A DNA stretch of 64,000 nucleotides from assembly GCA_965205485.1 (NCBI GenBank), contig OZ242180.1:1600001-1664000 (forward strand). The letters run 5' to 3'. A program made the translations under genes and the position numbers. Each line of letters opens with the position of its first letter. The stretch's first letter is position 1. Below, in pieces: positions 1-64,000 of the stretch. This stretch comes from Candidatus Latescibacterota bacterium (GTDB lineage: Bacteria; Latescibacterota; UBA2968; GCA-2709665). Under the pieces are notes generated by a model. That model saw nothing but the letters and a program-made list of their open reading frames with translations. It had not been told where the DNA came from and ran no database searches.

Positions 1-153
1 CCCGGCCCCTCAGTTGCGGGTAGACGTAAGAGGTAAGAGGGGAGAGATTGCCTGCCTTGTGAGGTTTCTTCTCGTGCCGGAGGCAACGAGGAATATCATA
101 CCCGGCAATGATCTCATCTACCGTCTTGCGTCTACCGTCTACCCGCCTCTCTT

Positions 154-1344
154 CTACCGCCTTACGTCTCCCGTCTCACCGACTTTAGCATGTACCGCCG
201 CCACAACCGCTTCGGCCGCTTCCTTCAGCTCGCGGGCGACGGTGAACTTCAAATCCGAGTTCTCCAGAATCCGCGCGCCTTCCTCGGCGTTGGTCCCCTG
301 CAGACGCACCACGACAGGCAGGTCTACCGAGAAATTCTCCAGCGCCTGGACCACACCCTCGGCGACCCGGTCGCAACGCACGATTCCGCCGAAAATGTTG
401 ATGAGTACGGCCTTGACGCCGGCGTCCGAAAGGAGGATACGGAAGGCGTTCTCGACCCGTTCCACGTTGGCCCCGCCGCCCACGTCCAGAAAATTGGCGG
501 GTGACGATCCCGCATATTTCACAATGTCCATGGTGGCCATGGCCAGACCGGCGCCGTTGACCATGCAACCAACCTCGCCGTCGAGCTTGATGTAGTTGAG
601 ATCGAATCCGGAGGCATCCACTTCCAGAGGGTCTTCCTCGTCGGTGTCGCGGAGTTCCCGAATGTCTCCGTGGCGGAAAAGCGCGTTGTCGTCGAAGTTC
701 ATCTTGGCGTCCAGGGCCACCAGGTTGCCGTCCGCGGTGACCACCAGGGGGTTGATCTCTGCCAGGGAACAGTCGGTGCCGACGTAGGCGGCAAATAGCC
801 GGTCGATGAACCGCACACCCTGTTTGAACGCATCGGATTCCAGGCCGAGTCCGAATGCCAGCCGGCGGGTCTGAAAGGGTTGAAGTCCGACCGCCGGGTC
901 GACGGTTTCCCTCAGGATCTTTTCAGGCGTCGCGGCAGCCACTTCCTCGATGTCCATGCCACCCTCACTGGAAGCCATGATGACCAGCCTGGACTGATCC
1001 CGGTCCAGCACCACGCCCAGGTAGAGTTCACGGGCGATATCGGTGGCGCTTTCTATCCACACCTGCTTGACGTTCTGCCCTTCAGGGCCTGTCTGAGGCG
1101 TGACCAGTTTCCTTCCGATCATGTTCCCGGCGTATCCATGGGCGTCGTCGGGGTCCTGAGCGATCTTGATTCCGCCGCCCTTGCCCCGTCCGCCGGCGTG
1201 GATCTGTGCCTTGACGACAACGGCGCCGCCGAGTTCGGCTGCCGCGCTTCGGGCCTCGTCGGCCGTTGTGGCGAGACGTCCGTCGGGGACGGGTACGTCA
1301 TACGACTTGAGGATTTCCTTGGCCTGGTATTCATGGATTTTCAT
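154..1344 (-). CDS. sucC: Succinate--CoA ligase (ADP-forming) beta subunit
   Basis: Starts MKIHEYQAKE at ATG 1344; motifs VVKAQIHAGGRGKGGG, EINPL, GCMVNGAGLAMATMD, NFLDVGGGA, NIFGGIVRCD. Confidence 0.97.
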   Translation of the reverse strand: MKIHEYQAKEILKSYDVPVPDGRLATTADEARSAAAELGGAVVVKAQIHAGGRGKGGGIKIAQDPDDAHGYAGNMIGRKLVTPQTGPEGQNVKQVWIESATDIARELYLGVVLDRDQSRLVIMASSEGGMDIEEVAAATPEKILRETVDPAVGLQPFQTRRLAFGLGLESDAFKQGVRFIDRLFAAYVGTDCSLAEINPLVVTADGNLVALDAKMNFDDNALFRHGDIRELRDTDEEDPLEVDASGFDLNYIKLDGEVGCMVNGAGLAMATMDIVKYAGSSPANFLDVGGGANVERVENAFRILLSDAGVKAVLINIFGGIVRCDRVAEGVVQALENFSVDLPVVVRLQGTNAEEGARILENSDLKFTVARELKEAAEAVVAAVHAKVGETGDVRR

Positions 1345-1388
1345 GGCGTCTCCTCTTGACGCTTCGCGTCGTGAACGCGGAGCGGGCA

Positions 1389-2963
1389 TTACCGTATCTC
1401 TCTCAGGTCCTCTCCCGTCATGGCCTCCGGTTTGCGAAGCCCCAGCACGCCCAGAAAGGTGGGCGCCACGTCGCAGAGCCGGCCGCTCTTCCGGAGCCTT
1501 CCGCGGAATGCCGGATCCACAAGAATCAACGGCGCGGGATTGGCCGTATGGGCGGTGTGGGGTTCACGGGTCCTCTGGTGAATCATCTGTTCGGCGTTGC
1601 CGTGGTCCGCGGTGACGATGGCGGCGCCCCCCACTTCGGCGATGGCTGTCAGGATCCGCCCCAGACACCCGTCTACGGTCGTCACCGCCTTGACCGCAGC
1701 ATCCAGGACACCGGTGTGGCCGACCATATCGGGGTTTGCGAAATTACAGATCGCGGCGTCGAAGCGCCGTGACCGGATGGCGTCGACGAATTTTCGAGTG
1801 ACGTCCCGCGCGCTCATTTCGGGCTTGTGGTCGTACGTCGGCACGTCCCTGGGAGAAGGGACGAGGATGCGGGTTTCGCCTTCGAAGGGTTCCTCGCGCT
1901 GGCCATTGAAAAAATACGTGACGTGCGCGTATTTCTCGGTTTCCGCGATGCGCAACTGCCGGAGCCCGGCATCGCTCAACGTCTTCCCGCATACGTCCGG
2001 CATATCCTGGGCCAGGTCTTCGGGCGAAAACGCGATTCCGTCCACGGGCAGGCCGGCTTCGTAACGCGTGAGGCAGGTATAGTGTACGGCGGGGTCGGCG
2101 GTCCGTTTGAACCCGTCGAAATCCGGCTGCACGAAGGCGCGTGTGATCTGACGTCCCCGGTCGCCCCGGAAATTGAAGCAGATCACGGAGTCGCCGTCAC
2201 CGACTGTCGCCGGAGGTCCCTCGCCGGCGCCGGCGATGACGATCGGCTTGACGAACTCGTCGGTCTCGTCTCGATCGTACGCGTCCTGAATGGCCTCCAG
2301 CGGGTCGCCCGCGCGCGTCCCCCGGCCGAGCGTCAGGGCATCGAAGGCCACGCGGACGCGGTCCCAGCGCCGGTCCCTGTCCATGGCGAAGTAGCGGCCG
2401 CAAACCGTGGCGATTCTGCCCACACCGGCCGCCCCGCACATTTCCCGGAAGGCGGCCAGAAGACGGAGACCGCTTGTGGGCGGCGTGTCACGCCCGTCGA
2501 GCCACGCGTGTACGCAGACCTGGTCAGGATTCAACCGGCGGCCGGCGGCTATTTTCAGCAGCGCGTTGTAGTGGTTGGGCCAGGAATGCACCCCGCCGTC
2601 GGACACAAGCCCGATCAGATGGAGGCGGCGATCGGTGCCGGCAACCCGGTCCATCGACGCGAGCAACGCTTCGTTTCGCGAGAAGCCGCCGTCCTTCACC
2701 CTGTCGTCGATCCGGGTGACGGCCTGCATCACGATACGTCCCGCGCCAAGGTTGAGATGCCCGACTTCGGAATTGCCGATCAATCCATCGGGCAGGCCGA
2801 CACTTCGTCCGCAGGTCCGGAGCGTCGTGGACGGGTGCGCCGCGCCAATGCGGTCCATCGTGGGCGTATCCGCCATCGCGACCGCGTTGTGGTCCACGCT
2901 GGGAGAAAGGCCCCATCCGTCGAGGATGATCAGGGCGGTAAAACGTCGTTCTGGACTGGACAT
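1389..2963 (-). CDS. gpmI: 2,3-bisphosphoglycerate-independent phosphoglycerate mutase
   Basis: ILDGWG, GNSEVGHLNLGAGR, AETEKYAHVTYFFNG, DMVGHTG, TADHGNAE. Confidence 0.96.
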   Translation of the reverse strand: MSSPERRFTALIILDGWGLSPSVDHNAVAMADTPTMDRIGAAHPSTTLRTCGRSVGLPDGLIGNSEVGHLNLGAGRIVMQAVTRIDDRVKDGGFSRNEALLASMDRVAGTDRRLHLIGLVSDGGVHSWPNHYNALLKIAAGRRLNPDQVCVHAWLDGRDTPPTSGLRLLAAFREMCGAAGVGRIATVCGRYFAMDRDRRWDRVRVAFDALTLGRGTRAGDPLEAIQDAYDRDETDEFVKPIVIAGAGEGPPATVGDGDSVICFNFRGDRGRQITRAFVQPDFDGFKRTADPAVHYTCLTRYEAGLPVDGIAFSPEDLAQDMPDVCGKTLSDAGLRQLRIAETEKYAHVTYFFNGQREEPFEGETRILVPSPRDVPTYDHKPEMSARDVTRKFVDAIRSRRFDAAICNFANPDMVGHTGVLDAAVKAVTTVDGCLGRILTAIAEVGGAAIVTADHGNAEQMIHQRTREPHTAHTANPAPLILVDPAFRGRLRKSGRLCDVAPTFLGVLGLRKPEAMTGEDLREIR

Positions 2964-3030
2964 TGCGGAGTCGGAAAATACGTTTTTGGCCTGTGAAAGG
3001 CAAGCCGAAACGGGAATGAAACGGGCCCGT

Positions 3031-3909
3031 TCAGGAAAGGTTCGGGGGAATGGTTTTTCTGAGAATGCGGTGGAAGGACCTTACGATAGGACGGGCGAAG
3101 GTCGTGCTGCGGCCTACGAGCGCGATCGGTCGGGAAAGCCCGGGTTCGGGGAAGCGAATCAGACCCGGGTCCGGAATGCCCAGCGCCCTGGCGATACCCA
3201 GCGGCACCAGCCCGTGGCCGAACCCGCACCTGGCCATCTGCGCGATGCCCGCGAACGATTGCAGGGTCTGTTCGGTCTCGATGCGGATGTTCCATTTAAC
3301 CGAGAGCGCCCTGATGCGCGGTTCCAGGTGAACCCAGGTCGCGGCATGGGGTTCGATGGTGATTACGGGAAGCGTTGTATCGCGGCGAAGTTTAAAAGGC
3401 TCCAGTCCCGAGGGAACCAGGACCATGGGCTCGTCCACGAGAGGCTCCGACTTGACATCGGCGCTGTATTCCCCCCGGTCGGCGCACAGCGCGAGCATGT
3501 ATTCCCCCGATCGAACGTGGTCGATGGCAACGGGGCTTCTGTGGGCGTTGATGACGAGTTCCAGCTGCGGGACGGCCTGCGCGACGCCGGCCAGAACGCG
3601 TGAACCCCATGAGGAAAGTATGGACTCTGAGATGCCGATCACAAGGCGGCTGGCCTGAACGGGGGACTCGTCCGCAACCGCTTCCTTCAGGGCGGCCATG
3701 AACGGCGCCGTCTTTTCCAGCAACTGGATGCCCGCGGCCGTGAGCCGGACGCGCCTGCCAACGGGTTCGATGAGTTTCCGCCCGAGCGCGCTTTCGAGCG
3801 CGTCGATGCGTTTGCTGACGGCCGACTGCGAGATGCGCAGCCGGGTGCCCGCCTTTGTCATGGTGCCGGTTTCGGAAAGCGCGGCCAGGGTTTCGATGTT
3901 CTCGATCAT
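3031..3909 (-). CDS. LysR-family transcriptional regulator
   Basis: N-terminal HTH (TMTKAGTRLRISQSAVSKRIDALESALG...RLTAAG), 292 aa. Confidence 0.9.
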   Translation of the reverse strand: MIENIETLAALSETGTMTKAGTRLRISQSAVSKRIDALESALGRKLIEPVGRRVRLTAAGIQLLEKTAPFMAALKEAVADESPVQASRLVIGISESILSSWGSRVLAGVAQAVPQLELVINAHRSPVAIDHVRSGEYMLALCADRGEYSADVKSEPLVDEPMVLVPSGLEPFKLRRDTTLPVITIEPHAATWVHLEPRIRALSVKWNIRIETEQTLQSFAGIAQMARCGFGHGLVPLGIARALGIPDPGLIRFPEPGLSRPIALVGRSTTFARPIVRSFHRILRKTIPPNLS

Positions 3910-3990
3910 ATCTCAACGTCCTCGGTATGCGGTTCCCGTCATTCGCCCGCCCCGCCAGGCAGCACACCTGCCTTTTATCCAGCTCCAACC

Positions 3991-4058
3991 TATTCCTTCT
4001 TGGAATATAATCTATAACAATGATTCGCTTTTGTATGGTATTGAATTTAGCTAAATTC
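3991..4058. promoter_or_regulatory. Candidate operators in the LysR/acnA divergent region
   Basis: TATTCC-N5-GGAATA dyad (3991-4007, contains T-N11-A) and perfect 16-bp palindrome GAATTTAGCTAAATTC (4043-4058) in AT-rich DNA. Confidence 0.5.
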
Positions 4059-4210
4059 GATACGCATGTAAAGTGGGAACCCCGTAATTTCAGAAGCCGA
4101 TGATTCCTTCCGCCGACAACTCCGACAGCCTCATCCACCGGATCGATTCCCACTTGCGGACTTAAGAACATATAATATATTATTTAAGCATCCCTTTGAT
4201 TCGCGCGACC

Positions 4211-4380
4211 TACCCCCTGACCCCCTTCCTGAAGGAAGGGGGAACATGGGTTGATCGTATTGGGTTCGCGAATGTGCCTGCATGGTATTCTCCCGTCAAT
4301 GCGGGTGTTTCTGGACGACCAGCACGCAATCCCCGGTTTTCCACCCCCTTTCCTTTAGGAGAGGGGGCCGGGGGGAGAGG
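4211..4380. repeat. C/G-run REP-like element
   Basis: CCCCTTTCCTTTAGGAGAGGGGGCCGGGGGGAGAGG recurs inverted and near-identical at ~49470-49520; related copy at ~24015-24052. Confidence 0.7.
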
Positions 4381-4436
4381 TCTGCGGGGCTGGGAAGAGG
4401 GGTTGCTTTTGACTTTGCCTTTCGCCTTTGATCTTT

Positions 4437-4474
4437 GCTGACAGCTGACAGCTGACGGCTGATCGCTGACAGCT
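4437..4474. repeat. GCTGAYR-type heptamer tandem repeat
   Basis: gctgaca gctgaca gctgacg gctgatc gctgaca; shorter copies at 31640, 43248 (inverted) and 57843 (inverted). Confidence 0.8.
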
Positions 4475-4492
4475 TCTTTCAGGATTTTCGCC

Positions 4493-7192
4493 ATGACCAA
4501 TATCAAGGATCCCTTCGGCCTGCGCGACCGGTTGCCCACGGCCGGCGGCGACGTGTGGATCTATCGTCTGGATCGTCTGGAAGCGGACGGCGTCGGCGCG
4601 GTTTCGCGATTGCCCTTCACCATAAAGGTGCTGCTGGAGGCCGCGTTGCGGAATCTGGACGGATATCTGGTGTCCGAAGACGATGCGGCGGGGTTGGCCG
4701 GATGGGATGCCGAGTCGCCCGCGCACGCGGAGGTGCCTTTCATGCCGGCGCGCGTGGTATTGCAGGATTTCACAGGCGTGCCCTCCCTGGTCGACCTGGC
4801 CGCGCTGCGTTCAGCCATGGCGCGGATGGGAAAGGACCCGAAACGCATCGAGCCGCGGATTCCCGCCGACCTGGTGATCGACCATTCGGTGCAGGTTGAC
4901 CGTTTTGCGCGCCACGACGCGCTGCGCATCAACGCGGAGATCGAATTCGAACGGAACCGCGAGCGATATGAGTTCCTGAGGTGGGGGGCCAATGCGTTCG
5001 AGAAGTTCAAGGTCGTGCCGCCCGCCACGGGAATCGTGCACCAGGTGAACCTGGAATACCTCGCGAAGGGCGTCATGCGCCAGCGAGGCGTGGCCTTTCC
5101 GGACAGCCTTGTGGGAACGGACTCGCATACCACAATGATCAACGGCCTGGGCGTACTGGGCTGGGGCGTCGGCGGAATCGAGGCCGAGGCGGTCATGTTA
5201 GGTCAGCCAATCTACATGGCCACGCCCGAGGTGGTGGGCTTCAAGCTGTACGGCAGCCTGCCCGACGGCGCGACCGCCACGGACCTCGCGCTGACCGTCA
5301 CGCAGATGCTGCGCGCAAAAGGCGTGGTGGGCAAGTTCGTCGAGTTCTACGGTACGGGACTGTCCGGCATCAGCCTCGCCGACCGCGCAACCATTGCGAA
5401 TATGGCGCCTGAATACGGCGCTACCGTGGGTTTCTTTCCTGTCGACGCGGAAACGTTGCGGTACCTGGAACGCACCGCGAGGTCGGAAGAGGAGGTGGAC
5501 CTGGTGGCGCGGTATACCCGGGCGCAGGGACTGTTCCGAACGGACGAAACGCCCGAACCGGCATTTACGGAAACGCTCGAGATGGACCTGGGCACGGTGG
5601 AGCCGAGTCTGGCCGGGCCGAAACGGCCGCAGGACCGGGTGCCGCTGGACGCTATGAAGCGGGGTTTCGACCACGCATTGACGTCACCCGTCGGTCTCAA
5701 CGGTTTCGGCGTGGACGAGGCCGGTCGAGGGAAGAAGCTGACCGTGGCGGCCAACGGCCGGGCCGAGATCGGACACGGCGCGGTGGTGATCGCGGCCATT
5801 ACCAGCTGCACGAACACGAGCAATCCCTCGGTGATGGTAGGAGCGGGGCTTCTCGCCAGGAAGGCGGTGGAACGGGGCCTGACGGTGCCCTCGTACGTAA
5901 AAACGAGCCTGGCGCCGGGGTCGCGCGTGGTCACGGATTACCTGAATGCGGCCGGGCTGACGCCCTACCTGGAACGCCTCGGATTCCACACGGTCGGATA
6001 TGGATGTACCACCTGCATCGGCAACAGCGGTCCATTGCCGGAACCCGTGGTGGCCGCGATCGATGAAGGCGACCTGGTGGCCGCATCGGTCCTTTCGGGC
6101 AACCGGAACTTCGAAGGCCGGGTGAACCCGCACGTCAAGGCCAACTATCTCGCGTCTCCGCCCCTGGTGGTGGCGTACGCGCTTGCGGGCAGGGTGGACG
6201 TGGACCTGGCCTGCGAGCCCCTGGGAGAGGATGCCGACGGAAATCCGGTTTCCCTCAGGGACATCTGGCCCACACAGGAGGAAATCTCGGATACCATAGC
6301 GCAGGCATTGAAGCCCGAGATGTTCGAAACGCAGTACAGCAACGTATTCGACGGCAATGAAACCTGGAACGCCATCGCAGGGCAGGAATCGGCGCTCTAT
6401 TCATGGGATGGGGACAGCACCTACGTGCAGGAGCCGCCCTTCTTCACGGATCTGACCGAAGAGCCCGCGCCCGTTCGGGAGATTCGCGGCGCACGGGTTC
6501 TGGTGATGCTGGGAGATTCGGTGACGACCGACCACATTTCACCCGCGGGCAGTATTGCGGTGGACAGTCCGGCGGGAAGGTACCTCATCGAATGCGGAGT
6601 GGCGCCGAAGGACTTCAACTCGTACGGCTCCCGGCGAGGCAATCACGAAGTGATGGTGCGGGGCACGTTCGCGAATATACGCATCCGCAATCATCTGGCG
6701 CCGGGGACCGAGGGCGGCGTCACCGTCCATCTGCCCGATGGGGAACAGATGCCGATTTATGACGCGGCGGTACGTTACGCGCAGGAGGGCGTGCCGCTGG
6801 TCGTCCTGGCCGGCAAGGAATACGGCGCGGGATCGTCGCGGGACTGGGCGGCCAAGGGGCCGGCGCTGCAGGGGGTGAGGGCCGCGATCGCGGAGAGTTA
6901 CGAGCGGATTCATCGCAGCAATCTGGTGGGGATGGGCGTGCTTCCGCTGCAGTACAAGTCCGGTGAAAGCGCGGCGGCGCTGGGGCTCACCGGGAGAGAG
7001 ACGTTCAACATCGAGGGGATTGGAAACGACCTGCGCCCGCTGCAGAACGCAACGGTGACCGCGACGTCGGAAGACGGCGCCGTGACGACGTTTGCCGCCA
7101 CGGTGCGTATCGATACCCCCGTGGAAATCGACTACTATCGGAACGGAGGCATTCTGCACACCGTTCTCAGGAATTTCCTTAAGGAGTCGTGA
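4493..7192 (+). CDS. acnA: Aconitate hydratase A
   Basis: [64 protein letters not shown]. Confidence 0.97.
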
Positions 7193-7241
7193 TCTGCGGG
7201 CTCGGACCGGAGAAAAACAGGCTCTCTATCCGGCGGATCAC

Positions 7242-7283
7242 AAAAAAGAGACCGGGTCCTTTCAGGTACCCGGCCGTGTTTTT
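7242..7283. terminator. Probable bidirectional intrinsic terminator between acnA and mdh
   Basis: A-run, imperfect CCGGGT...ACCCGG hairpin, then T-run, between convergent genes. Confidence 0.55.
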
Positions 7284-7316
7284 AAGTACTGATAATCAGT
7301 ACCAAGTAGGCTGTTC

Positions 7317-8240
7317 TTAGAAGTTGAGCTTCCCCACGCTGGACCTGACGGCCTCCGCGGATGAATGAAACGCATTCCGTTCATCCGGTGTGAGGCCGAT
7401 TTCGATGATTTCCTCTACGCCGGAAGCGCCCAGCTTGACGGGAACGCCCATAAACAGATTCTGGACGCCGTATTGGCCGGTGAGCCAGGCGGCGCAGGGA
7501 AGGATACGCTTCTTGTCCCGAACAATGGCCGCCACCATTTCGGCAATGGCGGAAGCGGGTGCGTAGAAGGCGCTGCCCGTCTTGAGGTGTGCGACAATTT
7601 CGGCGCCGCCGTTCCGGGTGCGTTCCACCAGCCGTTCGATGACGGCTTCGTCAAGCAGTTCGAACAGCGGAATGCCGGCCACGGACGAGTAACGGGGCAG
7701 AGGCACCATGGAATCCCCGTGGCCCCCCAGCACGAAGGCGGTGACGTCTTCCACGGAAACATCCAGTTCATCCGCGATGAAATAACGAAAACGCGCGGAA
7801 TCCAAAATGCCCGCCATGCCAACGACACGTGCAGGCGAAAACTCCGTAACTTTCAGCGCCACGTAAGCCATTGCATCAAGGGGATTCGTCACCACGATAA
7901 CAATGGCGTCGGGCGCTGTTTCTTTGACGCGTTCGCAGACCGAACCGACGATATCCGCGTTCGTCGTCAGCAGGTCGTCGCGGGTCATGCCGGGCTTTCG
8001 CGCCAGCCCCGCGGTAACGACCACGATGTCCGATCCGGACAGGCTTCCGGAATCGCTTGAACCCGCAACCCGGGTATCGAAGCGGTCAACCGGCGCCGCC
8101 TCGGCCAGGTCCAGAGCCTTACCCTCTGGAATGCCCTCGGCGACGTCGAGCAGAATCAGTTCGCGGGCGAGCTCCCGTTCGGCGATATGCTGAGCGGCGG
8201 TCGCTCCCACGTTGCCGGCGCCAACCACTGAGATCTTCAA
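7317..8240 (-). CDS. mdh: Malate dehydrogenase (LDH-like)
   Basis: [42 protein letters not shown] start. Confidence 0.95.
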
Positions 8241-8247
8241 TACCGGG

Positions 8248-8508
8248 CTACTCCGCCCTTCGGTGAACGCTGACCTTCTTCCGGTGCTTGTTCATGTTCT
8301 GGAAGGTCACGATGCCGTCGACCAGGGCAAAAAGCGAATCGTCTTTGGCGCGCCTTACCATGTCTCCCGGATGGATCCGCGTGCCGCGCTGTCGGACGAT
8401 GATACTGCCCGCGGTGACAAACTCACCGCCGAAGACTTTGACGCCCAGGCGCTGTCCGCGGCTGTCGCGGCCGTTACGGGAACTTCCGACCCCTTTTTTG
8501 TGGGCCAT
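8248..8508 (-). CDS. rpmA: 50S ribosomal protein L27
   Basis: [16 protein letters not shown]...RLGVK...IIVRQRGT. Confidence 0.98.
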
Positions 8509-8574
8509 ACGGATACCCTCCTCCCCTGCCTCGTGCGGATCGGCGAAAACCCCGATACCGCGGCAGGAGCCATT

Positions 8575-8886
8575 TTATGCCGAGATGCCGTCGATCCGGA
8601 GTTCCGTATAGGGCTGCCGGTGGCCGTTCTTCCGCCGGTAGCCCTTTCGGCGTTTCATTTTAAAGACTGTGATTTTGTCGTGCTTTCCGTGCCCCAGGAC
8701 GCTGGCTTCTACGGCGGCCCCGTCGACCTGCGGCCTGCCGACGCTGGTTTCGCCGTCTTTGGATACCAGCAGTACGCGATCCAGGGTAAGCGATTCTCCG
8801 GCTTCGGCCTTCAGGCGGGAGACGCGAATGCGGTCTCCTTCCTGAACCTTGACCTGTTGACCGGCGACTTCCACTACGGCGTACAT
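8575..8886 (-). CDS. rplU: 50S ribosomal protein L21
   Basis: MYAVVEVAGQQ...KRRKGYRRKNGHRQPYT; start trimmed to ATG 8886. Confidence 0.97.
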   Translation of the reverse strand: MYAVVEVAGQQVKVQEGDRIRVSRLKAEAGESLTLDRVLLVSKDGETSVGRPQVDGAAVEASVLGHGKHDKITVFKMKRRKGYRRKNGHRQPYTELRIDGISA

Positions 8887-8973
8887 GAAAAAACCTCCAC
8901 AATTCGGATTGGCGCATCCGGCCGTTTCAAGCGCGAAACGGGCCGAAAACGGTAACAAAGACGGGAGGTTTTG

Positions 8974-10536
8974 TCAAGTTTTAAATTTGTCGGTAATGTC
9001 CAGGTTTCGCTTACGGGAAACCATCCGGTACGCGTCAACGGACAGGTCGGGATCGTTCTCCACGCTCAGCCAGACGCGGGTGGATCGACGCAGCCTCTTG
9101 AGGCGTTCGCGGCGGTTTTCGAGGATGAAGTCTCCCACCGTGGGGTTGACGTGTACGGTAAGCCTGCGTTCCACCGAGGCGGCCCGGGACCGCTTGAGCC
9201 ACCGCTCGATGCGCGCGAGCGTGGACTCCCGGCTGGGCACGCGCCCGCTGCCGTGACAGTCCGGACAGGTCTCGCTGAAGGTGAACATAAGGCTCGGGCG
9301 AACCCGCTGCCGCGTCATCTCCATAAGGCCGAACTCGCTGATCTCCGAGAAACGGGGCCTGGACCGGTCCCGGCGCACGGCCTGCCGGAATTCATTCTCT
9401 ACCTTCTTGCGGTTCTGGGTGACGGCCATGTCGATGAAATCGATCACGATGATGCCCCCGATATCGCGCAGGCGAAGCTGGCGCGCGATCTCCCTGGCGG
9501 CCTCGAGGTTGATTTTCAGTACGTTTTCTTCCTGATTCGACCGGCCCACGAATCGGCCGCTGTTCACGTCGATGGCAAACAGGGCCTCGGTGTGGTCCAG
9601 AACCAGGTATCCGCCGCCCTTCAGCCAGACCTTGCGGTCAGAACATTTCTCGATTTCACTTTCAACACCGAATGCGTCGAAGACGGGCGTGCTGTCTCTG
9701 TGGTATTCCACACGTTCCCGAAGATGGGGCGAAGTCGATTTAAGATATGCCAGTATCTTCTTGTATTCCTGCTTTGCGTCGACCACAAGACGGTCCACGT
9801 CGTCGGTAAACAGATCGCGTATGAGACTCGACGTCATGCCCATTTCTTTGTGCAATATGCTGGCCGGATCGGCGACCCTGTACTGTTTCTGAATGCGCGA
9901 CCAGGCGTTCATCAACTGCTTCAGGTCCCGCACCATCTCCCGGTCGCCCTTGCCGGAGGCTTCGGTCCGCACGATGATGCCGTAACCTTCGGGGCGTATG
10001 TCTCGCCCGAGATCCTTCAGCCTCCGTTTTTCGGGTATGTTGGTGATCTTCCGGGAAACGCCCACCTTCTCCCCGTTGGGCACCAGCACCATGAACCGGC
10101 CCGGCAGGGAGGGTACCGCCGTAACCCTGGGGCCCTTCGTGCCAATGGGTTCCTTCTTGACCTGAACGAGGACCTCCTGGCCCTTCTGGATGAGTTCTTC
10201 TATGGGGATGACCGATTTGCCGTTTACGTGGGTTCGCGTGTCGATTTCCTCAAGGGTTTCATCGTTCAGTCCCACCATCGAACCGGGCGAACCGGGCATG
10301 TCCGAGGCGTGCAGAAAAGCGCTTTTTTCAAGCCCGATATCCACAAATGCGGCCTGCATTCCGGGAAGCACCGCGGAAACGGTTCCCTTGTAGATATCGC
10401 CCACCATGCGCTCGTTCTCGGCGCATTCGACGAGTATTTCCACCAGCTTTCCATCTTCCAGAACGGCAATTCTTGAATCGTGCGACCCTACGTTGATTAC
10501 GATTTCGTTCTTCACTCTCACCTGACCCTTCGTCAT
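8974..10536 (-). CDS. rng: Rne/Rng family ribonuclease (RNase G-sized)
   Basis: S1 domain (GDIYKG...LPGMQAAFVDIG), IDVNSG, RQLRLRDIGGIIVIDFIDM, CPDCHGSG. Confidence 0.92.
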   Translation of the reverse strand: MTKGQVRVKNEIVINVGSHDSRIAVLEDGKLVEILVECAENERMVGDIYKGTVSAVLPGMQAAFVDIGLEKSAFLHASDMPGSPGSMVGLNDETLEEIDTRTHVNGKSVIPIEELIQKGQEVLVQVKKEPIGTKGPRVTAVPSLPGRFMVLVPNGEKVGVSRKITNIPEKRRLKDLGRDIRPEGYGIIVRTEASGKGDREMVRDLKQLMNAWSRIQKQYRVADPASILHKEMGMTSSLIRDLFTDDVDRLVVDAKQEYKKILAYLKSTSPHLRERVEYHRDSTPVFDAFGVESEIEKCSDRKVWLKGGGYLVLDHTEALFAIDVNSGRFVGRSNQEENVLKINLEAAREIARQLRLRDIGGIIVIDFIDMAVTQNRKKVENEFRQAVRRDRSRPRFSEISEFGLMEMTRQRVRPSLMFTFSETCPDCHGSGRVPSRESTLARIERWLKRSRAASVERRLTVHVNPTVGDFILENRRERLKRLRRSTRVWLSVENDPDLSVDAYRMVSRKRNLDITDKFKT

Positions 10537-10663
10537 TTATATACATCTTATATTATTTTTTGTTACACAAATGTAACAAAAACGCGTACTATAGGCAAGG
10601 AAATTGTTCCGGCGCAGTGACATATGCGCGACATCGGGTCGTTCGAACAGTGTGTCGAGACCC

Positions 10664-11401
10664 CTACTCTGCAACGACCCGCCTTGGAAAGATCGTGATC
10701 TCCTCGACGATCGCGCGGCCGGGCAACTGCGCGACCATCAGCGCGGCGGCGGCGATATCTTCCGGCGGGAGCGCGGCCGCCCGTTTCTCGTCGGAGACAG
10801 GATTGGGGCGAAGATCCAGGATGGGCGTGTCGACCTCCCCGGGAAAGATGCAGCACGCCCGGATGCCGGTCTCTCGGAACTCCGCGTTGATGGACTGGTT
10901 CAGGGCGGCCATTCCGAACTTGGACGCACAATAGGCAACGCCCGCGATCATGCCGGACCGCTTCCCGGCCATGGAAGAGATATTGATGACCAGCCCGTCG
11001 CCCTGTTTCTCCATGTGCGGCATGACGGCCCGGAATGCATTGAAGGCGCCGGTGAGATTGATGTCGACCACGCGGTCCCAGTCCTCGTCGGATATGTCTC
11101 TAAGGCCGCGCTGCAGGGTGTTGATGCCGGCGTTGTTTACCAGGATATCGATTCGCCCGAAATGCTCGACGGTCTGGTCCGAGAGGGACTTGACGGAGTC
11201 CCTGCAGGTTACGTCGGCCTGTACGCACAGCTTCTCCGTCCGTGAATTGCGCACGGACCCGGCGGTTTCTTCCAGCACGTCGGCGCGGCGGCCGGCGAGG
11301 ACGCAATTCATGCCTGCATTGCTGAAGGCAACGGCGATGGCGCGGCCGATGCCCGTGCCCGCACCGGTGATAATGGCGGTTTTGACGTGAGTATCCGTCA
11401 T
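10664..11401 (-). CDS. SDR-family NAD(P)-dependent oxidoreductase
   Basis: TGAGTGIG, DILVNNAG, YCASK; start trimmed to MTDTHVK. Confidence 0.92.
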   Translation of the reverse strand: MTDTHVKTAIITGAGTGIGRAIAVAFSNAGMNCVLAGRRADVLEETAGSVRNSRTEKLCVQADVTCRDSVKSLSDQTVEHFGRIDILVNNAGINTLQRGLRDISDEDWDRVVDINLTGAFNAFRAVMPHMEKQGDGLVINISSMAGKRSGMIAGVAYCASKFGMAALNQSINAEFRETGIRACCIFPGEVDTPILDLRPNPVSDEKRAAALPPEDIAAAALMVAQLPGRAIVEEITIFPRRVVAE

Positions 11402-11693
11402 TGGATGTTGAACTCCGAACGCGATGGAAGATGAGGCCCCTGCAGCAGAAACGGGGTCGGAATCGGCTTCGTGTTCCACTGACCGGAGCGATTGCGTGGC
11501 AGTTGGGCGGCAACCCGGAATTCTGCGCTTCCCTCCGATATTAATGTAGGCATTCCATGGGTTAATGTCAAATGACGGCCCCGGAGGAACGGCGTTGGCG
11601 TTGAACTGGTTGGCAAATTCCATTTGGAAGTGACATTTGTGCGGGGTTTGTATATATTTATCGACCGACGCTACGCATTGCGGGGGACCAGCG

Positions 11694-12920
11694 ATGGACA
11701 TGATCACCATGGACGAGGCGATTGACCTCGTCCTGAGGCATACGTCGCCGATCGACAGAACAAACGTCGGCCTGATGGACGCTTTGGGGTGTACGCTCGC
11801 GGAAGACGTGCGATCGGACATCGACATGCCTCCGTTCGACAAAGCAACGATGGACGGCTTCGCGGTGGTCGGCGAGGACGTGGCGGACGCACAACAGCAA
11901 CGTCCCGCCGTCCTCGACGTGATCGAAGAGATTCCCGCCGGATTCGTTCCTCTAAAGAAGGTGGCACCCGGCCAGGCCGCCCGGATTATGACCGGCGCGC
12001 CGATGCCCGATGGCGCGGATACCGTCGTCATGGTGGAAGATACCGTTTCGGAACGGGACGGAGAGGGTGTGCGAGTGCTGGCGCCGACGGAGCCGGGACG
12101 CAACGTCGCGCCGCTCGGGGAGGACGTAAGGCGCAATCAGGTGGTACTTGAAGCCGGAACGTGGATCCGCCCTCCTGAGATCGGAATCCTGGCGGCGGTG
12201 GGCGTGGTCGACGTGCCGGTCTATCGCCGCCCCGTGGTGGGTGTGGTCGCCACCGGCAGCGAGATCGTGGAGCCCGGAAACAGCCCGGCGGAGGGGCAGA
12301 TCCGGAACAGCAACGGATATTCGATGATGGCGCAGGCGCTCCGGTCCGGCGCACAGACGCGGTATCTGGGCATTGTTGAAGACGACGAGGACGCCCTGAA
12401 GGCCGTGATTTCCCGCGGTCTGGACGAGTGCGACGTGGTCCTGCTTTCCGGGGGCGTATCGGCCGGGATTTACGACCTCGTGCAGGGCGCGATGCGGGAT
12501 TGCGGCGTGGAGATTTATTTCGATAGAATCCGGATGAAGCCGGGCAAGCCCCTCACCTTCGGCGCGCGCGGAAACAAGCTCGTCTTCGGGCTGCCGGGAA
12601 ATCCGGTCTCGGCGGTGGTGGGCCTGGAACTGCTGGTCCGCCCGGCCGTTCGAAAGATGCAGAGGATGTCGGGGATCCACCGGCCGATGGTACGGGGCAG
12701 GCTGGCGCAGGGGTTCCGGCAGTCGCCCGGGCGCAAGCAGTTCGTGCCGGCCCGGTCCGGGGAAGTCAACGGACGCTGGGAGAGCAACTGGGTGGGCCAC
12801 CACGGATCGGCGGACCTGTTTTCGCTATCGCGGGCGAACAGCCTCTTTGTGGTTGAGGCCGAAGTGGACACGCTCGACGCCGGCGCGGAAGTGGACATCG
12901 TGCTGCTGGAAGAATGGTAG
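11694..12920 (+). CDS. moeA: Molybdopterin molybdotransferase
   Basis: PPFDKATMDGFA, RIMTGAPMPDGAD, IRNSN, SGGVSAG, MKPGKP, GLPGNPVS. Confidence 0.95.
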   Translation: MDMITMDEAIDLVLRHTSPIDRTNVGLMDALGCTLAEDVRSDIDMPPFDKATMDGFAVVGEDVADAQQQRPAVLDVIEEIPAGFVPLKKVAPGQAARIMTGAPMPDGADTVVMVEDTVSERDGEGVRVLAPTEPGRNVAPLGEDVRRNQVVLEAGTWIRPPEIGILAAVGVVDVPVYRRPVVGVVATGSEIVEPGNSPAEGQIRNSNGYSMMAQALRSGAQTRYLGIVEDDEDALKAVISRGLDECDVVLLSGGVSAGIYDLVQGAMRDCGVEIYFDRIRMKPGKPLTFGARGNKLVFGLPGNPVSAVVGLELLVRPAVRKMQRMSGIHRPMVRGRLAQGFRQSPGRKQFVPARSGEVNGRWESNWVGHHGSADLFSLSRANSLFVVEAEVDTLDAGAEVDIVLLEEW

Positions 12921-12993
12921 CTCGAAACTGACTTTACTTAATTGGCGATCTGACCGAATTAACTGGGGTTAAAGGATCTTTCGGACAATTGGC

Positions 12994-13464
12994 ATGGCGA
13001 GTCTGACCCACATTGCCGACGATGGGACCGTAAGGATGGTGGACGTCACCGGGAAAGCCGTGACCGACCGTGTGGCGGTTGCGGGCGGTGAAATCGTCAT
13101 GGCGCCGGAGACCGCGCGGCTGGTTTCCGGTGGCGAACTGCCCAAGGGAAACGTGCTGGAAACCGCCAGGATAGCCGGGATCATGGCGGCCAAGCGGACG
13201 TGGGAACTGATTCCGCTCTGCCATCCGGTCGATCCCACGGGCATCGAACTCAGTTTTGTGGTGGGGCAGGATCGAATCGAGGCGGAAGCCAGCGTGCGCG
13301 TGACAGGCAAGACCGGCGTGGAGATGGAAGCGCTGACGGCCGTGAGCGCGGCGCTGCTGACCGTCTACGACATGTGCAAGGCCGTGGACAAGGACATGGC
13401 CATCCGGAACATCCGCCTCCTGAGAAAAACCGGCGGCCGCAGCGGGGATTACGTTCGGACGTAG
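12994..13464 (+). CDS. moaC: Cyclic pyranopterin monophosphate synthase
   Basis: MVDVTGK, LIPLCHP, TGVEMEALTAVS, YDMCKAVDK. Confidence 0.97.
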   Translation: MASLTHIADDGTVRMVDVTGKAVTDRVAVAGGEIVMAPETARLVSGGELPKGNVLETARIAGIMAAKRTWELIPLCHPVDPTGIELSFVVGQDRIEAEASVRVTGKTGVEMEALTAVSAALLTVYDMCKAVDKDMAIRNIRLLRKTGGRSGDYVRT

Positions 13465-13615
13465 GTTTTATTGAAACCAATCAACCGCCGAGTCGTCTTG
13501 TGTCGCCGCGTGGTCATTGGCTGTGCTGAGCCTGTCGAAGCAAGCTTGTCGAAATACCCGCGTTACGCTATCCTTTCAATGCCACTCGACAGCCCCTCGC
13601 CGACTCCTGTCCTTG

Positions 13616-13642
13616 TAGGGGCGTCCCTCGTGGGCGCCCGCC
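13616..13642 (+). repeat. GTAG-type REP palindrome
   Basis: GTAGGGGCGTCCCTCGTGGGCGCCC; related inverted copies at ~43314-43337 and ~57889-57913, related palindrome at ~26659-26686. Confidence 0.7.
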
Positions 13643-13668
13643 TCTGGCGACGGTCCGGACACGACAAT

Positions 13669-13744
13669 GCGCCCATAGCTCAATAGGCAGAGCAGCTGAC
13701 TCTTAATCAGAAGGTTCGGGGTTCGATTCCCTGTGGGCGCACCA
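13669..13744 (+). tRNA. tRNA-Lys (anticodon CTT)
   Basis: GCGCCCA/TGGGCGC acceptor stem, D arm, CTGA-CTCTTAA-TCAG anticodon arm, GGTTCGATTCC T arm, encoded CCA; 76 nt. Confidence 0.96.
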
Positions 13745-13780
13745 ATATTCGGCCGTCTCCTGCGACGGCCCGACGATGAA

Positions 13781-13819
13781 GACAAGACCCCGTCGGGAAA
13801 ATTCCGCCGGGGTCTTGTC
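13781..13819 (+). terminator. Hairpin downstream of tRNA-Lys
   Basis: GACAAGACCCCG...CGGGGTCTTGTC 12-bp perfect stem; weak U-tract. Confidence 0.5.
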
Positions 13820-13945
13820 GAATCCGACGACTTACCGCATGTGCAGGTTTCAAACGCGCTACCGCACTCAAGGGTTTTGCAAGTAATCACAACTGTCCAC
13901 CATCGTCTTTTCCAACCGCTTTCACGACATGATCCACCCGTAACC

Positions 13946-14123
13946 GGAGCGAGGGCATCCTGCCCTCGAACTTCGCGTCGAGCGACTGACGCGTACATTA
14001 AATCCGACACCGGTTCTCGGAAAACACCGTGTGCGACGAGTTATCCGACGTCGAGGGCAGGATGCCCTCGCTCCAGGGAACGCCAACCACACCGGTCCCA
14101 GATCGGCTCTTGTCCTGGACAGC
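13946..14123 (+). repeat. REP doublet (REPIN-like) element, copy 1
   Basis: GGAGCGAGGGCATCCTGCCCTCG (13946-13968) and its exact reverse complement (14052-14074), followed by a tail shared with copy 2. Confidence 0.85.
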
Positions 14124-14255
14124 CGTGGCCAATCGAGGGGACGTGCATTGGCACTTTGGAACGACTATCAAGTAAATCAGGTACTTACGCATCCAAGATC
14201 GTCTTTTCCAAACTATCTCGAACAGCAGTGATCAGTAATAGGTTAAGGTACCGCA

Positions 14256-14519
14256 ATGCAATTTCGCTATCCCGCCCGGCTTCAACCTGATCTCTCCGGC
14301 GAGATCACCGTCTCATTTCGGGACTTTCCGGAAAGTCTCACCTCCGGCGCCGACGAGTCCGCAGCCCTGATGGAAGCCCGCGACGCGCTCGAAGAAGCCG
14401 TCGCGGGACGCATTGACGATGGCGAGCCCATCCCGGCGCCCAGTCGCCGGCGCGCCGGCGAGCATTACGTTGCAGTTCCACCCGATATGGCTGCGAAAGC
14501 GGCGTTCGCTCGGTCGTAA
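14256..14519 (+). CDS. HicB-like antitoxin, C-terminally short, no adjacent hicA
   Basis: YPARL...ITVSFRDFPESLTSG...EARDALEEAV...GEPIPAPS resembles the HicB N-domain. Confidence 0.75.
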   Translation: MQFRYPARLQPDLSGEITVSFRDFPESLTSGADESAALMEARDALEEAVAGRIDDGEPIPAPSRRRAGEHYVAVPPDMAAKAAFARS

Positions 14520-14658
14520 ACTGATCGTGGAGATCCCCGCGGCGTAACGGGTGTGAGAGCGTAGCGGGCTTGGAGACCCTCATCGGCTACGCAATCTACC
14601 CGGAACTGGTATGCATATTGGAAGCCAATCAAATACCGCAACATCCCGACACACTAAC

Positions 14659-14692
14659 TTGACATAGCATATATTCCGTGTTATTATGCTAT
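14659..14692 (+). promoter_or_regulatory. sigma70 promoter and palindromic operator of higBA
   Basis: TTGACA(14659)-17 nt-TATTAT(14682) with extended TG; ATAGCAT...ATGCTAT dyad overlaps it. Confidence 0.7.
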
Positions 14693-14693
14693 C

Positions 14694-14987
14694 ATGATTC
14701 AATCGTTTCGGCGTATGGGCACTGAGGACATCTTCAATGGGAGGGACACACGCGCGGCGCGTAGTACCTGTCCATTGCCATTGTGGAACGTAGCTGCACG
14801 CAAGCTTGAACAATTGGACTCTGCGGACGAACTCCGTGACCTCAGGAGTCCACCCGGTAACCATCTCGAGGTCTTGAAACGCGAGAGATCCGGGCAACAG
14901 AGTATCCGGATAAATGACCAATATCGAATTTGCTTTGTGTGGACGGATGCTGGTCCCGATAATGTGGAAATCGTCGACTATCACTAA
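14694..14987 (+). CDS. higB: HigB (RelE/ParE family) toxin
   Basis: MIQSF...ARKLEQLD...DLRSPPGNHLE.L...GQQSIRINDQYRICFVW...VEIVDYH. Confidence 0.92.
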   Translation: MIQSFRRMGTEDIFNGRDTRAARSTCPLPLWNVAARKLEQLDSADELRDLRSPPGNHLEVLKRERSGQQSIRINDQYRICFVWTDAGPDNVEIVDYH

Positions 14988-15009
14988 CAAATAATCGGAG
15001 GTGTGGACT

Positions 15010-15321
15010 ATGGTACGTATTCCAACCCATCGTGTCCCGACTCATCCGGGTGAGATGTTACTGGAGGAATTCCTGAATCCAATGCGTTTGACACAGCGCG
15101 AATTGGCTACCGCCATTCATGTTCCCTATCAACGGGTCAACGAACTGGTGAATGGCAGACGTGGTATCACTCCCGGCACAGCCTTGCGCTTGGGTAAATA
15201 TTTCAACGTGTCAGCAACATTTTGGCTGAATCTCCAGCTACGTTGGGATCTGTATCACGCGACACGGTCCGAAGCAGAGAAACTGAAGGCTATTGCACCA
15301 CGTGGTTTGGACCTTGTGTAG
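15010..15321 (+). CDS. higA: HigA antitoxin (XRE HTH)
   Basis: PTHPGEMLLEEFL.P...TQRELA...RVNELVNGRRGIT...ALRL...FWLNLQ. Confidence 0.93.
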   Translation: MVRIPTHRVPTHPGEMLLEEFLNPMRLTQRELATAIHVPYQRVNELVNGRRGITPGTALRLGKYFNVSATFWLNLQLRWDLYHATRSEAEKLKAIAPRGLDLV

Positions 15322-15339
15322 GTGCGTCCAAATGACAAC

Positions 15340-15373
15340 AAATGTCGGCTAATAATTATAACTGCCGACATTT
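15340..15373. promoter_or_regulatory. Inverted repeat upstream of the AbiEi-like gene (putative auto-operator)
   Basis: AAATGTCGGC-N14-GCCGACATTT with AT-rich centre. Confidence 0.6.
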
Positions 15374-15392
15374 TGTTTCGATTTACGGATGA

Positions 15393-15995
15393 TTGAACCA
15401 CATGGAAATTGCTCAACTACAAAAAGCCGGCCTGGGTGCCTATTTTCGACCGAGAGATCTCGCACAGTTTGGGATATCACATCGGAAACTCACGGGTCTT
15501 GTCGCTGAAGGTCTCGTCGAGAGTCTCGGAAACGGCCTTTACCGAATCTCCGAGGTTGAACCGACAGAGGCAGAAACGATCGCAATGGTGGCCGCCGCCA
15601 TACCGAACGCCATTGTGTGCCTGCTGACGGCGCTTCGCTTCCATGAAATCGGTACACAGTCGCCTCATGAGATCTGGATCGCTCTGGATCGAAAAGCCCG
15701 AAAACCCACCCGTGCGCCCGCCCGGGTACGTGTAGTCCGTTTTTCCGGCGCGATGCTAACCTATGGCGTAATCCGCCAGTCGGCGCTTGGGGTGCCGTAC
15801 CGTATCACTTCGCCGGCTCGAACCGTCGTGGATTGTTTCCGCTATCGCAACAAGATTGGACTCGATATAGCGCTTGAGGCGCTTGGGGATGCGCTGCGAA
15901 CGCGTGCTGTCACAGTGGACGAGGTTGTACGAGCTTCTGAAGTCTGCCGCGCGCAAACGGTTATGCGGAGCTACCTGGAGGCGCTTCTGGTATGA
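15393..15995 (+). CDS. Type IV TA AbiEi-family antitoxin / transcriptional regulator (no AbiEii partner)
   Basis: wHTH with GLYR, CLLTALRFHEIGTQSPHEIWIA, SPARTVVDCFRYRNKIGLD. Confidence 0.8.
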   Translation: MNHMEIAQLQKAGLGAYFRPRDLAQFGISHRKLTGLVAEGLVESLGNGLYRISEVEPTEAETIAMVAAAIPNAIVCLLTALRFHEIGTQSPHEIWIALDRKARKPTRAPARVRVVRFSGAMLTYGVIRQSALGVPYRITSPARTVVDCFRYRNKIGLDIALEALGDALRTRAVTVDEVVRASEVCRAQTVMRSYLEALLV

Positions 15996-16058
15996 CACGC
16001 CAAAAGCGACGCAATGTCGGCAGGTCCCGCTGAACGCTGCCGAACCCATGACTACACG

Positions 16059-16262
16059 ATGCGTTTGACAGGACAAGGAGGAATGCCCGTGGCTGATATC
16101 CGGAGAATCCGGCATCACAAACAGCAGTCGATCGACGAACGGCTGGATGATCTTCGACGGCGTGGTATCCTGGCGCCATCTGAAGCGCCACGTCAGGCCC
16201 TCAAGCCGGTGGCGCGACGGCCGGGCGCGCTGGCACGGTTCCTTGCACAGCGGGGCGAATGA
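16059..16262 (+). pseudogene. Probable Phd/YefM-type antitoxin remnant
   Basis: ...GMPVADIR...IDERLDDLRRRGILAP...LKPVARRPGALARFLAQRGE; N-terminus looks degraded and no toxin follows. Confidence 0.45.
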
Positions 16263-16541
16263 GGGTTGCAGTTTTGACAATATCCTTCCAGCCACGCCGT
16301 CCGACCTGAACTGGCTTGCTTATATGATGCCGGTTCTTTTCTTGCTCGCGCTTCTTTATTACATTATTAGTGTATTTGGCCCATATCGATAGTAAGCGAC
16401 TTTCTTATTTTCGCCTTCGCAAATAACGCGCGGTTATGGCGAGAGGTATCGAAAAGAGGGCAGTGCGATGAACGTAAGGCGTAAAGCTGCATGCGACCGC
16501 AGGCAATCTGCACTCTATCACGGCACGATTGATGAATATCA

Positions 16542-16773
16542 GGAGCGAGGGCAACCTGCCCTCGAACTTCGAGCGACCCATCAATGCCCGAACCAATGCC
16601 TTAATGTCTCCTTTGGATCCGATTTCATATTGAAAATGACGGCGACGGAGCCTCGCGGATTAGCCGTCGAGGGCAGGATGCCCTCGCTCCAGGGAACGCC
16701 AACCCGACCGGTCCATCTCGCTCCAGGGAACGCCAACCCGACCGGTCCCACGTCGGTTTCAGTCTTGGACAGC
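16542..16773 (+). repeat. REP doublet element, copy 2, with internal 34-bp-period tandem duplication
   Basis: GGAGCGAGGGCAACCTGCCCTCG (16542-16564), inverted copy 16668-16690; CTCGCTCCAGGGAACGCCAACCCGACCGGTCC at 16683 and 16717. Confidence 0.85.
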
Positions 16774-16811
16774 AGTGATTTCATACTCAACCTGAATTTG
16801 CAAGGGCAGCG

Positions 16812-18176
16812 ATGGCAAATTTAAAGCGAATCGAATCGTGTTCCCTCGACCGTATCAGGATGATGAAAGACGTGGTCGCGAGGGAGATCGAGAGCATCAA
16901 CGAGCAATTGGCCGTGGAAGAAGAGAAAATCAGTCGCCTGGCCGAAAGTGCGGACACGGTTGCCCTGAAGAAGAAACACGGTCGTTACGAACTGGACCTG
17001 GACGCGGCCGATTCACGAATCTCGACCTTGAACGAGGAAAAACAGACACTGGAGGACAAAGCCAGGGTCATCGACCAGGCTTTCCAGAAGAAACACCTGA
17101 TGGACAGGCAGGCCGACAAGCTGGGCGGCGTCCGGAACGTCCACGTGAAGGACATCGTCATCTTCTTTCTCATTCTGTTTCTGATCTCGATCCTTGTCGT
17201 GGACCTGCTCGGTATCGGAGCGAACGGCGGCGGCGCGGCTGCAACGGCGGAAGTCAAAGAGGGGAAGATCAGCAATATCGTCATACTGAAACAGGGCGCC
17301 GGGTACGAGCGCGTGAACATTCACATCGTGGACAACGCCGGATCCGGCGCGCTCGTTTCCGGGCACGTCACCGGAGGAAAACTGACTGGTGTAGACATTG
17401 TCGACAGCGGGCAGAAATACAAGAACCCCGTTGTGGAAGTACACCCGCATTTCTCGGTGGGTACGCTCTGGATCTTCTGGATCATCGACGTGGTATGCTG
17501 CGCTATTTTCATGGCCAACTTTATCTTCGAACACAGGCTTGCCGCTTCCAAAAGATGGTACTGGAAGAACAACTGGATCGACTTCATCACGTCCATTCCG
17601 CTTCCTCCGGTGCAGGTTATCGCTGCCTCCGGCGACCTCGGCGTCGTGCGTCTGGGGCGTCTGCTGCGGGCCGTGCGGATCTTGCGGGCGCTGCGGCTGA
17701 TGCGCATCGGCCTGTTCTTCTGGCGAGGCATGGACCACCTCAGCACCACGCTGGACGTCCGACTGCTTAAAAGGTCCCTGCTTTACGGCCTCCTGTCCCT
17801 CGTGTTCGGCGCCGTGGTTTTCATGTTTCTGGAGCACATGGAGTCGGGCACGGGATTCTGGCAGAGCCTCTGGTGGAGCTTTACAACGCTCGTCACGGGC
17901 GGGTACGCCGACATCCACAACCCCGAAACCGCTTCCGGCAGAATCCTCACCGTTTTTCTGGTGATTACAGGAATGGTTCTGGTGGGCGTCTTCACGGCGA
18001 CGCTGACGAGCATTCTGGTCAAGGAAGAGGAATCCATACAGGCCGAGGAGCTCGACGAGCAGACTGCGATCGTCTCGAAGATCCGGAAAGACGTTGAGGC
18101 GACGAATCAGCGGCTGGACCGGCTGGAAGGAAGCGTACGGGAGATCCGGGACGCTGTCGCGGGACGGGAGGAATAG
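16812..18176 (+). CDS. 6TM voltage-gated-type cation channel with atypical filter and inserted beta-repeat domain
   Basis: S4-like RLGRLLRAVRILRALRLMR; pore SLWWSFTTLVTGGYADIHNP; coiled-coil-like N and C termini. Confidence 0.85.
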   Translation: MANLKRIESCSLDRIRMMKDVVAREIESINEQLAVEEEKISRLAESADTVALKKKHGRYELDLDAADSRISTLNEEKQTLEDKARVIDQAFQKKHLMDRQADKLGGVRNVHVKDIVIFFLILFLISILVVDLLGIGANGGGAAATAEVKEGKISNIVILKQGAGYERVNIHIVDNAGSGALVSGHVTGGKLTGVDIVDSGQKYKNPVVEVHPHFSVGTLWIFWIIDVVCCAIFMANFIFEHRLAASKRWYWKNNWIDFITSIPLPPVQVIAASGDLGVVRLGRLLRAVRILRALRLMRIGLFFWRGMDHLSTTLDVRLLKRSLLYGLLSLVFGAVVFMFLEHMESGTGFWQSLWWSFTTLVTGGYADIHNPETASGRILTVFLVITGMVLVGVFTATLTSILVKEEESIQAEELDEQTAIVSKIRKDVEATNQRLDRLEGSVREIRDAVAGREE

Positions 18177-18179
18177 CCG

Positions 18180-19457
18180 ATCCCCGAACCCAGGAAGCAC
18201 GATCCCTACGCGGCACTCCGAATCGCGAACTACCGGCGATACATCCTGGGCTGGTTCTTCGCCATCGTGGGAAACCAGATTCAGAGCATCGCGATCGGAT
18301 GGGAGATCTACCAGCGGACCGGCCAGGCGCTCTCCCTTGGGCTGGTCGGTCTCGCGCAAGCCCTGCCGACGATCGTCCTCGCCCTGCCTGCAGGCTTCCT
18401 GGCGGACAGATTCGACCGTCGCAGGGTTGTTGTCCTCAGCATGCTGGGCACGACCCTGACGTCGCTCGGACTCCTTGCGCTCTCGCTCGGCGAGGGGCCG
18501 ATCCTCCTGATGTATGCTCTCCTGGCGCTGGATGCCACCGCCACGTGCCTGGGCCGCCCGGCCAGAACCGCCCTGGTGCCCCTGCTCGTCCCGCGGGACA
18601 TCTTCCCCATCGCCGTAACCTGGAACACCAGCCTGATGCAGATGGCGTGGGTGATCGGCCCGGCCCTGGGCGGCTTCGTCGTCATGTACAGTGTTCCCGC
18701 CGCCTATGGGCTCAGTGCGGCGAGCACCCTGGTTTTCGTGGTTCTTCTCACGCGGGTGGACTTCCGTTCGGAGCCCGAAAAGGCGGAGCCCGCTTCGCTC
18801 ACCACCCTGCTGGCGGGCATTCGCTACGTCTGGCGCACCCGCCTCATCCTCTCCCTGATGGCCCTGGACATGTTCGCCGTACTGCTGGGCGGCGCCGTCT
18901 ACCTGCTTCCCATTTATGCGGAGGACATCCTCCAGGTGGGACCACAGGGCTTCGGATGGCTTCGCGCCGCTCCGGGCGTGGGCGCTTTCTGCATGGCGAT
19001 CCTCCTGGTTTACCTGCCGCCGATGCGGCGCGCCGGACGAAACCTCCTGCTTGCGGTGGCCGGATTCGGCGCGGCCACCATCGTCTTCGGATTCTCTCAA
19101 TCCTTCTGGCTCTCCCTGGCCATGCTGTTCCTCACCGGCGCCTTCGACAACGTCAGCATGGTCGTCCGGCACACGCTCGTTCAGCTGCTGACGACCAACC
19201 GGATGCGCGGCCGCGTGCTGGCCGTCAACTACGTCTTCATCGGCGCTTCCAATGAACTGGGCGGTTTGGAATCCGGCCTTGTCGCCCACTGGTTCGGACC
19301 GGTCGTTTCGGTGGTCAGCGGCGGAATCGGCACCCTCCTCGTGGTCATCGGCACTGCAACCGGCGTTCCCGGCCTGCGTCAATTCGGCGCGCTCCACGAA
19401 GCACGGCCGGAGGAGGACGAAGCAGCGAAAGTACGCAACCGGAATGCGGAAACCTGA
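18180..19457 (+). CDS. MFS transporter (EntS/MFS_3-like); start uncertain (ATC 18180 or GTG 18267)
   Basis: Many hydrophobic segments, motif A GFLADRFDRRR, MRGRV; family-like N-terminus DPYAALR lies upstream of 18267. Confidence 0.88.
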   Translation: MPEPRKHDPYAALRIANYRRYILGWFFAIVGNQIQSIAIGWEIYQRTGQALSLGLVGLAQALPTIVLALPAGFLADRFDRRRVVVLSMLGTTLTSLGLLALSLGEGPILLMYALLALDATATCLGRPARTALVPLLVPRDIFPIAVTWNTSLMQMAWVIGPALGGFVVMYSVPAAYGLSAASTLVFVVLLTRVDFRSEPEKAEPASLTTLLAGIRYVWRTRLILSLMALDMFAVLLGGAVYLLPIYAEDILQVGPQGFGWLRAAPGVGAFCMAILLVYLPPMRRAGRNLLLAVAGFGAATIVFGFSQSFWLSLAMLFLTGAFDNVSMVVRHTLVQLLTTNRMRGRVLAVNYVFIGASNELGGLESGLVAHWFGPVVSVVSGGIGTLLVVIGTATGVPGLRQFGALHEARPEEDEAAKVRNRNAET

Positions 19458-19527
19458 ACCGTGCACTCGCGTCGCACTGTCTGTATCCGTAACGTCACGC
19501 CGTATATGCAACCGTAGATGGATCACT

Positions 19528-22491
19528 ATGACGATAATTTCAATTCCAAGGATTGTGGTACCGGCACTGCTTGCGCTCGTCACATTCTGCGCATCGCCCT
19601 CGCACGCGCAACAGATCCCGCCGGACGAATCGTGGCGCACGCTCGAGACGGAACACTTCCGCGTCACTTTCCCTGAGCGACTGGAAGACCTGGCGCGCCG
19701 GGCAGCCGATCGCGCGGAGTGGGCCCACGCCCGGCTTTCCGAAAGGTTCATACGCGGACCGGGCGGAATGATCGATATCGTCGTCACCGATCATATCGAT
19801 GCCGCCAACGGTTACGCGACCCCGTTTCCCTCGAACCGCATCGTCCTATACGCACGGCCGCCTGTCGACAGCTTCCTGCTCGGCCACTTCGACGACTGGA
19901 TGGAACTTCTGATCGTTCACGAGCTGACGCACATCTTTCACCTCGACCGTCGCGGCCGGTACAGCGTTCGGGGGTTATTTGGACGGATCCCGGTCCCCGT
20001 TTTCGGCTTTCCGGCCTTTGCAACGCCCCTGTGGGTCATCGAAGGCATCGCCACCTGGTACGAGTCCGCGATGACCGGCGAGGGCCGCGTCCTGGGAACC
20101 TACCACAACATGGTGCTTCGAACGGCTGCGCTGGAGGGCCGCTTCGAGTCCATCGGACAGGCGGGGGGATGGTCGCCGCAATGGCCTGGCGGGCTCCGCG
20201 CATACGTTTACGGATCTATGTTCTTCGAGCACCTCATGCGCAAGTACGGCCGGGACCGCATGTCCGCGTTCGTCGAAGCCGTCGAGGGGCAGTGGATACC
20301 CTATCGACTCGACGCCGCGGGAAGGAGCGCATTCGGCGCCAGCCTGTCGAGCGAGTGGACCGAATGGTCGAAGGCGTGGCGTGATTCGGTTGCTGGGCTC
20401 GACGCCCATCTCTCCAGGTTTGGCGCGATCTCCGAACCCGAAAGGCTGACCGACGGCGCCCGCTACGCGCTCTACCCGCGGGTGTCTCCCGATGGGTCGA
20501 CGCTGGTCTACCGTCGATCGGATGGCCGTTCGGATCCCAGGCTGATTTCGAGGGGGCTGGACGGCGGCGGCGAAACGACTGTCACGCGGATCCGTGGGGG
20601 CAGGTTCGCGTTCACGCCCGGCGGCGACGTCCTCACCGGGCAGTTGGAATTCTCAGGGCGATACCGGCTGTTCAGCGATATCTATCGGGTGTCCCGGGAC
20701 GGCGCGATGGACCGGTTGACGCATGGCGCGCGATTGACTGCGCCGTCGGCCGGACCCGGCGATCGGGCCGTCGCGGTATTGGAAGGAAACGGCGCGACGG
20801 GACTGGCTCGAGTCGATACCCGCACGGGGGCCGTCGAGCCGCTGTTGCACCCTGAAGCCGGCGTCCAGTGGGCGTTCCCGGCGGTGTCCCCCAACGGAAA
20901 ATGGATCGCGGCGACACGTTGGGTTGGCGGGAATCATGACGTCGTCATCCTTGACGCTGAAGGCGGCCTTGTCAGCCATGTCACCGATGACCGTGCGATG
21001 GACTTCGCCCCAGCATGGAGCGCCGACGGCCGGTGGCTGGTATGGTCGTCCGACCGGACCGGCATCCTCAATGTCTTCGCGGCACGGGTCGACAGTGGGC
21101 GGGCCGCGCCTCCGGTTATGCTTACAAACGTCAGAACCGGCGCGGCGTGGCCCAGTGTGGATCCGTCGGGGAAATGGCTCTATTTTTCGGGGTATCACGT
21201 GGACGGCTGGGAGATCGAACGCATGCCGTTCAATCCGAATGCCGCGCCGCCCGCGCCACGATATACCGCCGATTCAACGCGCACCGCGGCGGGGATGGCG
21301 GCTGCATCGATCGCATCCGAGGCGGATGAGCGGGGCGCACGTACCGGCGGGCAGGCGCGCGACTATTCGCCGTCGTCCACGCTCCGGCCCCGATACTGGG
21401 TGCCGTACGCGACGCTGACCCTTTCCGGCGCCGGCAACGGCACGACGCTCCGGACGAAGGCGCTTGGCACATCCGTCGGGGCTTTTACCTCGGGGGTCGA
21501 CCTGGTGGGCCGGCACGCCTACAGCGTCGGAACCAGAATCTTTCTGCCGGCAGGAGGATATTCGGGAGGAAGGGGCGCGGGTGTTCTGTCGTATCGGTAC
21601 GCCGGACTCGGCAACCCCACGCTGGGCTTATTGATGTCGCAGAACTGGGACGAGGAACGCGTCAGGGCCGATTCCACGTTCATTCTGGAACGAACGCGCC
21701 GCGCAGTCGTGTCGATGAACCTTGCGCGCCCGACGGCGTGGAGCGGGATTTCATTTACGCTTTCAGGCGGGGTGTTGCGGGAAGACCGGGAGGCGCTGGA
21801 TTCTGAGCTTCAGCCGGCGGACCTGTCGAAATACGACAGCCCCCACAGCACCCTGGGAGAAGTCGCGGCGGATTTCTCGGCCTCCACCGCCAGGTCGCAC
21901 GCGTTTCAGATGGGCAGGGCAGCCGGCGCGACATTCTTCGTTCGCGCGACGCGGCGATTCGACCTGGCCGGTGACCCACTGGACGACCGCTCCGTCGACG
22001 CCGTCTCCGGCGCCTTCAGGACCTACGCGAAGCTGCCGGGAGGCGGATTCGCGGCGCCCGTCCTGGCGTTCAGGGCGAGCGCGGGGGCGGCGCGGGGACC
22101 GGACAGCGGGCGGGGGTACTACAAGGTCGGCGGCGTGTCGCGACGCCTGTTTCCCGTGCGGGGCTACGAGAGCACGCAAAGGTCCGGGCGGCGCGCATGG
22201 TCGGCGTCGCTGGAGTTACGCCTGCCGGCCGCGCTGGTCAACCGCGCCATCCGAACGCCGCTGCTGCACTTCGACCGCGCCTTCCTCACACTCTTCGCCG
22301 ACGCGGGCAACGCCTGGGGGCGGGATTACTCATCGCAGAACACACCCGAACCGCTCCTGTCCGCCGGCGCCGAGTTCGTCTACGACTTCGGTATCCTCTA
22401 CGTCCCATTCCGCTTCCGCGCCGGCGCGGGTTACGGGTTCACCAACCCAAAAGGCGCCGTTCCTTACTTCCTTCTCGGTACATCATTCTGA
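19528..22491 (+). CDS. Exported protein: zincin-like peptidase domain + PD40/TolB-like propeller + Omp85-like barrel
   Basis: Signal peptide (ASPSHA-Q), HELTH...WVIEGIA, PAVSPNGKW/PAWSADGRW repeats, FPVRGY, LFADAGNAW, C-terminal F. Confidence 0.7.
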   Translation: MTIISIPRIVVPALLALVTFCASPSHAQQIPPDESWRTLETEHFRVTFPERLEDLARRAADRAEWAHARLSERFIRGPGGMIDIVVTDHIDAANGYATPFPSNRIVLYARPPVDSFLLGHFDDWMELLIVHELTHIFHLDRRGRYSVRGLFGRIPVPVFGFPAFATPLWVIEGIATWYESAMTGEGRVLGTYHNMVLRTAALEGRFESIGQAGGWSPQWPGGLRAYVYGSMFFEHLMRKYGRDRMSAFVEAVEGQWIPYRLDAAGRSAFGASLSSEWTEWSKAWRDSVAGLDAHLSRFGAISEPERLTDGARYALYPRVSPDGSTLVYRRSDGRSDPRLISRGLDGGGETTVTRIRGGRFAFTPGGDVLTGQLEFSGRYRLFSDIYRVSRDGAMDRLTHGARLTAPSAGPGDRAVAVLEGNGATGLARVDTRTGAVEPLLHPEAGVQWAFPAVSPNGKWIAATRWVGGNHDVVILDAEGGLVSHVTDDRAMDFAPAWSADGRWLVWSSDRTGILNVFAARVDSGRAAPPVMLTNVRTGAAWPSVDPSGKWLYFSGYHVDGWEIERMPFNPNAAPPAPRYTADSTRTAAGMAAASIASEADERGARTGGQARDYSPSSTLRPRYWVPYATLTLSGAGNGTTLRTKALGTSVGAFTSGVDLVGRHAYSVGTRIFLPAGGYSGGRGAGVLSYRYAGLGNPTLGLLMSQNWDEERVRADSTFILERTRRAVVSMNLARPTAWSGISFTLSGGVLREDREALDSELQPADLSKYDSPHSTLGEVAADFSASTARSHAFQMGRAAGATFFVRATRRFDLAGDPLDDRSVDAVSGAFRTYAKLPGGGFAAPVLAFRASAGAARGPDSGRGYYKVGGVSRRLFPVRGYESTQRSGRRAWSASLELRLPAALVNRAIRTPLLHFDRAFLTLFADAGNAWGRDYSSQNTPEPLLSAGAEFVYDFGILYVPFRFRAGAGYGFTNPKGAVPYFLLGTSF

Positions 22492-22642
22492 CGGGCGGTA
22501 ACAAAGCAGCTGGCCGGTCAATTTTTAAGTTACGCAAAAAAGAACCCCGGAGATTCCTCTCTCAGTGATTTGTCTTGCCGGATCTGTTGTCTATTTGCCT
22601 GTGTCTTACCGGACTCGGAATAAGGATATTCAGTGCTTAGCG

Positions 22643-23752
22643 CTATGCTTCATAGGTCCACCCGCTCTGGAACCCCTGCTGTTCTGCAATTGACATGAGA
22701 GGCTTCAATGTCTTGTGATACGCGATCCTTAATTCCTCGAAATCCAACGTTTCCTCGGGCGTAACATAGAGGTCAGTAACGTACGGCTCAACGACCTTAT
22801 TCCACTTTTGATTGGTCAAGCCATCCCTTGCGATGGATAGAGCTGCGCGCTGGGTTTCGGCCAATTGGTCGATGTAACACTCCGATGGGATTTGGTCGCT
22901 CTTCGAGCTATTCGCCATGGAATCAGTGGGAATGAGATTCCAGAGCTGATCGTGTGCGACGAATCTCCACGGCAGAAAGTGATCCAATTCATAATCGTGA
23001 CTCAGCTTCTTCCCCGTGTAAATGCATCGTATGCTTGTTTCGTCAATCGCAGCATCCCAGAAACTCCGTTGTGCATAGAGAGGCGCTCTCCGATCCGGGA
23101 CGAGCAACTTTCGCGTTACCGCGGGAATCCCGGGGTTTCGCCGCTGCATATAATCTGCCCAATGCCATAGCGCCCATCCCTCGATAATCACCTGGTGCAG
23201 TTTCAGATATTCTATCCAGTCCCTATGCATGATGATTCGTCTTTCAGAATCGTCGAAACGGAAGATAGGGCGTCGTTCCTCAAAAAACTCGACGGCGAGA
23301 CTGGAAATTTTCCGGTTCACCCGTTGATCTGGTATACCTCTTGTTTCCGCGGAGAAAAACGGGCGTAAGATTCGAAAAGGCACGAAACGCGTTAATTTGA
23401 AGTCCAACAACCTGCTATTTTGGGAAAGATATTTCCGCAATTTCCCACGTCCTGTCGAAGACAAGTATTCTTTTTCATCCTTGATGCACTCAATCGATTT
23501 CAATGCAGAAGCGATTTGGTCCTGCGTACCAAATGACAATCTGAAAAAAACACGAGGATACCATGCGGTAACCACCATCTCAATCTCAATATCGCCTAGC
23601 TCAATACCATTCTTAACCTGGAAATGCCTGTCCTTTAACAACGTCAGCAGCGACAAAAAAAAGAGATATTTGTACGAATTGGTCGTATGCTTGAACAATC
23701 TACTCAGCGTTGCGATATCCAGTTGATCTGAATGTGGCAATGGCTGGTTCAT
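22643..23752 (-). CDS. HNH endonuclease (putative restriction/defence)
   Basis: CIYTG...ELDHFLPW...WNLIP...NSSKSD; visibly lower GC than neighbours. Confidence 0.8.
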   Translation of the reverse strand: MNQPLPHSDQLDIATLSRLFKHTTNSYKYLFFLSLLTLLKDRHFQVKNGIELGDIEIEMVVTAWYPRVFFRLSFGTQDQIASALKSIECIKDEKEYLSSTGRGKLRKYLSQNSRLLDFKLTRFVPFRILRPFFSAETRGIPDQRVNRKISSLAVEFFEERRPIFRFDDSERRIIMHRDWIEYLKLHQVIIEGWALWHWADYMQRRNPGIPAVTRKLLVPDRRAPLYAQRSFWDAAIDETSIRCIYTGKKLSHDYELDHFLPWRFVAHDQLWNLIPTDSMANSSKSDQIPSECYIDQLAETQRAALSIARDGLTNQKWNKVVEPYVTDLYVTPEETLDFEELRIAYHKTLKPLMSIAEQQGFQSGWTYEA

Positions 23753-24014
23753 GGAGGATCAAGCCAAAAAGAACCCGACGACACGGTACTGATGCCGAGT
23801 GGTACTCCAATAGGCTGCATATGTCGCAAAATGCGACATTGCGTGCCATCGTACGGCCCAGTGGTGTCGTTGTCAACCGGAATCCCGACGGAAGTCAAAA
23901 GACGAAGCCCGATGGAAAAACACGCTCGCCGGACTCTTCTGTTCGCCGATATGATCAATTATGCGTGCCGCTGCACATATCTTGTATCTACCACAACAGA
24001 AACAGCACAGCCGC

Positions 24015-24505
24015 TCCCCTCCCCGTGTCGGGGAGGGGCCGGGGGAGGGGTCGCCAACCCACTGCACACCGTTTGTCAGGGATTCTCTTTTGTTCCGGGC
24101 GGGAGTTTACGGTATATTAATCGCTCGCTGATTCGTCAGCCTGACGGCTTCCTCAGGATGGCAGTGTGGGTGCGCGAATGGCTGACGCTTTTCCGGGATG
24201 ACTCTGCGGTGGATCCTGTCGTGCTGCCTCTCAGGTTTCGTTACGTGCAAATCGCACTGGGTTTATCCGATGCTGCAGTAGATCCTTCGTCGGCCTGGGA
24301 GGCCTCCTCAGGATGACAGTCTCGGCGTAGGTCGGGGCTCAGCGTTTCGACGATATTTGTCGCAAAACATGTCACTCTGAGCGACGTGGGCAGAAAGGAA
24401 TGTCCGCCCCATCTTCACGCCGGCTTCCTCAGAGTGTGAGCGAAGTCGAATCGAGGTTACTCTTCGCCGACCCTTCGACAGCCCTTCGACGGGCTCAGGG
24501 TGGCA
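24015..24505. repeat. Mosaic of REP-like palindromes
   Basis: CCCCTCCCCGTGTCGGGGAGGGG; GATCCTTCG...CTCAGGATGACA; CCCTTCGACAGCCCTTCGACGGGCTCAGGG (related TGTCGAAG units at ~13525 and ~31435-31492). Confidence 0.6.
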
Positions 24506-24600
24506 GCTCGGGGAGCGGCTCGGAGTGCAGACACATTTCAGTGGAATCCGGGCTGATTGATGACCTTGGAACTTCGACGATTTGGAGGATTGACTCGAAA

Positions 24601-25860
24601 ATGTCCGATTTGATACCGCTACATGGCGGATTGTCCTCGCCGGTGTGCCGGATGGTTCCGGACGACGAGCGGGACGCTTTTCGCGAGAGTGCATCGAAGC
24701 TGATCCGCGTTCCTGTGAGCGACGCCGATCTGTCCACGGTTTACCGTTTCGGTGACGGGGGTTTGAGTCCGCTCACCGGCCCGATGAATTCGGAGACGTA
24801 TCACAGAGTTCTGGAACACAATGTCATCGACTGCAATGGGAAGCCGTATGCGTGGACCATTCCGCTGGCGCTTCCGGTCTCGAGCGACCTTGCCAGTCAA
24901 CTCGAAGTCGGTCAAACCGTTGCCCTGGTGGATCAGGCCGGACAAATCGTGGGCGCTCTGGAGATCAGCGACGTCTACCCCTGGGACAAACAGGCCTATC
25001 TCAAGAGCGTCTACCTGACGGAGCGGATCGACCATCCCGGCGCGGATATGGTGCTGGAAGGAGATGCAGGAAAGACCCACCTTCTGGGAGGGGAGATCAG
25101 GGTACTGCCGCAACCGAAGCATCCCGCGTTCGGTCGTTACATGCACACACCCGCGGAGGTCCGTCGTCTACTGTCGGAAACCGGCTGGCGTCGAGTGGTG
25201 GCGTTTCAGACCCGGAACCCGCTGCACCGGGCTCACGAATACGCCCTGGTCTACGGGCTGGAAACGCTGATCCGGCAAGGGATCGACGCCGGGGCTTGTC
25301 TGAACCCTCTGGTGGGAGAGACCAAATCGGACGACGTCAACGCGGAGATCCGCATGCGCACTTACGAGGCTCTGATCGCGTCCCGGGGGCTGGGTGAGGG
25401 AGACAGCGATGCGGAATTGTGGGAACCCAGAGGGGAGGCCGTGCCGGACCGGGTCACTCTCATCGGCCTGGATATCAAGATGTTCTACGCCGGCCCAAAA
25501 GAGGCCGTCATGCACGCAATATACCGCCAGAATTTCGGCTTTACCGATATCATCATCGGACGCAAACACGCGGATGCGCCCTACCACGACGGCAGCCCGA
25601 TCTGGGGAGATTTCGACGCACAGGAGGTGTTCAACCAGCTCAATGGGAACCTCGAGATCCGGCCCCTGAACGTGGGTTTCGCGGCGTTCTACGAGTCCCT
25701 CGGGCGGGTGGACCTGATGGAGAACCATCCCGACGAGCAGCCCGTTTTCATTTCCGGTAAACAGGTGCGTGAGATGCTGCTGACGGGGGAGACGGTGGAC
25801 CCGCGGATCATGCGGCCCGGAACCTCCCGGATTCTGAGCGAGGCGATGGCGGGAGGGTGA
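24601..25860 (+). CDS. sat: Sulfate adenylyltransferase
   Basis: [53 protein letters not shown]. Confidence 0.93.
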
Positions 25861-26014
25861 ACGTCCGCATCCTCGCACGCGGTTCCTGGCGGCGTTGAAT
25901 CTCGGGGAATGCCCTTGACAACGAGGGGCGTATAGGATAAATTGACCCGGCTTTTGGAAGCAGGCAAACCGGCCGTATTTTCAGTCGTTTATTACGCTGG
26001 AAGAAGGGGATGCG

Positions 26015-26635
26015 ATGTACGAGTTTCTGTTGAGCGATGATCCGGACGAGGAGGAAGAGGAGGAAGAGCAGCGTGGGGGTCAGGGCGGCGAATACATCGT
26101 CAGAAGCCTGATCAGGGCGCGCACCATCCTGATCTCCGATCCGATCGACCACAAGCTGACAACGCGGGTGATCGCCCAGCTGTTGCTGATGGACAGCGAC
26201 GATCCCGATAAACCGATCACGATCCTGATCAACTCGCCGGGGGGCAGCGCCGACGACGGCTTCGCCATCTACGATATGATTCGCTTCATCCGGCCGCCGG
26301 TGAGAATCGTCAGCGTCGGGTTGTCCGCCAGCGCGGCGACGGTGATTATGCTGGCGGCGGAGAAGGACAGCAGGTTCGCGCTTCCGAACGCACGAATCAT
26401 GATCCATCAGCCGTCAATGCGATACATGGGTGTCGCCGAAGACGTAAAGCGCACGGCGGAACAGATTCTCAAGCTCCGGGAGCGCATCAACGAGCTGTAT
26501 GCCCGGGAAACCGGACAACCACTGGACAAAGTGGTTGAAGATACGGACCGGGACTACTGGATGTCCGCCGAAGAGGCGGTGGAATACGGGCTGATCGGCA
26601 AGGTTGTCACGCACTTCAATGAACTCGACGCGTAG
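26015..26635 (+). CDS. clpP: ATP-dependent Clp protease proteolytic subunit
   Basis: INSPGG, GLSASAA (Ser), IMIHQP (His), DRDYWMSAEEAVEYGL (Asp). Confidence 0.92.
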   Translation: MYEFLLSDDPDEEEEEEEQRGGQGGEYIVRSLIRARTILISDPIDHKLTTRVIAQLLLMDSDDPDKPITILINSPGGSADDGFAIYDMIRFIRPPVRIVSVGLSASAATVIMLAAEKDSRFALPNARIMIHQPSMRYMGVAEDVKRTAEQILKLRERINELYARETGQPLDKVVEDTDRDYWMSAEEAVEYGLIGKVVTHFNELDA

Positions 26636-26704
26636 TGACGCGATCGTTTCGCGATTCGGCAGGGGCACAGAACGTCGTGCCCCTGCTTTGTTTTGAGAAC
26701 CCCA

Positions 26705-27736
26705 ATGTCCCGAGCCGACCGCTTTTTGAAGGCATGCCGCCGCGAGACGGTTGACGTCACGCCGGTGTGGCTGATGCGTCAGGCGGGCAGGTACATGCCC
26801 GAATACCGGAGGTTGAAGGAAAAATACGCCTTTCTGGAAATGGTGAAGACGCCGGACATCGCCACCGAGATCACGTTGCAGCCGGTCGATGCGTTCAACG
26901 TTGACGCGGCCATTGTCTTTCAGGATATCCTGCCGATCCTGGAGCCGATGGGCCTGAAACTGGAGTACGTGGGGGGTGCGGGCCCCGTGATTCACAACCC
27001 CGTTCGAACGGCGGCGGACGTGGAATCCCTCGCGATTCGTCCCGCGGCCGAAGCCATGGACTTCGCCGCGGCGGCCATCCGGCAGGTCCGGCGCGCGCTG
27101 GACGGGAAAGTCCCGCTGATAGGGTTCTCCGGGGCGCCGTTTACGCTCGTCTGTTACGCGGTGGAGGGCGGTGGTTCACGCGACTACCGGCATGCCAAGG
27201 CACTGATGTACGAACAGCCGGAGATCTGGCGGCGGCTGATGGAGAAAATGTCGGTGGCGGTCGGGGACTATCTCCAGGTCCAGGCGGCGGCCGGCGCCCA
27301 GGCGCTGCAGTTGTTCGACAGCTGGGCGGGCGCGCTGAGCCCCGCGGACTATGAGGAATACGTACTTCCGCACACACGGCGGTCGATACGGATGGTTTCG
27401 GAAACGTGCGACGTACCGGTGATCCATTTCGGTACGGGTACATCCGGTCTGCTGCCGCTGATGAAGCGCGCGGGCGGCGACGTGATCGGAGTGGACTGGC
27501 GGATAGATCTCGACGATGCCTGGAACCGGCTGGGCGCGGACGTGGCAGTGCAGGGGAACCTGGATCCGACGGTGCTGTTTGCGCCCGTGCCGGTGATCGA
27601 AAGTCAGGCCGCCCGGATCCTGGACAGCGTCCGCGGGCGGCCGGGACACGTCTTCAACCTCGGCCACGGCATCCTGCAGCACACGCCGGTCGGGCACGTG
27701 TCCGCGCTGGTCGATTTCGTACACGCTTACGGATAG
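26705..27736 (+). CDS. hemE: Uroporphyrinogen decarboxylase
   Basis: PVWLMRQAGRYMPEY, IGFSGAPFTL, QGNLDP, FNLGHGI. Confidence 0.97.
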   Translation: MSRADRFLKACRRETVDVTPVWLMRQAGRYMPEYRRLKEKYAFLEMVKTPDIATEITLQPVDAFNVDAAIVFQDILPILEPMGLKLEYVGGAGPVIHNPVRTAADVESLAIRPAAEAMDFAAAAIRQVRRALDGKVPLIGFSGAPFTLVCYAVEGGGSRDYRHAKALMYEQPEIWRRLMEKMSVAVGDYLQVQAAAGAQALQLFDSWAGALSPADYEEYVLPHTRRSIRMVSETCDVPVIHFGTGTSGLLPLMKRAGGDVIGVDWRIDLDDAWNRLGADVAVQGNLDPTVLFAPVPVIESQAARILDSVRGRPGHVFNLGHGILQHTPVGHVSALVDFVHAYG

Positions 27737-27742
27737 GTGACC

Positions 27743-28660
27743 ATGGTGAAAAAGGCCGTGTTGATGCTCGCCTACGGCAGTCCGGATTCCCTGGACGACA
27801 TGGAAGCGTACCTGAACGATATCCGTGGCGGGCGCCCGATGTCCCGGGACTTCGTTGCGGAATTCAAGCGCCGGTACGCGCAGATCGGGGGCAGGTCTCC
27901 GCTCAATGAAAACACCTTTGAACAGGCGGAATGTGCGGAGCGAGGATTGAATGCTCGCGGGCATGACGTGCGCGTTTACGTGGGCATGCGGCACTGGTCT
28001 CCCCGGATTGCGGACACGGTCCGTCGGATGGCCGGGGATGGCGTTGAGGAGGCGGTTGCCATCGTCATGGCCCCGCACTACTCCCGTATGAGCATCGGAA
28101 GGTACCGGGAGGCGGTCGATGAATCCGTCAAAGCAGCCGGAAGCGGGATTCAGTTCTCGTTCGTTGACTCCTGGTGGCGGCAACCCGCGTTGCTCGATGC
28201 GCAGGAAGCGCACGTTCGCGCCGGGCTGGCGTCGTTCTCCAGAGACGACCGGAACAGGGCAAAGATCGTCTTTACGGCGCACAGCCTCCCGGAACGCCTC
28301 TTGAAGATGGGCGATCCCTACGACGACGAGCTGAAGGGCAACGCGCATGCAATAGCGGAACGCCTGGGAAACGTGGACTGGATGTTCTCCTATCAGAGCG
28401 CCGCTCACACGGGCGAGCCGTGGTTGGGTCCGCAGATCGAAGACGTAATCCCGGACCTGGCCGACAAGGGATATCGGCACGTGCTTGTGGCGCCCATCGG
28501 GTTCGTATGCGACCACGTTGAGATCCTGTACGATATCGACATCGGCGTTCAGGAAATCGCGAGGTCGCGGGGGGTGAACGTCAGGCGAATCGCGTCCATG
28601 AACAGCGACGCCACGTTCATCACAGCGGTGGTGGATGCGGTGGAAGACAAGCTGAAATAG
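27743..28660 (+). CDS. hemH: Ferrochelatase (proto- or coproporphyrin)
   Basis: AYGSP, RYAQIGGRSPL, FTAHSLP, WLGP, GFVCDHVEILYDID. Confidence 0.94.
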   Translation: MVKKAVLMLAYGSPDSLDDMEAYLNDIRGGRPMSRDFVAEFKRRYAQIGGRSPLNENTFEQAECAERGLNARGHDVRVYVGMRHWSPRIADTVRRMAGDGVEEAVAIVMAPHYSRMSIGRYREAVDESVKAAGSGIQFSFVDSWWRQPALLDAQEAHVRAGLASFSRDDRNRAKIVFTAHSLPERLLKMGDPYDDELKGNAHAIAERLGNVDWMFSYQSAAHTGEPWLGPQIEDVIPDLADKGYRHVLVAPIGFVCDHVEILYDIDIGVQEIARSRGVNVRRIASMNSDATFITAVVDAVEDKLK

Positions 28661-28698
28661 ATGGGTACCGGTTTTGGATGCCCATTTGAGGTGCATTT

Positions 28699-30093
28699 AT
28701 GCACGTGACCATTGCCGGCGGGGGGATTGCCGGGCTTGCAACGGCCTTCTATCTGCAGGAGAAGGCGGAAGCGCACGGCATCGAGGTAGCGTATACGCTG
28801 GCGGAGGCCACCCGGCGATGGGGCGGGGAGATTCTGACTGAGCGGATTGACGGGTTCACCATCGAAGGTGGGCCCGATTTGCTGTTGACGCGAAAACCGT
28901 GGGGTGTCGGGCTCTGCCGGGACCTGGGCCTTGAGGACCGCCTGATCGCGCCGAACGAGGAACGGCGGAAGACCTTCCTGGCGCAAGGGCGAAACCTGGT
29001 CCCGTTTCCGGAAGACTTCACGCTGGTGCCTGCAAACTTCATGCCGGTCGCGCGCTCCCCGCTTTTTTCCATTCGCGGCAAGCTGCGGATGGGGATGGAG
29101 CGGTTCGTCCCGCCGCGCAACACAACGGCCGATGAGAGCCTGGCGTCATTTATCCGCCGCCGCATGGGTCACGAGGCCCTGGACAAGATCGGTGGGCCGA
29201 TGCTGGCGGGCATCCACGGGGCGGACCCGGAGCGGCTGAGCCTGCTGGCCACGTTTCCGCAGTTTGCGGAAATGGAGCGCAAGTACGGCAGCCTGATCAA
29301 GGCGGTGCGTGCAAGCCGGGATCAACGCAGGTCCACTGGCGATGCCGGGCAGGCGTCGCCGATGTTCCAGACCCTGATCGGAGGTCTCGGAGAACTCGTT
29401 GAGGCGATCGTGGACCGGCTGAGGGGCGATCTGCGCGTGAACTGCCCGGTAACGGGTCTGGCGAAGCGCCATCGCGGTTTCGAGGTAACGTTGGGTGGGG
29501 ACGCACTGAAAACCGACGCCGTCGTGCTGGCCGCGCCCGCGTTCGCGTCGGCCGATCTGCTGGATGGTATCGCGCCCCAACTGTCGGACCGGCTCCGCCA
29601 GATCCGGTACGTGTCCTCAGGCACGGTGTCTCTGGCCTATCGAAAAGCGGGCGTCCTGGCCCAGCACGACCTCGACGGGTTCGGTTTCCTGGTTCCCCGA
29701 TCGGAGGGCCGCAGGATTACGGGATGCACGTGGGTGTCGTCCAAGCTCGACCACCGGGCGCCGGATGACGGCGTGCTGATCAGGGGATTCGTGGGCAGAG
29801 ACGAACAGGAAGACGTAGTCGAGATGCCCGACGAGACGCTCGTACGTGCCGTGCGGGAGGATCTTGAACACGTGATGGGGCTGACCGCCGAACCGTTGTT
29901 CTCCCGGGTTCATCGCTGGCGGAAGGGCAGGCCGCAGTTCGACGTGGGGCACATGGACCGTGTTGACGGGCTGGAATCGCTCGCCGAAGAACATCCGGGC
30001 CTTTACCTGACCGGCAGCGCCTACCGCGGATCCTCCGTACCCGACTGCGTCAGACAGGCGATTCAAACCGCGGACCGGATTCTGGGGTTGTAA
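28699..30093 (+). CDS. hemG: HemY-type (co)protoporphyrinogen oxidase
   Basis: GGGIAGL FAD motif, [12 protein letters not shown], terminal GSAYRG..VPDCV; in hemE-hemH operon. Confidence 0.9.
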
Positions 30094-30113
30094 CGACCGG
30101 CCGGATTCGCGAT

Positions 30114-31400
30114 TCACGCAACCGGCTCCAGGATTTCCTGACCGCCCATATACGGGCGGAGCACTTCAGGAATCACCGCCGTGCCGTCTGGTCGCTGGGT
30201 CTGCTCCACAATGGCCGGAATCAGACGGCTGGTCGCCAGGCCCGACGCGTTGAGCGTGTGTACGAATTCATTGCGGCCGGTCTCGGCGCGTTTGAACCGG
30301 ATGCGGCCGCGCCGGGCCTGGTAGTCGTGCGCGCTGGATGCCGAGCTGACTTCCTTGTATTCCGCCATGCTCGGTATCCAGATCTCGATGTCGTATGTCT
30401 TTGCCATGGCAGCGCTGGCGTCCTGGGCCGCGAGTTTGGAAACCCGGTGGTGCAGTTCCAGGCCCTGAACCAGGCCTTCGGCCTTTGCGATCAGTTCCTC
30501 CAGGGCCCGATCGGAGTCTTCGGGACGCGTGAACTGGAAGATCTCGACCTTGTTGAACTGGTGTCCCCGGATCATGCCGCGTTCCTGGGCGCGATAACTG
30601 CCGGCCTCCCGGCGGTAGCAGGGGGTATACGAAAAGTACTTTCGCGGCAGATCGGTCTCGGGAAGGATTTCGTCCCGATGAAAATTGATCAATGCCGTCT
30701 CCGACGTGGGCAGCAGAAACCGGGACTCCTTCTCGCTCTCCCACTTGAGATGAAACACGTCGTCAGCGAATTTTGGAAACTGGCCTGCCGTGTAGCCGCA
30801 CTCATAGGTGAGCAGGTGCGGCGGGAGTACGAATTCGTATCCGTCGGCGAGGTGCGCCTCGACAAAGTAGTTCAGGAGCGCCCATTCCAGGCGGGCGCCC
30901 GCGCCCCGGTAGAGCCAGAAGCCGGCGCCGCCCATCTTCACGCCGCGCTCGTAGTCGATCAGCCCCAGCGAGGTGACAAGGTCGACGTGGTCTTTGGCTC
31001 CTTCGGCTAATTCCGGCCTTCCGCCCCATGCCCGGACGACCTCGTTGGCTTCCTTGCCTCCCGCGGATACGTCGTCCGCGGGGATATTGGGCAGTTCCTC
31101 GACAAAGCCCCGGATATTGCGTTCAATTTCCGAGAGTTGCGTTTCCAGCGTCCTGATGTTGCCCGAAACCGCCTTCATTTCATTCTGGATATCGGCCGTG
31201 TCGTGGCCCGCCTTCTTCATCTGTGGAATCTGCGCGGAGACCTTGTTTCGTCGTTCGCGCAGGCCCCCGATTCTGGCGATGAGGGCCCGGCGTTCCCGGT
31301 CCCACTGGAGCAATTCCGTAAAATCCACCGCATCCATGCGCTTCAGCAGCGCCTGCCTGACGCCGTGGGGATCTTCCCGAATCCGGTTCAGATCCAGCAT
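30114..31400 (-). CDS. serS: Serine--tRNA ligase
   Basis: MLD...IR, LLPTSET, TPCYRREAG, HQFNKVE, YKEVSS, HTLNASGLATSR; GGAGGT RBS. Confidence 0.96.
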   Translation of the reverse strand: MLDLNRIREDPHGVRQALLKRMDAVDFTELLQWDRERRALIARIGGLRERRNKVSAQIPQMKKAGHDTADIQNEMKAVSGNIRTLETQLSEIERNIRGFVEELPNIPADDVSAGGKEANEVVRAWGGRPELAEGAKDHVDLVTSLGLIDYERGVKMGGAGFWLYRGAGARLEWALLNYFVEAHLADGYEFVLPPHLLTYECGYTAGQFPKFADDVFHLKWESEKESRFLLPTSETALINFHRDEILPETDLPRKYFSYTPCYRREAGSYRAQERGMIRGHQFNKVEIFQFTRPEDSDRALEELIAKAEGLVQGLELHHRVSKLAAQDASAAMAKTYDIEIWIPSMAEYKEVSSASSAHDYQARRGRIRFKRAETGRNEFVHTLNASGLATSRLIPAIVEQTQRPDGTAVIPEVLRPYMGGQEILEPVA

Positions 31401-31813
31401 ATGGATACCACCTCCATAGGTTGATTGTGCGGAGTTTGTCGAAGTGGCCTGTCGAGGCAAGCCTGCCGAAGGGTTGTCGAAGGGTGTCGAAATGTCCAGG
31501 CGCCGGCGTTTCCGCTCCGGCGGGTTGGAACTTTCGCCACCCCGAAACGTCCCCTATTCACTTGCCATTGTGGCTTCGCAGATAATGGCGCTGACAACCG
31601 TGAATTAAAATCGCCAGGCCCAGCCGTTAACCCGGTTTAGCTGACGGCTGATAGCTGTTTTCAGGACTCTGGCGAATTTCACCTGAATTTTCACACTGTG
31701 TGGTGAAAATGAACACATTGTACTGCCTTTAGCTGCTTGCCGCGATCAATTTGTGCCGGGAAAACGCCCATAACTGGCTGAATAAACAAAATAGTGGCAT
31801 CCATTTCGTTTTT

Positions 31814-31828
31814 TGGCACGATATTCGC
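31814..31828 (+). promoter_or_regulatory. sigma54 (-24/-12) promoter
   Basis: TGGCAC-GATAT-TCGC fits TGGCAC-N5-TTGC with GG and GC correctly spaced; upstream dyad ATTTTCAC-N8-GTGAAAAT at ~31687-31710. Confidence 0.65.
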
Positions 31829-31892
31829 TGTATCTTAAGGGTGAACACACACCCGTGTCTTTCTCTCACCCCGTTACATACGAGGCCCCAAA

Positions 31893-32063
31893 ATGGCTCT
31901 CAATACAGCACTGAATCCACGCGACCGCCTGGCGTTTCTGGCGCTCTACTATGCGATCAAGGGAAACGAGAAGCGCTCGGAAGAGCTGCGGCGCGTGGTA
32001 CGCCGGCACGATCAGGCCGTGTTGGGCCGCCCGCAGATCGATGGGATGCCCATGGCCTTTTGA
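31893..32063 (+). CDS. Small hypothetical protein, 56 aa (not in ORF track)
   Basis: MALNTALNPRDRLAFLALYYAIKGNEKRSEELRRVVRRHDQAVLGRPQIDGMPMAF; GAGG RBS 31882-31885; between sigma54 promoter and terminator. Confidence 0.6.
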   Translation: MALNTALNPRDRLAFLALYYAIKGNEKRSEELRRVVRRHDQAVLGRPQIDGMPMAF

Positions 32064-32101
32064 GCTGCAGGATTGCGGCTTCATCTGCGCCGGTAATATC
32101 G

Positions 32102-32140
32102 AAAGCGACAGACCATGCGTCACGGTCTGTCGTTTTTTTT
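32102..32140 (+). terminator. Intrinsic terminator
   Basis: CGACAGACC-loop-GGTCTGTCG followed by a run of T. Confidence 0.75.
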
Positions 32141-32179
32141 CTTGCGGGAGCCAGCCTCGTTTTTCCGGCGCGAACGCAG

Positions 32180-33160
32180 TTACGCGAGGACTCTTCGTAT
32201 GTTGTATTTTTCGTTTGGAAGGGTCTGCCGCGTGATCATGTCCGCCAGGAGGCCGGTGCACAGAAACTGAACCCCCAGCACGGACAGAAGAATTCCCAGA
32301 AAGAGAAGCGGATGTCGGTGCTGAATCGTCCCTGTACGGAACCACAGTGCGGCGATATAGCCGTTTATGCCAACCCCGAGCGCGCTCAGGACGATACCGA
32401 TGGTGCCGAACAGGTGCAACGGGCGCCCGATGTACCGCCCGAGGTACATAACGGTAAGCAGGTCGAGGAAGCCCTTGAGCAGACGCGTCCACCCGTATTT
32501 CGTCACGCCGAATCGGCGCGGGCGGTGCTGAACGACGATTTCCTCGACGCGGTAGCCTTCCATGTGGGCAAGAACGGGGATGTATCGATGGAGTTCCCCG
32601 TATATCTTGATGTCTCGCACCACCTCGCCGCGGAACGCCTTGAGGCCGCAGTTGAAATCGTGGATCGGAATGCCCGAAATCCGGCCGGTGACCCAATTGA
32701 AGAACCTGGAAGGGATGGTCTTGCTGAGTGGATCGAAGCGCTTCTTCTTCCATCCTGAAACCAGGTCGGCGCCACCCTCGATTTTTTCGATCAGGCGGGG
32801 GATTTCCGCCGGATCGTCCTGAAGGTCGGCATCCATGGTGATAATCGACCGGCCCGCCGCCATGTCGAATCCTGCGACGTACGCCGCGGCTTTGCCGAAG
32901 TTGCGGCGGAACTGAATGACCTTGACTTCGTCGTGGACGTCGTGGAGTTCCTCCAGAATCCCGATGGAGCCGTCGGTACTTCCGTCGTCAATGAATATCG
33001 TCTCGAAACGGCGCCCGGTTGCCGCCATGGTCTCCCGGACCTGATCCATCAGCGGCCGGAGGCTCTCCTCCTCGTTCAGAAGCGGTATGACGATAGAGAC
33101 GTCAACGGCGCCCGCGGCCGGGGACGTGGATTCAGACGGCGGTTCGATGTGCGTCTCCAT
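32180..33160 (-). CDS. GT2 glycosyltransferase (ArnC/DPM1-like)
   Basis: SIVIPLLNEE, DDGSTD, RNFGK, MDADLQDDP, HDFNCGLK, two C-terminal TM helices. Confidence 0.92.
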   Translation of the reverse strand: METHIEPPSESTSPAAGAVDVSIVIPLLNEEESLRPLMDQVRETMAATGRRFETIFIDDGSTDGSIGILEELHDVHDEVKVIQFRRNFGKAAAYVAGFDMAAGRSIITMDADLQDDPAEIPRLIEKIEGGADLVSGWKKKRFDPLSKTIPSRFFNWVTGRISGIPIHDFNCGLKAFRGEVVRDIKIYGELHRYIPVLAHMEGYRVEEIVVQHRPRRFGVTKYGWTRLLKGFLDLLTVMYLGRYIGRPLHLFGTIGIVLSALGVGINGYIAALWFRTGTIQHRHPLLFLGILLSVLGVQFLCTGLLADMITRQTLPNEKYNIRRVLA

Positions 33161-33385
33161 ATTCTCTGGTGTTCTGTCCCGCAATTGGATTGCCGAAATT
33201 CAGCTATCCCTTCTCATCTTTCACGTCTCGACGCCTTCCAAGATAGCAAAGCGGGACCCGGTTTTCAAGTCCCGTGTCGCGACACTGCGGGTTGGCAGTC
33301 ATTAAATCGACCGATCCGGGCTGCGACCGGACTGCCGAGCGACTCTATCAGCGGAATGTAAGGGGGAGGCGGGATTCCCTGAATC

Positions 33386-35794
33386 TCACATCTGTTTCAG
33401 GTCGACGAAGAAGCGTTTATTGTCCCTGTTGCCGGTCTCGTCCACGACGTTCAGCGTGTGCCATCCCCTCGAGAGTTCCACGGCCTTGACGTGCCGGCCA
33501 CGACTGCTGCCCAGGTAACGGTCGTCCAGATACCAATACAGGACGCGGTCTTTCTCTCTGTGAGCAACCCGCATCGCGATTTTCTGCCAGGCCCCCCCGA
33601 AGTCTCTCGGCAACCAGAGCCTGGCGTTCTGTTGCGGATAGACGATCTTCAGCGGATCGGACCCGGCGCCCGCAGGGCAATCCCGCTTGTGCGGCGGAAC
33701 CATGCCGGGAACCTGCCCCCGTTCGCGCAGATGCTGCGCGACGTCTGCCGGAAACACAAGCCGGCGTTCAGGACGGCGGTCCCCGGGTTCCCAGCAGAGC
33801 GAACACACGCGATGGCCACCTTCCAATGTCACCTGAAAGGTCCGGTGATATGGACAGATCCGGAGGGGCTTCATATGCAGCGGCGCTTCCACGGAACCCC
33901 GGAGTTCGCAATGCGGACCCGCCCGGAATCCGGTATCCGTGCACAGCTGAAGCTGCCGGATGCCGGCAACAGGTACTTCGATCCAGGCGTTTTCGCGATG
34001 CTTCGGCAGGCTGTTGAACAGGTCGAACAGCAGAGGCGCGGCCGAGCTCGCGCCAGTAAGGTCCGCATTCCCGCGACCGCCGAAATTGCCGATCCATACC
34101 GCCACCGTCCACTCGGGGCTGACGCCGATCGCCCAGGCGTCCCGCTTCCCGTAGCTGGTTCCCGTCTTCCACGCGATCGGCCACTGGTTCTGGTACTGAT
34201 GCCAGTAATATTCCACGCCGGGCCGCTTGAGGTCTCGAAGCATGTCGAGCGTCAGATAACAGGCGCCCGGACTGATCAGCGCGGGACCCTCCGAGTCGGG
34301 CGTCCCGGCAAGGACCGTGAGTGGACTGAAACGGCCATCGTTGGCCAGCGCGCGGTAGCATTGCGCCATGTCCCACAGGCTGACTTCCACGCCGCCCAGA
34401 ATCATCGGCAGGCCGTAATCGCCTGGGGACCGGATAAGCGTTTTGAGGCCGGCGGATTTCAGAAAGCGGTAGAACGGATCCAACCCGTACGCATCCAGCA
34501 AGCGGACCGCGGGCACGTTCAGGGAACGGACCAGCGCCTCCTTTGCCGTCACCAGACCTTCGAAGCTCCCATCGGCGTTTCCCGGGGAAAAAGCGCCGTA
34601 GTGGGTGGGCAAATCCCGTAGCAACGTCCGGGGCAGCAAGAGGCCATGGTCGATGCCCAGGGCGAACAGAAACGGTTTGAGCAGAGATCCGGAAGACCTT
34701 GCGGCCGCAACGCCATCCACCTGACCCTGGTTCCGGTCGTCGAAGAATCCCTGAGATCCGACGTACGCGCGTACCTTTCCTGATCGGGTGTCAGCCACGA
34801 GGGCCGCTCCGTTACGGACGCCCCGCTGCCCCATGAACGCGGCGTGTCGACTGACGAGCTCCGCGCATTGTCTTTGAATATCCCGATGAAGGGTGGTTTT
34901 TATGTAGGTATTCCCGTACCGCGACTCCAGTCGCCGCGCCAGATGTGGCGCGTCCATCGGCAACGGCCTGGCGCCGTCCGGGACTTCCTCCAGCCTCGCC
35001 AGGTCGAAGGTCTCGGCGTCGATCACCCCTTCGTTGTTCAGCCGGTTCAGAAGCCGATCGCGCCTGAGCCGCAGTTTTCCCGGATCGGCCAGTGGCGATA
35101 TGAGGCCTGGCGCGTTCGGAAGGACCGCCAGCGTGGCCGCCTCCGCCCAGGTCAGCCGCTCCGGCGACTTGCCGAAATACCGCTGTGCCGCCGCGCGGTA
35201 GCCGACAACATTGCCGCCATAGGGCGCGTGGTCCAGATAGAGGTTCAGGATCTCTTTCTTGTTATAATGCAGTTCGATCTTCAATGCCTGGAGCAACTCC
35301 AGGGCTTTGTTTAAATAGGTCCTTCTCTTGGGCGACGTCATCCGGGCAACCTGCATCGTCAGCGTACTCGCACCGCTCACGACCGCCCCCGAACGGAAAT
35401 TCTGATAGACGGCCCGGAGCAGCGCCAACGGATCCACCCCGGGATGCCTGTAAAACCGGCGGTCCTCGAAAAACAGCACCGCCTGCTCCAGAGTACGAGG
35501 AACTTCGGCGTTCGCCCGGTGGGGGAAACACCACTGCTCGTTGCCATTCAGGAACATCCGAAGGATCCGCCCCCGCTCGTCAAGTACAACGGTGCTGTAG
35601 TCAGGCTCAAAAAGCGGATCCGGCAGTGGCACCGATACGTAGAGCACCGCAGGGAAGAGAAGCAGAGCGAGAAAGATCCCCAGCCTTGCGCGTCCGCACC
35701 TTGCAAGAAGGGTCCCACGACGCACTTTCCCCCCAGCCGAAATCCGCCACGTCCGAAACATATTTGTAGCGCCTGCAATCGACCGACGTTTCAT
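33386..35794 (-). CDS. pbpC: Penicillin-binding protein 1C
   Basis: EDRRFYRHPGVD, GASTLTMQ, SGSLLKPF, SLN, KTGTSYG.RDAWA; adjacent to alpha-2-macroglobulin. Confidence 0.93.
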   Translation of the reverse strand: MKRRSIAGATNMFRTWRISAGGKVRRGTLLARCGRARLGIFLALLLFPAVLYVSVPLPDPLFEPDYSTVVLDERGRILRMFLNGNEQWCFPHRANAEVPRTLEQAVLFFEDRRFYRHPGVDPLALLRAVYQNFRSGAVVSGASTLTMQVARMTSPKRRTYLNKALELLQALKIELHYNKKEILNLYLDHAPYGGNVVGYRAAAQRYFGKSPERLTWAEAATLAVLPNAPGLISPLADPGKLRLRRDRLLNRLNNEGVIDAETFDLARLEEVPDGARPLPMDAPHLARRLESRYGNTYIKTTLHRDIQRQCAELVSRHAAFMGQRGVRNGAALVADTRSGKVRAYVGSQGFFDDRNQGQVDGVAAARSSGSLLKPFLFALGIDHGLLLPRTLLRDLPTHYGAFSPGNADGSFEGLVTAKEALVRSLNVPAVRLLDAYGLDPFYRFLKSAGLKTLIRSPGDYGLPMILGGVEVSLWDMAQCYRALANDGRFSPLTVLAGTPDSEGPALISPGACYLTLDMLRDLKRPGVEYYWHQYQNQWPIAWKTGTSYGKRDAWAIGVSPEWTVAVWIGNFGGRGNADLTGASSAAPLLFDLFNSLPKHRENAWIEVPVAGIRQLQLCTDTGFRAGPHCELRGSVEAPLHMKPLRICPYHRTFQVTLEGGHRVCSLCWEPGDRRPERRLVFPADVAQHLRERGQVPGMVPPHKRDCPAGAGSDPLKIVYPQQNARLWLPRDFGGAWQKIAMRVAHREKDRVLYWYLDDRYLGSSRGRHVKAVELSRGWHTLNVVDETGNRDNKRFFVDLKQM

Positions 35795-35876
35795 TTATCG
35801 CCTCGTCCTTGCCGCCTCAGGGTGGCATTCCGATCCGCCGGGCGCCCAAATTGTCGTGCTGGCAACCGTGTAGCAT

Positions 35877-38800
35877 CTATCTCTGTTTAACCACAACCCG
35901 TTTTCCGGCCGCGGTCGCCCGGTAGGATCGATCGTACATGGCTTCCGCAACCGATGCAGGCAGCCTGAATGACCCTGCCGTAACGGCATTCAATCGGACG
36001 ACGAAATCCAGATCCCTTCGACCCTCGAAATCGAAAAACCACATCACCCGGTCGTCACGTGCGTCCATGTATTCCTCGCGGTTCAGATTCAGGCGCTTCG
36101 TCCAGTTCGGCGCCGTCCGAGCGGACAGACGCGGGTTGTCGATTTCCCAGCCGGCGGGAAGCACCTGGACCAGCGCCAGCTCTTCGACGTCTCGCGGGAC
36201 GGCCAGATTGCGCACGCGAAAATGACCCCAGAAGTTCTCGCCCTGAGACAGTTCGGCGGGATCGACCGGCAGCCCATCGTCGTTGAGCCAGCGCACCTTC
36301 AGCGCCAGCTTGCTGGAGGTATCTCCCTCGTCGTCGGTAAGCGGGACTCCGTCCCAGTCCAGGGTTGCGAACGCCCTCCTGACGGTCGACGCCGAATCCA
36401 GCGTAACAGCGACTTCCCGGCCAAAGCCCTCTTCGATTTCGACGTGCCAGGCCGGCTGATCCGTCTCAAACGGCATCTCCCGTCCATCCGGAAGGTGGAT
36501 CGTGCCGGCAAGCACGGACGGGCTGTCCTCTCCTCTGTCGAGAGACCGGACGTATTTTCCCAGGGACAGAAGCATGAACCCGGTGGTCTGGGTGCTGTAC
36601 CACTTCTGCGACGCGAGCGCCTGGCCCAGGTCCTTGGCGACCTCGTCCGCTTCCGACCAGCGTTCGAACATGACCAGCGTATTCAGAATGATCGCCAGAT
36701 CCCGCATTCCCGAGCCGTAGGTCCCGCCCGATTCGTTGTACACCTCCACCCGCTTACCGGCCGGGATGAGGATCTGCGCGGCCGTCCGCTCCACTCCGGC
36801 AAGGTGATACGCCGCGGCCAGCAGCCACTTCTGGGTATCGTTCATGTCCTTGATCCCTGTCTCCTTCAGCAGATTCATCGGGCCGATCTGGTATTCGCCG
36901 GCGAGCGCCAGGAGATAGACGCGATAGACCCGCGCCATCAGTCTGTCTTTGACCGTAAGCGACCGGGATTTTTCGTAACGCAACCAATTCGCCATCAGGT
37001 CCTGCGGCACGTGATACCCCAGTTTGGCCGCCTCAATCAGAAAGTGGCCCGCGTACAGGGAACCCCAGGTTGAGACGGTGTTGGCGCCGGGCCAGTAGGC
37101 GAACCCGCCTGAGCCAAGCTTGAATTTCCTCAACTTTCGGATCGCCGAATTGATGAACCGGTCGATTTGGACCGTTGCGTCTCCGGCATACTTCACGCCC
37201 TCCAGGAAGGTGCTCAGGTACAACAGTGGAAACGCGGTCGAAACCGTTTGCTCGATACAGCCGTATGGAAAGCGTACCAGCCGGAGCAGCCTGTGGGTCA
37301 TTCCAAAGTCGGGGTGGCGGCGCAGAACCACCCGGGCGCGATTGGTACCGGGCAGCCCTCTGTCCGGGACCGTAAAGCGGACACGCTCACCGGGACGGAT
37401 TTCCTGTTCCTGCGCGGCGTAGGTTCTGGGTGACGATGGCCGCACATTCAGATCGGTCGCATGATCAGCGACGATGTCCGGCGCCTCCGCCGCGACGACC
37501 ACCCTGGCCTGCCCCACCGCCGAAGCCGCCTCAAGCGCAAACGAAAGTTCCTGCTCCCCCGAAGTCGAGAAGTCCAATTCCTGCCGCGCCGGGCCGGCCA
37601 CCGAAACCGGGCCCTCAGCGTGTATCGAAACGACGGTGGGTCCGATACTGTCGACCATCGCGAAAACGGTTACGGGAACGGTGATACGGTCCCCCGGACC
37701 AAGCACGCGCGGCAGCGTGGGCATCACCATCAGTTCGGTCTTCACCGGAACCGACGTCTCTGCCTTGCCGTATCGTCCGCCGCTGGCGGAAACGGCCATC
37801 GCCCGCACCGAACCCGTGTAGTCGGGCATTTCGAAATCAACGGTGGCGCGACCCTGCGCGTCGGTTTCGATCGGCCCCTTGAACAGCGATACCGCCTTGA
37901 ATCGCTTCGCGCGTTCAGGCTCCAGCTGGGAAGCCCTGTATGCGAATCCGCCGCCCACCGCGAAGGTCTTGAAGACGTCTCCCTTGTTGGCGCCGATGAC
38001 GTGGGAATACACGTCGTGCGTGACAACCCCCAGCCGACGCTTCCTGTAAAAAGACTGCCACGCGTCCGGCGTGGAGAACCCGGTGAGCGCCAGCAGCCCC
38101 TCGTCCACCACGGCCAGCGTGAACTGCGCCGGCTCTCCATCGACCGTTTCGACCTGAATCTGAAACGGGGACTCGGGCGTCAGTTCGGCGGGCATGCGGA
38201 GGGTGATATCCTGGCGGGTACGGGGATCGCTCACATTGAGGGGAACCACGCCGTACAGCCGAATCGGTCGATCGTTCATCGTCTGAGCGTATGGCTGGAG
38301 GACCGAGACGCCGACGTATGCGGTGGGCGCCATATCCCGTGTGATGGGCACCGGTACCTGAAACTCGTCCGGCCGACCGTCCGGTTCGTACCATCGGGTC
38401 TGCAGAATCCGGTTGTCCTGTTCCACCGAGACCAGAATCGCGCCCTGCCGCGGCGCGGGAAACGTCACCAGCGCTGAATCGCCGGGGGCGTAGGCCTTCC
38501 TGTCGGTCTTGAGCGCGAGCATGCCCGCGGATTTCGGATCGGCCTGCGCTTCGCCCCAGGGATAGGCGCGCATGAAGAATGCGGCGGTATGGCCGGCCGC
38601 ATCCGCCACCTCGATCAGATACTCGCCCCGTTCCCCGGGCGTAAACACAAGCGGCACGGGGGCAGCCTTCGAAAAAAGCGAGCCGCTCTCGATCTGTTCC
38701 GTGTACTGGTCCGTTTTGAACTTGAGGCGAAACTGATCGCGACTCTCGTATTCCCACCACCAGTTCGACGTGCTTCTGTAAATGCGATATTCAAGCGGCA

Positions 38801-41396
38801 ATCCCGGCATCGCTTCACCGTGAGCCGTCACCAGTACAACCGGGATTTCCAGCGAGGACCCAAGGCGGGCATATCCATAGTCGAACTGGGGTTTTCGCAC
38901 CCCGACGTAGCGCTCGTACGGATCCAGGGCGAGCGTCTCACGGCTGCGGTTGGGGCGGCCTCCTTTCTCCAGCACCGTGGCTTCGATTCGGACACGTACG
39001 CCCGATGGTTCCGTTCCGGACACAGGCAGCGGCCAGCGCACCCGCGCGCGGCCCTCCGCGTCGAGTTTGCCCTTGAAGATGCTGGCGCGGCTCGGCTTGT
39101 ACGTTACGGCTTCGTTCGTGAAGCTGAAACCCGGGTAGTTGGCAAACTGCCGGGCAGCGTGCGCGAAGTCGACCGTGACCTCGGCATCCAGCCCCACAGC
39201 CGGATTTCCGAAAAGGTAGGTGCTCGCGAGCACCAGTCGCAGTTCCTCGTCCTCAGGCGTCAGACTCGTCTTTTCGGGCTCGATCCGTACCTTCAACCGG
39301 TAAGGGACCACCGTCTCAACCTTCACGGTATGGTCGAACGTCCTGCTTCCCACTTCCAGGCGGGCCCGCCAGTTTCCCGTGGGGTCGTCGGGCTCGGTCC
39401 TGAAGCTGAACGCATAGAAGCCGTCCTTGCCCGTTCGGGACGTCCGCTCGAGTACAAGCTGGTTTCTGGGGTTGAAGAGTTTCAGCGTAACCGGGTGGTT
39501 CTCCGGAAAGGTCTCCTCCGAATTGCGCGCAATCAGTGAAAGGTGGATCTCGTCGCCGGGCCGATAAACGCCACGTTCGGAATAAATGAACGCCCGGACG
39601 CCGTCCTGCGGCGCCGATGCGCCCCCGGTATCGAAGGTCGAGAGGTTCCAGGCCATTTCGTTGCACTTGATGATGCTCTTCTGGTCGTCTTTTTCCGCTT
39701 CAACATAGAAGACGTCCCGCTCTCCGCCGGGGATCGTTACCGCGCCGCGCCTGTCTGTCAGGCCCCGGCCGGCCACCTGGTTCTGAAAGGTACGCAGCGT
39801 GACCGTCACGCCGGACATCGGCGCCGCATTGTTGAGATCCCGGACGTAAACCAGGTGCTGGCGGTGCGCCTTCTTGTACGTCAATCCGATATCGCTTACA
39901 ATAACAGGCTTGAATACCCTTCCGTTTCCGTCGATATATCCCGGCGAAAAGGGATGACTGCTGTAATCCCACAACCGCCAGTTCCACCGCCATTGCTTTC
40001 GCGCTTCCTCGGCCTCGCCCGGCGCGCCGTACAGCATGTCGACGTGCTTGAAGCTGAGACTGAGCAGAAGCGGCCCTTTTTCGGACGGATCGAGCAGCGC
40101 ATTCAGGTCCAATTCATGCTGCAGCCACCGGTTGCGGATCTGGCCGATCTCGAGGACCGTATCGACAAGCCCTACACCTACGCGGTTGACCTCCCGGGAG
40201 TAGAAATCCCGCCTGCGGTCGACGCCACTCTTCAGACTCTGACTCTGCAGGAACTGACCCAGGTTCGAGTCGAAAACCTGCTGAATCCGCAATCTCGCCC
40301 GGCTCACGTTCACCGTGCGGAACCGTACGCGCTGACGGTTGATCGTCGGCAGAATCATCCCGTCTTCGGAGAATCGAATCTGGGGTTTCATGTCCGGTAT
40401 CTGGACGGTTTCGGTATGTTCCGTGGCCGTTGCCGCTCCCCACCGGCTGCGAATGCCCGGATGAATGGTGAATGTATAGTGCCGGCCATGCTCAAACTCC
40501 CCGCTCACGTGGATTTTCCTGCCCGTCGCGCTGATCCGGATATCCATCGCCGGGTCCACGGCGATCAGCCCGCGGAGATCCTGGCCGGGGTCAGGGTCGT
40601 CCGTCATTTCGACCGCGAGCCCGGGCTCCCGCCCCTCCGCACGACCTTCGACTTTGACGACTTTCATCTCTGTTACGGGACCCAGAGTCCTTTTGTTCAC
40701 GTAGTTTCGCGATATCTCCAACGGCTCCTTATCGAGGTTGAAAAGCAGTTCTCGTCTGATTGTTCCCCGTACGATGGGGCCTGAGACAAACGCGAACGTA
40801 GTCCCGTCCGCGTCCGCCGTCCAGACAAGCGAAAGCTGCTCCGGGCCCAAAGACAACCGCCCGGCTTGCCGCACCTGTTCGAGCAAGGTCTTTTCGCTGA
40901 ACACGACCTGCCCTTTGTAGACCACGCGCTGCGGATCGTCTTTCTCGATCAACTCGAAATCCGCGTTCAACGTAACGATCTCCCGGCCGGCAACGTTGAA
41001 CGCGAACTCAAGGGGTCGCAAGTTCATGTGCCGAGGGAACAGGGCGGCGAGATCCAGGGACCCCCGGTATTGCCGCCGGAACGGAAGCGGCGCGTCCGGT
41101 TGGAAGAGAAGCGTGCGCCGGTCCGCCCAGCGGGCGGTCCCGGCGATACGCGGCGCGAAGGTGAACGCGGTCTTCTGAAGGCTCTGCCCGACCCGGTCTA
41201 CCGATACGACAGGCGACACGAACCGCACGCGAATGACGTCTCCCGATCGGATGAGGTCTGACGTCACGTGGCTGACCAGCCTGGCTGTCTCGGCCGAGTA
41301 GGTAATCGTCCCGGATTCGTTCCGCTTTGAAGCACACCCGGCCAAAAAGACTCCGATCAGCAACCACCTGCCGGCGCCAATCCGATTTAGTTTCAT
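35877..41396 (-). CDS. Bacterial alpha-2-macroglobulin (YfhM-like lipoprotein)
   Basis: Lipobox LAGC, RGVYRPG, thioester motif PYGCIEQ, AEAMYD; 1839 aa. Confidence 0.93.
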   Translation of the reverse strand: MKLNRIGAGRWLLIGVFLAGCASKRNESGTITYSAETARLVSHVTSDLIRSGDVIRVRFVSPVVSVDRVGQSLQKTAFTFAPRIAGTARWADRRTLLFQPDAPLPFRRQYRGSLDLAALFPRHMNLRPLEFAFNVAGREIVTLNADFELIEKDDPQRVVYKGQVVFSEKTLLEQVRQAGRLSLGPEQLSLVWTADADGTTFAFVSGPIVRGTIRRELLFNLDKEPLEISRNYVNKRTLGPVTEMKVVKVEGRAEGREPGLAVEMTDDPDPGQDLRGLIAVDPAMDIRISATGRKIHVSGEFEHGRHYTFTIHPGIRSRWGAATATEHTETVQIPDMKPQIRFSEDGMILPTINRQRVRFRTVNVSRARLRIQQVFDSNLGQFLQSQSLKSGVDRRRDFYSREVNRVGVGLVDTVLEIGQIRNRWLQHELDLNALLDPSEKGPLLLSLSFKHVDMLYGAPGEAEEARKQWRWNWRLWDYSSHPFSPGYIDGNGRVFKPVIVSDIGLTYKKAHRQHLVYVRDLNNAAPMSGVTVTLRTFQNQVAGRGLTDRRGAVTIPGGERDVFYVEAEKDDQKSIIKCNEMAWNLSTFDTGGASAPQDGVRAFIYSERGVYRPGDEIHLSLIARNSEETFPENHPVTLKLFNPRNQLVLERTSRTGKDGFYAFSFRTEPDDPTGNWRARLEVGSRTFDHTVKVETVVPYRLKVRIEPEKTSLTPEDEELRLVLASTYLFGNPAVGLDAEVTVDFAHAARQFANYPGFSFTNEAVTYKPSRASIFKGKLDAEGRARVRWPLPVSGTEPSGVRVRIEATVLEKGGRPNRSRETLALDPYERYVGVRKPQFDYGYARLGSSLEIPVVLVTAHGEAMPGLPLEYRIYRSTSNWWWEYESRDQFRLKFKTDQYTEQIESGSLFSKAAPVPLVFTPGERGEYLIEVADAAGHTAAFFMRAYPWGEAQADPKSAGMLALKTDRKAYAPGDSALVTFPAPRQGAILVSVEQDNRILQTRWYEPDGRPDEFQVPVPITRDMAPTAYVGVSVLQPYAQTMNDRPIRLYGVVPLNVSDPRTRQDITLRMPAELTPESPFQIQVETVDGEPAQFTLAVVDEGLLALTGFSTPDAWQSFYRKRRLGVVTHDVYSHVIGANKGDVFKTFAVGGGFAYRASQLEPERAKRFKAVSLFKGPIETDAQGRATVDFEMPDYTGSVRAMAVSASGGRYGKAETSVPVKTELMVMPTLPRVLGPGDRITVPVTVFAMVDSIGPTVVSIHAEGPVSVAGPARQELDFSTSGEQELSFALEAASAVGQARVVVAAEAPDIVADHATDLNVRPSSPRTYAAQEQEIRPGERVRFTVPDRGLPGTNRARVVLRRHPDFGMTHRLLRLVRFPYGCIEQTVSTAFPLLYLSTFLEGVKYAGDATVQIDRFINSAIRKLRKFKLGSGGFAYWPGANTVSTWGSLYAGHFLIEAAKLGYHVPQDLMANWLRYEKSRSLTVKDRLMARVYRVYLLALAGEYQIGPMNLLKETGIKDMNDTQKWLLAAAYHLAGVERTAAQILIPAGKRVEVYNESGGTYGSGMRDLAIILNTLVMFERWSEADEVAKDLGQALASQKWYSTQTTGFMLLSLGKYVRSLDRGEDSPSVLAGTIHLPDGREMPFETDQPAWHVEIEEGFGREVAVTLDSASTVRRAFATLDWDGVPLTDDEGDTSSKLALKVRWLNDDGLPVDPAELSQGENFWGHFRVRNLAVPRDVEELALVQVLPAGWEIDNPRLSARTAPNWTKRLNLNREEYMDARDDRVMWFFDFEGRRDLDFVVRLNAVTAGSFRLPASVAEAMYDRSYRATAAGKRVVVKQR

Positions 41397-41536
41397 CCCC
41401 TACTCCCCATGGCATATTGTGGAAACATCGGTCTACACAGCCAGCGACGGGCAATCCGATCCTCGTCGATAACGATTCATCGTCCGACATTGCCCCGGAA
41501 AACCGCTTGACATCATCGGGCTGATCTATACCTTAA

Positions 41537-41695
41537 CAGCCCGTTGAAAAGCCCATCCGGGCTACGTCCGGCCCTTGTGGCCGAATTACTGCGTTACACT
41601 CCCTCCCCGAATCCCCCGATTCGACGCGGTCGCGCGCCTTGTCTTCGGCCACAATGACTCGGCCTCGCCTGCAGAGCGACTTTATCAACGGACTG
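41537..41695 (+). mobile_element. MITE family A, copy 1
   Basis: Terminal inverted repeats CAGCCCGTTGAAAAG...CTTTATCAACGGACTG, TTAA on both sides; two more copies in window. Confidence 0.85.
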
Positions 41696-41744
41696 TTAAT
41701 CGCCGAAAACCGGCAACGTGTCACGAGACATCAGGAGATTTCCG

Positions 41745-42806
41745 ATGAAATTCGGCCAATTCTACCTGCTGGAAACCCCGCCCGGCAAAGACCACGCCGA
41801 AGTCTACCACGAAGCGTTCGAACAGTTCAAGCTCATGGATGAATTGGGCTGGGACGCCATCTGGCTGGCCGAACACCACTTCGACCACAAGGCGCCGGGC
41901 GCCAACTACTACTCGATTACCCCGTCCATCCATACCATGGCCGCGTACGCGTCGGCCATTACGGAACGCATCAAGATCGGAACCGCGGTCATCGTACTGC
42001 CCTTCCATAACCCGGTAATCGTCGCGGAAGACTTCGCCACCGTGGATATCATGTCCAAAGGACGGCTCCTCTTCGGCGTGGGGCGAGGTTACCAATTGGA
42101 GGAGTTTCACAACTGGGGCATCGACCTGGAGGAAAGCCGGGAGCGCTTTCAGGAAGAACTGGAAATCATCCTGAAAGCCTGGACGGGCCCCGTGGAATAC
42201 GACGGCAAGTTCCACAAGGTCCGGAAAGTCAACGTCATCCCGAAGCCGGTACAACAGCCGCATCCGCCGGTCTACGTCGCGGCGGTAAGTCCCTCGACGT
42301 ACGAATGGGTCATCAAGAACGGATACAACGTCCTGACTTCGTTCCTGCATCCCTACGACCAGGTCTTCGAGCTCTATGAAGCGTATCACAAGACGGCCGA
42401 CGCGTGCGGCCTGTCAGGAAAGCTGGACTTCCCGCTGGCGAGATTCCTCTACGTTGCCGAATCGACAGAGAAAGCCCGCGAGGAATGCCACGACCAACTC
42501 ATGTGGTATTTCCGCACCCTGCTTGCGGAGGTTATCGCGCCGCCGCCCGAGATCGCTCCGCCCGGACAGATGGAATTCTACCAGGAACTGAAGGAGAAAT
42601 TCTCGAACATCAGCTTCGACGAGATCCTGGCCGAACACGCCATCGTTGGCGATCCGGACTTCGTGGCCGACAAAATCGGCTGGATCCAAAAACATACGGG
42701 GTTGCAGAACTTCATGGGGTGGACCCGCATCGGAGACCTGCATCCCGATCTGGTCTGCAAGTCCCTGCGCATGTTCTCCGAACACGTCGCGCCGGCATTT
42801 GATTGA
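41745..42806 (+). CDS. LLM-class (luciferase-like) flavin-dependent oxidoreductase
   Basis: MKFG, WLAEHHF, TERIKIGTAV, GRLLFGVGRGY, PKPVQQPHPP. Confidence 0.92.
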   Translation: MKFGQFYLLETPPGKDHAEVYHEAFEQFKLMDELGWDAIWLAEHHFDHKAPGANYYSITPSIHTMAAYASAITERIKIGTAVIVLPFHNPVIVAEDFATVDIMSKGRLLFGVGRGYQLEEFHNWGIDLEESRERFQEELEIILKAWTGPVEYDGKFHKVRKVNVIPKPVQQPHPPVYVAAVSPSTYEWVIKNGYNVLTSFLHPYDQVFELYEAYHKTADACGLSGKLDFPLARFLYVAESTEKAREECHDQLMWYFRTLLAEVIAPPPEIAPPGQMEFYQELKEKFSNISFDEILAEHAIVGDPDFVADKIGWIQKHTGLQNFMGWTRIGDLHPDLVCKSLRMFSEHVAPAFD

Positions 42807-42837
42807 ACGCACCGCTGAATTGCTACCCGGACCCTTC

Positions 42838-43173
42838 CTATTCCCGCCACGCCGGCTGTGTAACATGCACCAGCAGCGCGCCCTCCGGAACCGTGATCAC
42901 GGTTGACGTTCCCTCTTCGATATATCCCAGGTCCCCGACCTCGAAACGTACGGGCTCGTGTCCTTCCGCGTGGACTTCCAGCGCGCCTTTGAGCATGAAG
43001 AAGACCTCATTGTAGTCGAAGGTCCATTCCAGCCGGCTGGGTTCGAGGTATTCCGTGAATCCTGCGGCGAGGCAGTCGTCCTTGCCGAGTATCGGGTCGG
43101 AAACCTGTACCTTGGCCCCGGGCGCATCGTACAGCTTCATGTCCCGTTGATCCGGTTTGACGATTTGTACCAT
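42838..43173 (-). CDS. EutQ-like cupin
   Basis: LAAGFTEY...LEWTFDYNEVFFMLKGALEV...GDLGYIEEG. Confidence 0.75.
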   Translation of the reverse strand: MVQIVKPDQRDMKLYDAPGAKVQVSDPILGKDDCLAAGFTEYLEPSRLEWTFDYNEVFFMLKGALEVHAEGHEPVRFEVGDLGYIEEGTSTVITVPEGALLVHVTQPAWRE

Positions 43174-43357
43174 AACAACCCTCCTTAGCGGACGTGGCAG
43201 CGAAAAGCGGGTAGAAGGGAAACGGGAGAGGGCCAGCGTGTGACCAAGCTGTCAGCCGTCAGCCATCAGCTAAAACCAGAAAACCGATCAAGTTGACATC
43301 AGCGCTATAATCTGGACCCCACAAGGGGCGCCCCTACAAATCCAAATACGGCGCGTC

Positions 43358-43545
43358 CGGTGGTGTGGGGGGTTTTTCCGTGTCAATCCGTCCCGCACCT
43401 TAGTTTTGGTTCGCCTTAGGGGCACTTAGGCCACCCAATTCCCTCTGCGGCACTGTGGTGATTCACGGAAAAACCGGCCCCGCGCCGAGCGGCGCCGTTC
43501 TTTTTGGCCCTTTTTCTTTGGCGAGAAAGAAAAAGGGCATAAGAT
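43358..43545 (+). repeat. Structured dispersed element, copy A
   Basis: Stem GGTTTTTCCGTG/CACGGAAAAACC around 81 nt; 13-bp terminal hairpin; 72 bp identical to copy B. Confidence 0.8.
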
Positions 43546-43686
43546 AATAAATAATAGGAAGTTAGTCGGATAATGGTTGCCTGCGGTCAGCAGAAACAAC
43601 CATGCCCATTCACTGTATCAGATCGCGCTCGCTTCGATATGCTCGACGAACATCATTGAGCCGTTAAAGGTATTTCCGGCGGGGGG

Positions 43687-46050
43687 TCACGGCTCCAGAA
43701 CCTGCCGTGTCTCCGCTTCCGAGGCAATGGTCTCCCAGTCCCACAGTTGAGGGATATACGATATGCCACATCGTTGTATTTCCCCACGGAGTTGTCTCCG
43801 CCAATGGTCCCCGACATGCCCAGAGTGCGGGCTGCCGGGATGCCCGGAGGCCCCCAGCGGCACGATCCACAACGAATTGCTCCAGTCCGACGGATCGTGG
43901 ATGTACCGGTTTACCGACATCCCGGTTGCAACAAAGGGCTCGCTCACGTCATACCCGCCAGCCAGCGGCACGTCTCCGTCCCCGTGCGTGGGCAGGCATG
44001 GCGGATCCAGAAGCCGTGCGCATTCCGGAAAAACCTGCGACAGCGGATGCCTCGGACGGGTGTGGTGGACGCGGCCCCACCGCCACTCCGACATCTCATC
44101 GCCCAAGCGCTCCCTGAGGTCGCCGACGGCCTGACGGAGACTCTCAGCCAGAAGGTCTTCCCAGCTGCGTCCCTCCGGCAACATAGACCCGTCGCCCCGC
44201 TCGAGGCCCAGGATCATCTCCAGAACGATCAATCGGATATGCGCCTCCCCTCCTGAAGCCCCTTCCAGCGCAGGGGCCGCCATTTCGCCCAGCAGGTGTT
44301 CCGCCAGGATTCGCGTGGCGCACAGGCGGGTTTGGGAATAGATCGTCGGCTGTGGCAGGTCCCGGTCCATGCGATAGTCCCACTCGCGCAGGAGAGCCAG
44401 GGCTCGCCCGGACGCCGCGTCGGGAGTGCTGATATTCAGGAGCGCCTGTGTAAAAATCCTCGCCGGAATCGACGTCCGGTCTGCGTGCATACCAGCCATA
44501 TCCTCCACGGTTGCCGTGCCAGGCTTCAGATCCAGTATGTCCAGTTGAAGCCGTCTGGCCCTGTATTCCGGACTGAAGTACAGCCCGACGTAGTGCGGAT
44601 AGTCGTGTCCGGCCACGCGCTGGTTGCAGGTCACCGCGTACCCGGCCTGCGGATCGATCGCCCGTGGCAGGTCGTCGTGAGGGATATACCCCTGCCACTC
44701 GTATTCCCCGGTCCACCCCGGTACCGCCCGCCATCCATTGGCCTCGGTACGAATGGGGATCTTTCCCTCGTGCAGATATCCGAATCCGCCCCGGACGTCC
44801 ACAACCGCATAGTTGTTCACCCGGTCGGTCCAATTCTCAAATGCGCCGTGCAGTTCCTCAGCGGTGGTCGAGAACATCGCCTCCCTTGCGGCGTCCAGCC
44901 ACGGGGTGCCTTTGATGAGGCCCGGATCGCTGATCGCGATTCCGTACCCGGCCTCGGGATTGCCCGCGATGACAGGGCCGTGATGCGTGACGGTCACTTC
45001 GATCTCTTCCGCCTCTGCGTCACGTACTTCAATTGTCTCACGCAGGACTTCAGCCTGTATCCACTCGCCCCTGAATGCATACTCCCGCCGGCCTGACGTC
45101 TCCCGGAAGCGCTCCACGAAAAGGTCCTGCGTGTCGGCATTTCCGTACGTCATTCCCCAACCCACGTGCTGGTTGTGGCAGAAGTGCAGGATCCCGGGCA
45201 TCCCGGGTATCGAAGATCCGATAATCGAGAATTCGGGACATGAGAGATGGGCCTGATAGTAGACGCTCGGCGTATCCAGTGCCCGGTGAGAATCCCCGCC
45301 CATCAGCGGCAATCCGGAGCGGGTACGGTCCCCAGAAATCGACCAGGCGTTGGACCCGGCGTCCGCCTCCTTCAGCCAGTTGACGTCCTCCAGCGCTTTC
45401 CCGAGTTCCTCCAGCCCGTCCACCGCAGGCCCTCGATACACCTCCCCGGGGGGTACGGTGAGCAGATGGCCGCCGGGATACCCCTTGATCATGCGCGCTG
45501 CCCTCTCGGGGCCGATTTCGAGGGCCAGGCGCGTCCGGAAGAGTTTCGGCTCAAACGTCCCCAGCAGGGTATTGCGCATCTTGTAGACGGCAATACAGTG
45601 CCAGTTCTCCCACGGTTCGGGCGACCTGTCCAGAAGTTTGTATTCGACCGGATACGTCGACGTCGTTTCGATGAATGCGTTCACGCCCGCGGTGTACGCG
45701 TCCACCATCGCTCTCGCGGCTGCGCCCGCCGCCTCGTAGTCATGCCTGGCGGTGCGCCCCATTCCGGCCGTACGCAACAGCCTGTCCTGGTCCACGCCGT
45801 CGGGGCCGGCGATTTCCGCCCACCGCCCCAGCGCCCGGAACCGGTCGTAGTCCATATGCCAGAGCCGGTCCTGGGCTGTCGCGAAACCCTGCGCGAAGAA
45901 TACGTCGTGTTCGTTGCCGGCGCGAATGTGCGGAATGCCCCACCGGTCCCGACAGATTGTAACCGCGTCGATCAGACCGGGCAGGCGTAGCGTGGAGGTC
46001 ACATCCGGCAGCGCGCCCTCAAGGTCGGCCTCCGTGAGCTCTACTGGCAT
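43687..46050 (-). CDS. Penicillin acylase family (Ntn-hydrolase)
   Basis: RDRWGIPHI, AQDRLWHMD, GSNAW catalytic Ser, THHGPV, SGHPGSPH. Confidence 0.93.
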   Translation of the reverse strand: MPVELTEADLEGALPDVTSTLRLPGLIDAVTICRDRWGIPHIRAGNEHDVFFAQGFATAQDRLWHMDYDRFRALGRWAEIAGPDGVDQDRLLRTAGMGRTARHDYEAAGAAARAMVDAYTAGVNAFIETTSTYPVEYKLLDRSPEPWENWHCIAVYKMRNTLLGTFEPKLFRTRLALEIGPERAARMIKGYPGGHLLTVPPGEVYRGPAVDGLEELGKALEDVNWLKEADAGSNAWSISGDRTRSGLPLMGGDSHRALDTPSVYYQAHLSCPEFSIIGSSIPGMPGILHFCHNQHVGWGMTYGNADTQDLFVERFRETSGRREYAFRGEWIQAEVLRETIEVRDAEAEEIEVTVTHHGPVIAGNPEAGYGIAISDPGLIKGTPWLDAAREAMFSTTAEELHGAFENWTDRVNNYAVVDVRGGFGYLHEGKIPIRTEANGWRAVPGWTGEYEWQGYIPHDDLPRAIDPQAGYAVTCNQRVAGHDYPHYVGLYFSPEYRARRLQLDILDLKPGTATVEDMAGMHADRTSIPARIFTQALLNISTPDAASGRALALLREWDYRMDRDLPQPTIYSQTRLCATRILAEHLLGEMAAPALEGASGGEAHIRLIVLEMILGLERGDGSMLPEGRSWEDLLAESLRQAVGDLRERLGDEMSEWRWGRVHHTRPRHPLSQVFPECARLLDPPCLPTHGDGDVPLAGGYDVSEPFVATGMSVNRYIHDPSDWSNSLWIVPLGASGHPGSPHSGHVGDHWRRQLRGEIQRCGISYIPQLWDWETIASEAETRQVLEP

Positions 46051-46167
46051 GCATTGTCCTCTTCAATGGTGGTCTACGACGAACTCTGGCGTGCGTAATT
46101 CGATTATCGAACGGTTTTCTTTGTGTCTTGGTGCCTTTGTGCCTTTGTGTGAGGATGACGTTGAATT

Positions 46168-47076
46168 CTAAGCCGACGCCACGCGGTCGAGCCAGCGTTG
46201 AACCGCCTCCGAGAAACCGTCTGCGTTGTGGTCGGACACCACAGGAAACCGCGCTCGCAAGGGCTCCGGGGCGTTTTGGACGACAAATGGAAATCCGCAC
46301 CAATGCAACATATCCGAGTCATTATAGTCGTTGCCGATGGCAGCGGTGCGGCCGGCGTCCACGCCCAGGCGTTCGCACAGCCTGGCAGCGGACCGGGCCT
46401 TGGAAACGTGCTTTGGAAAAATCTCGAACCACGTGGACTGGTGGTCGGAAGGCGACGTGGTCCGGATCACCGACAGGTCCTCCAGGGCGTTCGAGAGCGC
46501 GTCGTGAGTGCGCAAGGGATCCGTTTCGGTCGGACAGACAACCACAAACTGCGAGGCCCGGCCGTTTCCGGGGCAACCGGGAATCAACGGGCGACAGTGT
46601 TCCGCGTTGTATTGACGCCTGCGTACAAAATCGGGGTTGTTTTCGTTCTGCTCCCAGTACTCGAACGTATGGTTCTCCGGAACGGGCGCGTGGATCATGA
46701 AGTCATATCCGCCGTCGATAAGATGCCCGGTAACGCGGCGCACGTCTCCGGCGGAAAGGGAATGGGATTCCACCAGCGTCTGATCCCGACAATCGAAAAC
46801 ACCGACCCCGGACGAAGTGATCAGAAAATCGATCGGGAATGACTCGCTCAGGACGGTACGGGCCGACATATGCGACCTGCCGGTGACCACCGTCCGCCAG
46901 ACGTTCTTTCCGCCCAGCTTTTTCAGCGTTTCCAGGCTTCGGACGCTTGCCTTGCGATCGCTCTGCAGCAGCGTGCCGTCAAGGTCCGTAAACAGTGCAA
47001 GGCCCGATCTTTCTTCATCTGGCGCCAACCCGTGCCTCCATCCACGCGCGGTCGACCTTTCAGCCGCGCTGCCCAA
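46168..47076 (-). CDS. Cof-type HAD-IIB hydrolase
   Basis: TDLDGTLL, VTGRS, SKA, IGNDYNDSDML; start may lie downstream of 47076. Confidence 0.88.
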   Translation of the reverse strand: MGSAAERSTARGWRHGLAPDEERSGLALFTDLDGTLLQSDRKASVRSLETLKKLGGKNVWRTVVTGRSHMSARTVLSESFPIDFLITSSGVGVFDCRDQTLVESHSLSAGDVRRVTGHLIDGGYDFMIHAPVPENHTFEYWEQNENNPDFVRRRQYNAEHCRPLIPGCPGNGRASQFVVVCPTETDPLRTHDALSNALEDLSVIRTTSPSDHQSTWFEIFPKHVSKARSAARLCERLGVDAGRTAAIGNDYNDSDMLHWCGFPFVVQNAPEPLRARFPVVSDHNADGFSEAVQRWLDRVASA

Positions 47077-47192
47077 GCATCGGCAAAACGACAGGAATAC
47101 AACACAAAAAACGGCGCACTACCGTGCGCCTTCTCTCTCATTCAAGGCCCCTGACCTGTCTTCGGTTCAGGCGAATCCTGCCGATCTGCCGG

Positions 47193-47774
47193 TCAATCCC
47201 GGGACCGTTTGCGGAAATACAACACCCGGTGCAGGGCGGTATAGTTGGACAGAAACGCAATGGCCCAGATCGCTATCGTCAGACCGATTTCGCCCACGAG
47301 CGCCCCCACGCCAATGGCGATGACCCGTTCAGGCCGCTGCATGAAACCGACCTTGCACTCCTCGCCCAGACCCTCCACACGCGCACGGATATAGCTCACC
47401 ATCAGCGAGCCAGCCAGCGCAAAAAATACGGCGGACGTGGTCCAGAGGGAGTCCGACCGTATGAAGCTGACCGCCACGCCGAACCAGATCACGATTTCCG
47501 AATACCGGTCTACGGTGGAATCCAGCAGGGCGCCGAACGTGGTTTCGCTCCGCCCCACACGAGCCACCTGTCCATCCAGAAAATCGAACACTCCCGCGAG
47601 CAGCACAGTCAGACCGGCCCACCGCAGGTAATCGAATCCGAAAAGCACCGCCGCGACGAGGTTCAGGAGGAACCCGACCAGGGTAAGCGCATTCGGCCGG
47701 AACCGCTTCTTGACAAGATACTGCGTGGAGGGTTCAAGCAGTTCGGCAACGTCGTCTTTAACCTTTTCGATCAC
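47193..47774 (-). CDS. CDP-alcohol phosphatidyltransferase (PgsA/PIP-synthase-like)
   Basis: PNALT, DFLDGQVAR...FGALLDSTVDR, SYIRARVE, MQRPER; GTG start with GGAG RBS. Confidence 0.92.
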   Translation of the reverse strand: MIEKVKDDVAELLEPSTQYLVKKRFRPNALTLVGFLLNLVAAVLFGFDYLRWAGLTVLLAGVFDFLDGQVARVGRSETTFGALLDSTVDRYSEIVIWFGVAVSFIRSDSLWTTSAVFFALAGSLMVSYIRARVEGLGEECKVGFMQRPERVIAIGVGALVGEIGLTIAIWAIAFLSNYTALHRVLYFRKRSRD

Positions 47775-47793
47775 GAGCCAACATTCTCCATAG

Positions 47794-47939
47794 CAGTCCG
47801 TTGAGAAAGTCGCTCTGCAGGCGCGGTCGAAGACAAGGCGCGCGACCGAGTCCCATCCTGCGATTCGGCGAGGGAGCGCAACGCAGTATTTCGACCGCAA
47901 GGGCCGGCCGTAGCCCGGATGGGCTTTTTCAACGGGCTG
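47794..47939 (-). mobile_element. MITE family A, copy 2 (inverted, internal deletion)
   Basis: CAGTCCGTTGAGAAAG...CTTTTTCAACGGGCTG. Confidence 0.85.
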
Positions 47940-48316
47940 TGAGGCCGCAAATACCCACTCCCAGGGTATAAATTTACCCACTGCAGATTTTCCGAAATAT
48001 AGAATAATCGCAGGGGGGTAGCAAGGGAAATCTTCCAACCCGGACGCGCCGCGGATCGACCGATTTCCAACCGTCGACGGGAGGCGCGCTCTATGCCTCC
48101 GGAGTTATCCCGATGTTTTCCACATATCGCGGTTTCGGTAGTAGAGATTGTGAATTACTTCATATAAACTGAAAAATAACACTGATTTAATTATAAACAC
48201 CAGCGGCTGTCCACGTTTTCAACAATGTGAATTCCCAATGCGTCAGATGCCCAATACGACACCTGTAGTCGACCCTCGCCGGGGCGTGCGGACGCCTGCT
48301 TCGTCGTCCTTATCCC

Positions 48317-48345
48317 TTGACATGCGCCGGCCGGCATGTTATTCT
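48317..48345 (+). promoter_or_regulatory. sigma70 promoter of FAH-family gene
   Basis: TTGACA-17 nt-TATTCT with extended TG; ACATGC...GCATGT dyad spans the spacer. Confidence 0.65.
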
Positions 48346-48399
48346 TCGCACCCTGTTCGGCAGGACATCGTAATCCAAAAAAGAAAGGGTGTCCAACTT

Positions 48400-49257
48400 A
48401 TGCGACTGCTCACTTTTGAATACCAGGGTACACGACGCGTCGGCGTCCGTTCGGGAGATTCGGTCGTGGATGTGAGCCGCGTGGATCCGGACATTCCGCC
48501 GGATCTCGTGAGTCTGCTCGAGGCGGGTCCGGATGCGCTGGCCGCGGTGGGAGAAGCGGCAGCGCGGGGCGAGGGCATCGACGCCCGCGACGTCCGCGTG
48601 GCGGCGCCCGTCGGGAATCCGGAAAAGGTCCTCTGCATCGGCCTCAACTACGCGGACCACGCGGCTGAAAGCAATATGCCCATTCCATCGGAGCCGGTGG
48701 TGTTCTCCAAGTTCTCTTCCACCATCATCGGTCCCGGCGATGCAATCCGGCTCCCTTCGATCACGCAGTCCGTCGACTATGAGGTGGAACTGGTGGTCGT
48801 TATCGGAACGGCCGGAAAGGATATATCGGAGTCCGACGCGCTGGATCACGTCGCAGGTTATACCGTGGGCCACGACGTGAGCGCACGGGACTTCCAGCTC
48901 GAGAAACCCGGAGGTCAATGGCTGCTGGGCAAGACCTTCGACACCTTCGCGCCGCTCGGCCCGGACATCGTCACGCCCGACGAGATCGGCGACCCGCACA
49001 ACCTGGGCATTCGCTGTATTCTGAACGGTGAAACCGTGCAGGACTCGAATACGGCGCAGCTGATTTTCAGGATTGACCAGTTGATCGCCTACCTGTCCCG
49101 GGTCGTCACCCTGCAGCCCGGCGACCTGATCTTCACGGGAACGCCGCCGGGAGTCGGAATGGCCCGGGATCCGCAACTCTGGCTCAAGGCCGGCGACACC
49201 GTTGTCTGCGAAATCGACGGCGTCGGACGACTCGAGAATCCGGTTGTCTCGGGCTGA
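48400..49257 (+). CDS. Fumarylacetoacetate hydrolase family protein
   Basis: KVLCIGLNYADH, DYEVEL, DVSARD, GKTFDTF.PLGP, TGTPPGVG. Confidence 0.93.
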   Translation: MRLLTFEYQGTRRVGVRSGDSVVDVSRVDPDIPPDLVSLLEAGPDALAAVGEAAARGEGIDARDVRVAAPVGNPEKVLCIGLNYADHAAESNMPIPSEPVVFSKFSSTIIGPGDAIRLPSITQSVDYEVELVVVIGTAGKDISESDALDHVAGYTVGHDVSARDFQLEKPGGQWLLGKTFDTFAPLGPDIVTPDEIGDPHNLGIRCILNGETVQDSNTAQLIFRIDQLIAYLSRVVTLQPGDLIFTGTPPGVGMARDPQLWLKAGDTVVCEIDGVGRLENPVVSG

Positions 49258-49626
49258 CCGGTCGGAGGTCGAATAACCGGCTTTTCTCCGGCGGTTGCGC
49301 AAACCTCTCGGATCTCGTCGTTCCCGCTGTTCCCGGACGCCACCGATTTCGCATTTCAGACGTGAACGTATTTTATAAAATTCTTAATAAACAATAATTT
49401 ATATCCAACTTCTACACACACAAGCGTGTGTGCTTCTCTCGGAAAGAGCGGCGATCAGTTGCCAGCGGAACCTCTCCCCCCGCCCCCTCTCCTAAAGGAA
49501 AGGGGGAGCAAAACCCGGAATATCGGCCTTACGCGGAGACACAAATAAAGGCAGTCACAATTCAGATAGGCCCGGCACACCCGAAGAGCCGAAAGGAAGT
49601 CCTTGCCTGGAAAACTCACGACCGCA

Positions 49627-49831
49627 CGGTGGAGGAGAGGGGGGTTTACACCACAGAAGAGATTCCACGTTATTCCGTCAACCATTGAAGTATCGTGGGA
49701 TCGGATTCGTACGTAGGCCACAAACGATCGTCTACACCACAGAAGAGATTCGTGGAAAAACCGGCCCCGCGCCGAGCGGCGCCGTTCTTTTTGGCCCTTT
49801 TTCTTTGGCGAGAAAGAAAAAGGGCGTAAGA
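49627..49831 (+). repeat. Structured dispersed element, copy B
   Basis: Stem GGTTT[15 nt insert]TTCCACG/CGTGGAAAAACC around 81 nt; 3' part identical to copy A. Confidence 0.8.
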
Positions 49832-50106
49832 AAATAAAAAACAATAAGTAATTGGAAAAACGTGCGACAAACAGCCATCTTTCTTCTTTCTAAATCATGT
49901 CTCCGGCGGATTCTTTTTCGTCCATTTTCGCACATTAGAAGTGGGACGAAGAGAAAAGCAAGTCGGTGTGATGTAAAGAGCCTCAAACCACCCGGAAGGT
50001 AGTCACGGGGAGCCGTTGTCCGCCGACAGGAGATCTGCCAAGAGGCTATGGACCAGCAGCGACGGGACGACCTCTAGATAGTCTTTCGCCGTATAATGTA
50101 TTTCAG

Positions 50107-51966
50107 ATGCCGCATAACGGAGGATGCCAGGATGAATCTCGGAGACATGATCGAAAGGGCGCGAGGTTCAGCCAGCAGGCGCTGGGCGAAAAGATCGGGG
50201 TCTGGGGCACCTATATCGGGCAGATAGAAAGCGGAAAGCGCATTCCGTCCGATGAGCGATGCCGGGAACTGGCGGCCATGCTTGACCTGGACCCCAGGGC
50301 GCTATTGATTCAGGCTTACCGCCAGCGCGCCAATACGAAAGAGGCCAGGCGCCTTTTCGATGACATGGCTGGATCGACTGCCGAACCTGCCAGCCACGAG
50401 CCGGGAGAAGGCGCCGAAGGCGACCACCAACTCTACGGGGTCGTGCGGGAAGAGAACCCCCCGGTCCGGATCGGCCGCGCCGGCGAGCCGCCCTTCACCC
50501 GCGGCGTCTATCCCACCATGTATCGCGGGCGCCTCTGGACCATCCGCCAGTACGCAGGATTCTCCACCCCGGCAGAGACCAATGCCCGGTTTCGCGCTCT
50601 GCTCGATCGGGGTCAGACCGGTCTGAGCGTGGCGTTCGACCTGCCTACACAAATGGGCTACGACTCGGACGATCCGAATGCGGAAGGTGAGGTGGGCAGG
50701 GTGGGCGTAGCGGTAGACGGCCTGTGGGACCTGGAAAACCTGTTCGATGAAATCCCGCTGGACCGTATCAGCACGTCCATGACGATCAACGCGACGGCGT
50801 GCATCCTGTTCGCCCTGTACGCGGCCCTCGGAAAAAGGCGCGGTTTGCCGGCATCGGTGCTTGCCGGCACGGTCCAGAACGACATTCTCAAAGAATATGT
50901 TTCACGTGGAACCTATATCTTCCCGATCGCCGATTCGATGCGTCTCGTCGTGGACCTGATGGGCTATTGTCTTCGGGAAGCGCCAAAATGGAATCCCGTC
51001 AGCGTTAGCGGCTACCACATGAGAGAAGCCGGCGCAACCGCCGCGCAAGAGCTTGGTTTTACACTCGCCCACGCCCTGGCGTATGCCGATGCCGCCCGCG
51101 GGGCCGGCCTGGAAATGGAACGGATTCTGCCGAAATTTTCCTTCTTCTTCGGGGTCCACAACGATTTTTTGGAGGAAATCGCGAAGTTCCGGGCGGCGAG
51201 GCGCCTCTGGAGCCGGCTCGTCGAGGAACGTCTGGGCGTAGAGGACCCCCGTTGCCGGCGCCTGAGATTTCACGCCCAGACCGCCGGTTCGACGCTCACG
51301 GCCCAACAGCCATTGAACAACTGCGCGCGGACCACCCTGCAGGCGCTGGCGGCCGTCCTGGGCGGCGCGCAGTCGCTGCATGTCAACGCCTACGACGAAG
51401 CGCTCGGGCTTCCGTCTGATACCGGAGCGCAACTGGCCGTGCGCACCCAGCAGATCCTGGCAAACGAAAGCGGTATCCGCGACACCGTGGATCCGATGGG
51501 CGGATCCTATGCAGTGGAAGAGATGACCGATAACCTGGAAGAGGAAGCCATTGCCGTTATCGAGTCGGTCGACAGGGAGGGTGGGGCGACGCAGGCTGCC
51601 GCAAACGGCTTTACTGCCGCCTCCATCGCGGAATCCGCGTACGAGGCGCAGAAGAAAATCGAATCGGGCAAGACCGTGGTGGTGGGGGTGAACCGGTATC
51701 AGGACACACCGGAACCGCCGGTTTCGGTGTTCCAGCCCCCGGGGGAGACAGAGTACACACAGAAAGGCGGGCTGGAGAGGGCACGAGGCATGCGGAATTC
51801 CGACGCCGCGAACGCCGCAATGGACGTCGTCGAGCGGCGGGCGAGGGGCGAGGGTTCGATCACGGAAGCGGTCGTGGCGGCCTGTTCGGTCGGTGCTACC
51901 GTGGGCGAGATATCGGACAGGCTGCGTGCTGTTTTTGGATCCTACAGACCGGGAGGGCAATCGTGA
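50107..51966 (+). CDS. XRE-HTH fused to methylmalonyl-CoA mutase catalytic (large) subunit; 5' end uncertain
   Basis: SQQALGEKIGVWGTYIGQIESGKRIPS (HTH); PFTRGVYPTMY...WTIRQYAGF, QNDILKEY, SGYHMREAG, AKFRAARRLW; no B12-binding domain. Confidence 0.88.
   Translation: MPHNGGCQDESRRHDRKGARFSQQALGEKIGVWGTYIGQIESGKRIPSDERCRELAAMLDLDPRALLIQAYRQRANTKEARRLFDDMAGSTAEPASHEPGEGAEGDHQLYGVVREENPPVRIGRAGEPPFTRGVYPTMYRGRLWTIRQYAGFSTPAETNARFRALLDRGQTGLSVAFDLPTQMGYDSDDPNAEGEVGRVGVAVDGLWDLENLFDEIPLDRISTSMTINATACILFALYAALGKRRGLPASVLAGTVQNDILKEYVSRGTYIFPIADSMRLVVDLMGYCLREAPKWNPVSVSGYHMREAGATAAQELGFTLAHALAYADAARGAGLEMERILPKFSFFFGVHNDFLEEIAKFRAARRLWSRLVEERLGVEDPRCRRLRFHAQTAGSTLTAQQPLNNCARTTLQALAAVLGGAQSLHVNAYDEALGLPSDTGAQLAVRTQQILANESGIRDTVDPMGGSYAVEEMTDNLEEEAIAVIESVDREGGATQAAANGFTAASIAESAYEAQKKIESGKTVVVGVNRYQDTPEPPVSVFQPPGETEYTQKGGLERARGMRNSDAANAAMDVVERRARGEGSITEAVVAACSVGATVGEISDRLRAVFGSYRPGGQS
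50898..50913. other. parS site inside the mutase CDS
   Basis: TGTTTCACGTGGAACC, 14/16 match to TGTTTCACGTGAAACA; identical to the 57818 copy. Confidence 0.75.
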
Positions 51967-54938
51967 ACGGTCGAGAACGCCGCAGAGCCGGAATCATGCA
52001 CTATCGACGACGCCTCAGGGGCATTGCCGCATTCGTCATGCCGGTAGCGCTTGCAGTCTGGGCTCCGGCGCCGGCCCAGAGCCAGACCGGTGTGATCAAG
52101 GGCCAGGTCCTGGACGCCTCATCCGGACGTCCCCTTTCCGATGCCCATGTCACTGTTATGGGGACCGGAATCGTCAAACTCACCAATGTAGCAGGCCACT
52201 TCACGCTTTTCAATGTCCCCGTCGGCGAGCATGTCGTGCGCGCGTCCTTTATCGGTTACGGTGAAGCCGAACAGATCGTGACCGTCGGTGCCGGGGAGAC
52301 ACACGACATCGACTTCGAGATGTTCTTAACGGCGATCGCGCTCGACGTGATCGTCGTGACCGGCGTGGGGGCCGAAACTGCCCGGCGCGCCCTCGGTACG
52401 TCGGTCGAAGTACTCACCACCGAAGAAATCGCGCAGGCGCCGGTCCAGTCCGTGGACCAGTTGCTTGTGGGCCGCGTCGCGGGCGCGACCGTAAACGCCA
52501 CCTCGGCGCAGCCGGGAACGGGCTCGCTGATCAATTTCCGGGGCATTTCCTCGGTGTTCGGCGCCCAGACCCCAGTCATATACGTGGACGGGGTGCGCGT
52601 CGACAACGAACAGGCAACCGCCGCGGGCACTGGAGGCGAGCAGTCCTCCGCGCTCGCCGACCTGCTCACCAGCGATATAGACCGTATCGAGATCACCAGG
52701 GGTGGTGCCGCCTCCACTCTGTACGGTTCCGACGCCGCAACCGGGGTGATCCAGATCTTCTCCAGGAAAGGCACTCCCGGGGCGCCGCGCATTACGGTCC
52801 GCGTAGAACAGGGCATCGAGGTGCCGGAACTCAAGTACATCTTCGACGCCGGCGCGATCTTCCCGGACCGGGTCGAGTCCGGCGAGGTCACGGCCACCTT
52901 CCTGGAAGATCAGTACTTCAAGAGCGGTCAGGCCAGGAGCTACTACCTGGGCGTCAGCGGAGGCACAGCGGACGTGACGTTCATTGTCAGCGGCCGCCTC
53001 GAGGACCGCACCGGAACCCAGCCCAAGGATGCCAGCACCAACTACAACCTGCGAGGCGGCCTGCAAGCGTCCCTCAGCGAGGATTTCACCCTGGAGTTTT
53101 CGGGAAGTTACGTCCACCACAACTTCCAACGGCTCTATAACGGTTCCTCCATCACGAATCCCATCACGACCTTCGAGGTCGGCGACGCCCTCTTCTTCTC
53201 GGGAGCCGCCACCCTCCTGGAGGCGTACAACGTCTTCCTGATGCCGGATATCGACGAATGGGTCAACCGGTTCATCTTCTCCGCCGGCGCCCGCTGGAAC
53301 ATCCGCGACGACCTGACCGCCAGGCTGACGGTGGGTAGCGACTACCGGAGCAACCAGCAGCGGATCTTCCAGCCGATCGGATTTACGCCGGGCGAACCCA
53401 CCGGACAACTCAATCGGCGGGACCGCTCCTTCACCTCAGTGTCGCTCGACGCGGGCGGGACCTACGCGTGGGAGAACTCAGGCGGGAGCCTCGGGTCCTC
53501 GCTCACCGTCGGTGTGCAAGGCTTCCGCGAGGACGTGAGCATCATCAACGGCAACGGGCTGGGGTTCGCCCTGCCAGGTTCCTTCGACTTCGACGCGGCG
53601 GCGGAGATCACCGCCTTTGAGGGCAACGTCGAGGTGTTTAACGGCGGGTTGTACGTGGACGAACAGCTCAGCTTCTGGAACAAGCTCTACCTCGGTGGCG
53701 GGTTCCGCATCGACGCCGGCTCCAGCTTCGGAGATAATATCGACACGGAACTTTATCCAAAGGCGACCGGGTCGTACATCCTTTCCGACGACTTCAGCCT
53801 GCCTTTCGTGGACGAACTCAAGCTCAGAGCCGCCTACGGGCAAACCGGCCGGTTCCCGGGCGCCTTCCTGAAGGACCGGACCTTCTCGGCCATCTCCTTC
53901 CGCGGGGAGTCGGCCCCGAGGTTTGCCAATCCGGGCAACGCGGAACTTCGCCCGGAGAAGACTTCCACGATCGAGGCCGGTATCGACGCCGCTCTCTGGG
54001 ACAACCGGATCGGGATCGACCTGACCGTATACGACGCCCGCACCACCGACGCGCTCTTCCAGGTGCCGCGCCAGCCGGTCACCGGGCAGGGCACCCAGCA
54101 GGAGAACGTGGGCCAGATCCTGAACCGTGGGATCGAATTGGGCGCCAACGTCGAGATTCTGAACACCAGGAAGGTGGCCTGGAGCCTGGGTGGAACATTC
54201 CACTACACTCACAATGAAGTCACCGACATGGGCGGCGTGGCGGACTTCGGCGCGGACGGTTCCCAGAAGCGTGTGACCGGCTGCTGGAGGATGGTCGACG
54301 GGGAGTGCCGCGGAGGTCCTGTAGGCGCCTGGTGGGTGACTACGCCCGTGGACACCAACGATGACGGCTTGCCAGACGGCTCCGAGCGCCAGTTCACCGG
54401 CGGATTCCCGGTTCCGGACAAGAGTGGAAGCTTCAACACCACGATCGCGATCGGCAACATCCTGACGATCAGCGCTCTGGCCGACTGGGCCGGCGGTCAT
54501 CAGGTGTTCGACTGGGGTTCGGTCTGGGCGACTTTCAACGGCATATACCGTCGTGAGCTCGTTCGCTGCGGGATGGAAGAAGGCGCCGCCGAGGGCTGCG
54601 AGTACGCCTTCCCGATCCGGTATGACGAGAACGGCTCCGCGCAGGGCAAGTACAGCCAGAACGCCGCGCGGAGCGCGTTCCTCTACGACGGCGACTTTTT
54701 CAAGCTAAGAGAGGTCGCGGTGCGGTACTTGCTGCCGGAGGGCGTTTCCGGCAGCATCAACGCCAGCCGGGCTTCGCTGTTCGCCAATGGCCGCAACCTG
54801 TGGATCTGGTCCCGGAACGAGATCGTCGACGGCGAACTCAACGGGCTTTCCGGCGGCGGACTGCAGCTCGGTGGCGAAACGAGTACGACCCTTTCCCCGA
54901 ACCGGCGGTTCAACCTCGGCATGGAGGTGGTCTTCTAA
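51963..54938 (+). CDS. SusC/RagA-like TonB-dependent receptor
   Basis: Signal peptide, carboxypeptidase-regulatory-like N-domain, plug (PVIYVDG...DIDRIEITRGGAASTLYGSDAATGVIQI), GNAELRPE, C-terminal F. Confidence 0.9.
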   Translation: MNGRERRRAGIMHYRRRLRGIAAFVMPVALAVWAPAPAQSQTGVIKGQVLDASSGRPLSDAHVTVMGTGIVKLTNVAGHFTLFNVPVGEHVVRASFIGYGEAEQIVTVGAGETHDIDFEMFLTAIALDVIVVTGVGAETARRALGTSVEVLTTEEIAQAPVQSVDQLLVGRVAGATVNATSAQPGTGSLINFRGISSVFGAQTPVIYVDGVRVDNEQATAAGTGGEQSSALADLLTSDIDRIEITRGGAASTLYGSDAATGVIQIFSRKGTPGAPRITVRVEQGIEVPELKYIFDAGAIFPDRVESGEVTATFLEDQYFKSGQARSYYLGVSGGTADVTFIVSGRLEDRTGTQPKDASTNYNLRGGLQASLSEDFTLEFSGSYVHHNFQRLYNGSSITNPITTFEVGDALFFSGAATLLEAYNVFLMPDIDEWVNRFIFSAGARWNIRDDLTARLTVGSDYRSNQQRIFQPIGFTPGEPTGQLNRRDRSFTSVSLDAGGTYAWENSGGSLGSSLTVGVQGFREDVSIINGNGLGFALPGSFDFDAAAEITAFEGNVEVFNGGLYVDEQLSFWNKLYLGGGFRIDAGSSFGDNIDTELYPKATGSYILSDDFSLPFVDELKLRAAYGQTGRFPGAFLKDRTFSAISFRGESAPRFANPGNAELRPEKTSTIEAGIDAALWDNRIGIDLTVYDARTTDALFQVPRQPVTGQGTQQENVGQILNRGIELGANVEILNTRKVAWSLGGTFHYTHNEVTDMGGVADFGADGSQKRVTGCWRMVDGECRGGPVGAWWVTTPVDTNDDGLPDGSERQFTGGFPVPDKSGSFNTTIAIGNILTISALADWAGGHQVFDWGSVWATFNGIYRRELVRCGMEEGAAEGCEYAFPIRYDENGSAQGKYSQNAARSAFLYDGDFFKLREVAVRYLLPEGVSGSINASRASLFANGRNLWIWSRNEIVDGELNGLSGGGLQLGGETSTTLSPNRRFNLGMEVVF

Positions 54939-55126
54939 GAAGTTGTTTTAAAATTACCGGTGAGTTCCCGAGCGCGAGCGAAAGAGTGGCGGTCAAGGCG
55001 GGAAAATCCTCCCATATCTAATGTATCGTGGCTGCGCGCCCCTCGCCACTCTTGGGTGGATTTGACTAACGCCGACCGGCGCTTTTGCAGCCGCGCGAAG
55101 ACCGCCGGGAATTTTAAGACAGCTTC
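54939..55126. mobile_element. MITE family B
   Basis: TIRs GAAGTTGTTTTAAAATT / AATTTTAAGACAGCTTC (15/17), flanked by TAA direct repeat. Confidence 0.75.
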
Positions 55127-55158
55127 TAACGTCCGGCATGCAATGGAGAACAGACAAA

Positions 55159-56631
55159 ATGATGAACAAGGACATATCGACTCTGAGACGGGGACGGTCG
55201 GCCATGGCCGGGATGCTTCTCAGCGTGCTTGTCGCCGGTGGATGTGACGCCATCAATCCCACCAGGGTGAAGAATCCGACGACAACCTACGAGGACCTGG
55301 CGCAGGCCACGAACGCGACCCAGGCGCTCCTGCCCGGGCTGAGGGCGCAGTTCGCCCGGCTGATCAATGCCTACGTCGTCGCCGAAGTCGTGACCGACAA
55401 CTTTTCGATCCACGGCACTGGGCTAATCCAGACCCTGGACGCCCCCGACGAGATCACCCCGGACATCATGAACTCGACCGGTACCAGCGCCACCGGGGTG
55501 TACTGGAACGTGCAGGAGTTACGGGCGCTGGCCGATTTTGTAATCAATGAGATCGCGCCGAACGATGCCGGGGCACCTCCGGAACTGGTGGCGGAAGCGC
55601 GCTACTACCGGGGCATGGCCTACCTGACCATGGGTGAGGTCTTCTCCTTCGTGCCGCTCGAGGAGGACGGCGCCCCTCAACCCTCTGACGTTGCGCTTGA
55701 CCGGGCCGTGAGCGACCTGCAGGCGGCGCTGGGGTTCGGACCGCAGGCCAACGCGGCGCTTGCGCGGGCCTATCGTTTGCAGGGTGACCGGGCAGGGGCG
55801 GCTGCAGCGGCCAACGCGGTGCTTTCCGCTGACTCGGAGTTTCTTTTCGCACCTCGCTACGACGGGAGTTCGATCACCAACACGTCTGTGAACTTCCTGG
55901 TATTGAGGGCGTTGCAGGAGATGCAGCCGCTGCCCCGGCTGGATTTCCTGGACCCCAAGTACACGGATCGCGAGTCGGCAATACCCATTGCGAAAGCCGA
56001 GGAAATGCACCTGATCCTGGCCGAAGTCGCGCTGGCGTCGGGCGACCTCGCCGGGGCGAAGAGCCAGCTGGCCGGCGCCATACGCCTTGCCGGATCCCGC
56101 GGCGCCGTTTCCTTCGACGATATCGACGAGCGCCGCAACGCCGACCTGAGCCTGCGTCCGCGCGACTCCGAAATCCTGGTGCGGGCCGACTCCGATAGTC
56201 CCTACCGGGCCGGCCTGGTGCTCGACCGGCCGGGCGCCGGGCTCACGATCCCGAACATTTCCGGGACATCTCTCGACGCCGACAGTGTCACGGCGTTGTC
56301 GGACGCATCCGACCTGTGGCACGCGCTGTGGCTCGCGCGGCAGGAGATCCTCTTCCTGGAAGGAAGGAGACTCGCCGACCTGGGGATCAGGCTGCCGATG
56401 ATGCTGCGGGAGATCGACCAGAACCCCAACATCAGCGAAGGCGGACCAGGCACCGTGCCAGTCGTCCCCGGATTCGTCCCGCTGGCGCCGCGCTACGCGA
56501 TGGATATCTACGCGCCGGTCGAGCTGTACGATGGCGACGGCCCCGAAGCGCGCCTGCTCCAGACGAAGGTTACGATCGGGGTAGACATGAACCGGTTGCT
56601 CGTGCAACACAACGCTTCACCCTTCAAATAG
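55159..56631 (+). CDS. SusD/RagB-like outer-membrane lipoprotein
   Basis: Lipobox VAGGC; AEARYYRGMAY, EEMHLILAE, RQEILFLEGRRL.D; follows SusC-like gene; start uncertain. Confidence 0.75.
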   Translation: MMNKDISTLRRGRSAMAGMLLSVLVAGGCDAINPTRVKNPTTTYEDLAQATNATQALLPGLRAQFARLINAYVVAEVVTDNFSIHGTGLIQTLDAPDEITPDIMNSTGTSATGVYWNVQELRALADFVINEIAPNDAGAPPELVAEARYYRGMAYLTMGEVFSFVPLEEDGAPQPSDVALDRAVSDLQAALGFGPQANAALARAYRLQGDRAGAAAAANAVLSADSEFLFAPRYDGSSITNTSVNFLVLRALQEMQPLPRLDFLDPKYTDRESAIPIAKAEEMHLILAEVALASGDLAGAKSQLAGAIRLAGSRGAVSFDDIDERRNADLSLRPRDSEILVRADSDSPYRAGLVLDRPGAGLTIPNISGTSLDADSVTALSDASDLWHALWLARQEILFLEGRRLADLGIRLPMMLREIDQNPNISEGGPGTVPVVPGFVPLAPRYAMDIYAPVELYDGDGPEARLLQTKVTIGVDMNRLLVQHNASPFK

Positions 56632-56735
56632 AAGGACCGGCAGTCCGTAGCCGCCTGTTTGGTAAACGCCACCGTGGGCGAGATATCGGACAGGCTGCGC
56701 GCTGTTTTTGGACCCTGCAGACCGGGAGGATAATC

Positions 56736-57134
56736 GTGGACGGACGCGTGGACCACGTGGGCATCGCAGTGGAGGAGATTGACCGGACCCTGGCCGTTTA
56801 TTCCATGCTCGGGTTCGAAAGGATGGAGGAAGAGACCGTAGAGTCAGAAGGCGTCCGGGCCCTATTTCTGGGCGGCGCCGGCCCGACCCGGCTCGAACTC
56901 CTCGAACCGCTGCACGATGGGAGTTCTCTTGCGCGATTCCTTTCGGGGCGGGGGCAGGGCCTGCACCACGTCGCGATCCGGGTCAGGGATATCGAAGCGG
57001 CCGTCTCAGCTTTCGAAGAAGAGGGGCTCACGATCTCCGGCGCGATCAGGACGGGCGCACTGGGCAGAAAAGTGGCCTTCGTCCATCCCAAAAGCGCATC
57101 GGGCGTCCTGATCGAGCTCGTTCAGGCCGATTGA
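56736..57134 (+). CDS. mce: Methylmalonyl-CoA epimerase (VOC family)
   Basis: VDHVGIAV, LELLEP, GQGLHHVAIRV, AFVHPKSASGVLIEL; GGAGG RBS + GTG. Confidence 0.9.
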   Translation: MDGRVDHVGIAVEEIDRTLAVYSMLGFERMEEETVESEGVRALFLGGAGPTRLELLEPLHDGSSLARFLSGRGQGLHHVAIRVRDIEAAVSAFEEEGLTISGAIRTGALGRKVAFVHPKSASGVLIELVQAD

Positions 57135-57809
57135 TCATCCGCCACGTGCCGAGATCCGAACGAGCATCGTGTTACCGTGGCGCCTTCCGGTCGCCAGGGA
57201 TTCTATGGACACCTCCGGGCCATCGGGTCCGAATTCCTCTACTTCCCTGAGCGCGCCGGGACCCTTCAGCGCAAGCAGTTCACCATCCTTCTTGAGAAAT
57301 CCTGACGAAAGCCGCCACAGGACCGGCAGGGCGCCCACCGCCCGAGCCGTTACGATATCGTACCTCCCGCGATGCTCGGCACGCCCGCAGGCGGCCTCCG
57401 CCCGTTCGGCCAAAACCGACAGCCCGTCCAGATTGAGATCTCCCGCCAGGTGGTTCAGAAAGAGTCCCTTCATGCGCGCCGACTCCAGCAGCACGACTTT
57501 CACCTCCGGGCGGGCAATTTTGACCGGCACGCCCGGAAAACCCGCTCCCGATCCCAGGTCCAGCAGCGAAATCTCTCCGCGAGGCAGAAGGGGCGTTACC
57601 CGCAGACTGTCGATGAAGTGACGCTCTCTGATTTTGTCTCTGTCCCCTCGGGAAACCAGTCGCACCCGTCCGGACCAGGTCCTCAACAGCGCCTCATATC
57701 GATCAAAGAGTACGGCCTGCTCGTCCGACAACGGGACCGACAGTGCCTCCGCAGCTGCCAGGAATTCCTGATCGGTCACCGCTCCTCCACGCGCATCCGA
57801 AAAACCCAA
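57135..57809 (-). CDS. rsmG: 16S rRNA m7G527 methyltransferase
   Basis: RHFIDSL, LDLGSGAGFPGVP, RAE, YDIVTARAV, ALKG. Confidence 0.93.
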   Translation of the reverse strand: MGFSDARGGAVTDQEFLAAAEALSVPLSDEQAVLFDRYEALLRTWSGRVRLVSRGDRDKIRERHFIDSLRVTPLLPRGEISLLDLGSGAGFPGVPVKIARPEVKVVLLESARMKGLFLNHLAGDLNLDGLSVLAERAEAACGRAEHRGRYDIVTARAVGALPVLWRLSSGFLKKDGELLALKGPGALREVEEFGPDGPEVSIESLATGRRHGNTMLVRISARGG

Positions 57810-57817
57810 CGCGCCGA

Positions 57818-57833
57818 TGTTTCACGTGGAACC
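57818..57833. other. parS site upstream of rsmG
   Basis: TGTTTCACGTGGAACC, in the origin-proximal gene cluster. Confidence 0.8.
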
Positions 57834-58000
57834 ATAAAAGAAGCCATCAGCCGTCAGCCTAAACCAAGAACCGAATCCGCGACAAGGCGGGCAGCCACAA
57901 GGGCTGCCCCTACAAATATAACGTCGGCACAGAGTAATCAGTCACCTGCGGGTCCAACAATAAATCCATACGGTAGATCGATTGGGTCGCCTGGCGCCAC

Positions 58001-58200
58001 GCACGGTGGTGGCGTGGGGGCTTTTCCGCGCTTTTCCGTTCAGCAACATGGTTTGGCAAGACCAGCGGAGGACGCAGGCCAACGGCTTCACGTTCCTTCT
58101 ACAGAGGTGGTTCGCGGAAAAGCAGCCCCGCGGCGTCTGAGCGGCGCCCTTCTTTTTCGCCCTTTTTCTTGGGCGATTTCAAGAAAAAGGGCAAGGGAAT
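58001..58200 (+). repeat. Structured dispersed element, copy C
   Basis: Stem GCTTTTCCGCG/CGCGGAAAAGC around 82 nt; terminal hairpin GCCCTTTTTCTTG...CAAGAAAAAGGGC. Confidence 0.75.
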
Positions 58201-58244
58201 AGGGGACGTTTGGGGGGCGGGGGAGAGCCCGCCGCCTTCTACGT

Positions 58245-59594
58245 TCATTTGCCTATACAGAACGTACTGAATATCCGGTCCAGGATCTCGTCCGACGTAA
58301 TCTCGCCGACGATCTCGGCCAATGCGTCGGCCGCCTCCCTCAGTTCGACAGCGATCACTTCTCTTGGCATCCCCTGGTCCAGCGCCTCCGTCGCCCGTCC
58401 GAGCGCGTCCCCCGCTCGCCGCAGCGCTTCGGCATGGCGGGCGTGCGTCACGGCGTCGGGGTCGGAGACTGCCATGACGTGACCGCGGACGGATTTCCTG
58501 AGGCGGTCGAGACCATCCCCGGTTAGGGCCGATACCGCAAGATCCTGAAACGGGCGATCGCCCCGCCAATCGGCGTGGAGATCCAGGTCACTCTTGTTCT
58601 TCACGAGTACCACATTTGCAGGATCCACGTCCGATATCATCTTCTCCAGTCCCGCGGCCGCGGGGACGGAAGCATCCACGACCAGCAGCACAAGCGCGGC
58701 CCTGGCAATCGCTTCCCGTGAACGGCGGGCGCCTTCGCGCTCGATGGCGTCCCGAGGTTTCGCGATTCCGGCGGTGTCGACCAGGGTTACGCGAATGCCG
58801 TCCAGGGTGATGGACTCTTCAATCGTATCACGCGTGGTTCCGGAAATCGGGGACACGATCGCCCGGTCCTCTTCCAACAGCCGGTTGAGCAGGCTCGACT
58901 TGCCCGCGTTGGGGGGGCCCGCCAGCGCAACAAGGGCGCCGTCGCGTATCACTTTACCGTGCCGGTAGGAGTCGATCAGGCGCTCGATTTCTTCCGCCGA
59001 TCGCTTCAGCGATGGGCGTATGGCGTCCTGCTCGACCTCCGCGTCTTCGTAGAAGTCCAGCCCGGCCTCGAGCAATGTCAGCGAATCCCGCAGGGCTTCC
59101 GCCAGATCCTCGAACCTGGACCTCAATCCGCCCCGCAGCTGAAAGTATGCGGATTGAAGACCCCGGTCCGCGCCTGCGGTGATCATATCCGCGATCGCTT
59201 CCGCCTGGGTGAGGTCGATTCGGCCATTCAGAAATGCCCTCCGGGTGAATTCACCCGGTTCAGCCGGCCGGGCGCCGGCCGACACGAGGGCCTCCATTGC
59301 GCGCCGCAGGAGCAGAGGGCCTCCGTGGCAGTTGAATTCGACGGTATCTTCGCCGGTAAACGACCGAGAACCCCTCATCACGGAGACAAGGACCTCATCC
59401 AGATCCCGGTCTCCGACGACAAATCTCCCGTACGTCATGCGCCGGTCCCCAACCCGGTTCAGTTCGCGTGATCCACAAAAAAAGCCGGAGGCAATTCCTA
59501 CCGCCTCCGAACCCGAGAGCCGGACGATGCCTATCGCTGCCTCGCCATGACCGGTGGCGATTGCGACAATGGTATCGCGGTCCGACGGTCTCAT
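58245..59594 (-). CDS. mnmE: tRNA modification GTPase MnmE
   Basis: DTIVAIAT, SFTGEDTVE, GPPNAGKSSL, GTTRD, DTAG, NKSD, FCIGK. Confidence 0.97.
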   Translation of the reverse strand: MRPSDRDTIVAIATGHGEAAIGIVRLSGSEAVGIASGFFCGSRELNRVGDRRMTYGRFVVGDRDLDEVLVSVMRGSRSFTGEDTVEFNCHGGPLLLRRAMEALVSAGARPAEPGEFTRRAFLNGRIDLTQAEAIADMITAGADRGLQSAYFQLRGGLRSRFEDLAEALRDSLTLLEAGLDFYEDAEVEQDAIRPSLKRSAEEIERLIDSYRHGKVIRDGALVALAGPPNAGKSSLLNRLLEEDRAIVSPISGTTRDTIEESITLDGIRVTLVDTAGIAKPRDAIEREGARRSREAIARAALVLLVVDASVPAAAGLEKMISDVDPANVVLVKNKSDLDLHADWRGDRPFQDLAVSALTGDGLDRLRKSVRGHVMAVSDPDAVTHARHAEALRRAGDALGRATEALDQGMPREVIAVELREAADALAEIVGEITSDEILDRIFSTFCIGK

Positions 59595-59606
59595 CCGAAC
59601 ATATCC

Positions 59607-61289
59607 TCAGCGCGTGCCGAGCACCCGCTTCACGCGTTCCATGACTTGCTGCTGTAAAATGGTGAGTACGTTGAACATGGTCCAGTAGAGCACAAGACCC
59701 GACGACATGCTCCAGAATATCCAGGTCATGAAAACGGGCATTATGTAGACCATGAACGCCTGTTTGGGGTCCTTCATGGTCATTTTTGACTGCACAAACG
59801 TAGAAACGGCCATAAGCAGCGGCAGAAGGTGGATTTCAAAGCCGCCGATAAACAACCGGTCCGGTTGCGACAGGTCCGTGATCCAGAATACGAACTCGGA
59901 CTGCCGAAGTTCTATTGCGCCCCTGAACACGTTGAACAACGAAAAGAGGATGGGCATCTGGATGACCATCGGCAAACAACCCCCGAGCGGGTTGACGCCC
60001 TCTTCCTTGTAGAGCTTCATCATTTCCCGGCTGACCTTCTGCTGGTCGTCCGGATATTTCTCGCGCATCGCGGCGATCCTGGGCTGAAGTTGCTGCATCC
60101 TGGCGGCAGCCTCGAGACTCTTGTGCGTCAGCGGAAACACCACGATTTTGATCAGCACGGAAAAGACGATGATGACCAGACCATAGTTCGGGATCAGGGG
60201 ATGAAGCGCGAGAAAGGCCCTGAGATTCAGATTGGTGATGGGCTTGATGATGGGCCGGAAGATGGCAAAACCATATTCCATGAACTCCTCCATCTCCAGT
60301 TCCCGATAGTTGGCGGAGAGATCCTGGTTCTGCTGTCTTAGCCGATCGTAGGAGATCGGGCCGAAATAGACGCCGTAGCGCTGTCCCGGATCGACCCCTT
60401 TCGAAAGGATTTCGACGTGGTACCACTCAGCGATATCAAGCATGTCGCCGGCCATATTCAGGCCGTAGCTGCCTTCCGGGGGAATCAGGGCAACCAGGAA
60501 GTATTTGTTCCTGATTCCAACCCACGAGATCCGGCCGCCGGGCGGAGGGTCGCCGTCGGGCCCGAGGTCCTCTACGTTCCAGGTTTCGACTTCGCCGCCC
60601 GCACGCGTTACCACCGACATATAGGCCGCGTTCTCTTCGGGGTTGTTCTCGGTATCGGCCAGGCTGCCCGACCATCCAATGCCCAGCTTTTCCTGCGGCT
60701 GCAATCCGGAAACGGCCACCGCCATTTCCGCACGGTAGCGGTTGCCCTGGAATCGGATCCGCTTCTCGATCGTTCGCGTTCCCGCCCGGCCCCTGAAGAT
60801 CAGTTCGGCCTGTTCCGCGCCGACCAGCGTAAGTCCGGGCGTGTCAGTGGAAAACTCGGTTGCGTCCAGAGGCTCACCGGCCAGGGAAAGGCCCAGCGCG
60901 GCGCTCCCCGGAGCGATCAGATCGAGTTGCCCGCCGTCGGGATGTTCGTACGCCTTCAGCACCAGCCGGTTGAGTACCCCGCCGCGAGTGCTGAACGTGG
61001 CGGTAAAGAGATCGGTTTCGACAATGACGTCCCTGGGGGTGAATTCACGGGGGACCGGCTGTATGACTGCCTGCTCAGGCAACGTCGCCCGGGGCGCCGC
61101 CGGCACAATTTCGGGCGGGCGGGCGGATCCTTTCTGAGGCGGCGGCAGCGGCGTCCGACGGCTTTCGGCGGGGACCGGTTCAGGTGGCGGGATCGGAATT
61201 GCCGGTCCCATTATCCATTCCATATAGTGGGGATAGAGAATAATGATCAGGCCGATCATAATGAATGCGAGGATTGTGCGCTTATCCAT
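59607..61289 (-). CDS. yidC: Membrane protein insertase YidC
   Basis: MDKRTILA, NYGLVII, VNPLGGCLP..IQMPI, WITDLSQPD, SGLVLYW. Confidence 0.96.
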   Translation of the reverse strand: MDKRTILAFIMIGLIIILYPHYMEWIMGPAIPIPPPEPVPAESRRTPLPPPQKGSARPPEIVPAAPRATLPEQAVIQPVPREFTPRDVIVETDLFTATFSTRGGVLNRLVLKAYEHPDGGQLDLIAPGSAALGLSLAGEPLDATEFSTDTPGLTLVGAEQAELIFRGRAGTRTIEKRIRFQGNRYRAEMAVAVSGLQPQEKLGIGWSGSLADTENNPEENAAYMSVVTRAGGEVETWNVEDLGPDGDPPPGGRISWVGIRNKYFLVALIPPEGSYGLNMAGDMLDIAEWYHVEILSKGVDPGQRYGVYFGPISYDRLRQQNQDLSANYRELEMEEFMEYGFAIFRPIIKPITNLNLRAFLALHPLIPNYGLVIIVFSVLIKIVVFPLTHKSLEAAARMQQLQPRIAAMREKYPDDQQKVSREMMKLYKEEGVNPLGGCLPMVIQMPILFSLFNVFRGAIELRQSEFVFWITDLSQPDRLFIGGFEIHLLPLLMAVSTFVQSKMTMKDPKQAFMVYIMPVFMTWIFWSMSSGLVLYWTMFNVLTILQQQVMERVKRVLGTR

Positions 61290-61509
61290 CCGTCATACCT
61301 GTCTTGTCGAGGATCCGCAGGAAGAACACACGAAAGCAGCCTATCCGAAGCGTCATCACACGCCTGCATTGTGCCACCGAAGCGGACTCAACGACCGAAC
61401 CTCGGTAACCTTTTTTCGGGCAGGAACGCTGGCGGGGGGCGTGATGAGGGGGGCGACCACACATCCAAAGACAAAGCGGAGGGCGATTTAACGAGGAAAC
61501 AACTCTCAT

Positions 61510-61669
61510 CAGTCCGTTGAAAGAGTCCATCCGGGCTACGGCCGGCCCTTGCGGTCGAAAACCTGCGTTGCGCGCCCTCGCCGAATCGAGGGATGGGACT
61601 CGGTTGCGCGCCTTGTCTTCGGCCACAATGGCTCGGCCTCGCCTGCAGAGCGACTTTATCAACGGACTG
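61510..61669 (+). mobile_element. MITE family A, copy 3 (abuts rnpA stop codon)
   Basis: CAGTCCGTTGAAAGAG...CTTTATCAACGGACTG. Confidence 0.85.
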
Positions 61670-62014
61670 CTACGGCGTGACGGCCGAACCGTGGAGCAGA
61701 CCCAGTCTTCCGAACGCAGCGACGATATCACTGCGCAGGTCTCGGAACCCTGCAACGGCCGAACCGTCGCCGACGGATATGATGACCAGATGACCCGTGC
61801 TGCGGTGCGGCGCCAATTCCCTGCAGATCACACGAATTCGCCGACGGGCGCGATTTCGGGCAACCGCCTTTCCAAACCGCTTGCGCACGGAGATGAAGAT
61901 ACGATCTTCCGCGGATTTACATGTACGGACGTGCAGCCAGCGGCCCCTGAATACCGATCCGGCCCGCCGAAGACGCTGAACCTCCTTGCGCGGCCGGGCG
62001 CGTGGCCTGGGCAT
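61670..62014 (-). CDS. rnpA: Ribonuclease P protein component (divergent)
   Basis: ISVRKRFGKAVARNRARRRIR motif; directly after rpmH. Confidence 0.88.
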   Translation of the reverse strand: MPRPRARPRKEVQRLRRAGSVFRGRWLHVRTCKSAEDRIFISVRKRFGKAVARNRARRRIRVICRELAPHRSTGHLVIISVGDGSAVAGFRDLRSDIVAAFGRLGLLHGSAVTP

Positions 62015-62015
62015 G

Positions 62016-62150
62016 CTAGAGCGAGACCCGTCCGCGGCCCTTGCGACGACGCCTGGAAAAGATCTGGCGCCCGCCAGGGGTCCGCATTCGATGGCGAAAA
62101 CCGTGTTTGTTCTTTCGCTTCCGATTGCTGGGCTGAAACGTCCGCTTCAT
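62016..62150 (-). CDS. rpmH: 50S ribosomal protein L34
   Basis: [22 protein letters not shown]...RRRKGR. Confidence 0.97.
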
Positions 62151-62727
62151 TGGGATTGTCCGTGCGTTGCGCAAAGAACAGTCATTGCTGTATCTAAGTG
62201 AATTGTAGGAAGTTATGAATATAGACGGGGAACGGATCTTTGTCAAGGGATTTCCGCGGCATCCATACGCGCATACAAGACACTACTATATATTGTATTT
62301 AATAGATTTAAAACACATTTTATAGTATCTGGACGCTCGCGAACGATCCCTACGAAATTAACTGAAAAATCCGCCAAAAAGGGCTTGACTTTTGCAATTC
62401 CATTCCTTAGTTTGGCCCCATCCTGATTGCCGAGGCGGTTCCTTCGGCGGCTCCCCCGTATACTATATTCATACTTGAGATTTGGTTTTTTAATGTGGCC
62501 GGCGAGCCGCCGGCAGGACTTTGTATTGTCCGCTTGTGAGGAATTCACCTCTGCGTCTGCCGTGAATTCCATCCCCCCAGAATATCTTCTGCAACACTCC
62601 CTCCATAGACGATCTTCTGGCTTCTGGCAGGGCTCGGCTTACATCCCCGTCACCCTTCTCTCAAATAAGAAAATTCCGGTTTAGCGACGGCTATTTTCCT
62701 CGCTAACGTATGGGCGGTTTTGTCTCC

Positions 62728-64000
62728 ATGGTTGACAAACATCCCGGCCTCTGGGACCAGTGTTTGCGGAAGATAGAGGGGAAGATCGAGGCGGATACCT
62801 ACGGGACATGGTTCGCCCAGACGTCCTCATCGCAGCTTGACGCCAGGCTCGCACTGATTGAGGTGCCAACCACCTTTTTCGTGGACTGGCTGGAAGAACA
62901 TTGGCTTGACCTGATCCGGTCTACAATAGAAGAGATCACGTCCTGGGCGCCGGAGATCAGGTTCTCTGTCAAGAAAAATGCGCCCGCTTCCGCCGGCGCG
63001 CCACTCGACTTCTCCACCAGCGACGAATCCGTTGCTCGAACGCCCGCGCCCACGGTGGAACCGGTCGTCCAACGACCGGCTTCCGAAGCCGTATTTCCTC
63101 TGAATCCCCGATACCGGTTCGAAGATTTCATTGTCGGTGAGAGCAATCAGTTTTCATTTACCGCCGCGAAATCCGTCGCTGAGTCGCCCGGCGCGACGTC
63201 TTACAATCCGCTGGTCATCTACAGCGGTGTGGGACTCGGGAAAACGCACCTGCTTCAGGCAATCGCCGACTATTGCGTACGAAACGGCACGGCCGGGCGC
63301 GTTGTGTATACATCCGCCGAAAGGTTCTTCACCGACTATCTGAAAGCCATCCAGAGACAAGATACGTCCGCCTACGTGGAGATTTATCGAAACGCGGACA
63401 TTCTGCTGATTGACGACATCCAGTTCTACGTGAAGACCGAGGCATGCCAGCGCGAACTGCTTCACACGTTCAACACATTATATCAACTGAACAAACAGAT
63501 CGTCCTGAGTTCGGACCGTCCGCCGTCAACCCTGAAAGGATTCGAAGACAGGCTGATTTCAAGATTCCAATGGGGCCTCGTTTCGGATATCGACCGGCCC
63601 GACCTGGAAACACGGATGGCAATCATCAATCAGAAAGCAGGCGATCATGGCGTCCGGATTCCCGCGGATGTAGCCCGTTTCATGGCTGAACAGATAGATT
63701 CCAACATTCGGGAACTTGAAGGCGCCCTCACCCAACTCATTACTTTTTCGGTATATAAACGCGCACCCGTCTCCCTTGAAATCGCAAGGGATACCATAAA
63801 GAGTCTGGGGCGCGTGAAATCCATGACTTCGCCCGCGATCAGCATCAGCGAGATTCAGAGACGTACCGCCGGATACTTCGATATTTCCGTGGAAATGTTG
63901 ACCGGCGCCACCCGCAGGCAGGAAATCACAACGGCAAGACATATCTGCATGTACCTTTGCAGAAGGCTCACACAGGCGCCGCTCAAGTCAATCGGCACTG
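62728..64000 (+). CDS. dnaA: Chromosomal replication initiator DnaA (3' end beyond window)
   Basis: Hand translation: LWDQCL...TWF, LNPRYRFEDFIVGESN, YNPLVIYSGVGLGKTHL, LLIDDIQF, DRLISRF, NIRELEGAL; in-frame alternative ATG at 62710. Confidence 0.95.
   Translation, partial: MVDKHPGLWDQCLRKIEGKIEADTYGTWFAQTSSSQLDARLALIEVPTTFFVDWLEEHWLDLIRSTIEEITSWAPEIRFSVKKNAPASAGAPLDFSTSDESVARTPAPTVEPVVQRPASEAVFPLNPRYRFEDFIVGESNQFSFTAAKSVAESPGATSYNPLVIYSGVGLGKTHLLQAIADYCVRNGTAGRVVYTSAERFFTDYLKAIQRQDTSAYVEIYRNADILLIDDIQFYVKTEACQRELLHTFNTLYQLNKQIVLSSDRPPSTLKGFEDRLISRFQWGLVSDIDRPDLETRMAIINQKAGDHGVRIPADVARFMAEQIDSNIRELEGALTQLITFSVYKRAPVSLEIARDTIKSLGRVKSMTSPAISISEIQRRTAGYFDISVEMLTGATRRQEITTARHICMYLCRRLTQAPLKSIGT

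Follow-up and report, generated by a model that had tools for sequence, protein, structure and literature searches.

ENE and MALAT1 triple helices and the telomerase pseudoknot place a U-rich loop strand on an A-U rich stem in H-type geometry. The IS110 bridge RNA, the TnpB and IscB omega RNAs and TIGR arrays combine a conserved scaffold with variable unpaired segments. REP, BIME and REPIN sequences are intergenic and multicopy, lie as inverted doublets in mosaic clusters at polymorphic sites, and serve as targets of insertion sequences (PMC6006769, PMC1525189). PMC4666352 describes BoxC, PIT and TMECO repeats as three-block intrastrand triplexes, always intergenic and without strand bias, with variable surroundings and no transposase nearby. 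According to the same paper, the TMECO triplex measures 34-37 nt, is G/C-rich, follows the purine motif and increases local variability in E. coli; TMECO triplexes formed in vitro, with formation in vivo not demonstrated, and triplexes of the pyrimidine motif form in RNA (PMC4666352). The word pseudoknot has 0 occurrences in the main text of that paper. Rfam RF02421 (Bp1_Cand684_SIPHT) is, according to PMC3521395, an orphan motif of several phyla with unrelated neighbours.

The repeats analysed here share features with each of these systems. Like REP elements they are intergenic, multicopy and polymorphic in site, form inverted doublets in mosaic clusters, and are IS targets, an IS110 included. 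Unlike REP elements they are ~170-190 nt long and contain a long-range helix, a fixed loop and a predicted triplex-pseudoknot. The GTAG-type foot is absent from their alignments, GTAG palindromes being separate neighbours. Unlike the REP-RAYT (TnpA-REP) system, this genome has no RAYT gene, and the Y1 loci of relatives lack the repeats. The inverted arms are internal, not terminal as in a MITE, and conserved sequence runs at least 60 nt past the right arm. The predicted three-block triplex, the intergenic placement, the lack of strand bias, the variable surroundings and the absence of a nearby transposase recall BoxC, PIT and TMECO; unlike TMECO, the module is T/A-rich, has pyrimidine-motif order on the + strand, carries a covarying pseudoknot lock and is attached to a larger body. 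The predicted tail shares the loop-strand-on-stem, H-type pseudoknot geometry of the ENE and telomerase structures, whereas the element is bacterial, dispersed and mobile. It also resembles the guide RNAs in its conserved scaffold around variable unpaired segments, but has neither an effector gene nor target complementarity. Like RF02421 it is an orphan motif across phyla with unrelated neighbours, but the loci tested have no Rfam match.

The window copies and their family

The window is a 64,000-nt stretch of a Candidatus Latescibacterota genome (contig OZ242180.1). It contains three copies (A, B and C), and their positions, arms, core lengths (81, 81 and 82 nt) and the identity of A with B over their 3'-terminal 72 nt, as given in the initial annotation, were all borne out. 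The features are as follows.

43314..43337, − strand: GTAG-type REP-like palindrome beside copy A, a separate mosaic module; 5 of 5 relatives without copy A carry palindromes like it at this site
43358..43371, + strand: G-rich leader of copy A (the outer stem of the initial annotation), weakly supported family-wide
43372-43382 with 43464-43474, + strand: closing helix P1 of copy A, arms CCGTG/CACGG
43383-43463, + strand: unpaired 81-nt core of copy A, anchors TCCGT (at 43387) and AGGCCA
43480..43492, + strand: hairpin P3 of copy A, a 4-bp covarying stem with a 5-nt loop
43493..43538, + strand: predicted triple-helix pseudoknot of copy A, its geometry suggested by mirror symmetry
43493-43497 with 43519-43523, + strand: pseudoknot stem S1 of copy A
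43498-43505, + strand: putative third strand of copy A
43507-43518 with 43527-43538, + strand: stem S2 of copy A
49471..49508, + strand: C-rich/G-rich hairpin module near copy B, resembling BoxC/TMECO triplex repeats by eye against the consensus in PMC4666352
49627..49825, + strand: copy B
49648-49662, + strand: segment in the left arm of copy B that duplicates 15 nt from the end of its core
49665-49669 with 49751-49755, + strand: arms of copy B, CCACG/CGTGG
49670-49750, + strand: 81-nt core of copy B
49780-49825, + strand: predicted triplex-pseudoknot of copy B
57889..57913, − strand: GTAG-type REP-like palindrome upstream of copy C
58001..58192, + strand: copy C, between rsmG-like and mnmE-like genes
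58020-58030 with 58113-58123, + strand: arms of copy C, CCGCG/CGCGG
58031-58112, + strand: 82-nt core of copy C
58145-58192, + strand: predicted triplex-pseudoknot of copy C, the P3 loop being longer

A short-read contig covering 49146-49777 shows 15 gap letters, so that the duplicate in copy B may reflect an assembly error or a variant.

The three copies are members of a non-coding repeat family about 60 strong, and copy structure and family size far exceed chance expectation. Specifically, the genome holds ~43 loci of the F1 repeat (44 rows, one locus entered twice) and 17 copies of a related repeat, F2. All 58 parsed F1 and F2 copies are intergenic, and 11 of the 17 F2 copies are paired back-to-back with F1 amid other repeat modules. 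Orientation relative to neighbouring genes is unbiased (21 sense, 20 antisense), and the leading-strand bias is weak (26:15 for F1, 8:9 for F2). Of the phylum's 168 genomes, at least 19 matched a core pattern; such counts are lower bounds because the pattern retrieves only 78 of 158 known cores. In viral contigs the core pattern had 0 matches, as had a stricter tail pattern.

Helices, core and predicted tail

The four helices together are paired in 96.2% of cells, with two-sided change at 10 pairs, a score reached by 0 of 500 shuffles; slid controls pair 46–58%. Covariation counts, for the helices as for the triplex arms, include kin copies and are not independent. In P1, 813 of 819 cells hold Watson-Crick pairs, and wobble pairs are nearly lacking in P1, P3 and S2. 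The outer stem, from whose G-U pairs in copy A a + strand RNA had been proposed, contains 254 mismatches and 59 A-C among 1251 cells family-wide and, in the C subtype, breaks off beyond its third base pair. A competing hairpin has 361 of its 364 cells paired. The outer stem gives no support for polarity. The + polarity itself is modestly supported by 30 G.T against 6 A.C beside the pseudoknot helix (p ~0.04 against shuffles). The folding z of copy A is −4.3 on the + strand and −4.95 on the − strand.

P1 closes around a core of 81-82 nt, an unpaired loop with a mean identity of 56% between copies and almost no indels. Of the 41 parsed F1 copies, 40 have a first core segment of exactly 41 nt; in two other repeat families of this genome, one indel accompanies every 5–10 substitutions. 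RNAalifold left 82 core columns unpaired, no Watson-Crick covariation was found within the core, and the core folded no better than column-shuffled chimeras, whether as RNA or DNA. Variable positions are scattered rather than gathered in two short blocks. The two core halves reassort, having been exchanged independently between copies, and cores are common to different genomes and different sites. A coding origin of the core was rejected on 1-nt length variants and stops in a few copies read by eye.

P3 is followed by a pseudoknot and its mirror-image third strand, which had escaped the initial annotation; the "13-bp hairpin" described there is one stem of this pseudoknot. Three consecutive triplex-forming blocks are present on one strand, and geometry and covariation identify a loop strand that mirrors the pyrimidine strand of the stem, together with the pseudoknot. 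The arm order on the + strand is that of a pyrimidine-motif triplex. The tail is therefore predicted to fold as a triple helix. The module occurs in at least 123 distinct viral-contig and metagenome matches with three-way covariation. Of these 123 outside matches, 112 have a third strand that mirrors the duplex; C is mirrored in 82 of 89, and the mean number of triples is 5.9, against 4.0 after shuffling. Three arms and a pseudoknot that change in step across many unrelated families constitute evolutionary evidence for selection of the fold.

A G-N-A triloop, the stable DNA mini-hairpin according to PMC13037366, ends 71 of 72 F2 tails, which are kin of one another, with all four N occurring. 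The G-N-A tail is missing directly behind all three window copies, and in the unbiased viral set G..A loops occur in only 4 of 30 tail hairpins.

Turnover of sites and candidate enzymes

Close relatives supplied 59 elements: for 23 of them this genome carries no copy of the family at the matching site, 19 are at shared sites and 17 are unplaced (15 without flank, 2 not syntenic). The core is kept at 6 of the 19 shared sites (identity 0.86–1.00), which speaks against hypermutation, and differs at 13, in each case being closer to another copy of this genome. Independent hot-spot insertion explains this pattern as well as gene conversion does. Presence or absence of copies varies between relatives, and sites turn over fast. 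Copy-less sites hold other repeat modules, which mask the junctions: filled and empty sites cannot be compared there, and neither clean ends nor target duplication was seen. With covarying helices, an unpaired core and shared-site cores resembling their siblings, the early description of a conserved scaffold with exchangeable segments holds.

Genes bordering the copies are ordinary and unrelated to one another, consistent with the initial remark that no cognate protein lies nearby. No recurrent mobile-gene family was found among copy neighbours in this genome or at the genome loci listed; 83 viral-contig neighbours of the module yielded no mobile family in Pfam, and 111 metagenome neighbours yielded, in NCBIfam, a single IS4 transposase, with no family recurring. 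These searches could overlook a cognate gene because neighbour ORFs were picked mechanically, some on the wrong strand; the 528-aa frame at locus L274 is such a wrong-strand frame. Four covarying helices without a mobile gene alongside agree with the proposal of a structured non-autonomous element.

This genome has no Y1, IS110, RT or GxxExxY match, and its two four-helix-bundle genes have no F1 or F2 copy nearby. In genus relatives, F1/F2 occur at 0 of 17 Y1 loci, and RAYT genes are flanked by different palindromes. Searches of open-access main texts gave no description of the element; kin may be listed in the ITxF database or in motif tables of the Weinberg type.

Readings of the family

We favour, with a probability of about one half, a non-autonomous BIME-like mosaic element that folds on the + strand, slightly more probably as DNA than as RNA, and is homogenised by gene conversion. 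Such elements are more likely to be selfish DNA than guide RNAs. The + strand, likely as transient single-stranded DNA, would form a closing helix that encircles the unpaired loop of fixed length, followed by a hairpin and a triple helix locked by the pseudoknot. A trans-acting enzyme that needs anchors at fixed spacing would copy the element into repeat-rich spacers, and loops would likely be overwritten by conversion from sibling copies. We infer the triplex itself, the folding strand, the choice of DNA over RNA and of conversion over repeated hot-spot insertion, and the enzyme in trans. DNA is favoured because of the Watson-Crick pairing of P1 and the G-N-A triloops of F2 tails, but the pyrimidine-motif triplex, the pseudoknot and the G.T pairs suit RNA at least as well. 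Counting against the favoured reading are the searches for a mobilising enzyme, which gave none, the junctions, which showed neither clean ends nor target duplication, the rarity of the G-N-A loop outside F2 tails and the weak leading-strand bias.

A possible reading, held at well below even odds, is a multicopy structured small RNA of ENE- or telomerase-like geometry, whose 3' triple-helix pseudoknot would protect the RNA or dock a protein, the element being a SINE-like passenger. The + strand arm order and the excess of G.T over A.C fit such an RNA, and 8 of the genus's 14 genomes encode RTs of the group II intron type. The near lack of wobble pairs and the G-N-A triloops argue against it, as does the absence of a sigma-70-like promoter at copy A. 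Rfam returned nothing at the gathering threshold for the window and the loci tested, the best E-values being sub-threshold terminator-like matches. The intron insertion sites observed are other repeats, not F1/F2.

It is unlikely that the copies are host-maintained DNA structural sites for replication, recombination or nucleoid organisation. Copies are concentrated around the probable origin region (2.6–4.8 Mb holds only 3 of 58), GC skew is flattened wherever they are dense, and the variability ascribed to TMECO in PMC4666352 offers a precedent. However, the same positional bias is found in other repeat modules of the genome, sites turn over rapidly between relatives, and 149 of the 168 phylum genomes lack a match to the core pattern, which misses about half of known cores.

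More doubtful still is a guide or template RNA of a bridge-, omega- or TIGR-like programmable enzyme, with the loop as programmable part. The unpaired fixed-length loop, its fixed anchors, the conserved scaffold and the independently swapped halves would fit it. The early suggestion of a guide-carrying RNA is unsupported because cores match the genome and their flanks only at control level, and replaced cores resemble siblings. Specifically, core 12-mers have 27.5 matches per core outside elements against 26.2 in controls, and the longest match averages 8.03 to own flanks against 7.99 to other flanks. Copy A, the sole blastn query, in a search that short matches would escape, had no plasmid or phage match. 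Cores recur across genomes and sites, and the element lies near only 3 of 69 IS110, RT and TnpB loci of relatives; at L464 an IS110 splits it, and at L488 and L498 an intron lies inside a neighbouring repeat. The guide reading is largely refuted for self-targets, and the findings do not point to a new programmable system. An ordinary decayed MITE with a neutrally diverged interior, in keeping with polymorphic sites and many substitutions (transitions slightly exceeding transversions, 990:862), is refuted almost entirely because core length is conserved, with indels nearly lacking, and helices and triplex arms covary; moreover, its arms lie internally, and target duplication was not observed.

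Beyond the favoured mosaic element, we tentatively entertain a distinct, uncatalogued prokaryotic mobile class, in which the terminal triple-helix pseudoknot would be a universal handle for an enzyme (priming, nicking or end-protection) and the Latescibacterota 81-nt fixed-register loop an exchangeable cassette whose bases that enzyme reads one by one. For the bacterial relevance of intrastrand triplexes, the F1/F2 module supplies short defined molecules, DNA or RNA. The family, which may drive rearrangement near the origin, turns over very quickly in intergenic DNA and has its cassettes replaced there.

Copies, fold and tail

Three copies of the repeat lie in the window, and their arms, core lengths and common 3' end all match the initial annotation.

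~43358-43545, + strand favoured, copy A
~49627-49831, + strand favoured, copy B
~58001-58200, + strand favoured, copy C

An Rfam search of the window returned a tRNA as its sole match and none to copies A-C. A profile search of the whole genome of the source bacterium (G000, 5.13 Mb) found about 43 loci of this family (F1), and G000 also holds a sister family, F2, in 17 copies, with the core anchors of F1 and different arms and tail. All 58 parsed copies of F1 and F2 (three unparsable F1 rows were left out) are intergenic, and F1 orientation shows no bias relative to adjacent genes. Copy A DNA was matched in all 14 genomes of the genus, in 2 of the 4 others in the family and in none of 12 from a second family. 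The core pattern is present in 19 of 168 phylum genomes, with none for the reversed control. Among the 80 loci listed in a GTDB scan, titles are Latescibacterota, Gemmatimonadota or uncultured bacterium.

Four helices hold across an alignment of 44 copies picked for subtype coverage: P1, which closes the core, the hairpin P3, S2 and S1, with 96.2% of cells paired and two-sided changes at 10 pairs. P3 was mis-registered in eight rows; after anchoring, 361 of 364 cells pair. The RNAalifold consensus contains P1 and S2, and 82 columns in it stay unpaired. The 13-bp hairpin described initially is a real stem, namely S2, but it does not stand alone: the S2 loop pairs with bases just upstream, forming S1, and S1 and S2 thus make a pseudoknot. 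The tract TTCTTTTT between S1 and S2 is the mirror image of the S2 pyrimidine strand, which predicts seven T.A-T triples and one C.G-C triple. This third-strand tract is nearly invariant inside F1, and changes in step in F2 and in one distant relative.

The tail module is widespread: a pattern that fixes only the S2 hairpin and three upstream T matches 70 stretches in viral contigs and more than 122 in metagenomes, in both sets behind unrelated bodies. Of 123 distinct tail matches, some of them kin, 112 have an upstream tract that mirrors the duplex, and the mirroring extends to C in 82 of 89 cases. An S1 helix with at least 3 pairs is present in 87, versus 50 (maximum 65) with shuffled partners. 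It seems unlikely that this triplex tail marks out a new class of mobile elements. Six loci (L151, L177, L182, L343, L352 and L394) carry a further family, in which the triplex tail is attached to a different body; at L151, L177 and L182 it lies back-to-back with an F-type core.

Folding is good on both strands. Beside S1, G.T outnumbers A.C by 30 to 6, a modest excess over shuffles, which favours the + strand as the probable folding strand. We put the probability that the element acts as DNA at about 0.5. Its stems are nearly pure Watson-Crick, and 71 of 72 F2 tails carry G-N-A triloops; both count for DNA and against RNA. PMC13037366 reports very stable DNA mini-hairpins with GNA loops, a much lower stability of a related RNA hairpin, and one GNA-loop hairpin located in a single-strand priming signal. 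Action as RNA is the less probable reading and somewhat doubtful; in its favour, such triloops are few (4/30) in the unbiased viral set, the G-N-A tail is missing from the window copies, and pyrimidine triplexes form in RNA too (PMC4666352).

Core length and core exchange

Mean core identity is 56% over 110 F1 rows. In 40 of 41 G000 copies, and in 112 of 117 cores having a 34-35 nt second segment, the first core segment measures 41 nt, as counted with parsing patterns that tolerate a few bases of slack, so that larger indels would drop out. Two other G000 repeat families have one indel per 5-10 substitutions. A near-constant segment length at 56% identity, beside these indel-richer repeats, shows that core length is under selection. 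No covariation of core pairing and no folding excess of the core were found. The guide-carrying RNA proposed initially did not hold up: core matches to the genome and to the copies' own flanks are at control level, and copy A, the one copy searched against plasmids and phages, gave no match. By the tests available, the core is not a guide.

The G000 copies at 1009552, 1920430 and 1945019 have duplicated or inserted stretches within them, which slippage could account for. The left arm of copy B holds a 15-nt duplicate (window 49648-49662); a short-read contig that spans this stretch shows 15 gap letters, so the duplicate is possibly an assembly artefact.

Site A is empty in 5/5 close relatives, site B carries an F1 of another subtype in 3/3 readable relatives, and site C is mixed, several mis-anchored rows being ignored. 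Among 59 close-relative elements (15 without a flank, 2 non-syntenic), a same-family copy is absent from the G000 site for 23, and the site is common to both for 19. Cores at these common sites are kept in 6 and different in 13, and for all 13 a closer core is found at some other G000 site (in one instance, identity 0.44 at the shared site versus 0.97). The exchangeable segments proposed initially are therefore borne out, and the donors look like siblings. At L159, a locus outside G000, the leader up to the arm is nearly identical to G000 and the core beyond it differs. We infer that sibling-to-sibling gene conversion replaces cores; alternatively, the core differences may reflect reinsertion at hot spots.

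Neighbouring repeats and known systems

The element was compared with the ENE, telomerase, bridge, omega and TIGR RNAs. It works much as BIME/REPIN mosaic elements and BoxC/TMECO triplex repeats do; on the tested features, it belongs to neither, nor to MITEs or guide RNAs. No published description of the element was found in the parts of the literature searched.

Around the copies lie GTAG palindromes, hexamer runs and C-rich/G-rich hairpins, the last resembling TMECO. Back-to-back F2/F1 doublets (11 of 17 F2 copies) are BIME-like, by the definition in PMC6006769. IS elements, with families judged by eye, lie inside the triplex module in four G000 cases, and L159 has an 85-nt insert there. At L464 (360-1980), also outside G000, the triplex module of an F1 copy is interrupted by an element of the IS110 family (456 aa); IS110 members likewise insert into REPs (PMC1525189). 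No cognate enzyme was found in G000, at relatives' loci or among viral-contig and metagenome neighbours.

Two other palindrome families flank the RAYT-like genes of relatives (L040-L053), as do duplicates of parts of these genes' 5' ends. A relative (L023) has an apparently ORF-less group II intron-like element in the rsmG-mnmE spacer, and full group II intron-like elements in relatives (L488-L515) lie within hexamer repeats or other short repeats. Window 47794-47940 belongs to another abundant MITE-like family, whose members have terminal inverted repeats (121 blastn matches in G000); this family has many unlike flanks among metagenome contigs. A third MITE-like family, also with terminal inverted repeats (133 blastn matches in G000), is represented at 54938-55128, where a TonB-dependent receptor-like gene lies on one side and the next gene on the other. 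By eye, the 619-aa ORF at 50107-51966 appears to fuse a helix-turn-helix segment to a methylmalonyl-CoA mutase-like domain.

GC skew is flattened at 0.55-2.5 Mb of G000, where repeats are dense, which suggests repeat-mediated inversions. Copies are rare near the probable terminus, at ~4.1 Mb.
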